Virus record (IMG/VR): IMGVR_UViG_2534682159_000005
Coordinates: 1 to 6,238 of that record
Reading direction: 5' to 3' (one strand)
Length of the DNA: 6,238 bases
Source: a virus
Taxonomy: Duplodnaviria > Heunggongvirae > Uroviricota > Caudoviricetes
Part shown: positions 1 through 6,238 of the stretch, in pieces
Layout of the letters: the number at the start of each line of letters is the position of its first letter
Position numbering within the stretch: the stretch's first letter is position 1
Made by a program: the position numbers and the translations under genes
Notes under the pieces: model-generated
Databases searched by the model: none
What the model saw: the letters and a program-made list of their open reading frames with translations, nothing else
What the model was told of the DNA's origin: nothing

Positions 1-324
1 GTCCACCAGATACTGGCTGGCCACGTACAATATTGATTTCATCAAACTGCTCATCGTCCATTAACAACCCCGCGTGCGTCAGCGCATCCAGCGGTGCTTT
101 CAGAATATTGTCCAGGTCACGGCGGCGCTTATCCGGTGGCTCTGCAATAATTTTTATTGCCAGCCGTCCGGACAGGCTTAATTTCAGTCGCTGCTGGCGA
201 ACAATAAGCGCCACTGCCCGGCGATAACCGCTCCCCGGCTTTTGATACAAAAATATGTGCTGCCACGGCGTCGCCAGTAAGTGTTCACCGTCGGCGGGTA
301 AGGTAAAACCAAATCTATGAGCAT
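1..324 (-). pseudogene. rusA: RusA-family Holliday-junction resolvase, reading frame apparently broken by two +1 frameshifts; 3' end runs off the window start
   Basis: Minus-strand ATG at 324-322 preceded by AAGAGG. The N-terminus MLIDLVLPYPPTVNTYWRRRGSTYF resembles the RusA N-terminus (LPWPPSNNRYYR..RG) and this frame stops at TGA 186-184. RusA-like sequence continues in the next frame (FVSKAGER) and then the third frame (YRRAVALIVRQQRLKLSLSGRLAIKIIAEPPDKRRRDLDNILKAPLDALTHAGLLMDDEQFDEINIVRGQPVSGG, open to position 1). This implies an extra base in the T5 run (plus-strand A-run 249-253) and another near 223-228. Confidence 0.55.
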
Positions 325-336
325 CAGTCACCTCTT

Positions 337-1386
337 TTACCCGAGCACGCCAGTCGCAAAGGCGTGATCAAGAAAACGAAAAATTAACTCAATCTGAGAG
401 CCGTACTTTTTCTCAAACTCCTGCGGGTCTGCATGAAGTTCGTTGTGGTGCTCCCGGCACAACGGTAGCGTGAAAATATCGTGGGCCTTTGTTCCCATTC
501 CCCCCTGACCATGACCAATCAGGTGATGCGGATCGTCAGCTGGCTTACCACAACACGCACACGGCTGTGTCTTTACCCAGCGCGTGTATTTCTCATTAAC
601 CCAACGGCGACGTTTAGGCCGCCTCATGAACGATTCAGGAGACTCCGGATCAACGGCGATACTGACAACCGTTTTTTTCTGTGGTGGATTTTGTTGCTGG
701 TGGACGTGAAGTGGCAGCGCAATATTTTTTGTGCGCTGCTTCAGTATGCTGATGGCTGTCTGTTCTCCCGGTACGATGTCACTCTCACGGTATACGGAGC
801 GGATTTTTTCCGCTGGTAATCCCAGCGAACGACGCGCTACTGCCTCAGGTAGTGCATCCACCACCTGATTGCAGGCCGCCCACCAGGATAATTCGGCCAG
901 CGATAACTCCCTCTCCTGCGTACCGCTTATTGCGTGACGGATGACATCAATCATCCAGGCAACCAGATTCTGCTGAGCAAGTTGATCGAGTGATTCTGAT
1001 GTCTGGTCGCGCAGCTGGTTGTCACAGTGCCAGCACAACACCATCGCGCCGGTACCATAACGGTGAATGACTGTTTCGCTGTGATGATAATCGCCGTGTG
1101 GCCACTGGCAGGATTTCACGTGACGTAATAACCAGTCAGACAGTGCACCTGCACCACCTGCTGCACGAATAACCCGCTCATCGCTGAAAAATGGCAGTAA
1201 TGTTTTATCCTCTGCCAGCGGCTGGCGAACGGCAGGAACGACTCCGGACGGCAGACCGCGCATGTTTTTCGGTTCCGGCTCCACCAGCACCCTGCCGCAA
1301 TGAAAAACAGGCCGTGATTCGCGTCCGGGCTTAAGGACCACCAGGCCAAGTTCCGGCACCAGAACAGGTCGAAGTAATACCCGCAC
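337..1386 (-). CDS. ydfU: YdfU-like DUF968 prophage protein (349 aa) with C-terminal Cys/His HNH-like zinc-binding motif
   Basis: 349-aa ORF from GTG at 1386 (GGAGG 4 nt upstream) to TAA at 339-337. The C-terminal motif CACCGKP..DPHHLIGHG..CREHHNELH is typical of DUF968/HNH-like prophage proteins. Length and position beside hokD and a Q-proximal resolvase match the Qin prophage ydfU; the symbol is from recollection, not a search. Confidence 0.75.
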   Translation of the reverse strand: MRVLLRPVLVPELGLVVLKPGRESRPVFHCGRVLVEPEPKNMRGLPSGVVPAVRQPLAEDKTLLPFFSDERVIRAAGGAGALSDWLLRHVKSCQWPHGDYHHSETVIHRYGTGAMVLCWHCDNQLRDQTSESLDQLAQQNLVAWMIDVIRHAISGTQERELSLAELSWWAACNQVVDALPEAVARRSLGLPAEKIRSVYRESDIVPGEQTAISILKQRTKNIALPLHVHQQQNPPQKKTVVSIAVDPESPESFMRRPKRRRWVNEKYTRWVKTQPCACCGKPADDPHHLIGHGQGGMGTKAHDIFTLPLCREHHNELHADPQEFEKKYGSQIELIFRFLDHAFATGVLG

Positions 1387-1387
1387 G

Positions 1388-1660
1388 TTACCTCCAGATA
1401 CGTTGCTGGAATGTGCGGGACGGACGCGGTGGATGTTCGGAATAAGGGAGCCTGACAGAGATTATCCAGTGACGATAATCGAGGCTGATGGCTTTCTTAA
1501 CCTCGTATCCGCGCCTGCGGTAACACTGAATCAGCCATTCGGCCTGTTCTTCAGTGCATGGGGGATGCTGGTACCAGTCGGTTTTAAATACGTGCGAATG
1601 CCGCCCCCGCTTAATGGCCGGGACGGCTTCAGAATTGTGGGATTTTATACGTTGCGCCAT
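1388..1660 (-). CDS. Small prophage protein of unknown function (90 aa from ATG 1660; the ORF extends to GTG at 1678)
   Basis: ATG at 1660-1658 preceded by GGAGAA with 4-nt spacing. The stop TAA 1390-1388 sits 1 nt before the ydfU-like GTG start, and the GGAGG for that gene lies in its last codons. Occupies the slot that rem holds next to hokD/ydfU in the Qin prophage, but the sequence identity is not verified. Confidence 0.55.
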   Translation of the reverse strand: MAQRIKSHNSEAVPAIKRGRHSHVFKTDWYQHPPCTEEQAEWLIQCYRRRGYEVKKAISLDYRHWIISVRLPYSEHPPRPSRTFQQRIWR

Positions 1661-1710
1661 CGGGTTCTCCGGTGACACAGCAGGTGCCAGTTGTTCAGGC
1701 CGGCGTGCGA

Positions 1711-1740
1711 ATTGTAAACCAGAATGCCAGGAAAAAACAA
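1711..1740 (-). promoter_or_regulatory. Candidate sigma70 promoter for the 90-aa/ydfU-like/rusA transcription unit
   Basis: Minus strand TTGTTT (1740-1735), 18-nt spacer, TACAAT (1716-1711), about 50 nt upstream of ATG 1660. The -35 is weak and overlaps the U-tract of the hokD terminator. Confidence 0.2.
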
Positions 1741-1758
1741 AACCCGCAGAAGCGGGTT
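1731..1758 (-). terminator. Rho-independent terminator downstream of hokD
   Basis: Minus strand AACCCGC-TTCT-GCGGGTT followed by TTGTTTTTT (7-bp GC-rich stem, 4-nt loop, U-tract). On the plus strand the same hairpin has no following T-run, so it is oriented for minus-strand transcripts. Confidence 0.7.
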
Positions 1759-1761
1759 AAG

Positions 1762-1786
1762 TGCGGGTGCGTTGAGGATGCCTGAC
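1762..1786 (-). promoter_or_regulatory. 3' UTR element complementary to the hok mRNA 5' leader (fbi-like fold-back element)
   Basis: Plus-strand 1761-1777 GTGCGGGTGCGTTGAGG is the inverted repeat of plus-strand 2140-2154 CCTCAAGCACCCGCA (15 of 16 with one bulge, extendable to about 25 nt with mismatches). Both lie inside the predicted hokD transcript. Confidence 0.45.
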
Positions 1787-1797
1787 ACATCAGAGGT

Positions 1798-1819
1798 GGC
1801 GAGGGATTTCTCCCTCGCC
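1798..1819 (-). other. Perfect 9-bp stem hairpin with tetraloop immediately 3' of the hokD stop codon
   Basis: Minus strand GGCGAGGGA-GAAA-TCCCTCGCC begins 8 nt after the hokD stop. No U-tract follows, so it is more likely an mRNA structural or stability element than a terminator. Confidence 0.4.
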
Positions 1820-1826
1820 GGGTCTC

Positions 1827-1982
1827 TTACTTCTCAGATTCGTAAGCTGTGAAGACAGCGACCTCCGTCTGGCCGGTTCGGATTCGTACCTCGCAGAGGT
1901 CTTTCCTCGTTACCAGTACCGTTACAACGACGGTAATACAGATGACGATCAGGGCGATTAGCATCGCCTTTTGCTGCTTCAT
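1827..1982 (-). CDS. hokD: Hok/Gef family type I toxin (51 aa), HokD/RelF-like
   Basis: MKQQKAMLIALIVICITVVVTVLVTRKDLCEVRIRTGQTEVAVFTAYESEK: single transmembrane helix followed by the conserved RKDLCEVRIR..EVAVF..YE Hok signature, near-identical in pattern to HokD of E. coli K-12 as I recall it. ATG at 1982-1980 with AGGAG 8 nt upstream. The track ORF (1827..2039) extends 19 codons upstream in frame, probably not used. Confidence 0.85.
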   Translation of the reverse strand: MKQQKAMLIALIVICITVVVTVLVTRKDLCEVRIRTGQTEVAVFTAYESEK

Positions 1983-1995
1983 AGCCTGCTGCTCC

Positions 1996-2024
1996 TTGCC
2001 TTTCGGCGCATAAGAGGCTAATCT
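1996..2024 (+). promoter_or_regulatory. Candidate antisense promoter at the hok start region (possible Sok-like antisense RNA)
   Basis: Plus strand TTGCCT (1996-2001), 17-nt spacer, TAATCT (2019-2024). It would drive a transcript antisense to the hok leader (about 2031 onward). No clean terminator was found, so this is weakly supported. Confidence 0.2.
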
Positions 2025-2130
2025 AAGTGTGCAAGTCATAGATATGGCCTCAGATTAATGTTAAGCGTCCTGCAAGACGCATAATGTTAACTGGGGCTTT
2101 TCTCTGTCTGCCTTACGTCGGCATGCCCGA

Positions 2131-2154
2131 GGCAGACAGCCTCAAGCACCCGCA
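2131..2154 (-). promoter_or_regulatory. 5' leader element of hokD mRNA complementary to the 3' UTR (tac-like fold-back element)
   Basis: Minus-strand leader TGCGGGTGCTTGAGG (2154-2140) pairs with the 3' UTR segment at 1762-1777. It lies just downstream of the candidate -10 TAGAAT and is followed by a 9-bp stem hairpin (2139-2104). Confidence 0.45.
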
Positions 2155-2157
2155 GCA

Positions 2158-2185
2158 ATTCTACTTAACTCTTCTTTCCCCGCAA
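2158..2185 (-). promoter_or_regulatory. Candidate sigma70 promoter for the hokD mRNA
   Basis: Minus strand TTGCGG (2185-2180), 16-nt spacer, TAGAAT (2163-2158). The predicted start near 2151 coincides with the 5' complementary element and gives a transcript of about 420 nt to the terminator at 1731, the size typical of hok mRNAs. Confidence 0.4.
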
Positions 2186-2192
2186 ACCGTTT

Positions 2193-2276
2193 TTATCCCC
2201 AGCGGCAAATCGAATACACCACCAGCGCCACCGCCATTGCAATTCCTACCGTTATGAACGCTTCAGGCCAGGTCAT
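2193..2276 (-). CDS. 27-aa hydrophobic single-helix peptide, translationally coupled to the upstream 171-aa gene (absent from the ORF track because of its size)
   Basis: MTWPEAFITVGIAMAVALVVYSICRWG. The ATG at 2276-2274 overlaps the TGA stop of the 171-aa gene (ATGA). It has a hydrophobic core with a basic/aromatic C-terminus and a TAA stop at 2195-2193. Confidence 0.45.
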   Translation of the reverse strand: MTWPEAFITVGIAMAVALVVYSICRWG

Positions 2277-2788
2277 CGTAAAATATTCTCCTCGTTTATC
2301 AGTCCGTTTCGCTTCAGGTAGTCCATCGCCTTATCCGGTAATTTGCAGTCCGGCTTCGCTTTTTTCAGTTGGCTGACCAGCCGTTTAACCCACATTGCTA
2401 ATTCGCTAACCTGATTGCCGGATGCTGGTGGATTGTCGGCTTTACCCAGAATGGCAGCACAGCAGGCCTCTCTGAGCACCCAGTCAACAGCATCCTTCCA
2501 TGCTCCTGTTTCGACTGGCGGATTCTCACGCTTTACCTGTTCATAAAAGCGCACAGCTTTAACCAGTCCTTCTGATGTCACCGGGACTGGCGGGCCGATG
2601 AATAAGGCCTGAATTTCATAGTTCGGCCTGTCGTTACAATCCTCTTTTGTCGGTACATATTTCCAGTCACCAGCCCACTGCTTCCCCTGAAAGTCTGTAA
2701 CGTCTTTTTTCACGTAGCGATATCGCCATGCAACTGGTTTTGCCTGCCCTGCCGTTTCATGCCCTTCCTGATAATTAATCTCGCTCAT
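2273..2788 (-). CDS. Hypothetical prophage protein (171 aa)
   Basis: ATG at 2788-2786 overlaps the stop of the upstream 58-aa gene (ATGA). Trp/Tyr-rich N-terminal half and a CC pair; no family recognised. Confidence 0.7.
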   Translation of the reverse strand: MSEINYQEGHETAGQAKPVAWRYRYVKKDVTDFQGKQWAGDWKYVPTKEDCNDRPNYEIQALFIGPPVPVTSEGLVKAVRFYEQVKRENPPVETGAWKDAVDWVLREACCAAILGKADNPPASGNQVSELAMWVKRLVSQLKKAKPDCKLPDKAMDYLKRNGLINEENILR

Positions 2789-2961
2789 TCATCGCCCCAC
2801 TCATCACAATATGCTTCGACCGGAGTTTTTCCTGCTTCATAGTCATCACGCCATGCTTCAGCATCGGCGGCACTTCCACCACGTAACTCTGCATAGTCCA
2901 TTAACAGTTCATGCCATTCTTCAAAACTGACGTTGTATTTAGTTGAACCAAAATCAGCCAT
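2785..2961 (-). CDS. Small acidic protein (58 aa), absent from the ORF track
   Basis: MADFGSTKYNVSFEEWHELLMDYAELRGGSAADAEAWRDDYEAGKTPVEAYCDEWGDE. ATG at 2961-2959 with AGGA 8 nt upstream. Its start overlaps the end of the 60-aa gene by 8 nt and its TGA stop overlaps the ATG of the 171-aa gene. Confidence 0.5.
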   Translation of the reverse strand: MADFGSTKYNVSFEEWHELLMDYAELRGGSAADAEAWRDDYEAGKTPVEAYCDEWGDE

Positions 2962-3136
2962 TTTGTTCTTCCTCTTCGTCTTTTATTTCGTGATATGAGT
3001 AATTGCAGTAGTTAAAGAAAATTTCTTTTGCTTCGTCATGAATTTCATCAGGTGTTGCGTCATCGTCCACTTCGAATACATCCTCAAAATCTCCACCGGC
3101 TATTCCCGTTTCAATAATTATTTTGAACTTTCGCAT
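2954..3136 (-). CDS. Small highly acidic protein (60 aa), AT-rich gene
   Basis: MRKFKIIIETGIAGGDFEDVFEVDDDATPDEIHDEAKEIFFNYCNYSYHEIKDEEEEQNG. It is the first ATG in frame after an upstream stop. GC content is visibly lower than the flanking genes, and a 92-bp intergenic region with a palindrome lies upstream. Confidence 0.6.
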   Translation of the reverse strand: MRKFKIIIETGIAGGDFEDVFEVDDDATPDEIHDEAKEIFFNYCNYSYHEIKDEEEEQNG

Positions 3137-3208
3137 TTCATTACCGCCCTGCCGGGCGGTCTCCTGATGTTCTGAGGGTGCAGAAATCCCTCCTGTTAAG
3201 GATTAATT

Positions 3209-3223
3209 TTTAGCAGTGCTAAA
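3209..3223. promoter_or_regulatory. 15-bp palindrome TTTAGCA-G-TGCTAAA in an AT-rich intergenic region (candidate operator/promoter element)
   Basis: Perfect 7-bp arms around one central base, in the 92-bp gap between the 118-aa gene stop (3229) and the 60-aa gene start (3136). Flanked by A/T-rich sequence with -10-like hexamers (TAAAAT). Confidence 0.35.
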
Positions 3224-3228
3224 TTTAA

Positions 3229-3585
3229 TTATTCAGTTCTGGATTTTGTCGCCCTGCGTATCCGCGCTTTCGCGTTACGCTCAATCTGAATTAGCTTTCC
3301 TATATTTTTTCGCCTTTCCTGTTCCTCCAGGCGCAATAGCTTTACATCATCTGCCAGTCTGGTTTCTCTTTTCGCCACAGAGAGCATCCAGTCAAACGGC
3401 TCCACAACTGAACCGCAGATTTTACAGCGGACCTGACGCTCTTTTTCGTCAACCCGAACAGAGGCGTGATGACAATATGGTCTTTCCGATGGCTCATAAA
3501 GAAAATTAACCTGATTACGAGGGTCATCCTCTTTTACCGGAAATAAAACGATATTGCTTAACTCATCCTCTGGTTTTATTTCCAT
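3229..3585 (-). CDS. Zinc-ribbon protein with basic coiled-coil tail (118 aa), function unknown
   Basis: ATG at 3585-3583 with AAGGAGAGGAG just upstream. C-x-H-H ... C-K-I-C-G spacing suggests a zinc ribbon, and the C-terminus is Arg/Lys/Glu-rich. Overlaps the end of the upstream gene by 23 nt. Confidence 0.7.
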   Translation of the reverse strand: MEIKPEDELSNIVLFPVKEDDPRNQVNFLYEPSERPYCHHASVRVDEKERQVRCKICGSVVEPFDWMLSVAKRETRLADDVKLLRLEEQERRKNIGKLIQIERNAKARIRRATKSRTE

Positions 3586-4024
3586 GCTCCTCTCCTTTGA
3601 TGCGAATGCCAGCGACGCGTAATGCGTGTTCTAGGTCAATCAGGTAAAGCCAACTGCCATTTTCTTTAGGTATCATGACTTGTCGCTCATCTGCATTTAT
3701 CGGGTGTCCATATCGAAGGTCGTAGCGAGTCGGTAATTGAACTTCCCGCGCTTCCAGTTCAGCAATGCGCTTACTCCCATCCGAGATAACACCTTCGTAA
3801 TACTCACGTTGCTCGTTGAGTTGTGATTTTGCTTCTTCCAGTCCATCCAGCAAATCAGCGATAATATCCGCTTCCCGATGACGGATGTGACGCTTAAACG
3901 CAGCAAGAGCCGCATCACAATCCCGTTCAGCATTTGGGCTGTCCGGGATAGCCTGATACCACGCCAGCGTCGACTGATAGTTTTGTGCTGCCTCACGAAG
4001 CGCCTCATAGTTAACCTCTCTCAT
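3563..4024 (-). CDS. Ea22-like (ead/Ea22-like family) coiled-coil prophage protein (153 aa)
   Basis: The ATG at 4024-4022 overlaps the TGA stop of the DUF4406 gene (ATGA). The N-terminal NYEALREAA and central AELEAREV coiled-coil segment resemble Ea22-like prophage proteins; assignment is from memory. Confidence 0.65.
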   Translation of the reverse strand: MREVNYEALREAAQNYQSTLAWYQAIPDSPNAERDCDAALAAFKRHIRHREADIIADLLDGLEEAKSQLNEQREYYEGVISDGSKRIAELEAREVQLPTRYDLRYGHPINADERQVMIPKENGSWLYLIDLEHALRVAGIRIKGEEHGNKTRG

Positions 4025-4317
4025 TGAGCCACCTCCTGATAAATCACCGCATGCCCCAGTTTCTCCGCCAGTGCCAGCTCTGCCTTAGCACCCGCTGACC
4101 GCTGCCAGCCATTCAGCATGTAAATCGCATCCACACAACGAATCATTGCCATGCAAATATCCATGTAGTGCGGCTGTGTCAGCCCGTCCGGAAGTACTGC
4201 CGGGTTTAAGACGGTATGCCCTTCCCGTTTCAGTGCTTCTTCCGCCCTGTGAAATGCCTCGCGGTTGAAATTTTCATATCCCGTCATTGGACCGGCGATA
4301 TAAATTCTCACCCTCAC
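4021..4317 (-). CDS. DUF4406 protein (nucleoside 2-deoxyribosyltransferase-like fold), 98 aa
   Basis: MRVRIYIAGPMTG..FNREAFHRAEEALKREGHTVLNPA..YMDICMAMIRCVDAIYMLNGWQRSAGAKAELALAEKLGHAV matches the DUF4406 signature (IAGPMTG, NPA, LxGWxxSxGA). The GTG start at 4317-4315 has AGGAGG 8 nt upstream and overlaps the TGA stop of the HTH gene (GTGA). Confidence 0.85.
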   Translation of the reverse strand: MRVRIYIAGPMTGYENFNREAFHRAEEALKREGHTVLNPAVLPDGLTQPHYMDICMAMIRCVDAIYMLNGWQRSAGAKAELALAEKLGHAVIYQEVAQ

Positions 4318-4595
4318 GCCTGAACCCTCCTGTCGAAATAAACGTAGTTATTCACTATGCGCAGCGGCATGCCTAATTTTCTGGCAATTTCCCTTCTTTG
4401 CATGCCTCTCTGATGCAGTTGCCGCGCCAGCTCAATATCACGCTGAGAATATTTTGCCGACGGGTGAAAATCACCACGTAACATCATGCTGATGCCCAGC
4501 TCCCGTGCCTTCGTTCTCACTGCCGCTTCAGTTCGTCCGATAAGTGCGCCAATGCTTTTTACCTTCATCGTTCCCGCACACTGCCGGAGTATCAT
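4314..4595 (-). CDS. Small helix-turn-helix DNA-binding protein (about 93 aa); start uncertain
   Basis: Two HTH-like segments (KSIGALIGRTEAAVRTKARELGI and MQRREIARKLGMPLRIVNNYV, the second resembling NinH/Fis-type HTH). The track ORF starts at 4718 inside the upstream gene. Candidate starts are ATG 4595, ATG 4568, or GTG 4631 (which overlaps the upstream TGA stop). Confidence 0.55.
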   Translation of the reverse strand: MILRQCAGTMKVKSIGALIGRTEAAVRTKARELGISMMLRGDFHPSAKYSQRDIELARQLHQRGMQRREIARKLGMPLRIVNNYVYFDRRVQA

Positions 4596-4627
4596 GATTT
4601 CCGCCCGGCACCACGTCTTCCACCCAC

Positions 4628-5344
4628 TCACCGCTGCTGTTCTCTGGTGGCGGTAATATCCCGGAGAATATCCCGGCACTTGTTCAGCTCCCGCAGCGCG
4701 GCGCAGACTCGCTCCCACTTCTGAACCTGACCTTTTGCCCGGCGCAGCTCGCGGTTAGCCACATGCAGCGATGGTAGAATCAGGTCATCTGCTTTCGTTT
4801 CGGTGACCGATGGCTGTAACTTCACAATGTCTTCCACGATTTCTGTTTTCATTTCTTCCTGTGTCGTCGTTTCCTGGACTGGTAACGCAACACCTGCTGG
4901 CTGAGGAAAGGCTTTACCATCGGTTTCCGCTACGGATGCAGCTTCCGGCTCTGCCGGTAAATCAGCGCCCGGTATGCAGTAACGAAATTTACCGCCCTGA
5001 TTCACGCGAATCAGACGCCCTTTGCTGATTGCCATGGCCAGCGATGAATTCGCCCGGCGGGAGGTAATCCCGAACATCAGTGCCAGCTCATCCGCCGTTT
5101 GTGGGCCATGTTGTTCAATCGCCTCAGTCAGCATTTGCGCTGTCACTTTCGGTACCGGTGACACTGGTTCACTTTCACCTGCCTGAGTCAGCCACCACAT
5201 CGACCCCTTGTTATCCGCTTCACCACGGCGCTTCAGTTTCCACAGTTCGTTGACCGCATCTTCACGGCTGATTCCAAGGCGGGCCGCCACTACCTGTGAA
5301 GAGGCTCTTTTCAGTGCTTTCAGTGCGTCAAATACGGTTTCCAT
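4628..5344 (-). CDS. Prophage protein with two winged-helix-like domains and an acidic linker (238 aa)
   Basis: The track ORF starts at TTG 5362, but ATG 5344-5342 has GGAGG 8 nt upstream. Two HTH-like segments ([25 protein letters not shown] and [31 protein letters not shown]). Sits 33 nt downstream of the P-like gene, the slot occupied by ren in lambda. Confidence 0.7.
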
Positions 5345-5377
5345 TAAAATTTCCTCCGACAAAATCGTTTCCCAGAT

Positions 5378-6040
5378 TCAAATAAAACCAGCAGCCTTCC
5401 GGCGTTCGTATTCCTGTTTCAGCCGTTCAATTGGCGTTGGCCCTTTCGGGTGTTTCGCCCCTTCCAGTTGTCGTCGCACTGGCGGAACACTCATCCCGTT
5501 ACCAACATGCTTTGCCCATTTCGTCAGTTGCCGTTCCGCAAGTCGTTTTAACTCACCCTGCGTCATCTGGCGCTCAATCCCTCTGGTACGCATTTCGAGG
5601 CAGATGTGGTACAGCACAGGCTGTGGCCACGGGTATTTATCACTCCCGTCGTATCGCCAGGATTCATTGCGCCAGCGCCGGTACTCTTCCATCACGGCAT
5701 CCACCGTAAGACCAAATGGATTTGCCCCACTCTCCGAAATCAGCGCAACAAACTCAGCCAGGTCCGGGGGCCACGTTTCACCCGCCCGGCAGCGGTCCAT
5801 GCACTGACGACAGACCTGCCGGATTTGCTGTTCAGTCATCGCACCAATCTGGGCAATCCAGAGCTTCGAAGGTGCGGCCCCGTTCTTCTGAGTCCAGCGG
5901 TTCGAATACACCTCCCCCATAAGCTCCCACAGCTTCCAGGCCGTTTCCGTTGCTGATAAATCCGTTTTCACGTTCCCACTGTTCGCGTGCTGCCCGGATT
6001 TCCTGAACTGCCCGTGATGCCGTGCCACCTGATGCTGCAT
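5378..6040 (-). CDS. Lambda P-like replication protein (DnaB helicase loader); N-terminal boundary uncertain
   Basis: The C-terminal two thirds align by motif with lambda P (P..FVA.. segment, then YPW...Y...M....T..EL.R.A..L). ATG 6040 has AGGGGG 6 nt upstream, and an alternative ATG at 5920 has GGGAG upstream. The 5' 209 nt overlap the upstream gene in another frame. Confidence 0.7.
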
Positions 6041-6238
6041 GGCTTACCCCCTTGCTGACTGGTTTTACCTGTGCCCTGACGTGCTGCACGTGACGGGCAA
6101 ATTTCTGCTCCCACTGAACCTGCGTGAAAACCTTCCCCTCCGCCATCCAGTAATCCCGGAATGCGGCAAGCTCAGCAGGTGTAAATTCCGGCTCAGGCAG
6201 AGCCATACCCCACACTGCTGCCCGTTGTCGAAAATCCG
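5832..6238 (-). CDS. Replication initiator / replisome organiser with DnaT-like C-terminal domain (partial; 5' end beyond the window)
   Basis: The frame is open to the window edge. [42 protein letters not shown] closely parallels the E. coli DnaT C-terminal domain ([41 protein letters not shown]) as I recall it. It lies immediately upstream of the P-like gene, the position of O. Confidence 0.7.

What the first reader, a model, noticed from the sequence alone, without database searches (positions are those of the whole stretch)
184..324. RusA-family resolvase gene disrupted by two single-base insertions
RusA-like sequence runs through three successive reading frames: frame 1 up to codon 25, frame 2 for FVSKAGER, then frame 3 from YRRAVALIV to the window edge. 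The original frame ends at a TGA after 46 codons. Both apparent insertions are T residues, one in a T5 homopolymer. This is either an inactivated cryptic-prophage resolvase or a homopolymer sequencing error.
Basis: partly seen in the sequence, partly recalled or inferred. Interest (0 to 1): 0.4.

Follow-up and report, generated by a model that had tools for sequence, protein, structure and literature searches.

The report
Probable sequencing-error frameshifts in prophage rusA
A phage-borne RusA DNA-junction-cutting enzyme gene looks broken by two extra bases, but the window is the end of a short 454-sequenced draft contig and every related sequence has the gene intact, so this is most likely a sequencing error.

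Summary
On the minus strand, a RusA-family gene starts at ATG 324-322 and runs through three reading frames. The original frame stops after 46 codons.

Compared with intact relatives, there are exactly two extra bases:
- a T in a T4 run, making T5 (+ strand A5, 249-253);

The window is the whole 6,238-base contig AFDQ01000024.1 of the E. coli O91:H21 strain B2F1 draft genome. That draft was made with 454 Titanium reads and the Celera assembler. The gene lies at the contig end, and both extra bases are within 253 bases of it.

A contig from another O91:H21 HUS isolate matches all 6,238 bases with no substitutions and only these two gaps. Every fully aligned best match listed from the 5,426 complete E. 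coli genomes is two bases shorter, and every related contig examined has rusA intact. The frameshifted product is a singleton among about 15 billion proteins.

Insertions that increase towards read ends are the commonest 454 error. Best explanation: a sequencing or assembly artefact (about 0.8). A real B2F1-specific pseudogene is possible (about 0.17). Either way it is ordinary.

The parts
1..324 (-). rusA (RusA-family Holliday-junction resolvase gene) as deposited. It reads through three frames and is cut at the contig end after codon 107 of about 120.
   Evidence: translations; alignment to intact rusA; Pfam PF05866; PDB 1Q8R.
250..324 (-). Codons 1-25 in the native frame (MLIDLVLPYPPTVNTYWRRRGSTYF), starting at ATG 324-322.
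   Evidence: Identical to the intact protein WP_000904150.1.
249..253 (-). First extra base: T5 run on the gene strand (A5 on the + strand). All intact relatives have T4.
228..229 (-). Second extra base: GG on the gene strand (CC on the + strand). All intact relatives have a single G (codon CGT or CGC, Arg33).
184..186 (-). TGA that ends the shifted original frame after 46 codons.
1..227 (-). Frame-3 segment that encodes the native RusA residues from Tyr34 onwards. It includes the catalytic Asp69, Asp71 and Asp90 and Lys75 (E. coli RusA D70, D72, D91, K76).
   Evidence: (40.8 bits alone; gap-free alignment to 1Q8R; 2H8C is the D70N mutant chain).
325..336 (-). Ribosome-binding region: AAGAGG at 336-331 and a 6-nt spacer before ATG 324. 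A GTG at 331-329 opens the frame-3 ORF that GenBank annotated as 'rusA, partial' (EGW70928.1); it overlaps the Shine-Dalgarno sequence.
   Evidence: sequence; 110-aa called product P0001.
1..20 (.). Contig end and mosaic junction. There are six substitutions against the rusA allele of the FWSEC0008 Stx2 prophage, but the bases are identical to the allele that is followed by Q (strain 48, isolate H2).
337..1386 (-). Upstream neighbour: an intact 349-aa DUF968 protein. Its stop codon lies 12 nt before the rusA ATG.
   Evidence: PF06147, 260.7 bits.

Best explanation
The two extra bases are most likely base-calling or consensus errors in a 454 pyrosequencing draft assembly, and not a feature of the B2F1 genome. 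The underlying gene would then be an ordinary, intact, roughly 120-codon rusA in the nin region of a lambdoid Stx2-type prophage, in the order DUF968 - rusA - Q.

Shown: the window is the complete 6,238-nt contig AFDQ01000024.1. rusA sits at the contig end. Both changes are single-base over-calls (T4 to T5, G1 to G2), 21 nt apart and within 253 nt of that end. Everything else in the contig is identical to independent genomes.

Inferred: the last few hundred bases of the contig, next to a repeat or mosaic boundary shared by several prophages, were built from few reads or from error-rich read 3' ends. The over-calls therefore survived into the consensus.
For: 1. Source. One search returned locus L009, the 6,238-nt contig AFDQ01000024.1 of GCA_000225025.2. 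It is 100% identical to the window over the 4,386 nt held. The GenBank product name gives strain B2F1.

2. Method. Steyert et al. 2012 (PMC3491183) state that B2F1 = AFDQ00000000 was sequenced from 3-kb paired-end libraries on 454 Titanium FLX and assembled with Celera v6.0.

3. Closest relative. L017 is JNNJ01000056.1, from O91:H21 HUS isolate 'H2', sequenced independently on Ion PGM and assembled with MIRA. It matches all 6,238 nt with 0 mismatches and exactly 2 gaps, which are the two extra bases. It also has the same rusA-Q mosaic and a 120-aa RusA.

4. Two complete STEC genomes differ from window 21-6238 only by these two gaps.

5. Uniqueness.
- The best match among 5,426 complete E. coli genomes is 99.5%, which corresponds to the two gaps alone.
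- Every listed best place that aligns from the first query base is 2 nt shorter than the query.
- All 10 alleles aligned, at 85-100% identity, lack both bases.
- The 49-mer carrying both insertions is absent from the viral, genome and metagenome collections.
- The 46-aa product is not on record.
- The chimeric frame-3 product is a singleton cluster with one member on one contig, whereas the cluster holding the intact protein has 1,887 members and the exact 120-aa sequence is seen on 1,000 or more contigs.

6. Error type. In 454 Titanium data, insertions are the commonest error (0.54% per base). They are linked to homopolymers and increase towards read 3' ends (Gilles et al. 2011, PMC3116506).

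7. Pattern. There are 2 indels and 0 substitutions in 6,218 nt. By simulation, two randomly placed changes fall within 21 nt of each other and within 253 nt of the same end with probability about 5.5e-4. This points to one local cause.
Against: - No reads or quality values could be inspected, so the error is inferred and not shown.
- All 8 runs of 6 or more bases in the contig, and 24 of the 25 runs of 5 or more, agree with the relatives; the only one that disagrees is the A5 at 249-253. The second change is at a single G. This is not the classic pattern of errors in the longest homopolymers.
- A repeat-derived contig could have had ample coverage.
- Isolate H2 is not shown to be B2F1, so a mutation private to B2F1 is not excluded.
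- The same T run is T3 in another rusA allele in two other assemblies. Length changes there may therefore also occur in nature.
Confidence: 0.8

Rival explanations
1. It is a real, B2F1-specific pseudogene. Two +1 insertions in rusA truncate the product to 46 residues (25 native, 21 out of frame), none of them catalytic. This inactivates a resolvase that established knowledge of RusA and lambdoid nin-region genes treats as dispensable for the prophage.
For: - The deposited sequence is what it is.
- Prophage accessory genes do decay.
- Other frameshifted rusA alleles are on record. T4 to T3 in the same T run occurs in two other assemblies, an ENA metagenome and Logan SRR191994, in a cluster of 19 member sequences. 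G4 to G3 and other indels are implied by P0018, P0020 and P0021.
- A G1-to-G2 over-call surviving into a consensus is not the most typical 454 assembly error.
Against: - There are no substitutions anywhere else in 6.2 kb against three independent genomes. Two independent mutations would both have to fall in one 21-nt stretch, with chance about 0.007 for the spacing alone.
- The variant is unique among all the collections searched.
- The closest isolate, with the same rare mosaic, has an intact gene.
- The site is at the end of a 454 draft contig.
Confidence: 0.17
2. It is a consensus artefact from collapsing diverged rusA paralogues carried by several prophages of the same strain. Misaligned SNP columns would be turned into insertions. 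This is a sub-type of the artefact explanation.
For: - The related genome FWSEC0008 carries at least two rusA copies that are identical over window 21-420 and diverge at 1-20.
- The contig ends exactly at that divergence.
- STEC genomes have up to 8 places matching this stretch.
Against: In 10 alleles spanning 85-100% identity, none has a G at the third position of codon 33; they have CGT or CGC. None has a variant at the T run that would produce T5 through column misalignment. The specific mechanism therefore has no support in this sample.
Confidence: 0.05
3. It is a functional arrangement: programmed +1 ribosomal frameshifting at both sites, or expression of the open frame-3 ORF from GTG 331 as an N-terminally altered RusA.
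For: - Frame 3 is open from GTG 331 to the contig end and was called as a gene (EGW70928.1).
- At the T5 run, P-site tRNA-Phe could re-pair perfectly in the +1 frame (read directly from the sequence).
Against: - The arrangement is not conserved in any other sequence.
- The second site (CGG-T-TAT) offers no re-pairing.
- The GTG at 331 lies inside the Shine-Dalgarno sequence that serves ATG 324, and has none of its own.
- The frame-3 product would replace the conserved N-terminal PxPPxxN segment, which aligns to the solved structure, with unrelated sequence.
Confidence: 0.01

Closest known systems
RusA family crossover junction endodeoxyribonuclease of lambdoid prophages (Pfam PF05866; E. coli DLP12 RusA, PDB 1Q8R and 2H8C)
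   Same: - The repaired translation scores 63.8 bits on PF05866.
- It aligns gap-free to 1Q8R over residues 5-117 (E 1e-24).
- The three catalytic Asp residues and the Lys are conserved.
- The length is about 120 aa.
- It occupies the usual position between a DUF968 gene and the Q antiterminator gene.
   Different: As deposited, the reading frame is broken twice. The only product from the native start is 46 aa long and has no catalytic residues.
WP_000904150.1, the intact 120-aa RusA of E. coli strain 48, FWSEC0008 locus 2 and O91:H21 isolate H2
   Same: The DNA is identical over window 1-420 apart from the two extra bases.
   Different: Two 1-nt insertions in the window (T4 to T5, G to GG).
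Indel errors in 454 pyrosequencing draft assemblies
   Same: - The platform is 454 Titanium.
- Both changes are single-base over-calls with no substitutions.
- Insertions are the commonest 454 error and increase towards read ends.
- The location is near a contig end.
   Different: One of the two sites is not a homopolymer. Longer homopolymers elsewhere in the contig are correct.
Other frameshifted rusA alleles in public assemblies (P0017: T4 to T3; P0018: G4 to G3; P0021 from O55:H7 USDA 5905)
   Same: They have single-base length changes in the same short stretch of the gene. Gene callers likewise pick the open alternative frame that starts at the upstream GTG.
   Different: They involve different alleles and different indels. 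None has the B2F1 pair of insertions. P0017 is seen in two separate data sets, whereas the B2F1 form is a singleton.

Membership tests
RusA (PF05866) Holliday-junction resolvase | Significant match to the family profile above the curated cut-off | tested here: met
   The repaired 120-aa protein scores 63.8 bits against a cut-off of 22.8. The frame-3 segment encoded in the window scores 40.8 bits on its own. The 46-aa product from the native start has no hit.
RusA (PF05866) Holliday-junction resolvase | Full-length homology to experimentally solved RusA | tested here: met
   1Q8R_A at E 9.8e-25, query residues 5-117 against chain residues 6-118, with no gaps.
RusA (PF05866) Holliday-junction resolvase | Catalytic acidic residues (E. 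coli RusA D70, D72, D91; residue roles from my own knowledge of the RusA mutagenesis literature) | tested here: met
   alignment. The query has RRRDLDN and MDDEQ, placing D69, D71 and D90 opposite D70, D72 and D91. The 2H8C chain carries N at position 70, consistent with D70 being the catalytic residue mutated for crystallography. All of these residues lie in the frame-3 segment (window 1-227).
RusA (PF05866) Holliday-junction resolvase | One uninterrupted ORF of about 120 codons that joins the N-terminal strand to the catalytic core | tested here: not met
   In the deposited sequence the native frame stops after 46 codons. This feature is met in every relative examined.
RusA (PF05866) Holliday-junction resolvase | Position in the nin region of a lambdoid prophage, just upstream of the late antiterminator gene | tested here: met
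   DUF968 lies directly upstream in the window. Q lies off the contig, but it follows the identical gene in L017, L001 and L011.
RusA (PF05866) Holliday-junction resolvase | Holliday-junction cleavage activity | not testable with these tools
   This needs biochemistry, or complementation of a ruv mutant.
Sequencing or assembly artefact | The variant is absent from independent sequences of the same or nearest strain | tested here: met
   (isolate H2: 0 mismatches, 2 gaps). Whether H2 is the same strain as B2F1 is not established.
Sequencing or assembly artefact | Reads do not support the consensus at the site | not testable with these tools
   No read data are accessible here.

The most novel reading that the evidence does not exclude
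Both insertions are real in strain B2F1 and arose together, for example in one error-prone repair patch. The resolvase gene of one prophage would then be freshly inactivated while the rest of the early region stays identical to that of functional Stx2 phages.
Probability: 0.15. Interest if true: 0.15.

Novelty: not a real feature. Interest (0 to 1): 0.05.

Why it matters
It matters little biologically. RusA is a well-characterised prophage resolvase, and a frameshift in one draft contig changes nothing about the family.

The practical value is as a caution:
- The GenBank protein EGW70928.1 ('rusA, partial', B2F1) is a chimera. It consists of 33 out-of-frame residues followed by the true C-terminal part.
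- Pseudogene calls from 454-era drafts, especially near contig ends, should not be counted as gene decay without read support.

If the frameshift were real, it would only mean that one B2F1 prophage lacks a resolvase that is regarded as non-essential.

Tried and rejected
1. Exact scans for the 49-mer carrying both insertions in viral, genome and metagenome contigs found nothing. GTDB keeps one genome per species, so the genome scan is a weak test.

2. An exact look-up of the 46-aa truncated product, and of the 45-aa frame-2 ORF and a hypothetical full-length 123-aa chimera, found none on record.

3. Paralogue-collapse hypothesis. I aligned 10 alleles at 85-100% identity, looking for SNPs at the two sites that could be misaligned into insertions. 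None fits. I kept this only as a low-probability sub-variant of the artefact explanation.

4. Programmed frameshifting or a functional frame-3 ORF. Rejected for lack of conservation, the absence of a slippery second site, and the absence of a ribosome-binding site for GTG 331.

5. Dcm or Dam motif-linked basecalling errors, as seen in nanopore data. No CCWGG or GATC motif lies at the two sites, and the platform turned out to be 454 anyway.

6. I looked for a complete genome of B2F1 among the RefSeq complete E. coli genomes. No record carries the window's exact mosaic: the best whole-window matches still differ at bases 1-20. A same-strain finished reference was therefore not available.

7. I checked whether FWSEC0008 is the same strain as B2F1. 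One paper lists them as separate strains that cluster together.

Full report
**What is in the sequence**

All genes in the window lie on the minus strand. A strong ribosome-binding site (AAGAGG, 336-331) sits 6 nt before ATG 324-322 and 12 nt after the stop of a 349-aa DUF968 gene (337-1386).

From that ATG the three frames read as follows:
- Frame 1 gives MLIDLVLPYPPTVNTYWRRRGSTYF, then unrelated residues, then TGA at 186-184. This is a 46-codon ORF.
- Frame 2 carries FVSKAGER.
- Frame 3 carries YRRAVALIV...GQPVSGG and runs to base 1.

**What the gene is**

An intact relative (strain 48, WP_000904150.1, 120 aa) differs from window 1-420 only by lacking two bases.
- The repaired protein matches Pfam RusA (PF05866) at 63.8 bits against a cut-off of 22.8. 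The frame-3 part alone scores 40.8 bits. The 46-aa product has no hit.
- The repaired protein aligns without gaps to the solved E. coli RusA (1Q8R, E 1e-24).
- Asp69, Asp71, Asp90 and Lys75 stand opposite RusA D70, D72, D91 and K76. The catalytic roles come from my own knowledge of the RusA literature; the D70N crystallographic mutant 2H8C appears in the same result.
- All of these residues lie downstream of both shifts. The deposited sequence therefore cannot make an active enzyme from its native start.

**The two extra bases**

- The first turns T4 into T5 on the gene strand (+ strand A5, 249-253).
- The second turns GAGCGTTAT into GAGCGGTTAT (+ strand CC, 228-229).

All 10 intact alleles compared, at 85-100% identity, have CGT or CGC at that codon.

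**Where the window comes from**

Looking up the neighbouring DUF968 protein returned a contig of exactly 6,238 nt. It is AFDQ01000024.1 of GCA_000225025.2 and is identical to the window over the 4,386 nt held. The accession belongs to E. coli O91:H21 strain B2F1. That genome was sequenced from 3-kb paired-end libraries on 454 Titanium FLX and assembled with Celera v6.0 (Steyert et al. 2012, PMC3491183).

So the 'window edge' is a contig end, and the two extra bases lie 228 and 249-253 nt from it.

**Comparison with relatives**

- Window 21-6238 is base-for-base identical to the early region of Stx2 prophages in the complete genomes FWSEC0008 (O91:H21) and MFDS1006657, except for the two extra bases. 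Bases 1-20 carry six substitutions because those phages have a different rusA 3' end, followed by a DUF1133 gene.
- Contig JNNJ01000056.1 (L017) comes from O91:H21 HUS isolate 'H2', sequenced on Ion PGM (PMC4192381). It matches all 6,238 nt with 0 mismatches and exactly two gaps. It continues into a 120-aa RusA and a Q gene.
- Among 5,426 complete E. coli genomes, the best match to window 1-420 is 99.5%, which is the two gaps. Every listed best place that aligns from the first query base is 2 nt shorter than the query.
- The 49-mer with both insertions is absent from the viral, genome and metagenome collections.
- The 46-aa product is not on record.
- GenBank annotated the open frame-3 ORF from GTG 331 as 'rusA, partial' (EGW70928.1). 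That protein is a singleton among about 15 billion sequences. The cluster holding the intact protein has 1,887 members, and the exact 120-aa sequence is seen on 1,000 or more contigs.

**Weighing artefact against real mutation**

For an artefact:
- Both changes are single-base over-calls, and there is not one substitution in 6,218 nt.
- Two randomly placed changes would lie within 21 nt of each other about 0.7% of the time. They would also lie within 253 nt of the same end about 0.06% of the time. One local cause is therefore likely.
- In 454 Titanium reads, insertions are the commonest error. They are tied to homopolymers and rise towards read 3' ends (Gilles et al. 2011, PMC3116506).
- The contig stops at a boundary where prophage copies diverge. 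Consensus is expected to be thinnest at such a place. This last point is inference.

Against an artefact:
- No reads could be inspected.
- All eight runs of 6-7 bases in the contig, and all but one of the 25 runs of 5 or more, agree with the relatives.
- One of the two sites is not a homopolymer.
- Isolate H2 is not proven to be B2F1.
- The same T run is T3 in another rusA allele in two other assemblies. Real slippage there therefore cannot be dismissed.

I put the artefact at about 0.8 and a real strain-specific pseudogene at about 0.17.

**Other readings**

- A paralogue-collapse origin of the insertions found no support among the 10 alleles aligned.
- Programmed frameshifting or a functional frame-3 protein is rejected. 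The arrangement is not conserved anywhere. The second site is not slippery. GTG 331 lies inside the Shine-Dalgarno sequence that serves ATG 324. The chimera would replace the conserved N-terminal segment with unrelated sequence.

**Verdict**

This is an ordinary prophage rusA whose apparent double frameshift is most likely a draft-assembly error. It is of low interest and is not a new biological feature. The useful by-product is that EGW70928.1 should be regarded as a chimeric annotation.

Noticed in passing
window 1-6238: The window is a complete short draft contig (AFDQ01000024.1, E. coli O91:H21 B2F1). It carries the early/nin region of a lambdoid Stx2-type prophage, all on the minus strand. 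The gene order is: DnaT-like (cut), P, DUF1627, DNA-binding, DUF4406, Ead/Ea22-like, several hypothetical genes, DUF7167, Hok, a 90-aa hypothetical, DUF968, rusA.
   Followed up: yes
window 1-20: There is a mosaic junction at the 3' end of rusA. These 20 bases differ at six positions from the FWSEC0008/MFDS1006657 Stx2 prophage allele, which is followed by DUF1133. They are identical to the allele that is followed by Q (strain 48, FWSEC0008 second locus, isolate H2). No complete RefSeq E. coli genome has this exact combination over the whole window.
   Followed up: partly
window 1827-2151 (-): This is a hok/sok type I toxin-antitoxin module. It has a Hok/Gef ORF (51 aa at 1827-1982, with a longer 70-aa call to 2039) and an Rfam sok antitoxin RNA match at 1977-2151 (113 bits against a gathering score of 59).
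   Followed up: partly
window 1-331 (-), frame 3: The alternative frame that starts at GTG 331 contains no stop codon across the whole gene. Gene callers therefore pick it whenever the net shift is +2 or -1. The B2F1 GenBank protein EGW70928.1 ('rusA, partial') is such a chimera, with 33 out-of-frame residues followed by true RusA.
   Followed up: yes
L030:1495-1685 and L031:628-818: A different rusA allele (Z0117-like, ISEEGKRY type) carries T3 instead of T4 in the very same T run. It appears in an ENA metagenome scaffold and in a Logan assembly of SRR191994, in a cluster of 19 member sequences (P0017). This may be a real circulating -1 frameshift allele, or it may be a recurrent error.
   Followed up: partly
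proteins P0018, P0020, P0021, P0022, P0025: These are further rare rusA products that switch frame within the first 60 or so codons. P0018 implies G4 to G3 in GCCGGGGAG. P0021 (O55:H7 USDA 5905) and P0025 imply a -1 near GGCAATAAAAAT. P0020, on a 5.1-Mb contig, has a compensated pair of shifts. Whether these are real was not examined.
   Followed up: no
window 337-1386 (-): The C-terminal part of the DUF968 protein (residues 270-318) gives a sub-threshold match to the putative HNH nuclease family HNHc_6 (23.1 bits against a cut-off of 26.6). It contains Cys/His motifs (CACCGKP...HH, CREHHNELH). This hints at a nuclease directly upstream of the resolvase.
   Followed up: no

Follow-up and report, generated by a model that had tools for sequence, protein, structure and literature searches.

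In an Stx2a lambdoid prophage carried by E. coli strain 00-3076, the minus strand of the nin region encodes a Hok-type toxin; the gene has the replication genes on one side and DUF968-rusA-Q on the other, and two inverted repeats bracket it. The locus raises the question of what these repeats are. The original prediction had read them as the two ends of a fold-back toxin mRNA, in a self-contained hok module free of relBE, and had offered the termini of a tiny mobile cassette as an alternative. [quoted passage not shown] This assignment is based on the leader match to RF01794, the toxin match to PF01848, the predicted fold-back of the mRNA, and the conservation and covariation of the pairing. 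The self-contained reading holds in that the module is complete and every predicted element matches the hok family, all of them present at the sequence level in the order and spacing of that family.

Elements of the locus

The elements are as follows, in the direction of the predicted toxin mRNA (window positions):

2180-2185, minus strand: candidate hok promoter -35, TTGCGG, read from the sequence (3/6 consensus; weak evidence)
2158-2163, minus strand: hok promoter -10, TAGAAT, 6 nt 5' of the GGG start
1977-2151, minus strand: hok mRNA 5' leader, matched by RF01794
2140-2151, minus strand: tac element GGGUGCUUGAGG at the 5' end of the hok mRNA (RF01794 position 1 aligns at 2151; kept in 29 loci)
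2124-2133, minus strand: 3' arm of the 5' (metastable-type) hairpin, partner of tac nt 4-13 (covariation in the alignment)
2093-2099, minus strand: ucb or anti-SD box AAGCCCC, partner of tac (Rfam consensus) and of the mok SD region
About 2031-2101, plus strand: Sok-like antisense RNA gene, 71 nt, corresponding to the sokW misc_RNA of 933W
2048-2051, minus strand: mok Shine-Dalgarno GAGG, 8 nt 5' of the mok AUG (GAGGC invariant in the alignment)
1827-2039, minus strand: mok-like ORF of 70 codons in the same frame as hok (ORF list)
1996-2024, plus strand: candidate Sok promoter TTGCCT-17 nt-TAATCT, read from the sequence (7/12 consensus)
1992-1997, minus strand: hok Shine-Dalgarno AAGGAG, read from the sequence (CAAGG invariant in 29 relatives)
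1827-1982, minus strand: hok toxin ORF, 51 aa (Pfam, PHROG, RefSeq)
1798-1819, minus strand: 3' UTR hairpin GGCGAGGGAGAAAUCCCUCGCC, formed in the full-length and 3'-truncated folds
1765-1777, minus strand: fbi element CCUCAACGCACCC, pairing with tac, conserved and covarying with it
1731-1758, minus strand: intrinsic terminator, stem-loop 1758-1741 followed by a T-run (terminator scan)

The toxin ORF matches the Pfam family HOK_GEF, PF01848, with E = 1.6e-23 and 82 bits (cut-off 22), as well as PHROG 251, 'MokW-like host killing' (E = 2.6e-32), and is labelled Hok/Gef family protein in RefSeq. The in-frame arrangement of mok and hok is common to 933W mokW, the hokC type and the hokD type. Upstream, the covariance-model search suggested with the original prediction returned a full-length match: RF01794, the Rfam model of the hok leader, which is named 'sok' and has a gathering score of 59, aligns to the hok-sense strand over model positions 1-157 of 157 with 113.3 bits (E = 5e-26). 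The same model matches hokW of 933W and intact loci of Escherichia, Photorhabdus, Pantoea and Erwinia, and gave no match in K-12 hokD or in the other relE-linked or decayed loci tested. Weak Rfam matches to isrK (29 bits), ceN48 and CsrC were sub-threshold and were dismissed as chance resemblance between hairpins.

The proposed promoter, TTGCGG-16-TAGAAT (2185-2180 and 2163-2158), is present, although with 8/12 it falls below the 9/12 rule of the sigma-70 scanner; neither the hok nor the Sok promoter (8/12 and 7/12) passed the sigma-70 scan of the window. Since the scanner missed both, conservation of the position of the -10 across loci was used instead. In 28 of 29 related loci, whose upstream sequences are unrelated (roughly 14 different upstream contexts by our own grouping), exactly 6 nt separate the end of the best TAnnnT hexamer from the GGG, and the spacing is equal in R1-type plasmid hok (TATGAT-6 nt-GGCGC). 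The -10 is thus backed by the relatives. The -35 hexamer is identical in 933W and is not kept in other genomic contexts. We infer a putative transcription start at about 2151.

The Sok promoter candidate is collinear with TTGCGC-17-TATCCT of the R1 type and lies upstream of the position that matches the annotated sokW start. The Sok-like unit itself aligns to sokW of 933W at a constant offset of 746 without indels, and its RNA is predicted to fold at -28.7 kcal/mol (z = -5.3) into a single-stranded 5' tail, of which 9 nt are unpaired, a long hairpin and a U-rich tail. A predicted Sok gene with its own candidate promoter and terminator lies over the start of mok.

At the opposite end of the module, the GGCGGGG...CCCCGCC hairpin of the 3' UTR is kept in all relatives aligned. 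The intrinsic terminator originally proposed was detected by the scan, with a stem of 7 bp, 5 of them GC, and the tail TTTTGTTTTTT; the loci with this 3' flank in common (L005, L006 and L008) have kept it. The terminator is also the only strong intrinsic one within this 6.2-kb stretch.

Pairing of the two mRNA ends

The repeats are as quoted in the original prediction: plus-strand 1761-1777 reads GTGCGGGTGCGTTGAGG and 2140-2154 reads CCTCAAGCACCCGCA. The reverse complement of the latter, TGCGGGTGC-TTGAGG, matches 1761-1777 at 15 positions with a one-base bulge, which is G1771 on the plus strand and would be a bulged C in the RNA. The extension, put at about 25 nt in the original prediction, holds for about 24 nt and contains two mismatches. 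The full repeat was missed by a gapless inverted-repeat finder because of the bulge, and only the match on one side of it was returned (1772-1784 with 2133-2145, 13 nt at 85%); folding and duplex energies were used instead. The minimum free energy (MFE) fold of the 421-nt minus-strand RNA 2151..1731 joins tac and fbi at -173.5 kcal/mol (z = -6.6), in line with the proposal that a transcript of roughly 420 nt folds its 5' end onto a 3' element.

A chance match between two G+C-rich stretches might be argued from the short length of the repeat (12-13 bp with a bulge) and from the high G+C content of the region. Nevertheless, the duplex between the first 20 nt of the mRNA and its 96-nt 3' UTR has an energy of -30.6 kcal/mol that was reached by 0 of 2000 shuffles of the 3' UTR, no site in the window is a better target for the 5' 20-nt probe than fbi, and along the mRNA such a probe scores best when it starts at nt 1. 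Pairing was moreover found in 29 of 29 relatives examined, and because it is conserved the chance reading is refuted, its residual probability being negligible.

The complementarity was further predicted to be conserved and to covary, and both were found among the 29 relatives. In an unguided MAFFT alignment of these sequences, drawn from six genera, pairing of the tac/fbi helix reaches 91%, with UA 20, CG 7 and UG 1 at pair 4/403 and GC 16, AU 4 and GU 2 at pair 12/394. The alignment misregisters the distal half of fbi where the bulge is absent and so understates the pairing of pairs 7-12, which was recounted from per-sequence duplexes: every locus forms 10-13 bp, and in total 331 pairs are Watson-Crick, 12 are G-U and one position is a C/A mismatch. 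The helix of the 5' hairpin (alignment columns 4-13 with 20-29) is likewise 97% paired (n=29 sequences), with UA 20, CG 8 and UG 1 at pair 4/29. Position 4 of tac, which is the bulged position in the Rfam tac/ucb stem, hence covaries with both its fbi and its 5' hairpin partner, and such coupling is the pattern expected of one sequence taking part in alternative RNA structures. The covariation is limited to few positions, in sequences that are phylogenetically related. The Rfam consensus pairs model positions 1-8 with the AAGCCCC box, which is invariant across the 29 relatives, and the window satisfies these pairs.

The same comparisons bear on the alternative that the two elements mark the ends of a small mobile DNA cassette with hok inside, as its terminal inverted repeats. 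Such a cassette would fit the occurrence of the module in many unrelated genomic contexts, and homology to the window often ends near the elements, at the 3' side exactly at 1765 in four loci from other genomic contexts and at the 5' side at 2153-2174. However, the -10 at its fixed distance outside the 5' arm in all but one of the loci means that the conserved unit exceeds the repeat, the strand asymmetry of the non-Watson-Crick pairs, G-U far outnumbering C/A, fits RNA and not DNA repeats, and tac position 4 covaries not with fbi alone but simultaneously with a third, internal partner. The bulge between the half-helices varies (C, U or absent) with pairing retained. Furthermore, the unit of roughly 420 nt contains no transposase or recombinase gene, its arms lack matching flanking direct repeats (1751-1760 AGCGGGTTAA vs 2155-2164 GCAATTCTAC), and the function of tac and fbi has been experimentally established for R1 (PMC9841398). 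The cassette is consequently highly improbable, and this part of the original prediction is abandoned. The long-range repeat is, as modelled here, the RNA fold-back known to silence the toxin message.

Predicted control and activity

A mechanism can be drawn by homology with hok/sok of plasmid R1 and hokW/sokW of the phage, following the tac/fbi/ucb model summarised in PMC9841398 and PMC3851714. A weak constitutive promoter with the -10 TAGAAT would give rise to an mRNA of roughly 420 nt starting at about 2151. During synthesis tac would be sequestered by the 5' hairpin; once the transcript is complete, tac (2151-2140) would instead find its partner in fbi (1777-1765), which immediately precedes the terminator, and the resulting closed RNA would be neither translated nor bound by Sok. 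Slow 3' trimming would then remove fbi, and the 3' UTR hairpin is likely the protective 3' end of the processed mRNA, a role taken from R1 (PMC9841398). The 5' end would subsequently refold onto the AAGCCCC box (2099-2093) and expose the mok Shine-Dalgarno and the Sok target. As long as the Sok RNA (roughly 70 nt, plus strand 2031-2101) is present, it would pair with the mok start region and the duplex would be destroyed; when Sok drops, mok would be translated, and hok along with it, allowing the 51-aa membrane toxin to act. In the MFE fold of the 3'-truncated mRNA 2151..1795 the 5' hairpin was kept and the tac/ucb stem was not formed; the putative refolding step comes from homology and the Rfam consensus structure, without support from energy prediction.

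By analogy with these systems we infer that this copy would be transcribed, processed at its 3' end, refolded, controlled by Sok and toxic, although structural completeness does not prove activity. It could be complete in sequence and functionally silent in the manner of other chromosomal hok loci, an evolutionary passenger that is not activated and lends the prophage neither a killing nor a maintenance phenotype; intact loci of this kind have been tested without post-segregational killing (Pedersen and Gerdes 1999, as cited in bioRxiv 10.1101/2025.08.07.668861). The hok and Sok promoters are both weak by consensus, and one related locus (L007) shows decay of the leader, with no Rfam match. 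Conversely, all regulatory elements are intact here, as is the toxin ORF, whose Pfam match is strong, and the pairs are kept across genera through compensatory changes, which argues for ongoing selection on the RNA. Additionally, for hokW/sokW, which is 88% identical, toxicity, neutralisation by its Sok and an effect on phage release have been shown (PMC8621323). A silent module is considered unlikely.

The module points the same way as the early rightward (PR to Q) operon of the Stx2a prophage, and no terminator was found between the upstream nin genes and the module. In a tentative reading that is judged improbable, prophage induction could therefore drive read-through into hok, which would collide with the convergent sok promoter and so couple the toxin to induction; for Sp5, sokW has been reported to fall in a RecA-dependent manner. 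As a further part of this improbable reading, the hok terminator could serve as one more nin-type terminator ahead of Q and stx2, and Shiga-toxin expression would then be more dependent on antitermination.

Relation to known hok loci

Both the module and the truncation of hokD by relBE are already known. The original prediction recognised a textbook hok mRNA fold-back correctly from sequence alone, which carries little weight as a discovery. Its background statement that chromosomal hokD is usually described as truncated fits K-12, and self-contained modules are not exceptional: those of lambdoid prophages have been annotated (933W) and tested (PMC8621323) and are very common, the leader-containing module occurring in about 2,500 of 5,426 complete E. 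coli genomes. In the RefSeq record of the present prophage only the toxin ORF is annotated; the Sok RNA, mok, the leader and a 27-aa upstream ORF are not. Genome annotations of STEC prophages thus show less than the complete toxin-antitoxin module present between the replication genes and Q-stx2.

The closest of the known systems is hokW/mokW/sokW of the Stx2 phages 933W and Sakai Sp5, a working pair of toxin and RNA antitoxin that depends on RNase III and Hfq (PMC8621323) and is annotated at the homologous place in the 933W GenBank record, AF125520. The window is 88% identical to it over 522 nt without indels, from 2276 to 1755. The promoter region, tac, the leader, an in-frame mok of 70 codons and fbi are alike, 46 of the 51 residues of the toxin are identical, the sokW annotation maps to 2031-2101, and the 27-aa upstream ORF (2193..2276) is also present there and likewise unannotated. 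The two differ in setting, the 933W module being located at the far genome end beside tail-fibre genes and the present one in the nin region, and in the sequence after fbi, where the present terminator hairpin has no counterpart in 933W. Many positions also differ in the leader near the mok start, where the 5' tail of Sok pairs, and cross-neutralisation with the Sok of 933W is therefore doubtful.

K-12 hokD (relF) of the Qin prophage is the positional counterpart, its toxin gene being followed by a small hypothetical gene, DUF968 (ydfU) and the Q antiterminator; in K-12, rem sits between hokD and the next gene. Its toxin is identical at 46/51 residues. It is 94.7% identical to the window, but only over 1996-1733, a stretch comprising the hok SD and ORF along with the 3' hairpin, fbi and the terminator; homology ends 14 nt 5' of the hok AUG. 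Promoter, tac, ucb, the Sok gene and mok are all missing, there is no Rfam leader match, fbi is orphaned, and relB-relE lie directly upstream. Cotranscription of hokD with relBE (Gotfredsen and Gerdes 1998, as cited in PMC5120126) and its truncation by relBE integration (Ramisetty and Santhosh 2016, as cited in PMC6379469) have been described. In the window there is no relB-relE directly 5' of hok, which would define a K-12-type relBE-hokD (relBEF) operon; the gene is preceded by the full leader, then the 27-aa ORF and then a 171-aa phage ORF. A RelB/RelE-ParE pair elsewhere in the same prophage was considered as a relocated K-12 relBE and rejected, its toxin having no BLASTP similarity to K-12 RelE. 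K-12 hokD accordingly represents the derived, truncated state.

With hok/sok (parB) of R1 and IncF plasmids, the order and spacing of the elements match from the -10 through the terminator, and the locus is collinear with the R1-type IncFII locus. The shared order comprises the -10, 6 nt, a tac starting with G, the 5' hairpin, the AGCCCC box, the Sok-target hairpin and the mok SD and AUG, continuing with the antisense Sok promoter, the hok SD, hok, the G+C-rich 3' hairpin, fbi and the terminator. R1 and the present locus belong to one Rfam family, and tac reads GGCGCUUGAGG in the R1 type and GGGUGCUUGAGG here. The toxin is about 44% identical to R1 Hok, a figure that refers to HokW vs R1 Hok (PMC8621323). 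The R1-type mok is in a different frame from hok, whereas here the two are in frame, making Mok an N-terminally extended Hok, and the Sok-target hairpin is 19 nt longer here and in 933W than in the R1 type. R1 carries its module on a plasmid; here the module resides in a prophage.

Setting and parts of the hok locus

The window matches the chromosome of E. coli strain 00-3076 (NZ_CP027584.1) at 100% identity and lies there inside a Stx2a lambdoid prophage. The minus strand carries all genes, in the order replication genes, several small nin-region ORFs, a 171-aa ORF, the hok locus, a small hypothetical gene, DUF968, rusA, the Q antiterminator, a methyltransferase, tRNAs and stx2AB. RefSeq annotates the hok locus only as a 'Hok/Gef family protein' (window 1827-1982).

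Parts of the hok module in the window (coordinates, strand, part; basis in brackets)
2185-2180, minus: candidate -35, TTGCGG (sequence)
2163-2158, minus: -10, TAGAAT, then 6 nt, then GGG (sequence and relatives)
2151-2140, minus: tac, the predicted mRNA 5' end, GGGUGCUUGAGG (Rfam match and fold)
2133-2124, minus: 5' hairpin partner of tac (pairing in relatives)
2099-2093, minus: ucb, the anti-SD box, AAGCCCC (Rfam match and alignment)
Within 2101-2031, the interval complementary to Sok, minus: long hairpin, Sok target (Rfam match and Sok fold)
2051-2048, minus: mok SD, GAGG (alignment)
2039, minus: mok AUG, 70 codons in frame with hok (ORF listing and frame comparison)
1997-1992, minus: hok SD, AAGGAG (sequence)
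1982-1827, minus: hok ORF, 51 aa (Pfam HOK_GEF, E = 1.6e-23)
1819-1798, minus: G+C-rich 3' hairpin (folds)
1777-1765, minus: fbi, the 3' element pairing with tac, CCUCAACGCACCC (fold and duplex energies)
1758-1731, minus: terminator hairpin and T-run (terminator scan)
1996-2024, plus: candidate Sok promoter, TTGCCT-17-TAATCT (sequence and R1-type comparison)
2031-2101, plus: Sok-like RNA, 71 nt (933W sokW annotation and fold)

The Rfam covariance search bore out the predicted hok-type module, the whole RF01794 model matching 2151..1977 of the minus strand with 113 bits (threshold 59). This family is named 'sok antitoxin', yet it matches the hok-sense strand over 175 nt (1977-2151), beginning at the mRNA start and ending at the hok AUG, and works here as a hok leader model. 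The Sok RNA proper is ~70 nt long and lies on the opposite strand; automatic RF01794 annotation would put 'sok' on the wrong strand with the wrong length. The predicted fold of the 71-nt plus-strand unit (z = -5.3) leaves the 5' tail free and comprises a long hairpin and a U-rich tail; the unit corresponds to the 933W sokW misc_RNA with a constant offset and no indels.

Further features were observed around the module. The hok terminator (1731-1758, minus) is the only hairpin with a true T-run in the 6.2-kb window; its place in the early rightward operon is ahead of DUF968-rusA-Q-stx2, and it could act as a nin-type terminator. The terminator scan of the window returned none between the upstream nin ORFs and the hok promoter. 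A sub-threshold Rfam isrK match over both 3' UTR hairpins (1737-1818, minus; E = 0.002) reaches 29 bits against a gathering score of 50, and is probably a chance hairpin resemblance. Codon 47 of hok (Tyr; 1841-1844, minus) is part of a TACG, the motif for A-to-I editing by TadA, and TACGAA is invariant in 29/29 aligned relatives; such editing has been reported to change Tyr to Cys in hokC, hokD and hokE (PMC5630033).

Upstream, the ATG of an unannotated hydrophobic 27-aa ORF (MTWPEAFITVGIAMAVALVVYSICRWG; 2193-2276, minus) overlaps the stop of the 171-aa ORF (ATGA), and its end lies 8 nt ahead of the hok -35. Conservative changes aside, 933W (L001 2939-3022) and an E. coli locus (L006 743-826) retain this ORF, which in the latter lies ~195 bp farther from hok. 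It had no match in Pfam and only a weak one to phrog_4612, and may represent a genuine small membrane protein. Elsewhere in the prophage, outside the window, the annotation places a RelB-family antitoxin and a RelE/ParE-family toxin next to the immunity region (L002 12159-12601); BLASTP gave no similarity between this toxin and K-12 RelE.

Predicted pairing of the mRNA ends and its conservation

The inverted repeats on which the original prediction was based are present at 1761-1777 and 2140-2154, the reverse complement of the latter (TGCGGGTGC-TTGAGG) matching the former at 15 positions with one bulged base. A repeat finder that allows no gaps recovered just the part past the bulge (1772-1784 with 2133-2145, 85%), and from this match the repeat, expected to extend to about 25 nt, reaches ~24 nt with two mismatches. 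Upon folding of the minus-strand RNA 2151..1731, the minimum-free-energy structure (-173.5 kcal/mol, z = -6.6) paired the 5' end with the 3' element. In the fold of the 3'-truncated RNA the tac/ucb stem did not form by itself. The duplex of the first 20 nt with the 3' UTR has an energy of -30.6 kcal/mol, reached by 0/2000 3' UTR shuffles; the 3' element is the best target of this probe across the whole window, and among probes along the hok mRNA the one starting at nt 1 is best. In combination, these results show that the repeat match is real, and chance complementarity is excluded by the shuffles together with the conservation of the pairing in relatives.

A scan of one genome per species yielded 36 loci encoding relatives of the window toxin, from Escherichia, Shigella, Kluyvera, Pseudocitrobacter, Photorhabdus, Pantoea and Erwinia. 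In an alignment of 29 distinct full-length mRNAs, covering the start GGG through 5 nt beyond fbi and built without structural guidance (MAFFT), the tac/fbi helix was 91% paired, as against 31-55% in slid controls. Pairing percentage, double-changed cells and covariation score were each reached by 0/500 shuffles; double-change pairs and further pair types were no more numerous than in the shuffles (336/500 and 334/500). Pair 4/403 is U-A in 20, C-G in 7 and U-G in 1 sequences, and pair 12/394 is G-C in 16, A-U in 4 and G-U in 2. Since MAFFT misplaces the distal fbi half where the bulge is absent, the duplexes were recomputed sequence by sequence, giving 10-13 bp in 29/29 (331 Watson-Crick pairs, 12 G-U, one C/A).

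The 5' hairpin is 97% paired in the 29 relatives, and tac position 4 changes together with its partner there as well (U-A 20, C-G 8, U-G 1). In the Rfam consensus the same position is the bulged, unpaired base of the tac/ucb stem. One nucleotide covarying with two partners and unconstrained by a third structure is what the hok folding pathway predicts. Such a pattern was reportedly described by Gultyaev, Franch and Gerdes in 1997 as 'coupled covariations'. The -10 of the proposed promoter is conserved in position, the best -10-like hexamer ending exactly 6 nt 5' of GGG in 28/29 loci, which span roughly 14 different upstream contexts by our own grouping.

According to the alternative originally offered, the two elements would be terminal repeats of a mobile cassette carrying hokD. 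This reading is disfavoured, since the conserved -10 sits beyond the 5' arm, the non-Watson-Crick positions favour G-U over C/A on the hok strand, the covariation is three-way, and recombinase gene and flanking duplication are both absent. The observation of a hok-type module with 5'/3' complementarity is confirmed, and its interpretation as such supported.

Among the relatives, mok is in phase with hok, as an N-terminally extended Hok, in the window (1827-2039), 933W, and the hokD and hokC types; in the close relatives L004, L009 and L017-L019 it is in the +1 frame, as in the R1-type sequence. Rfam sRNA-Xcc1 (RF02221) scored above threshold near hok in 933W (L001 5249-5337, minus) and Erwinia tracheiphila (L037 1476-1565, plus); the Rfam search returned no RF02221 match in the window.

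Truncated and decayed counterparts

For K-12 hokD and the similar loci L003 and L008, homology to the window is confined to 1996-1733 (94.7% identity); upstream they carry relE-relB. Downstream of hok, K-12 is syntenic with the window (small hypothetical gene, DUF968, Q). By these features the window locus is the positional counterpart of Qin hokD in untruncated form; K-12 hokD retains an orphan fbi. The Rfam leader match, 102-118 bits in intact loci, is absent from the K-12-type loci, a relE-linked Kluyvera locus (L020) and a decayed copy (L007). The latter (E. coli ECMA0423, ~1030-1200) shares the prophage context of the window and has an intact hok ORF, fbi and terminator; its tac is partly deleted and its leader carries several small deletions.

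The untruncated-counterpart reading agrees with the literature, as represented by later citations: relBEF is described as a single transcription unit (Gotfredsen and Gerdes 1998, cited in PMC5120126), the hok loci of K-12 as having lost activity through IS elements, point mutation or rearrangement (Pedersen and Gerdes 1999, cited in PMC7232551), and relBE integration as having cut an ancestral hokD frame of ~70 codons to 51 (Ramisetty and Santhosh 2016, cited in PMC6379469).

Proposed mechanism and known hok systems

The most likely mechanism is that of R1 (PMC9841398, PMC3851714). Here, tac would be sequestered cotranscriptionally, and tac/fbi would then hold the full-length mRNA closed until slow 3' trimming let tac refold onto ucb, exposing the mok SD and the Sok target. 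Sok would pair and bring about RNase III decay or, with Sok gone, coupled mok and hok translation would damage the membrane. Transcription, processing and toxicity of the window copy are what we infer, beside sequence-level and comparative parts that stand as observations. The only serious reservation is that the module may be structurally intact but silent; in earlier work, intact chromosomal hok loci reportedly gave no post-segregational killing.

The finding itself is already known, with nothing of substance new. The hok family fold-back is textbook knowledge, and mokW, hokW and sokW are already annotated in 933W. The locus has matches in 4,737/5,426 complete E. coli genomes (median 2 matching places per genome, up to 12), and in 2,495 genomes a copy spans >=80% of window 1680-2280. 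As the K-12 type reaches a coverage of only 44%, copies above this cut-off must contain the leader; in PGAP annotation many of them bear the name hokD. Prophages have been surveyed for Hok enrichment (bioRxiv 10.1101/2025.08.07.668861).

The R1-type IncFII hok locus has the same -10 spacing and the same order of all elements as the window. The hokW/sokW module of Sp5, 88% identical to that of the window, is toxic; its neutralisation by its Sok depends on RNase III and Hfq, and after mitomycin C the module accelerates lysis (PMC8621323). In 933W, hokW departs from the window sequence immediately past fbi (L001 2477-2510 versus window 1731-1764) and has no terminator hairpin there. The Sok hairpin is nearly identical to that of SokW, whereas the predicted single-stranded 5' tail (GCAAGUCAUAGAUAUGGCCUCAG; 2031-2053, plus) shows many differences from the SokW tail (L001 2777-2799), which suggests that co-resident hok/sok modules may not cross-neutralise.

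Follow-up and report, generated by a model that had tools for sequence, protein, structure and literature searches.

The Sok RNA of the plasmid R1 locus parB is a 64-nt antisense RNA whose 11-nt 5' tail recognises a loop of the 3'-trimmed and refolded hok mRNA; translation of mok is thereby blocked, and the duplex is cut by RNase III (PMC1635323). For R1 it has been shown that Sok is unstable and the hok mRNA stable, and that Sok relieves the toxicity of Hok; for the Sp5 homologue this has been shown in part. A phage-borne counterpart, sokW, was annotated in the Stx2 phage 933W (AF125520) in 1999, and its close relative in Sp5 was tested experimentally in 2021 (Takada et al. 2021, PMC8621323). 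In Sp5, northern blots probed with the complement of nt 1-30 showed the sokW RNA, and substitutions in the -10 hexamer of its promoter unmasked the toxicity of HokW with loss of antitoxin activity; protection was partly regained when sokW was given in trans, and depended in part on RNase III and Hfq (PMC8621323). On treatment with mitomycin C, sokW vanishes while HokW appears and accelerates lysis, and the hokW-sokW pair makes both lysis and phage release faster after induction (PMC8621323). HokW and the Hok of R1 are 44% identical (PMC8621323). The primers and probes of the Sp5 study agree with the 933W sequence in this region.

Here we describe a locus in a 6,238-nt stretch of viral DNA (Caudoviricetes; IMG/VR record IMGVR_UViG_2534682159_000005, positions 1 to 6,238), hereafter the window, in which a promoter-like pair reading across a hok leader had been taken to mark a possible Sok-like antisense RNA. 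We conclude with high confidence that window positions 2031-2101 (+) encode the Sok antisense antitoxin RNA of a hok/sok module located in the nin/Q region of an Escherichia coli (STEC) lambdoid prophage, and that the module is a close allele of the hokW/sokW systems of 933W and Sp5. The element is in this sense already known, and is an ordinary hok/sok component. Established for the locus itself are its homology in sequence and position, the architecture and conservation of the RNA, the asymmetry of its hairpin between the two strands, and the completeness of the module.

Identity and genomic setting

The module is 88.8% identical to that of 933W, in whose record mokW and hokW are annotated along with a misc_RNA, "SokW antisense RNA". 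Pairwise alignment carries sokW (L001, 1777-1847) onto window 2031-2101; the antisense transcript that the original prediction had placed at 2031-2100 therefore agrees with the mapped sokW except for a single base at the 3' end, and its Sok-like interpretation is further backed by the geometry of sokC in K-12 and by the northern blot and -10 mutant of Sp5 (PMC8621323). The window and the 933W/Sp5 loci share their architecture, a comparable lambdoid-prophage gene neighbourhood, a 71-nt Sok, an identical -35 hexamer, and a long hairpin with an apical GCGUC stem. They differ at 13 of the 71 Sok positions, eight of which lie within the first 15 nt, while 51 of the 56 positions after nt 15 are identical; the recognition tails match at just 7 of 15 positions (GCAAGUCAUAGAUAU in the window against GUUCAGCAUGGAUUG in SokW), the -10 hexamer is TAATCT rather than TAACCT, and the apical loop reads CUGCAA rather than UUGCCG.

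A 601-bp segment containing the hok/sok module (window 1700-2300) recurs with 100% identity in at least nine complete STEC chromosomes, where it is flanked on one side by replication gene P and on the other by a block comprising RusA and the Q antiterminator.

The toxin gene, mok and the hok mRNA

The hok gene (1827..1982, minus strand) encodes a 51-residue protein that matches the Pfam family PF01848, HOK_GEF (82.4 bits against a cutoff of 22; E = 1.6e-23), and phrog_251, "MokW-like host killing" (E = 2.6e-32), and differs from HokW at 5 of 51 residues. In frame with it, the list of open reading frames contains a 70-residue mok reading frame (1827..2039, minus) of the same length and position as mokW of 933W. 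The mok Shine-Dalgarno sequence GAGG (2051..2048) and its AUG (2039..2037) both fall within the region complementary to Sok, 2031-2101, and the start codon is almost invariant among relatives (pairwise difference 0.015).

A full-length hok mRNA of 415 nt (1737..2151, minus) is predicted from the start of the match to Rfam RF01794 at 2151 and from its fold, which has an energy of -173 kcal/mol (z = -7.3). In that fold the 5' end of the transcript, GGGUGCUUGAGG (2151..2140), pairs with CCUCAACGCACCC (1777..1765), which corresponds in silico to the tac/fbi fold-back. A terminator scan finds a clear terminator at the end of this transcript, at 1758..1741, and a putative promoter read from the sequence, TTGCGG (2185..2180) and TAGAAT (2163..2158) with a 16-nt spacer (2158..2185, minus), stops 6 nt before G2151.

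When the leader (2151..1977) is folded in isolation, three elements appear: a stem at the 5' end that closes on AAAAGCCCC, a hairpin in the middle, and a further hairpin that would be the target of Sok (2014..2051, minus), with the base GAGGC/GCCUC. The 13-nt loop of the latter (2038..2026) includes the mok AUG and CUUG, a YUNR-type motif, and is complementary in silico to nt 1-8 of Sok. The base stem is fully paired (100%) in 26 unique relatives, and the hairpin is also present in the Rfam consensus structure; RNAalifold recovered from it only the invariant 5-bp base, because the interior pairs lie in different registers in different alleles. The AAAAGCCCC box, which pairs with the 5' end of the hok mRNA, is the complement of the U-rich TTTTCTCT/GGGGCUUUU of Sok.

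Two neighbouring features were recorded in passing. The 3' untranslated region of the hok mRNA, window 1737-1818 (minus), contains the hairpin GCGAGGGAGAAAUCCCUCGCC followed by the terminator; a match of this segment to isrK, a small RNA of the Salmonella Gifsy-1 prophage, scored 29.3 bits against a gathering threshold of 50 (E = 0.002) and probably reflects only a resemblance of hairpin and terminator, and the sub-threshold Rfam matches to ceN48 and CsrC were likewise read as similarity of hairpin or terminator shape, not as family membership. On the other side of the module, an unannotated hydrophobic reading frame of 27 residues, MTWPEAFITVGIAMAVALVVYSICRWG (window 2193-2276, minus), ends just upstream of the hok promoter; its start overlaps the stop codon of the upstream 171-residue gene (ATGA). 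Its protein sequence is conserved at 60-96% in 88 phage records, some of which list it as a "hypothetical protein", and searches of Pfam and PHROG gave no match to it.

The state of these components bears on whether the module could be a decayed remnant, in which Sok is perhaps still transcribed but has lost control over a toxic Hok, like the inactive K-12 copies. Many chromosomal hok/sok loci are indeed inactive (PMC1635323), and some of the relatives sampled here are visibly disrupted or decayed (L007, L019 and L006). The window module, however, has no visible defect: the hok and mok reading frames, the tac/fbi pairing, both predicted promoters, the terminators and the target hairpin are all intact. 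Together with the complete identity of the 601-bp segment among the STEC genomes and the functionality of the 89%-identical Sp5 module (PMC8621323), this makes decay a very unlikely description of the locus, and we proceed on the view that the module is a complete hokW/sokW allele.

The sok promoter

The hexamers named in the original prediction occur at exactly the positions expected, TTGCCT at 1996-2001 (+) and TAATCT at 2019-2024 (+), separated by a 17-nt spacer. The -35 hexamer overlaps the hok Shine-Dalgarno sequence AAGGAG (1997..1992, minus) by 2 nt and lies 14-19 nt upstream of the hok ATG (1982-1980, minus). As a pattern the pair is undistinguished. Only 7 of its 12 positions agree with the sigma-70 consensus, and a consensus promoter scan with a threshold of 9/12 did not call it; sites of equal quality number 54 in the window, compared with 49.7 +/- 7.8 in shuffled sequences, which is no enrichment. 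Being no better than chance in this respect, the pair must draw its credibility from position and homology.

Both hexamers are conserved among 45 aligned relatives. The TTG of the -35 hexamer is invariant in these sequences, in which it occurs as TTGCCT or TTGACC, and the window hexamer aligns with TTGCGC of the R1-type locus. TAATCT is a common natural variant among the relatives, homologous to the TAACCT of 933W and Sp5, and it was this hexamer, at the site corresponding to window 2019-2024, that was mutated in the promoter-less Sp5 construct (primer YO-421, PMC8621323). Alignment with the sok promoters of 933W/Sp5, the R1-type plasmid and the K-12 sokC locus thus makes TTGCCT-17-TAATCT a credible candidate promoter. 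By positional homology to sokW, sokC and the R1-type locus, it would be a cis-antisense promoter situated within the translation-initiation region of hok and pointing away from that gene.

The resemblance to R1 extends beyond the promoter. In both systems the promoter occupies the hok translation-initiation region with a 17-nt spacing and the transcript is antisense to the mok translation-initiation region; both RNAs have a single-stranded 5' tail, a single stem-loop and a U-rich tail, and both hok mRNAs fold back. The R1-type promoter reads TTGCGC-17-TATCCT, and sequence identity with the window is limited to a series of shared anchors (CTCCTTGC, TAAGAGGCTA, CAT, GCCTC, GGGGCT and TCTGCC). 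The R1 module is carried by a plasmid and that of the window by a prophage.

In two relatives, L007 (E. coli ECDA1023) and L019 (Kluyvera sp.), the sok promoter and the leader are replaced, immediately after the hok Shine-Dalgarno sequence, by an unrelated sequence beginning TGTCAACGCAAAGCAGAAGTGTCACCTTCGGTGCGAAACAG, a pattern suggestive of disruption of the module by insertion or rearrangement.

Sok RNA and its terminator

The predicted Sok RNA is 71 nt long (2031..2101, +), its ends being placed by homology to sokW. The 5' end would be G2031, 7 nt after the -10 hexamer, and the 3' end would fall between 2101, as in the sokW annotation, and ~2107, by analogy with the end of sokC in RefSeq. 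The sokC ncRNA of K-12 begins 8 nt inside mokC, and in the window G2031 is equally far inside mok, counted from the ATG at 2039. Folding of 2031-2101 on the plus strand gives -27.6 kcal/mol (z = -5.1), a stability equalled by none of 200 shuffled sequences. The architecture that defines the family (PMC1635323), namely a 5' tail of at least ~11 nt, one stem-loop and a U-rich 3' end, is represented here by a 15-nt tail, a 53-nt hairpin and UUUUCUCU, which comes after the hairpin. The tail (2031..2045, +), to which target recognition is ascribed, is unpaired in both the minimum free energy and the centroid folds and spans the mok start codon (2039-2037).

The hairpin (2046..2098, +) has three tiers: an outer stem of GGCCUCAG and CUGGGGCU; a middle stem formed by the two TAATGTTAA repeats, which pair with an offset of one base (2055-2063 with 2082-2090); and an apical stem, GCGUC/GACGC, closed by the loop CUGCAA. 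The original prediction had noted the 9-bp direct repeat TAATGTTAA and the small hairpin between its copies, and both are exactly as it described them, at 2056-2064 and 2082-2090 for the repeat and, for the hairpin, at 2065-2069 (GCGTC), 2070-2075 (CTGCAA) and 2076-2080 (GACGC). The two copies of the repeat form the opposite arms, 5' and 3', of a single hairpin, and the repeat exists because UAAUGUUAA is nearly self-complementary, two G·U pairs being the exception.

Directly after the hairpin lies the U-rich tract TTTTCTCT (2098..2105, +), a predicted intrinsic terminator tail; GGGGCTTTT is almost invariant among relatives. The intrinsic terminator of Sok is the hairpin 2046-2098 with this U-run. 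The original prediction had found no convincing terminator, and on this point it has to be amended, since the hairpin it described, together with the U-run, is itself the terminator. A simple terminator scan, which permits loops of up to 8 nt, also failed to call it, the interior of the outer stem being far longer. A plus-strand reading frame of 57 codons that covers the 3' end of Sok (2084-2257) was dismissed as a mechanical ORF, having no start context and no annotation in any relative.

Conservation among relatives and strand of the hairpin

Relatives of the locus were compared as a set of 67 unique sequences from Escherichia, Kluyvera, Photorhabdus, Erwinia, Pantoea and Pseudocitrobacter. 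A single terminal hairpin followed by a U-run is present in 66 of them; the exception, the decayed locus L032, keeps the hairpin and lacks the run. The 5' stretch is fully unpaired over 10-17 nt in 58 of the 67, and the remaining nine have a weak small stem. The 67 loci fall into two length classes, of 48-53 nt and 69-72 nt, with the window in the long, sokW-type class: its RNA has the ~71-nt length, the UUAAUGUUA/UAAUGUUAA arms and the apical GCGUC...GACGC of that subgroup, features that also occur in 933W and in 43 further unique loci.

The arms and apex of the sokW type are absent from the short-class loci of sokC-like, Photorhabdus and Erwinia origin (those compared were L011-L014, L020, L025-L037, L049 and L084). 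Relative to the sokC-like and Photorhabdus class, the long class has an apical extension of ~20 nt (window 2064-2081, +), consisting of the GCGUC stem together with the distal portion of the TAATGTTAA arms; in Rfam this extension appears as a 16-nt insertion in the loop. The same extension distinguishes the window RNA from the 64-nt Sok of R1, with its 11-nt tail and shorter hairpin. sokC, like sokA, sokB and sokE of the K-12 chromosome, shares the flanks GGCCUC...GGGGCUUUUCUCU with the window; it belongs to the short-hairpin class (49-53 nt in our reconstruction, 59 nt in RefSeq), without the TAATGTTAA arms and the GCGUC apex.

Conservation of this kind calls for care, as the overlapping hok leader also demands that the region be maintained, and sequence conservation alone is no proof of an antisense RNA. 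The promoter-like pair could in principle be a chance occurrence and positions 1996-2100 be conserved solely as the minus-strand hok leader, with no antisense RNA made from this allele. The leader does require the region for its own folding, the promoter pattern is, as described above, no more frequent than in shuffled sequences, and the Rfam model named "sok" itself matches the minus strand: RF01794 aligns over its full length (1-157) with window 2151..1977 (minus; 113.3 bits against a gathering threshold of 59, E = 5e-26). The same model, however, matches K-12 (L119, 402-554, minus; 118 bits) on the strand opposite to the RefSeq sokC and ends at the hokC ATG. Lying on the hok-sense strand in both genomes, it represents the hok leader; Sok proper corresponds to the complementary strand of the middle of the model.

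The hairpin segment folds with an energy of -27.1 kcal/mol on the plus strand and -19.3 kcal/mol on the minus strand, a difference of 8 kcal/mol in favour of the former. Across the 45 unique relatives with a long hairpin, standard pairs occupy 97.9% of the pair cells; sliding the partners lowers this to 33-45%. At four paired positions G·U is the combination found most often in these 45 sequences: it is invariant at two of them and occurs in 44 of 45 at a third; the closing pair of the hairpin is G·U in 35 and A-U in nine. On the opposite strand a conserved G·U becomes an A·C mismatch, which points to constraint on a plus-strand RNA beyond that imposed by the hok leader alone. Compensatory change occurs at 2 of 22 pairs (in Kluyvera-type loci, for instance, the basal G-C pair of the apical stem has become A-U), a thin record of covariation, as close relatives barely vary, and one that is weak as independent proof. 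Considering in addition that the homologous RNA was detected in Sp5 and required its -10 hexamer (PMC8621323), and that RefSeq places sokC at the equivalent site on the same strand, we regard chance as an extremely improbable account of the pair and retain the interpretation of 2031-2101 (+) as a Sok RNA.

A hypervariable recognition tail

Against this conserved background, the part of Sok that would contact its target varies widely, and so does the target loop. Comparison of window 2031-2045 (+) with the matching columns in L003-L118 gave a mean pairwise difference of 0.59 for Sok nt 2-6 and 0.40-0.46 for nt 10-16, compared with 0.04-0.07 in the hairpin, 0.05-0.11 in the sok promoter and 0.035-0.10 at four-fold degenerate sites of hok; duplicates were removed from the sample by their leader region, and this inflates the diversity seen there, yet the hairpin and the promoter, which belong to the same de-duplicated stretch, remain low. 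Variability in the tail exceeds that elsewhere in the locus more than 10-fold, and does so even where the hok genes are identical. The sample contains 16 tail alleles. Ten different tails occur on 17 loci whose hok is identical at the nucleotide level, and five on nine loci sharing another identical hok, a tally that excludes the window, which has A, not G or C, before TAAGAGGC. Conversely, identical tails recur on backbones that otherwise differ: 933W sokW and K-12 sokC agree in nt 1-9 of the tail, and the window tail is that of L115.

From these patterns we tentatively propose, as a possibility we hold at somewhat less than even, that a hypervariable specificity cassette is formed by nt 1 to ~16 of SokW-type RNAs and by the corresponding parts of the target hairpin, its loop and 5' arm, and that this cassette is exchanged, or turns over, independently of the remaining module. 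A plausible driver would be diversifying selection on which co-resident or incoming prophage modules silence one another. Co-resident copies with differing tails (L005 and L009, among others) were set aside as evidence of orthogonality; with 16 alleles, most random pairs differ in any case. No description of a hypervariable Sok tail was found in the literature searched, and the authors of a 2026 survey of Hok diversity state that Sok lay outside their analysis.

Related to this is the idea that Sok, besides acting in cis, targets in trans the mRNAs of other hok loci in its cell, or is itself neutralised by those mRNAs, the variable tail deciding which co-resident modules cross-talk. E. coli genomes offer the opportunity, with a median of two and up to 12 related places each; the sharing of tail alleles between otherwise dissimilar loci and the partial dependence of SokW antitoxin activity on Hfq (PMC8621323) also accord with it. 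All long-hairpin alleles, however, are highly complementary outside the tail, and specificity may not rest on the tail alone. We consider such action in trans unlikely; it is in any event compatible with the main explanation, that of a Sok RNA serving its own module.

Proposed mode of control

Homology to R1 and Sp5 suggests how the window module might operate. Transcription in the window allele, the exact ends of its RNA, the instability of Sok and the participation of RNase III and Hfq would all be as in these homologues. A constitutive TTGCCT-17-TAATCT promoter inside the hok translation-initiation region would fire away from hok and yield an RNA of ~71 nt with a 15-nt single-stranded 5' tail, the long hairpin and the U-run, the last two ending transcription. 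The full-length hok mRNA (2151 to ~1737, minus) would be locked through pairing of its 5' and 3' ends until trimming at the 3' end allowed the leader to refold and to expose the hairpin loop 2038..2026, complementary to the 5' end of Sok. Sok would dock at this loop and then zip over the mok Shine-Dalgarno sequence and AUG, blocking translation of mok and, by coupling, that of hok, whereupon RNase III would cut the duplex. Were sok transcription to stop, upon prophage induction or transcription shut-off, the unstable Sok would be lost and Hok would be made.

Annotation and implications

In the RefSeq records of the identical genomes only Hok is annotated ("Hok/Gef family protein"), and the sok RNA is left unannotated. 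The appropriate label for the stretch is sok antitoxin RNA, belonging to a prophage hok/sok module of the hokW/sokW type. A pipeline that trusts the strand and the 157-nt extent of the Rfam "sok" model would misplace Sok. Since the Sp5 homologue speeds lysis and release, the intact window-type allele carried by other STEC prophages is probably functional, by analogy with that system. A fast-evolving tail could, moreover, make the specificity of the antitoxin, and cross-talk among multiple prophage modules, directly testable.

Follow-up and report, generated by a model that had tools for sequence, protein, structure and literature searches.

The chain of overlapping early genes in this lambdoid prophage ends, a few nucleotides before a hok promoter, in a 27-codon reading frame that is very probably a real and conserved gene, and whose product is most likely a small protein of the inner membrane, translated by coupling to the preceding gene while the early phage genes are transcribed. 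The frame, referred to below as ORF27, lies at positions 2276..2193 (-) of the window (the whole stretch of 6,238 nucleotides analyzed here), and reads from ATG ACC TGG through to GGA TAA, giving the peptide MTWPEAFITVGIAMAVALVVYSICRWG. The full explanation that fits best, namely a phage gene for a 27-residue single-pass inner-membrane protein, coupled to the gene before it and acting through its helix, is favored with slightly better than even confidence. It would place a conserved small membrane protein gene in the early operons of phages of medical importance, 933W, Sp5 and VT1-Sakai among them, and would mean that what has been regarded as "upstream of the hok promoter" codes for protein. 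ORF27 also illustrates well how a gene of fewer than 30 codons can be recognized when mosaic boundaries and conservation at the codon level are the only guides.

The window corresponds to the early-right (nin) region of a lambdoid prophage found in Shiga-toxigenic E. coli. All of its genes lie on the minus strand, in the order of replication genes, several small genes, a hok/mok/sok locus, and then DUF968 and RusA. A search with positions 1800-2900 (1,101 bases) returned 100% identity to several complete genomes. Four overlapping cistrons in series (3136..2954, 2961..2785, 2788..2273 and 2276..2193, all (-)) end with ORF27; the third, at 2273..2788 (-), is a 171-aa gene assigned to phrog_660. 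In a RefSeq genome identical at 100%, no CDS is placed at ORF27, and the entry under its 3' half and the hok promoter is listed as "none"; the homologous ORF is likewise without annotation in 933W, Stx2 phage II, VT1-Sakai and Av-05. The first-pass annotation had expected that most pipelines would miss so short a frame, which is true of RefSeq but not of every GenBank submission, a few submitters having called the 27-aa protein (e.g., ASI51702.1 and AOM45384.1, "bacteriophage protein").

The start of ORF27 is intimately joined to the end of the preceding gene. It had been proposed that an ATG overlapping the preceding TGA opens the 27-codon frame, and the minus-strand sequence bears this out: the ATG (2276-2274) shares its TG with the stop of the 171-aa gene (TGA, 2275-2273), forming an ATGA overlap at 2273..2276 (-), a candidate site of termination-reinitiation coupling. 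A Shine-Dalgarno-like GAGGAG (2288..2293, (-)) lies within the 3' end of the 171-aa gene, 11 nt before the ATG, a spacing which is longer than optimal. Among 46 distinct leaders of the family, the start overlaps the upstream stop as ATGA in 44 and as GTGA in one, and a Shine-Dalgarno core is found 5-11 nt 5' of the start in 45, as against 23% of shuffled leaders. The signature of coupled genes recognized in the first reading thus extends well beyond the window, the 4-nt overlap and the Shine-Dalgarno sequence being retained behind unrelated upstream genes. In the proposed mode of expression, ribosomes that finish the 171-aa gene at its TGA would begin again at the overlapping ATG, aided by ORF27's own Shine-Dalgarno sequence, and no promoter of its own would drive ORF27. 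The peptide would then be made whenever the early operon is transcribed, i.e., presumably during lytic growth or upon induction.

Evidence for selection on the peptide was drawn from two sets of loci, one anchored on the hok leader, and hence unbiased as to ORF27, and the other anchored on a degenerate ORF27 pattern. With three phage records added, these sets comprise 71 distinct variants of 84 nt, of which 63 retain an intact ORF27. The 8 disrupted variants, which include three independent nonsense changes at Trp3, indicate that some prophages tolerate the loss of ORF27. Nearly all copies have 27 codons, and one sub-variant has 25. The most diverged copy, MNWPEAFAITGVAMAIAFLVYVICRWG, is located behind a DUF551 gene and differs from the window at 27 of 81 bases, yielding a pS of 0.735 and a pN of 0.212 (Nei-Gojobori) and thus a dN/dS of ~0.09, while the other two sense frames of the same pair give ratios of 0.77 and 2.0. 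Between sub-lineages, dN/dS amounts to 0.09-0.21 in the ORF27 frame versus 0.6-2.6 in the other sense frames. Parsimony on a neighbor-joining tree of the 63 intact variants counted 107 synonymous changes over 18.7 sites and 92 non-synonymous changes over 59.3 sites, for an omega of ~0.27; the associated binomial p value of 1.5e-19 is indicative only, since parsimony counts are inflated by homoplasy and recombination. The first-pass annotation had named interruption, or a lack of coding-type conservation, in homologous loci as grounds for rejecting the gene, and what was found in homologous prophages is a frame that is open (63/71) and changes with a synonymous bias. The conservation of ORF27, with coding-type substitutions across thousands of copies, is far beyond chance.

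The same data bear on the view that ORF27 is not a separate gene at all, and is instead an upstream part of the hok promoter, the reverse of an antisense gene on the plus strand, or a transmembrane tail added to the upstream protein by frameshifting, a view that must be considered extremely unlikely. Its 3' half does overlap the -40 to -60 region of the hok promoter, and in copies next to hok this half hardly varies, yet the ORF is conserved in contexts that contain no hok promoter whatsoever, and a pure promoter element was therefore rejected. The plus-strand frame which shares its third codon positions is mostly open (stops in 3 of 63 variants) and has an omega of 0.31, a low value that is expected from the shared third-position geometry. 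Because the two omega values are similar, the choice of strand rests on the start, stop and Shine-Dalgarno signals, the module boundaries and the hydrophobic pattern, and not on dN/dS alone. Substitutions cluster at the third positions of the minus-strand frame and the exchanges among I, V, L and F are conservative, whereas in the plus-strand frame neither start nor stop is conserved, and that frame continues into the antisense of locus-specific upstream genes; an antisense coding frame was rejected on the grounds of these missing ends and of upstream genes that differ between loci. PGAP occasionally calls forms of 40-45 aa from an in-frame ATG inside the upstream DUF551 gene (e.g., WP_250221393.1), which would favor a longer product. 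In the window, however, an in-frame TGA 13 codons 5' of the ORF27 ATG closes the frame, and no slippery site of the form X XXY YYZ is present between the two, such that programmed frameshifting onto ORF27 was also rejected there.

Support for ORF27 as a gene in its own right comes from the points at which homology between loci begins and ends. At least five kinds of gene precede members of the family: the 171-aa family of the window (ending in ..ILR*), DUF551 proteins (..EPPQEVNQ*), proteins resembling L0139 of 933W (..NIEQKVNQ*), a gene ending in ..GGHEEGDK*, and gp123 of Av-05. The 171-aa protein of the window displays no similarity in BLASTP to the DUF551, L0139 or Av-05 partners. In a megablast search against phage genomes, the homology of the 933W hokW/sokW region to the window starts precisely with the A of the ATG (query base 625), and 933W carries an intact 27-codon ORF, MTWPEAFANVGTVMAVVLVVYSICRWR, coupled by an ATGA overlap to a different gene, L0139. 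The DUF551 and L0139-type proteins have the ending ..QEVNQ* in common because the same Shine-Dalgarno-bearing leader, CAGGAGGTGAATCAATGA, is present in both, and this common leader places the mosaic joint ~15-20 nt before the ATG. On the other side, homology does not continue past the ORF27 stop codon, after which at least six different contexts follow, among them the hok promoter (the case of the window), a second small transmembrane ORF with a palindrome and then hok behind it, an intrinsic terminator (CCCCGGATTGATGGTCCGGGGTTTTT), and the region upstream of xis in VT1-Sakai. The stop itself varies with the context (GGA TAA, GGT TGA or GGG TGA), with the length still at 27 codons. Homology blocks that extend from just 5' of the Shine-Dalgarno sequence to the stop codon, and do so in many contexts, typically mark a functional unit in mosaic lambdoid genomes, and ORF27 with its leader acts as such a self-contained unit, the hok/sok locus being its commonest downstream neighbor. 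An additional copy, MTWPEAFTTVGVVMAVAFAVYSVCRWG, is encoded by the virulent Vequintavirinae phage Av-05, where it is ATGA-coupled and contains many synonymous differences; its presence in a virulent phage speaks for a function in lytic growth and not in lysogeny.

The family is abundant in E. coli. Megablast searches of 5,426 complete E. coli genomes with three ORF27 sub-lineages as queries located the window type at 1,595 places in 1,249 genomes, the diverged, DUF551-linked type at 1,466 places in 674 genomes, and the VT1-Sakai type at 549 places in 485 genomes, i.e., ~3,600 copies for the three sub-lineages together. A degenerate-pattern scan of one genome per species recovered true copies in E. 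coli, in Shigella flexneri and in a single 1.8-kb contig of a Segatella MAG, the latter probably reflecting a binning error; ten other pattern matches had the wrong spacing and were discarded as chance. Salmonella contributed one partial entry, and tblastn matches in Salmonella phages (E = 0.9-7) were set aside as weak and unreliable. The family thereby looks restricted to phages of Escherichia and Shigella. No ORF27 homologue is present in the DLP12, Rac and Qin prophages of K-12, which is probably why surveys of small proteins in K-12 missed it.

Immediately downstream of ORF27 in the window is the hok/mok/sok locus. Its promoter region (2152..2192, (-)) comprises a -35 element (TTTGCG/TTGCGG, 2186..2180), a -10 element (TAGAAT, 2163..2158) and a transcript start at ~2151, as derived from alignment with the 933W and Rac hok loci and from the start of the Rfam model; the hexamers were placed from the known 5' end of hok mRNA and not from a consensus scan. 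The hok leader and sok antisense region (1977..2151, (-)) matches the Rfam sok family RF01794 (113 bits, E = 7.5e-27), and is followed by a mok-like frame of 70 aa (1827..2039, (-)), read from the sequence, which contains hok itself (1982..1827, (-)), a PGAP-called CDS for a 51-aa Hok/Gef protein (PF01848, E = 3.9e-23). The neighbor had originally been named hokD; it is indeed a hok gene, of the prophage hokD/hokW-like kind and not the hokD of K-12 itself. As the sok/hok-leader model starts at 2151, and so fixes the -10 and -35 positions, the stop of ORF27 falls 6-7 nt before the -35, and the earlier estimate of 8 nt was right about the proximity and slightly off in the distance. A sequence scan detected a terminator-like hairpin with a T run downstream of hok (1741..1758, (-)) and no terminator-like signal between ORF27 and hok. 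A consensus promoter scan of positions 1650-2450 returned nothing and missed the hok and sok promoters as well, and is thus uninformative about promoters here; no Rfam family covers 2193-2276. The A-rich sequence GATAAAAACGG, which supplies the ORF27 stop codon, recurs 5' of the -35 in other classes of hok locus, and the last bases of the ORF (GGA TAA AAA CGG) coincide with this stretch, so that coding and promoter-upstream sequence overlap.

The abutment of ORF27 on a hok promoter, first remarked in the window, turned out to be both real and common. The exact joint occurs in 1,039 of the 5,426 complete E. coli genomes, compared to 1,249 with this ORF27 sub-lineage, and most genomes with the window type therefore have hok adjoining. 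Among 118 hok loci drawn from viral contigs, an ORF27-family gene precedes 60, a different small transmembrane ORF alone precedes 24, and neither is present at 34, such that a small transmembrane ORF is situated just 5' of the hok promoter in 71%. The linkage is strong and not obligatory: in the viral sample anchored on ORF27, 55 of 67 newly found loci have no hok within 400 nt, and overall roughly half of the ORF27 copies are linked to hok. Since ORF27 occurs without hok, it is not simply part of the hok locus. The strong linkage may mean a function tied to Hok, which the best explanation does not require.

Such a tie could take the form of a co-toxin or lysis helper, or conversely of a protein-level brake or immunity factor, with ORF27, hok and sok acting as one module at prophage induction. 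This proposal, the chief competitor of the best explanation, is judged unlikely, even though the frequency of the joint among genomes with this sub-lineage and the high proportion of sampled hok loci with a small transmembrane ORF just upstream both argue for it, as does a diverged ORF27 copy which is also found near hok, with the second small transmembrane ORF in between. To our knowledge, a phage hok like this one has been studied functionally only once, for hokW-sokW. In that study, which does not mention the upstream ORF, HokW is made after induction and aids growth arrest and phage release, and sokW RNA vanishes quickly after prophage induction in a RecA-dependent manner that the authors left unexplained (PMC8621323). 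Production of HokW would accordingly fall in the phase when ORF27 would be expressed. The hok-free copies speak against a Hok-tied role, namely those before a terminator, those before xis in VT1-Sakai, and that of Av-05, which has no hok in the 70 nt read after the ORF or in 1.5 kb of downstream annotation; about half of the ORF27-anchored viral sample is without hok within 400 nt, and the linkage in E. coli may reflect shared descent of one successful module. In a more specific version, considered quite unlikely, the small transmembrane peptides located 5' of prophage hok loci, i.e., ORF27 and the unrelated family of 29/34 aa, would be protein partners of Hok, either restraining it or co-assembling with it to time membrane collapse at release. 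If true, the RNA-controlled hok/sok pair would be a three-part module in phages. In either version, ORF27 raises a link between small membrane peptides and Hok-assisted phage release.

The position of ORF27 also allows a reading in which only the act of translation matters and the peptide is incidental. Ribosomes on ORF27 would hold transcription of the early operon in coupling as far as the hok promoter and thereby prevent Rho termination, and polymerase reading through into hok/sok would silence the convergent sok promoter after induction. The closeness of its end to the hok -35, with no terminator in between, is compatible with this mechanism, which would moreover explain the RecA-dependent loss of sokW after induction (PMC8621323). 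It is nonetheless very unlikely, because the amino-acid sequence is under purifying selection (dN/dS ~0.1-0.3), with residues kept across sub-lineages, and because ORF27 is retained in hok-free contexts, even directly before an intrinsic terminator.

A small membrane protein, the preferred reading, is in keeping with the composition of the peptide, which has a short polar N-terminal end (WPEAF), a hydrophobic segment at residues 7-24, a conserved Y21 and a C-terminal ICRWG. The composition of a single transmembrane helix, as initially described for the window, is upheld by residues 7-24 being hydrophobic in every sub-lineage. The helix was called from hydrophobicity scales (Kyte-Doolittle and Hessa) and not by a dedicated predictor: the window peptide averages 2.38 on the Kyte-Doolittle scale over 19 residues and has a summed Hessa-scale energy of -1.0 kcal/mol, and the corresponding values are 2.0-2.45 for all sub-lineages, enough for a membrane helix, and -1.8 to +1.5 kcal/mol for five sub-lineages. 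Among 39 distinct peptides, E5 and A6 are invariant, as is M1 in its capacity as start codon; G11, Y21, R25 and W26 are each kept in 38, and W3, P4, F7 and C24 each in 37. At positions 8-10 and in the helix interior, I, V, L, F, A and T replace one another, and small residues occupy the helix at G11/A13/A15/A17. The acidic E5 at the N-terminal end and R25 at the C-terminal end weakly suggest an N-out/C-in topology.

The peptide is predicted to insert into the inner membrane, where its transmembrane helix may bind and modulate another membrane protein, of either the host or the phage, rather than cause non-specific membrane damage. The conserved small-residue face (G11, A13, A15, A17) and the sequence-specific ends (WPEAF, Y21, ICRWG) suggest such helix contacts, as they would be needless for a non-specific disruptor. 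Action through specific helix-helix contacts is, however, put forward tentatively, as the mechanism is based on motif conservation and analogy. By this analogy, ORF27 would work most like the enterobacterial small single-pass membrane proteins, e.g., MgrB, AcrZ, KdpF and MgtS. These proteins, together with PmrR, have fewer than 50 residues and a single transmembrane helix flanked by short polar ends; annotation frequently overlooks them, and they act via helix-helix contact with a larger membrane protein. ORF27 is like them in its size, its helix and its conserved small-residue face, yet it bears no sequence relationship to any of them, and it is phage-borne and operon-coupled.

The resemblance of ORF27 to small membrane toxins or modulators, to which the first-pass annotation had drawn attention, does not extend to detectable homology with any such family. 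That it acts independently as a type I-like toxin, damaging the membrane and killing or depolarizing the cell when made, appears rather improbable. Type I toxins such as TisB, DinQ, ShoB, Ibs and Ldr are hydrophobic peptides of 19-35 residues, typified by a promoter of their own, a Shine-Dalgarno sequence hidden by a structured 5' UTR, and an antisense or nearby small RNA. In its size and hydrophobic helix ORF27 conforms to this description (cf. TisB, DinQ, ShoB and Ibs), it adjoins a type I toxin locus, and the recurrent inactivation at Trp3 could reflect counter-selection of a harmful product. In contrast to those toxins, its Shine-Dalgarno sequence is exposed and it is operon-coupled in all 46 distinct leaders, with the 4-nt overlap in every context and with neither a separate promoter nor a long sequestering 5' UTR. 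Over ORF27 no Rfam antisense RNA family was matched, and a promoter scan of both strands, which missed the hok and sok promoters too, showed no promoter-like site there; the peptide is similar neither to Hok/Gef nor to any other Pfam or NCBIfam family, and its polar ends are conserved in a sequence-specific manner. Hok/Gef proteins (PF01848) are comparable in being small inner-membrane peptides with a conserved Cys, and Hok is expressed at prophage induction and encoded by the adjoining gene in the window. ORF27, however, is half as long, gives no PF01848 match and is coupled to an unrelated preceding gene; it has no periplasmic domain, mok-type leader frame or fold-back mRNA, and no antisense RNA was detected for it.

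ORF27 represents a new family and is a member of no curated one. Pfam gave no match, including PF01848; NCBIfam gave only sub-threshold, compositional matches (KdpF, E = 0.029, 14 bits versus a cut-off of 27), and PHROGs only sub-threshold, unconvincing ones (phrog_4612, E = 0.0087; phrog_38566, E = 0.0065). A protein cluster that unites the 27-aa peptide with DUF551 proteins of 121 aa was dismissed as an artefact, the two sequences sharing no similarity; the DUF551 gene is the overlapping upstream neighbor, and partial or extended calls bridge the two. The peptide, its fragments and fragments of the second small ORF are absent from the full text of the papers searched. The peptide does not appear in the supplements of two EHEC ribosome-profiling papers (PMC5597208 and PMC4765031), which may not list products of this kind.

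In its genomic logic, ORF27 seems closest to YdfD of the Qin prophage. Both genes close a prophage early operon, code for a small membrane protein (a predicted one for ORF27) and share 4 nt with the gene before them, the end of dicB in K-12 being at 1649797 and the start of ydfD at 1649794. YdfD, a 63-aa membrane lysis protein, is longer than ORF27 and has no sequence similarity to it, and ORF27 is absent from Qin.

An additional small transmembrane ORF family is represented by a 34-aa form (MSDDISLAMEGALAVIAVVGVYCLVVFLMDRLGN) and a 29-aa form (MLVLKCALAIAAVMAIYCLAVVLMDRLSD), and resembles ORF27 in its position 5' of the hok promoter, its similar size, its one hydrophobic helix and its V/I-Y-C motif. 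Its ends differ from those of ORF27, and its helix runs on past the Tyr. Homology between the two families is not established, and as they can sit in tandem, they are not alternatives to one another. Many annotations list the 34-aa form as a hypothetical protein.

The leader of ORF27 that bears its Shine-Dalgarno (SD) sequence lies at window 2277-2300 and has homologous counterparts in three of the compared loci (L002, L008 and L138). With the sequence CAGGAGGTGAATCAATGA it forms the last codons of the upstream genes coding for DUF551 and for L0139 of 933W, and these unrelated proteins end in the same C-terminal residues, ..QEVNQ followed by the stop. Since the leader doubles as the last codons of the upstream gene, ORF27 imposes a C-terminus on any protein that precedes it. 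An intact homologue of ORF27 is also encoded by Escherichia phage Av-05 (KM190144; L139 1501-1584, plus strand), a virulent Vequintavirinae phage of 121-kb, where it is ATGA-coupled to an unrelated 220-aa gene.

The opposite strand of the window carries an ORF of 57 aa (2084-2257, plus strand), antisense to both the hok leader and ORF27, whose counterpart in 933W-type phages reaches 249 aa (phage record L137, 201-950, minus strand) and which is carried as a CDS in Stx2 phage II (BAC78054.1, 'ORF C38'). Such calls are probably spurious, masking the real small gene, ORF27. Disrupted copies of ORF27 were found among its 71 distinct DNA variants, collected from loci anchored on the hok leader or on a degenerate ORF27 pattern, together with three phage records. 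Trp3 is changed to a nonsense codon (TGG to TAG or TGA) in three distinct variants from the anchored loci and Trp26 in one variant, while the start codon has been lost through a 1-nt deletion in two further variants. The repeated loss at codon 3 may reflect either mutational bias or counter-selection.

In other prophages, a different family of small TM ORFs is located directly 5' of the hok promoter, as in the loci L008 (about 2630-2800, minus strand) and L007 (about 8383-8472, plus strand). It occurs in two forms: MSDDISLAMEGALAV[IV]AVVGVYCLVVFLMDRLGN, of 34 aa, after which comes the palindrome CGATATGGGAATTCCCATATCG, and MLVLKCALAIAAVMAIYCLAVVLMDRLSD, of 29 aa. A small TM ORF of one family or the other is found just 5' of hok in 71% of the 118 sampled hok loci. 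About 1,000 contigs have the 34-aa form annotated as a hypothetical protein. In the clusters of the protein collection, a 789-aa xanthine dehydrogenase is put together with the 34-aa peptide, and 121-aa DUF551 proteins with the 27-aa ORF27 peptide; in neither case is there any similarity, and the groupings are clustering artefacts of very short sequences.

A further database record, PP818812.1, named 'Actinobacillus phage vB_Apl-pPE4', matches 96% of the 1.1-kb query taken from this E. coli prophage segment at 91% identity, an unexpected host attribution. Downstream of hok, between this gene and the next, Rfam yields a weak isrK-like match (window 1737-1818, minus strand; 29 bits versus a gathering score of 50, E = 0.0003), within which a terminator-like hairpin falls (1758..1741).

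Follow-up and report, generated by a model that had tools for sequence, protein, structure and literature searches.

Two adjacent small genes in a lambdoid prophage of Escherichia coli, A60 (60 aa) and B58 (58 aa), encode strongly acidic proteins that are maintained by purifying selection and belong to known, uncharacterised families. Outside one E. coli prophage module the two families occur separately, and members of the B58 family are found not only in temperate phages but also in lytic ones and on conjugative plasmids. Tentatively, we propose that A60 and B58 are stoichiometric inhibitors which bind a basic nucleic-acid-binding surface on another protein, most likely a protein of the host; this is the reading we favor, although we hold it without firm confidence.

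The window, that is, the whole stretch of 6,238 nucleotides that was analyzed, comes from a Rac-type Stx2c lambdoid E. coli prophage and represents the stretch from the replication genes to rusA/Q. The prophage of E. coli O91:H21 FWSEC0008, which is integrated beside yccA, is 99.9% identical to it, and carries a Rac-type immunity region (racR, YdaS/YdaT-like) and DnaT-like and P-type replication genes, with stx2c located downstream. On the coding strand, the replication genes are followed by DUF1627, an HTH protein, DUF4406, an Ead/Ea22-like protein and a 118-aa zinc-ribbon protein, then by A60, B58 and a 171-aa protein (PHROG 660), and further on by hok/sok, a 96-aa protein, DUF968, rusA, a DUF1133 protein, a methyltransferase, tRNAs and stx2. 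Based on this gene order, the region is a nin-like delayed-early region, in agreement with the original prediction that the two genes lie in a prophage early operon. The zinc-ribbon neighbor is basic (pI 8.8), and HTH proteins are also found among the neighbors. The 171-aa downstream neighbor is swapped for another gene in a minority of loci. A consensus scan of window positions 1700-4400 revealed no promoter-like sites, and neither promoters nor terminators were predicted from the replication genes to hok; the single terminator-like hairpin in the scanned stretch is located after hok. A60 and B58 are predicted from the sequence to be co-transcribed with the delayed-early genes. Within this transcript, the 8-nt overlap between the two genes implies translational coupling, and it is retained in most of the 158 loci having both genes. 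The leader element in front of A60 (Table 1) is kept across 36 upstream variants, with one base pair fully compensated.

Table 1. Positions of A60, B58 and associated elements in the window
Feature	Position	Strand	Description
171-aa gene (PHROG 660)	2273-2788	-	ORF and PHROG match; downstream of B58
B58 stop/171-aa gene start overlap (ATGA)	2785..2788	-	4 nt; from sequence
B58	2785-2961	-	ATG to TGA, 58 aa; acidic, aromatic-rich; three-helix bundle predicted
A60 stop/B58 start overlap (ATGGCTGA)	2954..2961	-	8 nt; B58 ATG within the last codons and stop of A60
A60	2954-3136	-	ATG to TGA, 60 aa; beta-beta-alpha-beta predicted, disordered acidic tail
Shine-Dalgarno-like GAGGA for B58	2970..2974	-	8 nt upstream of ATG; made of Glu codons in the A60 tail
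A60 leader element	3143..3165	-	AGGAG, 7-bp GC hairpin, 6 nt, A60 ATG; RNA fold

The translations of A60 and B58 are MRKFKIIIETGIAGGDFEDVFEVDDDATPDEIHDEAKEIFFNYCNYSYHEIKDEEEEQNG and MADFGSTKYNVSFEEWHELLMDYAELRGGSAADAEAWRDDYEAGKTPVEAYCDEWGDE, respectively. A60 contains 8 Asp and 11 Glu against 4 Lys and 1 Arg (net charge -14, pI 4.06), and B58 contains 7 Asp and 9 Glu against 2 Lys and 2 Arg (net charge -12, pI 4.05). The window has 48 ORFs of 40 aa or more; the net charges per residue of A60 and B58 are -0.23 and -0.21, respectively, and the next value in this set is -0.06. The original prediction had described an acidic pair of 60 and 58 aa at 2785-3136, rich in Asp/Glu with aromatic residues and with overlapping stop and start. 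Its coordinates proved exact to the base, the two ORFs are by far the most acidic in the window, the counts of acidic and aromatic (Phe/Trp/Tyr) residues are 19 and 8 in A60 and 16 and 9 in B58, and the overlap is the 8-nt ATGGCTGA. Its remark that the 58-aa ORF was absent from the ORF track is correct for that track, but RefSeq does annotate B58 (WP_000753060.1, 'hypothetical protein').

To judge whether the two ORFs are conserved as coding sequence, the lack of which the original prediction had named as a possible refutation, NG86 pairwise dN/dS values were calculated against the window allele. For E. coli prophage alleles, dN/dS was 0.00-0.21 for A60 and 0.00-0.23 for B58, with dS of up to 0.3-0.9; the A60 set was chosen without regard to A60 identity, so that its estimate is unbiased, and the B58 set was selected partly by protein identity. 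For distant relatives, dN was 0.10-0.47 with dS saturated or very high, and distant pairs (Enterobacter-type prophages, Kuttervirus Det7) gave the same outcome of purifying selection. Furthermore, homologues down to approximately 30-40% identity retain length and acidity, the conserved acidic columns alternate with conserved core residues in both families, and the exact A60 and B58 sequences are each present on at least 1000 public contigs. A60 and B58 are real genes under purifying selection. If they were instead spurious or decaying ORFs without function, the frameshifted C-terminal third of some A60 alleles could be understood, but dN/dS values of about 0-0.2, the conservation of core and acidic columns, and the conserved homologues in Enterobacterales, Aeromonas and Enterococcus phages speak against this. 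The substitution pattern and the family conservation refute this reading, whose probability we regard as practically nil.

While the original prediction recognized no family for either protein, both could be assigned. By its profile matches, A60 belongs over its full length to Pfam DUF7167 (PF23768) and to PHROG 1997: residues 2-53 align with profile positions 1-60 of 60 in DUF7167 (E 2.4e-14, 53.6 bits, cut-off 24.4), the PHROG 1997 match has an E value of 2e-30, and A60 does not differ from either family, matching both models above threshold. RefSeq lists it as WP_001224672.1, 'DUF7167 family protein'. A profile search with the A family gave approximately 125 clusters of stand-alone proteins of 55-60 aa from Escherichia, Klebsiella, Citrobacter, Serratia and Yersinia, and the Klebsiella homologues likewise match DUF7167; a sequence search returned no A60 relatives with a solved structure. 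The acidity is conserved, as the 62 full-length DUF7167 members have net charges of -7 to -17 and pI values of 4.53 or lower. The conserved core columns are F4, V6, I8, F21, V23, I32, A36, F40, C44 and Y46, and columns 9, 19, 22, 24-26, 30-31, 35, 38 and 50 and the tail are invariably acidic; in the alignment of 37 sequences, no column past position 37 is conserved as basic. The AF2 model of A60, built from a shallow family alignment (pLDDT 77.9), consists of beta(2-9), beta(16-23), alpha(29-40) and beta(45-51), followed by a low-confidence acidic tail.

In the case of B58, no Pfam or NCBIfam model matched, and the protein was assigned to PHROG 519 (E 4.5e-23), where residues 1-58 span only profile positions 76-137 of 143. 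Kuttervirus Det7 gp16 is a B58 homologue. A HMMER search of 1.84 billion representatives placed the B58 family in 65 clusters at 50% identity, nearly all of them stand-alone proteins of 48-70 aa, with a mean net charge of -9 and a pI that is typically 4.0-4.6. The core columns F13, W16, L20, A24, W37, Y41, G44, P47, W/Y51 and W55 are conserved, and columns 14, 15, 33, 35, 40, 42, 49, 53 and 54 are invariably acidic. In the AF2 model, which was also built from a shallow family alignment (pLDDT 80.7), helices are formed by residues 13-27, 34-42 and 47-55, and the fold matches were generic helical bundles only (AAA+ lids, UBA and CUE domains). PHROG 519 was predicted as 'Acr' by PaCRISPR in Kuttervirus genomes (PMC9409062), which is a machine-learning score and the only mention that we found in the literature. 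The literature searched does not mention DUF7167, PF23768 or the WP accessions of A60 and B58.

Comparing the contexts of the two families, A60 and B58 are both present in 158 of 169 loci of the E. coli-type module, mostly with the identical overlap, and a 551-bp segment around them has matches in 2528 of 5426 complete E. coli genomes (~47%), with five copies or fewer per genome. Their adjacency is linkage by descent within one mosaic block. Elsewhere the families are separate, so an obligate A-B pair was rejected, and the pair described in the original prediction is not a functional one but comes down to co-occurrence in this one module. Relatives of B were found in 198 phage records and relatives of A in 18. 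A stands alone in a Klebsiella prophage, in Klebsiella Guernseyvirinae immediately upstream of a DUF2800/PD-(D/E)XK exonuclease, ssDNA-binding protein and DNA polymerase A, in a lambdoid pL operon after GamL, exonuclease and RecT, and in early gene clusters of Enterococcus Herelleviridae; a contig scan by A-family patterns, which were too strict, recovered 3 loci. B stands alone in Enterobacter-type prophages, with an Ead-like gene before it and DUF551-like or ASCH genes after it, in lytic Ackermannviridae (e.g., Det7 gp16, 59.6% identity over residues 10-56, net charge -10), in Enterobacter phage phiKDA1 (Autographiviridae), with DNA polymerase on one side and a 5'-3' exonuclease on the other, and in Jilinvirus Arya and Lastavirus ZX1. 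A conserved third partner was also looked for and rejected: whether on plasmids or in phages, the proteins flanking B bear no relation to one another, and those on plasmids none to the prophage neighbors; the neighbors of the A family vary by context as well.

In PLSDB, B relatives are carried by 554 plasmids, 516 of which are typed as conjugative, and A relatives by 15 plasmids only; these plasmids are outside the coverage of PHROGs. Approximately 410 of the 554 are IncI2-type plasmids, which encode the B protein WP_000753050 (88% identity). There, the B gene is preceded by a CaiF/GrlA-type regulator and then DUF1187, and is followed by SPFH, NfeD and type IV secretion genes. The DUF1187 gene (71 aa, basic) occupies the slot of A60 and has the identical ATGGCTGA overlap with the B gene; a search for literature on this operon gave nothing useful. 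The IncI2 B gene is approximately 15 kb from the mobC/relaxase end on the presumed leading side, past repA, and its transcription leads away from the presumed oriT. Considering this direction and the string of genes led by a regulator, it is unlike a classic zygotically induced leading-region gene. On MOBH plasmids the B gene lies within long co-oriented arrays of small ORFs of no known function: on an Rts1-like Providencia IncT plasmid it is 8 kb past mobI, and on a Klebsiella oxytoca MOBH plasmid it is found with hok, an orphan SAM-methyltransferase and mazEF. Leading-region anti-defence genes (PMC11541004) lie beside oriT in the part that is transferred first, in an orientation that allows transcription from the T-strand; the B gene does not clearly have such a placement. 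Its unrelated flanks on plasmids and phages show the B family to be a free-standing module, one that travels among phages and plasmids. Such a spread over temperate and lytic phages and conjugative plasmids matches what one would predict for a factor of general use in establishment or counter-defence.

We then compared both proteins with characterized families. Searches of Pfam, NCBIfam and PADLOC yielded no match of A60 or B58 to a family of enzymes, defence proteins or DNA-binding proteins, and in PADLOC neither they nor four neighboring proteins had a match at E ≤ 1. PDB searches with single sequences and profiles gave nothing relevant for either protein, and Foldseek against BFVD returned uncharacterized small phage proteins only (E > 0.03). 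Searches in the supplements to Silas et al. 2025 (a screen of accessory genes), to EVADES (268 anti-defence proteins) and to Samuel et al. 2024 (PMC11541004, on plasmid leading regions) turned up neither family. With Ocr (T7 gp0.3) and ArdA, A60 and B58 share small size, carriage by mobile elements, early expression and a pI of about 4, an acidity that is conserved across both families. Nevertheless, the two proteins are half to one third of the size, and a relationship was rejected because the Ocr/ArdA Pfam families gave no match at E ≤ 0.1 for A60, B58 or 32 B-family members and the predicted folds differ from both. Ocr is an elongated helical dimer and ArdA has a three-domain fold, each with a DNA-like array of carboxylates; neither architecture is seen in the A60 or B58 model. 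The kinship with Ocr/ArdA-like mimics raised by the original prediction is thus not supported by the sequence searches in Pfam and PDB as well as by the AF2 and Foldseek analysis that it had proposed as a check.

The predicted beta-beta-alpha-beta fold of A60 may bear a weak resemblance to Gp2 of T7 and Dmd, the T4 antitoxin, which is no more than a lead; RAM/ACT-like domains score equally or better. Homology with Gp2 was rejected, since A60 has no match to PF16857 while Gp2 itself scores 4e-28, and the hhalign probability is 0.2-0.3%; homology with Dmd was likewise rejected, as the profile comparison with DUF7167 is insignificant. There is also a likeness in position to T7, where DNA polymerase and exonuclease are separated by a slot for small inhibitors of host proteins, namely gp5.5, gp5.7 and gp5.9, the last of which is a very acidic protein of approximately 50 aa forming a helical coiled-coil dimer. 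The phiKDA1 B homologue occupies the same polymerase-exonuclease slot, and the Guernseyvirinae A homologue is immediately upstream of the exonuclease. This likeness is one of position only and serves as a lead; no positive relationship in sequence or fold connects A60 or B58 with these proteins.

As A60 and B58 are without a catalytic, membrane or DNA-binding feature, they most likely act stoichiometrically. Both appear to be independent, stand-alone accessory proteins of mobile elements. In the predicted models, each would be a single tiny domain, beta-beta-alpha-beta in A60 and a three-helix bundle in B58, with a hydrophobic/aromatic core and the conserved Asp/Glu residues on the surface. 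Expressed by delayed-early co-transcription and translational coupling, each would bind and block the basic nucleic-acid-binding surface of another protein. The likeliest target would be a host protein that is met early as the DNA of the element enters or replicates, such as a nuclease, a restriction or RecBCD-type enzyme, a nucleoid protein or RNA polymerase, and an anti-defence role would be plausible for both proteins. Several observations weigh against an inhibitor: acidity alone predicts function weakly, homology to characterized inhibitors is lacking (the Gp2 and Dmd profiles being insignificant, and both families being absent from the EVADES and leading-region supplements), and the placement of the IncI2 B gene is unlike that of a classic zygotically induced leading-region gene.

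Among the alternatives, the two proteins may act on their own element rather than on the host, as acidic partners or anti-activators that tune a basic DNA-binding protein of the element (a regulator, or a replication or recombination protein). The basic zinc-ribbon and HTH proteins in the window would suit such a role, as would the adjacency of A-family genes to exonuclease/recombination modules and the IncI2 B gene, which comes after a CaiF/GrlA-type regulator and DUF1187 in one string ahead of the transfer genes. However, if there were a dedicated partner, its gene should accompany that of A60 or B58, and no neighbor is conserved across contexts for either family, which makes this explanation unlikely, though worth serious consideration. 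That A60 and/or B58 would occupy a DNA-binding groove as an Ocr/ArdA-type DNA mimic, and so block type I restriction-modification or BREX, is rather improbable; it fits with the strong, conserved negative charge, with the presence of the B family on phages and conjugative plasmids, as is the case for ArdA/Ocr-like proteins, and with the B gene near an orphan methyltransferase and hok on the K. oxytoca plasmid.

Lysogen-benefiting cargo, i.e., a defence or superinfection-exclusion moron, seems very unlikely to us. The region of lambdoid prophages that holds A60 and B58 is a known mosaic site of accessory cargo, and the hok/sok module is just downstream, but PADLOC gave no match, both families are present in strictly lytic phages, and expression from a repressed prophage is unlikely because no promoter of their own was predicted. 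We attach equally little weight to A60 as a distant relative or analogue of Gp2 that inhibits host RNA polymerase via the beta-prime jaw. Apart from the weak resemblance in fold, the hhalign probability is below 1%, PF16857 is not matched, and RAM/ACT-like domains reach equal or higher scores. Gp2 requires Arg56 and Arg58, while basic residues are not conserved in the A family beyond position 37, and the delayed-early operon of a temperate phage would be an odd place for a constitutive inhibitor of RNA polymerase. There is a small chance that a mechanism beyond those listed here applies.

Returning to the inhibitor of a host protein, a more specific version can be formulated, which we consider doubtful but conceivable. 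In this version, the B58 family would be a new, widely mobile class of acidic three-helix inhibitors of approximately 55 aa directed against a DNA-targeting defence or repair enzyme that is common in enterobacteria. DUF7167 would form another small inhibitor, unrelated to the first and folded like Gp2/Dmd, and in the E. coli module both counter-defence genes would be stacked behind a single leader with translational coupling.

Taken all together, the present analysis adds that A60 and B58 are real genes and independent modules, together with their predicted folds and their distribution across elements. As a real independent module with a predicted fold and a cross-element distribution, the B58 family is the better experimental target, and the interest rests mainly on it: it has no Pfam model, and it is found in lytic and temperate phages, on conjugative plasmids and in about half of complete E. 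coli genomes. IncI2 is described in the literature as the commonest vector of mcr-1 (PMC8053102), and the B58 family sits on the IncI2 plasmid backbone; the E. coli module, at ~47% of complete genomes, includes Shiga-toxin prophages. If neither protein disarms a host defence or repair enzyme, A60 and B58 would be two ordinary uncharacterized small phage proteins. If either of them does, the finding would provide a very small new inhibitor scaffold and would be relevant to the establishment of Stx phages and resistance plasmids in new hosts.

The leader of the gene for the 60-aa acidic protein A60 contains a short GC hairpin between an AGGAG motif and the start codon, and this hairpin was retained across 36 upstream variants, mostly with a GAAA loop. 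Among these variants, one pair was fully compensated (CCACCC/GGGTGG), and the hairpin was still present where the more distal upstream sequence differed by replacement. The hairpin may draw a distant Shine-Dalgarno site near the start codon, or it may mark a recombination boundary. The coordinates of this element and of the other features are collected in the table below.

Features of the window and of related loci
Feature	Record	Coordinates	Strand	Description
A60 leader element	window	3143-3165	(-)	AGGAG, 7-bp GC hairpin, 6 nt, ATG
118-aa protein upstream of A60	window	3229-3585	(-)	PHROG 1621; weak TFIIB zinc-ribbon match
171-aa gene downstream of B58	window	2273-2788		PHROG 660; DUF551-like C-terminus
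hok/sok module	window	1741-2151	(-)	Hok/Gef CDS, sok RNA, terminator-like hairpin
Hok/Gef CDS	window	1827-2039 (as listed)	(-)	PF01848
sok RNA	window	1977-2151		Rfam RF01794, 113 bits
Terminator-like hairpin of hok/sok module	window	1741-1758		predicted
96-aa protein before DUF968	window	1388-1678	(-)	weak GIY-YIG match, E 0.01
rusA	window	1-324	(-)	single inserted bases at 228 and 249
DNA polymerase III theta subunit homologue (HOT-like)	L090	5479-5748		early region of related prophage
DNA polymerase III theta subunit homologue (HOT-like)	L172	6242-6481		early region of related prophage
DUF1187-B gene stretch	L176, IncI2 plasmid NZ_CP011294.1	8793-9177		DUF1187 in A60's place

In several alleles of A60 (window 2954-3136), namely P0049, P0050, P0052, P0063, P0067 and P0072, the C-terminal third was frameshifted, and one such allele was found on 107 contigs. 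The N-terminal β-hairpin and acidic loop were unbroken in these alleles, which would mean that A60 can do without its C-terminal part or, alternatively, that its gene decays recurrently. The reading frame was also affected in rusA, where sequence comparison with the otherwise 99.9%-identical prophage of E. coli O91:H21 FWSEC0008 revealed two single-base insertions. As each insertion shifts the reading frame, rusA is disrupted here, and it would be either a pseudogene or a gene that only looks broken through sequencing errors.

The PHROG 1621 protein combines a CxxC...CxxC zinc ribbon with a very basic C-terminal helix. The PHROG 660 gene gave two to five tandem matches in more than 30 viral loci (within L002-L081), downstream of the homologue of the 58-aa acidic protein B58, and this gene may thus have been duplicated in tandem or form mosaic repeats. 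Theta-subunit homologues are encoded among the early genes of two related prophages.

Three records deserve caution with respect to their hosts. Actinobacillus phage vB_Apl-pPE4 (PP818812.1) and a Collinsella MAG contig (L087) have the E. coli prophage module: the match is 95% at the DNA level in vB_Apl-pPE4, and the Collinsella contig encodes a protein 95% identical to A60. Enterococcus phage Efm 3-10 (OR844942.1) has a B58-family match. The first two records are attributed to unrelated hosts, and the Efm 3-10 score is identical to that of the copies in Kuttervirus, a Salmonella/E. coli phage. These records are likely mislabelled or contaminated.

On the IncI2 plasmid, the B58-family gene (B) is preceded by a basic 71-aa DUF1187 protein instead of A60, with the same ATGGCTGA overlap. 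One protein, P0149, is a DUF1187-B fusion or frameshift product. Since the overlap with DUF1187 is identical to that with A60, the last codons and stop of any gene upstream of B are part of the B module.

What the first reader, a model, noticed from the sequence alone, without database searches (positions are those of the whole stretch)
2954..3228. AT-rich moron-like gene with its own upstream palindromic operator and a hairpin that sequesters its ribosome-binding region
The 60-aa gene is clearly more AT-rich than its neighbours and is preceded by the only sizeable intergenic gap in the gene train (92 bp). That gap contains a perfect palindrome TTTAGCA-G-TGCTAAA (3209-3223) and -10-like hexamers. 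Eight nt upstream of the ATG, a GC hairpin (CCGCCC-GGCA-GGGCGG, plus-strand 3144-3159) includes the only SD-like GGCGG. This looks like an independently regulated insertion inside the operon.
Basis: seen in the sequence. Interest (0 to 1): 0.45.

Follow-up and report, generated by a model that had tools for sequence, protein, structure and literature searches.

The report
Portable split ribosome-binding linker in prophages
The gap before this small AT-rich prophage gene is a conserved, reusable linker found in about 38% of complete E. coli genomes, and its GC hairpin most likely folds a strong ribosome-binding signal next to the start codon rather than hiding one; the palindrome called an operator is a chance variant.

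Summary
The sequence facts check out. The palindrome (3209-3223), the GC hairpin (3144-3159) and the low GC of the 60-aa gene (0.366; lowest 1.5% of 183-bp windows) are all real. The interpretation mostly fails.

- **Palindrome:** it is perfect in only 5 of 220 homologous copies and is not rarer than chance.
- **Promoter and terminator:** no credible promoter or terminator flanks the gene.

The 68-nt core of the gap (3137-3204) recurs in 2072 of 5426 complete E. coli genomes, with up to 4 copies per genome. It joins 9 upstream to 20 downstream sequence clusters in 39 combinations, so it is a mosaic junction linker.

Its 3' half is SD, a 7-bp GC stem with a tetraloop (-15 kcal/mol), 6-9 nt, then ATG. 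That is the anatomy of the experimentally proven split ribosome-binding site of T4 gene 38. Stem variants preserve pairing on the sense RNA (C>U 52 copies versus G>A 5 at one pair).

When the same downstream gene families lack the unit, they carry an ordinary SD. The gene (DUF7167, function unknown) always travels with the overlapping 58-aa gene.

Function is inferred, not shown.

The parts
2954..3136 (-). 60-aa acidic protein gene of the DUF7167 family (pI 4.1, function unknown). It is the AT-rich gene of the finding.
   Evidence: ORF listed. Pfam PF23768 E=2.4e-14 (53.6 bits against a cut-off of 24.4) and phrog_1997 E=2e-30. RefSeq names it 'DUF7167 family protein' in the 100% identical locus. 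GC 0.366 and GC3 0.33. AlphaFold model is beta-beta-alpha-beta-alpha at pLDDT 79, with no significant fold match.
2785..2961 (-). 58-aa gene that overlaps the DUF7167 stop by 8 nt (ATGGCTGA). It is the obligate partner of DUF7167 in the mobile two-gene unit.
   Evidence: It is preceded by the DUF7167 3' end in 57 of 57 occurrences. GC3 is 0.31. phrog_519.
3225..3235 (-). TGAATAATTAA, which gives stop codons in all three frames. The middle TAA (3231-3229) ends the upstream 118-aa gene. This marks the 5' edge of the conserved linker.
   Evidence: Read directly. CTGAATAATTAA is conserved behind several different upstream genes.
3209..3223 (.). Perfect palindrome TTTAGCA-N-TGCTAAA inside the AT-rich part of the linker. 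It is a local variant and is not conserved as a palindrome.
   Evidence: Coordinates confirmed. It is perfect in 5 of 220 copies. Palindromes of this size are not enriched over shuffles.
3188..3204 (-). 'Half A', AATCCTTAACAGGAGGG, containing the first SD-like GGAGGG (3193-3188). In 54 of 210 related copies this SD directly drives a ~70-aa gene inserted at this point.
3174..3192 (-). Predicted hairpin 1: GAGGG (3192-3188) paired with CCCTC (3178-3174) across a 9-nt loop. It would bury the unused first SD. Support is thermodynamic only.
   Evidence: -7.2 kcal/mol, and P(unpaired) of SD1 is 0.21. It appears in the RNAalifold consensus, but no pair covaries.
3161..3165 (-). Functional Shine-Dalgarno candidate AGGAG (AGGAGG in 149 of 194 copies). 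It is single-stranded and directly abuts the hairpin.
   Evidence: P(unpaired) is 0.74. The anti-SD duplex is -7.4 kcal/mol for the window and -10.3 for the consensus. TCAGGAGG abuts the hairpin in 149 of 194 copies.
3143..3160 (-). Hairpin 2: a 7-bp stem A-CCGCCC / GGGCGG-U with tetraloop GGCA (GAAA in most copies), about -15 kcal/mol. It lies wholly between the SD and the AUG.
   Evidence: Stem variation is biased towards pairs allowed on the sense RNA, and there is one compensatory change.
3137..3142 (-). A/U-rich 6-nt spacer (AAUGAA) between the hairpin and the AUG at 3136-3134.
   Evidence: Spacing from the 6-bp core hairpin to the start codon is 6-9 nt in 177 of 202 copies, and only 5 of 182 spacers hold any SD-like tetramer.

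Best explanation
The 92-bp gap is not a private promoter/operator region. It is one copy of a conserved, portable intergenic linker of Escherichia/Shigella lambdoid prophages. The window is the early-right operon of a Rac-like prophage, read on the minus strand.

In order, the linker contains:
1. Stop codons in all three frames.
2. A short AT-rich stretch.
3. A first SD (GGAGGG) that is unused here and probably folded away in a weak hairpin.
4. A split ribosome-binding site: a free AGGAG(G), a very stable 7-bp GC hairpin with a tetraloop, 6-9 A/U-rich nt, and the ATG.

In the linear sequence the SD lies 23-24 nt from the ATG, too far to work. With the hairpin folded it lies about 6-7 nt away. 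The hairpin therefore acts as a structural spacer that assembles the initiation site, as shown experimentally for T4 genes 38 and 25. It does not act as a lock on the site.

The upstream gene ends 92 nt away, so translational coupling is impossible and the linker restarts translation de novo for whatever gene follows.

Because the same ~68-nt sequence sits between many unrelated gene pairs, it also offers homology for recombination. That lets accessory genes be swapped in and out. One such cargo is the AT-rich DUF7167 + 58-aa pair.

What is shown and what is inferred:
- Shown: the anatomy, conservation, distribution, mosaic junction role and strand-specific conservation of the stem.
- Inferred: that the upstream SD is the one used, that the hairpin enhances initiation, and that recombination actually occurs through the linker.
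For: **Identity and context**
- The window is 100% identical to a Rac-like prophage of E. coli P15-385. The gene order is racR, O/P, DUF1627, DUF4406, ead/Ea22, 118-aa gene, [linker], DUF7167, 58-aa gene, 171-aa gene, hok, DUF968, RusA.

**Linker conservation and spread**
- Short BLAST hits in other phages cover only 3137-3207 and lie upstream of different genes.
- The block is present in 2072 of 5426 complete E. coli genomes, at 2576 places and up to 4 per genome.
- Among one genome per species it is found only in Escherichia/Shigella.

**Junction role**
- 147 compact copies join 9 upstream and 20 downstream sequence clusters in 39 combinations.
- Homology breakpoints of other phages against the window fall at 3236, 3182 and 3137, which are the linker edges.

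**Split-RBS anatomy**
- TCAGGAGG abuts the hairpin in 149 of 194 copies.
- The start codon lies 6-11 nt after the hairpin in 182 of 202 copies, and only 5 of those 182 have any SD-like tetramer in that spacer.
- The hairpin is -15.2 kcal/mol and its 3' arm has P(unpaired) 0.00. The upstream AGGAG has P(unpaired) 0.74 and the AUG 0.75.
- Other genes of the train carry AGGAGG/GGAGGU-type SDs at 2-7 nt.

**Natural controls**
- The same downstream families without the unit carry a canonical SD 4-9 nt from the start: AAAGGAGAGTGAT|GTG and TAAGGAAAACTGAA|ATG.

**Precedent, read directly**
- The T4 gene 38 site is AAGGAG, an 8-bp GC stem with UUCG loop, about 6 nt, then AUG, at -16.7 kcal/mol. The window's equivalent is -16.6.
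- The literature reports that this structure reduces a 22-nt spacing to 5 nt, and that destabilising it lowers initiation (PMC3014915; PMC7297116).

**Selection on the sense-strand RNA stem**
- In the sample, C>T changes number 18 against 5 G>A (p=0.005).
- In exhaustive IMG/VR scans, pair 4-13 shows C>U (still U.G) in 52 copies across at least 4 downstream and 8 upstream contexts, against G>A (C.A) in 5 copies.
- G12>H occurs 0 times and G15>H once.
- Where G3>A occurs, the partner is U in 7 of 22 copies, against about 1.5% otherwise.
Against: - No experiment bears on this element. Nothing here shows which SD is used.
- Sequence diversity is low: copies are about 90-100% identical and confined to one genus. 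The counts of stem variants count copies, not independent events. The 7 compensated copies share one downstream context and may be a single event.
- An uncompensated A.C variant persists in 15 copies, so the constraint is not absolute.
- In the window the SD is the weaker AGGAGA (-7.4 kcal/mol) and the loop is GGCA, not a GNRA loop.
- Five copies carry their own SD after the hairpin (GGGCGG-TGGAGATAATA-ATG). There the upstream SD is dispensable.
- High conservation could reflect recent spread by recombination rather than selection for translation.
- A weak promoter (GCGACA-18-TTAAAT, 8/12) just upstream of the palindrome cannot be excluded by sequence alone.
Confidence: 0.55

Rival explanations
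1. The gene is a moron with its own promoter in the gap. The palindrome is its operator. The hairpin sequesters the only SD (GGCGG), so translation is off until the hairpin is opened.
For: - The palindrome and hairpin exist as described.
- The gene is compositionally distinct.
- The 3' arm GGGCGGU could pair with the anti-SD if melted: -6.2 to -7.9 kcal/mol at about 6 nt from the AUG.
- A weak -35/-10 pair (8/12) would put a transcription start inside the palindrome.
Against: - The palindrome is perfect in 5 of 220 copies and is not enriched over chance.
- No promoter passes the scan, and the 8/12 match is at background frequency.
- No terminator follows the unit, and the gene is overlapped by the next gene.
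- Opening the hairpin costs about 15 kcal/mol to expose a mismatched SD, while a perfect, free AGGAGG sits next to it in most copies.
Confidence: 0.08
2. The hairpin is the operator for an RNA-binding translational regulator, from phage or host. That regulator co-regulates the several accessory genes that carry the unit, giving a small post-transcriptional regulon. This would resemble the thrS split RBS, whose intervening hairpin binds ThrRS, or phage coat-protein and RegA-type repression.
For: - The stem sequence, not only its pairing, is nearly invariant, and there are up to 4 copies per genome ahead of unrelated genes.
- The loop keeps G at position 1 and A at position 4 in most variants: GAAA, GGCA, GGAA, GAGA.
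- A precedent exists for an operator hairpin inside a split RBS (thrS; PMC7297116).
Against: - No candidate binding protein was identified.
- Near-invariance is equally explained by recent spread plus selection for stability.
- The loop changes GAAA to GGCA in the window's lineage without loss of the element.
- No Rfam family matches the region.
Confidence: 0.1
3. The linker is only a recombination scar or homology patch. The hairpin serves mRNA stability or processing (a 3'-exonuclease barrier for the upstream segment), or nothing. Translation of the downstream gene relies on A/U-rich, S1-dependent or SD-independent initiation.
For: - The junction role is very clear, with 39 flank combinations.
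- The compact form looks like a longer form minus a ~70-aa gene. Both ends align, but the middle 17 nt does not.
- The spacer and upstream region are A/U-rich.
Against: - The SD-hairpin-spacing relationship is tight: 6-9 nt in 177 of 202 copies.
- The SD directly abuts the stem in nearly all copies.
- Substitutions in the stem are strand-asymmetric, as expected for an RNA under selection.
- Family members without the unit have an ordinary SD instead.
Confidence: 0.17
4. The block is a transcription-level element. It could be an N-utilisation or put-like antitermination RNA (UCCUUAAC resembles boxA from memory, followed by two stem-loops), or a weak factor-dependent terminator inside the early operon.
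For: - There are two stem-loops within about 60 nt inside an antiterminated early operon.
- The resemblance of CCUUAAC to boxA is recalled from memory only.
Against: - No Rfam family matches, even at E<=1.
- There is no U-tract after either hairpin, and the terminator scan is negative here.
- The element occurs mid-operon, in several copies, always ending 6-9 nt before a start codon. That position fits translation, not antitermination.
- In 54 copies the two halves are split by a whole gene.
Confidence: 0.03

Closest known systems
Split (noncontiguous) ribosome-binding sites of bacteriophage T4 genes 38 and 25 (Gold 1988; Nivinskas et al. 1999; Malys & Nivinskas 2009, as reviewed in PMC3014915)
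   Same: - The SD and AUG are too far apart in the linear sequence: 23-24 nt here, against 22 nt (gene 38) and 27 nt (gene 25) in T4.
- A stable GC stem capped by a tetraloop fills the interval and brings them to 5-11 nt.
- The SD abuts the stem, and an A/U-rich spacer follows it.
- Folding energy is nearly identical to T4 gene 38 over equal lengths: -16.6 against -16.7 kcal/mol.
   Different: - There is no sequence relationship.
- The host phages are temperate lambdoid prophages, not T-even phages.
- The T4 sites are each tied to one gene. This unit is portable and precedes at least 8 unrelated gene families, in up to 4 copies per genome.
- Function is proven for T4 and only inferred here.
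Conserved boundary (linker) sequences at lambdoid mosaic junctions, and PeSL mobile regulatory cassettes of T4-type phages (Arbiol et al. 2010, PMC2839356)
   Same: A short conserved intergenic sequence, repeated within and between genomes, flanks variable accessory genes and marks the breakpoints of module exchange. PeSLs are likewise regulatory cassettes containing a stem-loop.
   Different: PeSLs are promoter-plus-terminator cassettes that act on transcription. This linker shows no promoter or terminator. Its parts are translational: three-frame stops, an SD, and a hairpin-spaced start. No recombination products or mini-circles have been shown here.
E. coli thrS split ribosome-binding site with an operator hairpin (Sacerdot et al. 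1998, cited in PMC7297116)
   Same: A strong stem-loop interrupts the ribosome-binding region.
   Different: In thrS the hairpin is a protein-binding operator, and it separates an upstream enhancer region from a normally spaced SD. Here the SD itself is upstream of the hairpin, and no binding protein is known.
Morons of lambdoid phages (Juhala et al. 2000, as described in PMC4104026)
   Same: It is an extra, compositionally distinct accessory gene whose presence varies between related prophages.
   Different: It has no promoter or terminator of its own. It is embedded in, and overlapped with, the early operon. It also travels as a two-gene unit.

Membership tests
Split ribosome-binding site (T4 gene 38/25 type) | The SD is separated from the start codon by a linear distance too long for initiation (more than about 15 nt). 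| tested here: met
   AGGAG at 3165-3161 and ATG at 3136: 24 nt between them, or 23 nt in the AGGAGG consensus.
Split ribosome-binding site (T4 gene 38/25 type) | A stable hairpin lies wholly between SD and AUG. Folding reduces the spacing to about 5-11 nt, and the SD and AUG themselves stay unpaired. | tested here: met
   7-bp stem at -15.2 kcal/mol with pair probabilities of 1.0. P(unpaired) is 0.74 for the SD and 0.75 for the AUG. 6 nt remain after the stem. Same layout as the T4 gene 38 site read.
Split ribosome-binding site (T4 gene 38/25 type) | No other accessible SD lies at canonical spacing. | tested here: met
   The only proximal candidate, GGGCGGU, is fully paired with P(unpaired) 0.00. 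177 of 182 copies have no SD-like tetramer in the spacer.
Split ribosome-binding site (T4 gene 38/25 type) | The structure is conserved among relatives. | tested here: inconclusive
   Pairing is kept in 93-100% of unique variants. Substitutions are biased to U.G (52 against 5 at one pair), and there is one compensatory A-U change. Diversity is low, however, and copies are not independent events.
Split ribosome-binding site (T4 gene 38/25 type) | Destabilising the hairpin lowers translation, and compensatory changes restore it. | not testable with these tools
   This needs reporter fusions, toeprinting and structure probing.
Moron (autonomous extra gene in a lambdoid phage) | The gene has its own promoter. 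| tested here: not met
   No sigma-70-like site lies in 3137-3270. The best relaxed match is 8/12, at background frequency. A sequence scan cannot exclude a weak or non-canonical promoter.
Moron (autonomous extra gene in a lambdoid phage) | The gene has its own terminator downstream. | tested here: not met
   The gene overlaps the next gene by 8 nt. The first terminator-like site on this strand lies beyond hok, at 1758-1741.
Moron (autonomous extra gene in a lambdoid phage) | Its composition differs from its neighbours, and its presence varies between related phages. | tested here: met
   GC 0.366 and GC3 0.33. The downstream cargo of the linker varies across 20 clusters.
Palindromic operator of a DNA-binding repressor | The dyad symmetry is conserved in homologous loci and is rarer than chance. 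| tested here: not met
   It is perfect in 5 of 220 copies, and most copies have arms of 4-5 nt. The window holds 3 palindromes of this size against 1.29 expected.
Conserved boundary/linker sequence at phage mosaic junctions | The same short intergenic sequence is flanked by unrelated sequences on both sides in different genomes, and homology breakpoints fall at its edges. | tested here: met
   9 upstream by 20 downstream clusters in 39 combinations. Breakpoints at 3236, 3182 and 3137. 2576 copies in 2072 genomes.
PeSL-type mobile regulatory cassette (T4-type phages) | A strong early promoter plus a stem-loop that terminates transcription. | tested here: not met
   There is no promoter-like site and no U-tract after either hairpin. 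The comparison is therefore an analogy of role only.
Intrinsic terminator | A GC-rich stem followed by a U-tract. | tested here: not met
   The stem is followed by UAAUGAAAUG. The terminator scan does not call it on either strand.
Known RNA families (Rfam 15) | A covariance-model match. | tested here: not met
   No match in 3137-3240, even at E<=1. The only strong hit in the window is sok, at 1977-2151.
DUF7167 (Pfam PF23768) | A profile match above the gathering score. | tested here: met
   53.6 bits against a cut-off of 24.4, covering residues 2-53.

The most novel reading that the evidence does not exclude
Lambdoid prophages of E. coli carry a dedicated plug-and-play translation cassette made of three-frame stops, a hidden spare SD, and a hairpin-assembled split RBS. 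It would do two jobs. First, it would make any downstream accessory gene translatable regardless of its sequence context. Second, it would serve as the homology patch through which Red/RecET-type recombination shuffles such genes between the early-left and early-right operons of different prophages. That would make it a translational counterpart of the T4 PeSL cassettes and the first split RBS shown to be a mobile, multi-copy element.
Probability: 0.3. Interest if true: 0.6.

Novelty: new variant of a known kind. Interest (0 to 1): 0.4.

Why it matters
- **Split RBSs are rare.** Hairpin-spaced ribosome-binding sites are textbook curiosities known from a few single loci (T4 genes 38 and 25). 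Here the same design appears as a reusable unit in about 38% of complete E. coli genomes, ahead of many unrelated small prophage genes.
- **It bears on phage mosaicism.** If the element is functional, it gives a concrete, testable example of the long-debated 'conserved boundary sequence' route to lambdoid mosaicism.
- **It affects annotation.** Gene callers mis-start these genes: 87-93 aa versions of the 60-aa protein exist because the SD is not where software expects it.
- **It may be useful.** The unit could serve as a compact natural insulator RBS for synthetic biology.
- **It corrects the finding.** There is no sign of a private promoter/operator switch or of a locked RBS.

Tried and rejected
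- **Rfam.** A search of the whole window at E<=1 found nothing in the gap.
- **Promoter and terminator scans.** These found nothing in or next to the gap. Relaxed promoter scoring gave only a background-level 8/12 match.
- **Cross-species search.** One genome per species gave only Escherichia/Shigella. The 9 hits in unrelated MAGs are at the number expected by chance for 18 specified bases. No deep covariation test was therefore possible.
- **E. coli K-12 Rac.** It lacks the unit, so K-12 transcriptomic knowledge does not apply.
- **Literature.** There are no papers on DUF7167, and the hairpin sequence appears in no paper of the library. The EHEC prophage sRNAs of Tree et al. map downstream of PR', not here.
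- **Protein function.** There are no PADLOC hits for this gene or its four neighbours. There is no PDB sequence relative beyond a marginal uL23 match. No structural match reaches E<=0.001 in PDB or BFVD. Similarities to small phage inhibitor proteins (T7 Gp2, p56, AcrIC9) are non-significant and not used.
- **Is the block coding?** I considered that it might be an N-terminal extension or a leader peptide. I rejected this because the distance to the start codon varies (6, 7, 8, 9, 11 nt), which breaks the frame, and an in-frame TAA precedes it in the window.
- **Hairpin 1.** It has no covariation support and may be a by-product of loss of the ~70-aa gene.
Full report
**Context**

The window is a run of genes on the minus strand that belongs to a lambdoid prophage. 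It is 100% identical to a Rac-like prophage of E. coli P15-385. There the gene order is racR, cro-like HTH, YdaT-like, O/P replication genes, DUF1627, DNA-binding protein, DUF4406, ead/Ea22-like, a 118-aa hypothetical, DUF7167, a 58-aa and a 171-aa hypothetical, hok, DUF968, RusA. The finding therefore lies in the accessory, nin-like part of the early-right operon.

**Checking the observation**

- The palindrome is TTTAGCAGTGCTAAA at 3209-3223.
- The hairpin is CCGCCC-GGCA-GGGCGG on the sense strand at 3159-3144.
- The ORF is 60 aa, at 2954-3136.
- The gap upstream is 92 bp.

The gene is the most AT-rich in the window. Its GC is 0.366, against a mean of 0.519, which puts it in the lowest 1.5% of 183-bp windows. 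The bias holds at third codon positions, with GC3 of 0.33. The overlapping 58-aa gene shares it (GC3 0.31), while distal genes have GC3 of 0.54-0.62. Amino-acid composition contributes as well: 19 of 60 residues are Asp or Glu, and GC2 is 0.22.

Three statements do not hold:
- The gap is not the only sizeable one, since gaps of 233 and 148 bp flank hok.
- The palindrome is not statistically unusual, since the window has 3 of that size against 1.29 +/- 1.29 in shuffles.
- GGCGG is not the only SD-like sequence, since AGGAG lies at 3165-3161 and GGAGGG at 3193-3188.

**What the gap is**

BLAST against phage genomes showed that some phages match only about 3137-3207, the intergenic piece, upstream of entirely different genes. 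Pattern scans of IMG/VR returned over 200 loci. The conserved core reads AATCCTTAAC-N-GGAGGG-ATTTCTGCA-CCCTC-AGAACATC-AGGAG(G)-CCGCCC-GAAA-GGGCGG-TAATGAA-ATG.

The wider linker starts at CTGAATAATTAA, which places stop codons in all three frames (3235-3225 in the window). That string is conserved behind several different upstream genes.

The element's distribution and role:
- The core is present in 2072 of 5426 complete E. coli genomes, at 2576 places and up to four per genome.
- Among one genome per species it occurs only in Escherichia/Shigella. The other hits match the number expected by chance.
- In 147 copies it joins 9 upstream and 20 downstream sequence clusters in 39 combinations.
- The homology breakpoints of other phages against the window fall at its edges: 3236, 3182 and 3137.

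It is therefore a conserved mosaic-junction linker, not a private regulatory region of this gene.

**The palindrome and the promoter**

In 220 copies of the homologous segment the perfect 7-nt-arm palindrome occurs 5 times. Loci with the same upstream gene read TTTAGCTCTGTTAAA, TTTAGCACTGTTAAA or TTTAGCGCTGTAAAT. The window's version is one substitution away from the common imperfect forms.

The sigma-70 scan finds nothing in the region. The best relaxed match, GCGACA-18-TTAAAT, scores 8/12, a score that about 0.5% of all positions in the window reach. No terminator follows the gene. Its stop overlaps the start of the 58-aa gene (ATGGCTGA), and that gene follows DUF7167 in 57 of 57 cases. The gene is thus part of a two-gene cargo inside the operon and is not an autonomous moron.

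**The hairpin**

The sense-strand stem is 7 bp (A-CCGCCC/GGGCGG-U) at about -15 kcal/mol, with pair probabilities of 1.0. Its 3' arm is never free.

The key point is what lies next to it. TCAGGAGG directly abuts the 5' side in 149 of 194 copies; the window has TCAGGAGA. This SD is mostly unpaired, with P(unpaired) 0.74. Its anti-SD duplex is -7.4 kcal/mol in the window and -10.3 in the consensus.

The start codon follows the hairpin by 6-11 nt in 182 of 202 copies. Only 5 of those 182 have any SD-like tetramer in that spacer. Other genes in the train use AGGAGG or GGAGGU at 2-7 nt. Linearly, the SD is 23-24 nt from the ATG. With the hairpin folded it is 6-7 nt away.

This is the layout of the split ribosome-binding sites of T4 genes 38 and 25. 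In those sites a hairpin reduces 22 or 27 nt to 5 or 11 nt, and destabilising it lowers initiation (PMC3014915; PMC7297116). I read the T4 gene 38 site directly. It is AAGGAG, an 8-bp GC stem with a UUCG loop, about 6 nt, then AUG, at -16.7 kcal/mol. The equivalent window segment is -16.6.

**Natural-variation tests**

*Same genes without the unit.* Gene families that occur both with and without the unit carry an ordinary SD 4-9 nt from the start when the unit is absent: AAAGGAGAGTGAT|GTG and TAAGGAAAACTGAA|ATG. This suggests the unit supplies the SD function.

*Direction of stem substitutions.* Stem substitutions are strand-asymmetric, as expected for an RNA on the sense strand:
- In the first sample C>T outnumbers G>A by 18 to 5 (p=0.005).
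- In exhaustive IMG/VR scans, base pair 4-13 shows C>U (still U.G) in 52 copies. These are spread over at least 4 downstream and 8 upstream contexts.
- The same pair shows only 5 copies with the pair-breaking G>A.
- Changes of G12 and G15 occur 0 and 1 times.
- Where G3 is A, the partner is U in 7 of 22 copies, against about 1.5% otherwise.

*Caveats.* Copies are not independent events, and the 7 compensated copies share one context. An uncompensated A.C form persists in 15 copies.

**Other parts of the linker**

In 54 of 210 copies a ~70-aa gene sits between the first SD and the SD-hairpin unit, and the first SD then drives that gene. The compact form in the window shares both ends with the long form, but its middle 17 nt does not align.

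In the compact form the unused first SD can pair with CCCTC (-7.2 kcal/mol; P(unpaired) 0.21). No covariation supports that hairpin.

The block is not coding. The distance to the start codon varies by non-multiples of three, and an in-frame TAA precedes it in the window. Some gene callers nevertheless extend the ORF through it, giving 87-93 aa versions.

**The protein**

The 60-aa product is DUF7167 / phrog_1997. It has a pI of 4.1 and is found almost only in E. coli. AlphaFold predicts a beta-beta-alpha-beta-alpha fold at pLDDT 79.

No significant relative or fold match turned up in PDB, BFVD or PADLOC, and no paper mentions the family. Its function remains unknown. The best I can say is that it is a small acidic early accessory protein.

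**Verdict**

The best-supported reading is a portable intergenic linker. Its 3' half is a hairpin-assembled split ribosome-binding site, and its repeated, conserved sequence marks, and probably mediates, the exchange of accessory genes.

- **Shown:** the anatomy, spread, junction role and RNA-strand bias.
- **Inferred by analogy with T4 genes 38 and 25:** the effect on translation.
- **Inferred from the pattern of mosaicism:** the recombination role.

It is best described as a new variant of two known kinds: the split RBS and the conserved boundary cassette.

Noticed in passing
window 1827-2151, minus strand: A complete hok/sok type I toxin-antitoxin locus. Rfam sok scores 113 bits at 1977-2151, and the Hok/Gef ORF ends at 1827 (MKQQKAMLIALIVICITVVVTVLVTRKDLCEVRIRTGQTEVAVFTAYESEK). 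It accounts for the 233-bp and 148-bp 'gaps' in the gene train.
   Followed up: partly
window 1737-1818, minus strand: A sub-threshold match to the Gifsy-1 prophage sRNA IsrK (29.3 bits against a gathering score of 50, E=0.002). It ends at the only canonical intrinsic terminator of the train (AACCCGC-TTCT-GCGGGTT + TTGTTTTTT, 1758-1741). This may be an IsrK-like sRNA or attenuator downstream of hok.
   Followed up: no
window 3225-3235, minus strand: TGAATAATTAA places stop codons in all three frames at the 5' edge of the linker. It is conserved behind several unrelated upstream genes.
   Followed up: partly
L004 339-620 and 54 other IMG/VR loci: This is a long form of the linker. A ~70-aa gene (MLNTQKTINAEKYNEWVKKF...) sits between the first SD (AATCCTTAACCGGAGG-7 nt-ATG) and the SD-hairpin unit. 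Half-A-to-hairpin distance is 246 nt, against 45 nt in the compact form.
   Followed up: partly
proteins P0001, P0003, P0004, P0010: Public annotations of this gene include 84-93 aa versions that start upstream and read through the linker (MNFIKSLTGGISAPSEHQEAARKGGSE-...). These are probably mis-called starts caused by the unusual RBS. In P0003 (139 member sequences) the normal ATG is replaced (…GGSERRKF…).
   Followed up: no
IMG/VR locus (N-terminus MRKFRKNKMADFGSTKY...): A natural deletion fuses the first codons of DUF7167 to the 58-aa gene. The DUF7167 body can therefore be lost while the linker and its partner gene remain.
   Followed up: no
PP818812.1 11316-11855 (H11): A record named Actinobacillus phage vB_Apl-pPE4 carries 540 bp that is 95% identical to this E. 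coli prophage segment, including the linker and an Ead/Ea22-like gene. That is unexpected for a Pasteurellaceae host. It suggests either an E. coli-type prophage or a host misassignment.
   Followed up: no
KU052037.1 (L003 707-1472): In phage Rac-SA53 an IS1 element is inserted about 30 nt downstream of the SD-hairpin unit, truncating the gene that followed it.
   Followed up: no
window 3014-3028: A second perfect palindrome, AAAGAAAATTTCTTT, lies inside the DUF7167 coding sequence. It is one of the three palindromes in the window with arms of at least 7 nt.
   Followed up: no

Follow-up and report, generated by a model that had tools for sequence, protein, structure and literature searches.

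The 98-residue DUF4406 protein of a Stx2c prophage may be a minimal dNMP N-glycosidase that acts probably on purine dNMPs, or alternatively a deoxyribose-5-phosphate transferase. We give this reading, which draws on sequence conservation, a predicted structure and analogy with characterized enzymes, a probability of about one half. The evidence points to 5'-phosphorylated deoxynucleotides as the substrate class, because Ser74 is invariant at the position where DNPH1 and MilB bind phosphate and because elsewhere in the family DUF4406 is fused to, or encoded beside, dATP/dGTP pyrophosphohydrolases. The gene itself is unexceptional, one more representative of a known, uncharacterized family, and is of modest interest.

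An intact DUF4406 gene in a lambdoid prophage

The window, meaning the whole 6,238-nucleotide stretch of DNA that we analyzed, matches a Stx2c Rac-like lambdoid prophage of E. coli O91:H21 at 100% identity. Of 5426 complete E. coli genomes, 1206 (about a fifth) carry its DUF4406 gene, which lies inside Stx-converting and other lambdoid prophages. RefSeq lists the product as a "DUF4406 domain-containing protein" (WP_001376436.1). The sequence-only reading had recognized a DUF4406 signature and proposed a HMMER search against Pfam, which confirms it: the protein matches the full PF14359 domain (profile positions 2-91 of 91) with E = 3.5e-37 and 127.1 bits against a gathering cut-off of 22. It also matches PHROG 355, named "nucleoside 2-deoxyribosyltransferase", at 1e-47. 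None of the five genes tested has an NCBIfam model.

In its length (the family is about 90-120 aa, with a single domain), its motifs YIAGPM, LNPAxLPxGL and GWxxSxGAxxE, and its phage or prophage setting, the protein is typical of DUF4406, and as an ordinary enterobacterial allele it shows no difference from the family. The 24 distinct alleles contain no internal stops, and their codon differences are 163 synonymous versus 90 non-synonymous. Judged from these sequences, the 98-aa ORF is an intact DUF4406 member under purifying selection.

The family is large, with 12,337 representative clusters at E ≤ 1e-3 (clustered at 50% identity), and is spread over phages of Proteobacteria, Actinobacteria and Firmicutes. 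A second Pfam domain was sought in 20 longer representatives (174-358 aa) and none was found; these are probably mis-called starts or extensions. Phage homologs bear such inconsistent names ("MazG-like" pyrophosphatase, "deoxycytidylate deaminase", "hydrolase") that the names carry no evidence. We dropped the idea that the oddly named homologs are fusions, as three of them (Kaylissa gp27, Daob gp55 and MW202426) have a single domain and a length of 101-125 aa, and WheatThin gp64 has 128 aa. Our literature search found no assayed DUF4406 protein. Among PDB sequences, single-sequence and narrow-profile searches returned no relative, and no DUF4406 structure was detectable by sequence.

Gene overlaps and the upstream HTH gene

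The DUF4406 gene and its neighbors lie on the minus strand and are joined by short overlaps (Table 1). Two features pointed out by the sequence-only reading, the GTG start overlapping the HTH-gene TGA and the AGGAGG ahead of it, are seen in the minus-strand letters across this junction, GACAGGAGGGTTCAGGCGTGAGGGTGAGA. A pattern search finds AGGAGG three times in the window, compared with 2.6 expected, so the number alone is unremarkable; two of the three copies stand 7-8 nt ahead of starts that overlap preceding stop codons.

Table 1. Features of the DUF4406 locus, in window positions.
Feature	Positions	Strand	Details and basis
DUF4406 gene, 98 aa	4021..4317	minus	GTG start at 4317, TGA stop 4023..4021; PF14359, PHROG 355, RefSeq, AF2 model
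Shine-Dalgarno AGGAGG of the DUF4406 gene	4331..4326	minus	8-nt spacer to GTG 4317..4315; sequence and pattern search
GTGA overlap of HTH-gene TGA (4316..4314) and DUF4406 GTG	4314..4317	minus	Sequence
Gene for small two-HTH DNA-binding protein	4314..4631	minus	105 aa from GTG 4631; RefSeq: 93 aa from ATG 4595
GTGA overlap of DUF1627-gene TGA and HTH-gene GTG	4628..4631	minus	Sequence, start-codon comparison
DUF1627 gene	4628..5362	minus	Upstream of HTH gene
ATGA overlap of DUF4406 TGA and Ead/Ea22-like ATG	4021..4024	minus	Sequence, annotation
Ead/Ea22-like gene	3563..4024	minus	ATG overlaps DUF4406 stop
Second AGGAGG, within the DUF4406 3' end	4032..4037	minus	7 nt ahead of Ead/Ea22 ATG; sequence, pattern search
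S74-A-G-A-K-A-E80 codons	4078..4098	minus	Predicted 5'-phosphate-binding Ser and nucleophile Glu; family conservation, alignment, motif spacing
Tyr6 codon	4300..4302	minus	Putative catalytic-triad Tyr (NDT Tyr7, DNPH1 Tyr24); YIAGP aligned with T. brucei NDT YIAGP

The upstream ORF has sub-threshold Pfam matches to HTH_7 (2e-4), Sigma70_r4_2 and HTH_23, and it matches PHROG 323, "transcriptional regulator", at 2e-26. Comparison with related sequences makes GTG 4631 a better start for this gene than the ATG 4595 of RefSeq/PGAP, because ATG 4595 is CTG (Leu) in several relatives while the GTG and the N-terminal SGWKxW are conserved. Alignments of tblastn homologs likewise begin at residue 1-7 of the 105-aa form. 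The upper boundary of 4631 given in the sequence-only reading, at the GTG that overlaps the DUF1627 TGA, was thus well placed.

That reading had also taken the DUF4406 and HTH genes to be translationally coupled. The overlap between them is real, and it is generic rather than the mark of a meaningful pair. The four-base overlap, the strong Shine-Dalgarno sequence and the recurrence of the arrangement in 553 E. coli genomes might suggest that the two genes form a module of their own, as a regulator with its enzyme or as a toxin-antitoxin-like pair. However, of 81 close prophage loci only 20 have the HTH gene ahead of DUF4406, the other 61 having an unrelated 135-aa protein there instead, with AGGAGG 7 nt before the same DUF4406 GTG. 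The HTH gene is upstream in 0 of 79 species-diverse loci, whose neighbors fall into more than 50 unrelated clusters. Four-base overlaps also join DUF1627 to the HTH gene and DUF4406 to Ead, and they are common in the loci of distant relatives. Because these comparative data contradict it, we rejected the module as highly improbable.

Instead, the HTH gene is a mosaic neighbor and not a functional partner, and the four-base overlaps reflect the dense packing of a post-replication (nin-like) operon, a setting that agrees with the phage accessory region proposed from sequence. No promoter- or terminator-like sites were found on the coding strand from 5362 to 3229, which we count in favor of an operon in which DUF4406 would be co-transcribed with the prophage early genes. 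A search of 4021-4631 for RNA elements found none.

A pared-down NDT fold with conserved putative active-site residues

An NDT-like fold had been proposed for DUF4406, and structure prediction agrees. The AF2 model of the 98-aa protein is confident (pLDDT 90.4), has the flavodoxin-like NDT fold and matches nucleoside deoxyribosyltransferases, DNPH1 and MilB, with NDTs as the best PDB matches. In this model DUF4406 is a four-strand, pared-down form of the NDT fold: the chain stops 5 residues past strand 4 (E90-93 of 98), and the fold-match targets have 130-160 aa.

Among our profile searches of the PDB, only the broader family profile reached T. brucei NDT (2a0k, E = 6.4e-4). This alignment places Y6, D53 and E80 on the Tyr, Asp and nucleophile Glu of the enzyme and pairs S74 with an Asp, the segment S74-A-G-A-K-A-E80 falling on D-C-G-T-A-F-E. 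The comparison of active sites suggested by the sequence-only reading finds the putative catalytic residues conserved. Across 75 family representatives, F22, P43, Y51 and S74 are invariant, and 90% or more keep G9, P10, G13, P39, G45, W71, G76, A77 and E80. Among the key residues, S74 is kept in 75/75, G76 in 73/75 and E80 in 72/75, and position 6 is Tyr in 65/75 and Phe in 8/75; D53 is present in 37 of 38 members of the close subfamily and in 31/75 family-wide. An [S/D]-x-G-x-x-x-E motif runs through the characterized relatives as well, as D92..E98 in LlNDT, S98..E104 in hDNPH1, S85..E91 in Wayne DmtZ and S74..E80 in the DUF4406 protein.

In DNPH1 the catalytic triad is Y24/D80/E104 and the 5'-phosphate is coordinated by S98, as it is by S97 in MilB (PMC10603095). 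Y6, D53 and E80 are all present in our protein and its close subfamily, and they would map onto this triad by way of TbNDT and motif spacing, direct alignment being not significant. Neither hhalign of the single DNPH1, LlNDT and DmtZ sequences against the family profiles nor hmmsearch of the broader family profile against DNPH1 and LlNDT gave a significant match; the DNPH1 mapping thus rests on TbNDT, motif spacing and fold.

The label used by PHROGs and many phage records would make the protein a true NDT that swaps bases between deoxynucleosides in salvage. We consider this unlikely. It would agree with the name of PHROG 355, with NDTs being the best PDB fold and profile matches, and with the conserved Tyr and nucleophile Glu. 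However, the PF05014 match is below cut-off (16.7 vs 28.8 bits, E = 0.0081), the C-terminal half of the active site is absent, the recurrent partners of the family yield dNMPs and not nucleosides, and the phage-record names, being inconsistent, have no evidential weight. Moreover, the Asp that binds the 5'-OH (D92 in LlNDT, the first residue of DCGTAFE in TbNDT) is an invariant Ser, like that of the phosphate-binding hydrolases (PMC10603095).

It is also unlikely that the protein is a non-catalytic nucleotide-binding sponge or regulator that has retained only the fold. Its 98 aa, the missing second-subunit elements of the active site and a general acid that is not conserved family-wide would suit such a role, but the Glu (72/75), the Ser (75/75) and Tyr or Phe (73/75) are kept across thousands of clusters, and the fusion of DUF4406 to enzymes from a single pathway hints at catalysis in successive steps.

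Pyrophosphohydrolases are the only recurrent partners

The only recurrent partners of DUF4406 are dNTP pyrophosphohydrolases. In Pseudomonas phage Baskent_P6 the gene beside DUF4406 encodes PF04447, and in Mycobacterium phage Milly it encodes PF18909, both being dATP/dGTP pyrophosphohydrolase families. A pyrophosphohydrolase is adjacent or fused to DUF4406 in 58 of 80 Pseudomonas-type loci and 10 of 64 actinophage-type loci, and where a locus contains one it almost always stands immediately beside DUF4406. Pfam-confirmed fusions occur in both orders, with PF04447 (L241, L244, L231 and L233) and with PF18909 (L282 and L289), and fused relatives are present in BFVD too. None of the 81 E. coli-type loci shows the association, and among the 79 species-diverse loci a single one does. 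Carrying the pyrophosphohydrolase inference over to the prophage gene relies on roughly 35-40% identity inside one Pfam family.

The sequence-only reading had raised the possibility that the protein acts on signaling nucleotides as a counter-defence, for which we found no support. Such an enzyme would cleave cADPR isomers, cyclic oligonucleotides or NAD+ through the TIR-like side of the fold. Several results speak against it and leave it with little probability: NDT, MilB and DNPH1 outscore TIRs in fold matches, and the protein shows neither the TIR-family profile match nor the TIR best structural neighbor of a TIR-domain NADase; the genes around DUF4406 in different species are of replication, methylase and nin type and bear no mark of defence or anti-defence; and dNTP pyrophosphohydrolases are the sole recurrent partners. 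PADLOC returned no match to a defence system, and there was no defence-related context; a defence-system component was likewise dropped as a candidate. Lambdoid phages are also not known to carry the dNMP kinase that triggers Kongming, which we count against a counter-defence role.

A predicted route from dNMP to free base

As a dNMP N-glycosidase, the DUF4406 protein would use the double displacement of DNPH1/Rcl, MilB and phage DmtZ. Glu80, oriented by Tyr6, would attack C1' to form a covalent sugar-phosphate intermediate while Ser74 grips the 5'-phosphate, and in the close subfamily Asp53 would donate a proton to the leaving base, giving deoxyribose 5-phosphate and free base as products. 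That the conserved N18/R19 stand in for a second phosphate ligand is only a guess. W71, Y51, F22 and the LNPAxLPxGL loop are candidates for taking the place of the C-terminal active-site segment that the protein lacks. In other phage lineages, DUF4406 would act directly after a dATP/dGTP pyrophosphohydrolase, the two taking dNTP through dNMP to base; since this prophage has no such partner, its enzyme would act on whichever dNMPs are at hand.

We counted several observations against the N-glycosidase reading: the missing C-terminal segment, which holds NDT Asn123', DNPH1 Ser128' and DmtZ Trp124'; the family-wide presence of D53 in only 31/75; the sub-threshold PF05014 match; the non-significant comparisons with DNPH1 and DmtZ; and the missing partner in E. 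coli-type loci.

The family, which exceeds 12,000 clusters when grouped at 50% identity, now has a concrete predicted activity, dNMP N-glycosidase with purines foremost. The prediction follows from the Glu/Tyr/Ser constellation, from the Ser-for-Asp switch that marks phosphate-binding relatives and from the dATP/dGTP pyrophosphohydrolase fusions. If it is true, the DutZ-DmtZ logic that was recently described for Z-genome phages would extend to many phages with normal DNA, and the inconsistent names in phage records could be corrected. More tentatively, and as something we would not yet expect to hold, DUF4406 as a whole might be a very large unrecognized clade of minimal phage enzymes, either dNMP N-glycosidases or deoxyribose-5-phosphate transferases, some fused to a dATP/dGTP pyrophosphohydrolase and others not, that irreversibly destroy or re-route purine deoxynucleotides in non-Z-DNA phages. 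Such a clade would mean widespread remodeling of nucleotide pools, and it could also blunt host immunity that needs dNMP or dNTP precursors; T5 Dmp acts in this way against Kongming immunity.

Comparison with known enzymes

DUF1937 (PF09152; PDB 1t1j, P. aeruginosa PA1492) is likewise uncharacterized and hence gives no functional pointer. The NDTs of PF05014 (L. leichmannii, T. brucei) share the N-terminal YIAGP strand, the nucleophile Glu (Glu98 in LlNDT) and Tyr7 with DUF4406 and are its best profile and fold matches. They differ in their Asp ligand of the sugar 5'-OH (LlNDT Asp92), replaced by the invariant Ser74, and in the C-terminal segment from the neighboring subunit (Asn123'/Met125') that completes their active site and is absent from the DUF4406 protein.

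The (deoxy)nucleoside 5'-monophosphate N-glycosidases DNPH1/Rcl and MilB/BcmB share the fold, have Tyr, Asp and Glu at what would be equivalent places and have the S-x-G-x-x-x-E motif, in which a phosphate-binding Ser corresponding to S74 precedes the nucleophile by six residues. In contrast to them, the DUF4406 protein is about 35-60 residues shorter with no significant sequence similarity, it has neither the helical extension that provides DNPH1 Ser128' nor the MilB-type Arg23 that serves as second phosphate ligand, and the general acid is not conserved throughout DUF4406.

DmtZ of the Z-genome actinophages differs in several respects. Comparing it with the DUF4406 profile by hhalign gave no significant match (Prob 0.75%, E = 0.074), the Wayne DmtZ domain matches neither PF14359 nor any other Pfam family, and a homolog search with that domain found nothing; Archimedes DmtZ gives a weak BFVD fold match (E 4e-4). 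DmtZ has an Asn where the acid stands and a C-terminal lid residue, Trp124', that the DUF4406 protein lacks. It belongs to PurZ0 phages, whereas no Z-DNA genes were found in the 18.9 kb of our prophage examined, and this prophage and all 81 E. coli-type loci are without a dATP/dGTP-hydrolyzing partner gene. Nevertheless, DmtZ is also a phage-encoded, NDT-like protein with a Ser-type motif. It hydrolyzes dAMP and can also transfer dR5P, and its gene is fused to or lies next to that of a dATP-hydrolyzing Dut (PMC12884076), an arrangement that resembles the fusions of DUF4406 to PF04447 and PF18909 in other lineages.

Identity of the DUF4406 gene and its operon

The 98-residue product of the minus-strand ORF at 4021..4317 matches Pfam family PF14359 (DUF4406) over the entire profile (E=3.5e-37), in agreement with the family signature claimed in a sequence-only reading of this DNA. 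It also matches PHROG 355; matches to DUF1937 and PF05014 (Nuc_deoxyrib_tr) are weak and sub-threshold. The ORF is a member of a known, uncharacterized family common in E. coli prophages, and 1206 of the 5426 complete E. coli genomes carry the gene. Its 24 alleles contain no internal stops and differ at 163 synonymous versus 90 non-synonymous codons. A literature search by name and Pfam accession found no function for DUF4406. Several GenBank phage homologs of 101-128 aa are called "MazG-like pyrophosphatase," "deoxycytidylate deaminase" or "hydrolase," names that look like annotation carry-over, not evidence.

Over the 851 bases around the gene, the sequence matches chromosomal prophage DNA from E. 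coli O91:H21 FWSEC0008 and from two further strains at 100% identity. In FWSEC0008 the region belongs to a Rac-like lambdoid prophage with stx2c, ordered racR, ydaT-like, DnaT-like, P, DUF1627, "DNA-binding protein," DUF4406, Ead/Ea22, several small ORFs, hok, DUF968, rusA, DUF1133, methylase, tRNAs and stx2AB. DUF968 followed by RusA is a typical nin-region end. The window also carries a hok/sok toxin-antitoxin module; a weak isrK-like match at 1737-1818 falls below the gathering score and overlaps the module's terminator. Similar enterobacterial-prophage-like DNA occurs in two short MAG contigs, one labeled Collinsella sp. (DUF4406 at 94% identity) and one Actinomycetes (L094; DUF4406 at 64%, HTH homolog at 77%), both probably mis-binned.

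Every gene of the window lies on the minus strand, and five form a chain joined by three 4-base start/stop overlaps (GTGA, GTGA, ATGA) and one 23-base overlap. On the coding strand from 5362 to 3229 the chain contains no promoter- or terminator-like site. This layout fits a single early operon with translational coupling.

At the DUF4406 start the minus strand reads GACAGGAGGGTTCAGGCGTGAGGGTG: AGGAGG (4331..4326), an 8-nt spacer and a GTG (4317..4315) that overlaps the upstream ORF's TGA (4316..4314); the overlap and the AGGAGG agree with the first description. Homologs from other genera mostly start two codons further in (MKIYIAG). Because AGGAGG lies 7-8 nt 5' of the first GTG in E. coli alleles regardless of the upstream gene, this GTG is the likely start. 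The DUF4406 stop in turn overlaps the Ead/Ea22 ATG (ATGA), with a second AGGAGG 7 nt 5' of that ATG. The window holds three AGGAGG copies versus 2.6 expected by chance, so their number is at chance level and the specificity lies in their placement. The third sits 52 nt 5' of the following annotated ATG (3136), and a short unannotated ORF may start there. The Ead/Ea22-like protein has a weak, probably spurious coiled-coil-type match to Pfam MucB_RseB (4e-5), because of which some RefSeq genomes name it [quoted passage not shown]

Features of the window and of DUF4406 loci in other genomes or contigs (L-numbers)
Feature	Location	Strand	Match or note
Five-gene chain	4628-5362, 4314-4631, 4021-4317, 3563-4024, 3229-3585	-	HTH gene second, DUF4406 third, Ead/Ea22-like fourth
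Third AGGAGG	3189-3194	-	inside 3137-3228 gap between annotated genes
Hok/Gef ORF	within 1827-2151	-	PF01848, 4e-23
sok RNA	within 1827-2151	-	Rfam RF01794, 113 bits, E=5e-26
Terminator-like hairpin of hok/sok module	1758-1741
DUF968 protein	337-1386	-	PF06147, 9e-78; HNH-like C-terminal zinc motif
RusA resolvase gene, 5' part	184-324	-	after DUF968
Motif [S/D]-x-G-x-x-x-E	LlNDT D92..E98; DNPH1 S98..E104; phage Wayne DmtZ S85..E91; DUF4406 protein S74..E80
Fusion, DUF4406 then PF04447	L241 (3007-3615), L244
Fusion, PF04447 then DUF4406	L231 (1864-3324), L233
Fusion, DUF4406 then PF18909	L282 (2896-3651), L289 (2992-3723)
Further pyrophosphohydrolase adjacency or fusion	L167:1638-2800; L168:1548-2935
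Inconsistently named homologs	L162:2504-2869; L163:2468-2845; L164:2501-2806; L165:2501-2887

The upstream HTH gene is not a conserved partner

The product of the upstream ORF is small and contains two HTH-like segments (HTH matches in Pfam are sub-threshold; PHROG 323 at 2e-26). RefSeq, through NCBI's PGAP pipeline, starts it at ATG 4595 (93 aa), a position that is CTG in several relatives. Relatives conserve both GTG 4631, at the overlap with the DUF1627 stop, and the SGWKxW residues after it. Alignments to homologs from phages D6 and Parlo and from Vibrio phages begin at residue 1-7 of the 105-aa product. The gene therefore probably encodes 105 aa, as its originally proposed boundary at 4631 implied, and the database start is probably too short.

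The comparison covered 80 viral-contig loci (DUF4406 at least 90% identical), the reference prophage, and a further 80 loci sampled at one genome per species. The HTH family lies upstream of DUF4406 in 20 of the 81 close loci and an unrelated 135-aa protein in 61, both variants overlapping the same GTG by 4 bases. Among 79 species-diverse loci (43-66% identity), none had an HTH homolog upstream; upstream ORFs fell into 57 clusters and downstream ORFs into 62, with -4 or -8 overlaps frequent there too. In L094 the HTH homolog is downstream, not upstream. Pfam scans of two neighbors per side returned DnaB, O and P replication proteins, DNA methylases, VRR-NUC, NinX, Ead, DUF968 and similar, and no fixed partner. 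The coupling is real as sequence, yet it reflects the generic packing of an operon at a mosaic boundary: the 4-base overlap stands, and the implied partnership is not supported.

Fold and active-site signature

With 38 homologs as input, AlphaFold2 gave a confident model (pLDDT 90.4, pTM 0.85) with four beta-alpha units, the chain ending just past strand 4. Foldseek against the PDB matched it to nucleoside 2-deoxyribosyltransferases (NDTs) of T. brucei, Chroococcidiopsis, Leishmania and Bacillus, human and rat DNPH1, and MilB/BcmB (E 2.6e-5 to 5e-3, TM about 0.7). A profile of 75 diverse DUF4406 representatives likewise matched T. brucei NDT (E=6.4e-4), pairing the YIAGP segments and the fourth strands of both, D53 with an Asp, and S74-x-G-A-x-x-E80 with D-C-G-T-A-F-E. 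Both comparisons uphold the NDT-like fold proposed by the sequence-only reading. Across the representatives S74 is invariant (75/75), and conservation is 73/75 for G76, 72/75 for E80 and 65/75 for Y6 (plus 8 Phe); D53 is kept in 31/75 versus 37/38 in the close subfamily.

Our reference sequences for human DNPH1 and L. leichmannii NDT are identical to the PDB chains, and mutant entries confirm the catalytic residues (E104Q in 8qhq; Y7F and D72N in 9gn4). DNPH1 uses a Y24/D80/E104 triad in which E104 forms the covalent intermediate, while S98 and the partner subunit's S128' coordinate the 5'-phosphate; MilB S97 is the retained equivalent of S98 (PMC10603095). At this motif position NDTs have Asp or Asn for the 5'-OH, and hydrolases small uncharged residues (PMC12884076). 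Because DUF4406 has Ser, not Asp/Asn, where the DNPH1/MilB Ser coordinates the 5'-phosphate, its predicted signature is nucleotide-type, not nucleoside-type.

Association with pyrophosphohydrolases

Among the BFVD fold matches, DUF4406-like domains turned up inside proteins annotated as "dATP/dGTP diphosphohydrolase N-terminal domain-containing." Pseudomonas phage Baskent_P6 carries a PF04447 (dATP-dGTP_PPHyd) gene that shares 4 bases with the start of DUF4406; in Mycobacterium phage Milly, gp55, which contains DUF4406, precedes a PF18909 (dGTP_diPhyd_N) protein with the same overlap. A PF04447-like gene occurs in 58/80 Pseudomonas-type loci, which are closely related, so that independent association events are far fewer than raw counts suggest, and a PF18909-like gene in 10/64 actinophage-type loci. 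Where present, the gene nearly always directly adjoins DUF4406 (59/65 and 13/13 gene pairs). The association appears in 9/39 DUF4406 clusters at 60% identity, and six Pfam-confirmed ORFs are true fusions, in both domain orders. Such a partner is missing from all 81 E. coli-type loci, among them the source prophage, of which 18.9 kb was covered. We found no published description of a DUF4406-PF04447/PF18909 link.

Proposed function and comparison with DmtZ

We propose that the DUF4406 protein is a minimal NDT-superfamily enzyme. Most likely, with a probability of roughly one half, it would remove the base from a 2'-deoxynucleoside 5'-monophosphate, probably purine, or transfer its sugar-phosphate, with Glu80 forming a covalent intermediate. 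Against such an activity stand the missing C-terminal active-site elements, the poorly conserved general acid and the partnerless E. coli-type lineage. Our default guess for its role in the lambdoid prophage is nucleotide pool sanitation or remodeling. For counter-defence through depletion of a precursor, T5 Dmp acting against Kongming is a precedent (10.1101/2024.12.20.629578). PADLOC gave no defence matches and the Pfam-scanned neighbors no defence context, so the suggested counter-defence role is unsupported here, as is the accompanying signaling-nucleotide idea. The interest lies in a testable family-level prediction rather than in the source locus.

The phage NDT-like enzyme DmtZ hydrolyzes dAMP, releasing adenine; it can also transfer deoxyribose 5-phosphate onto 2-aminoadenine, and it occurs fused to or next to a dATP/dGTP-hydrolyzing Dut (PMC12884076). 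Because the NDT-like half of the Wayne fusion protein had no match in a Pfam search and no significant similarity to DUF4406, we regard DmtZ as a functional analogue of the DUF4406 protein, not a member of its family.
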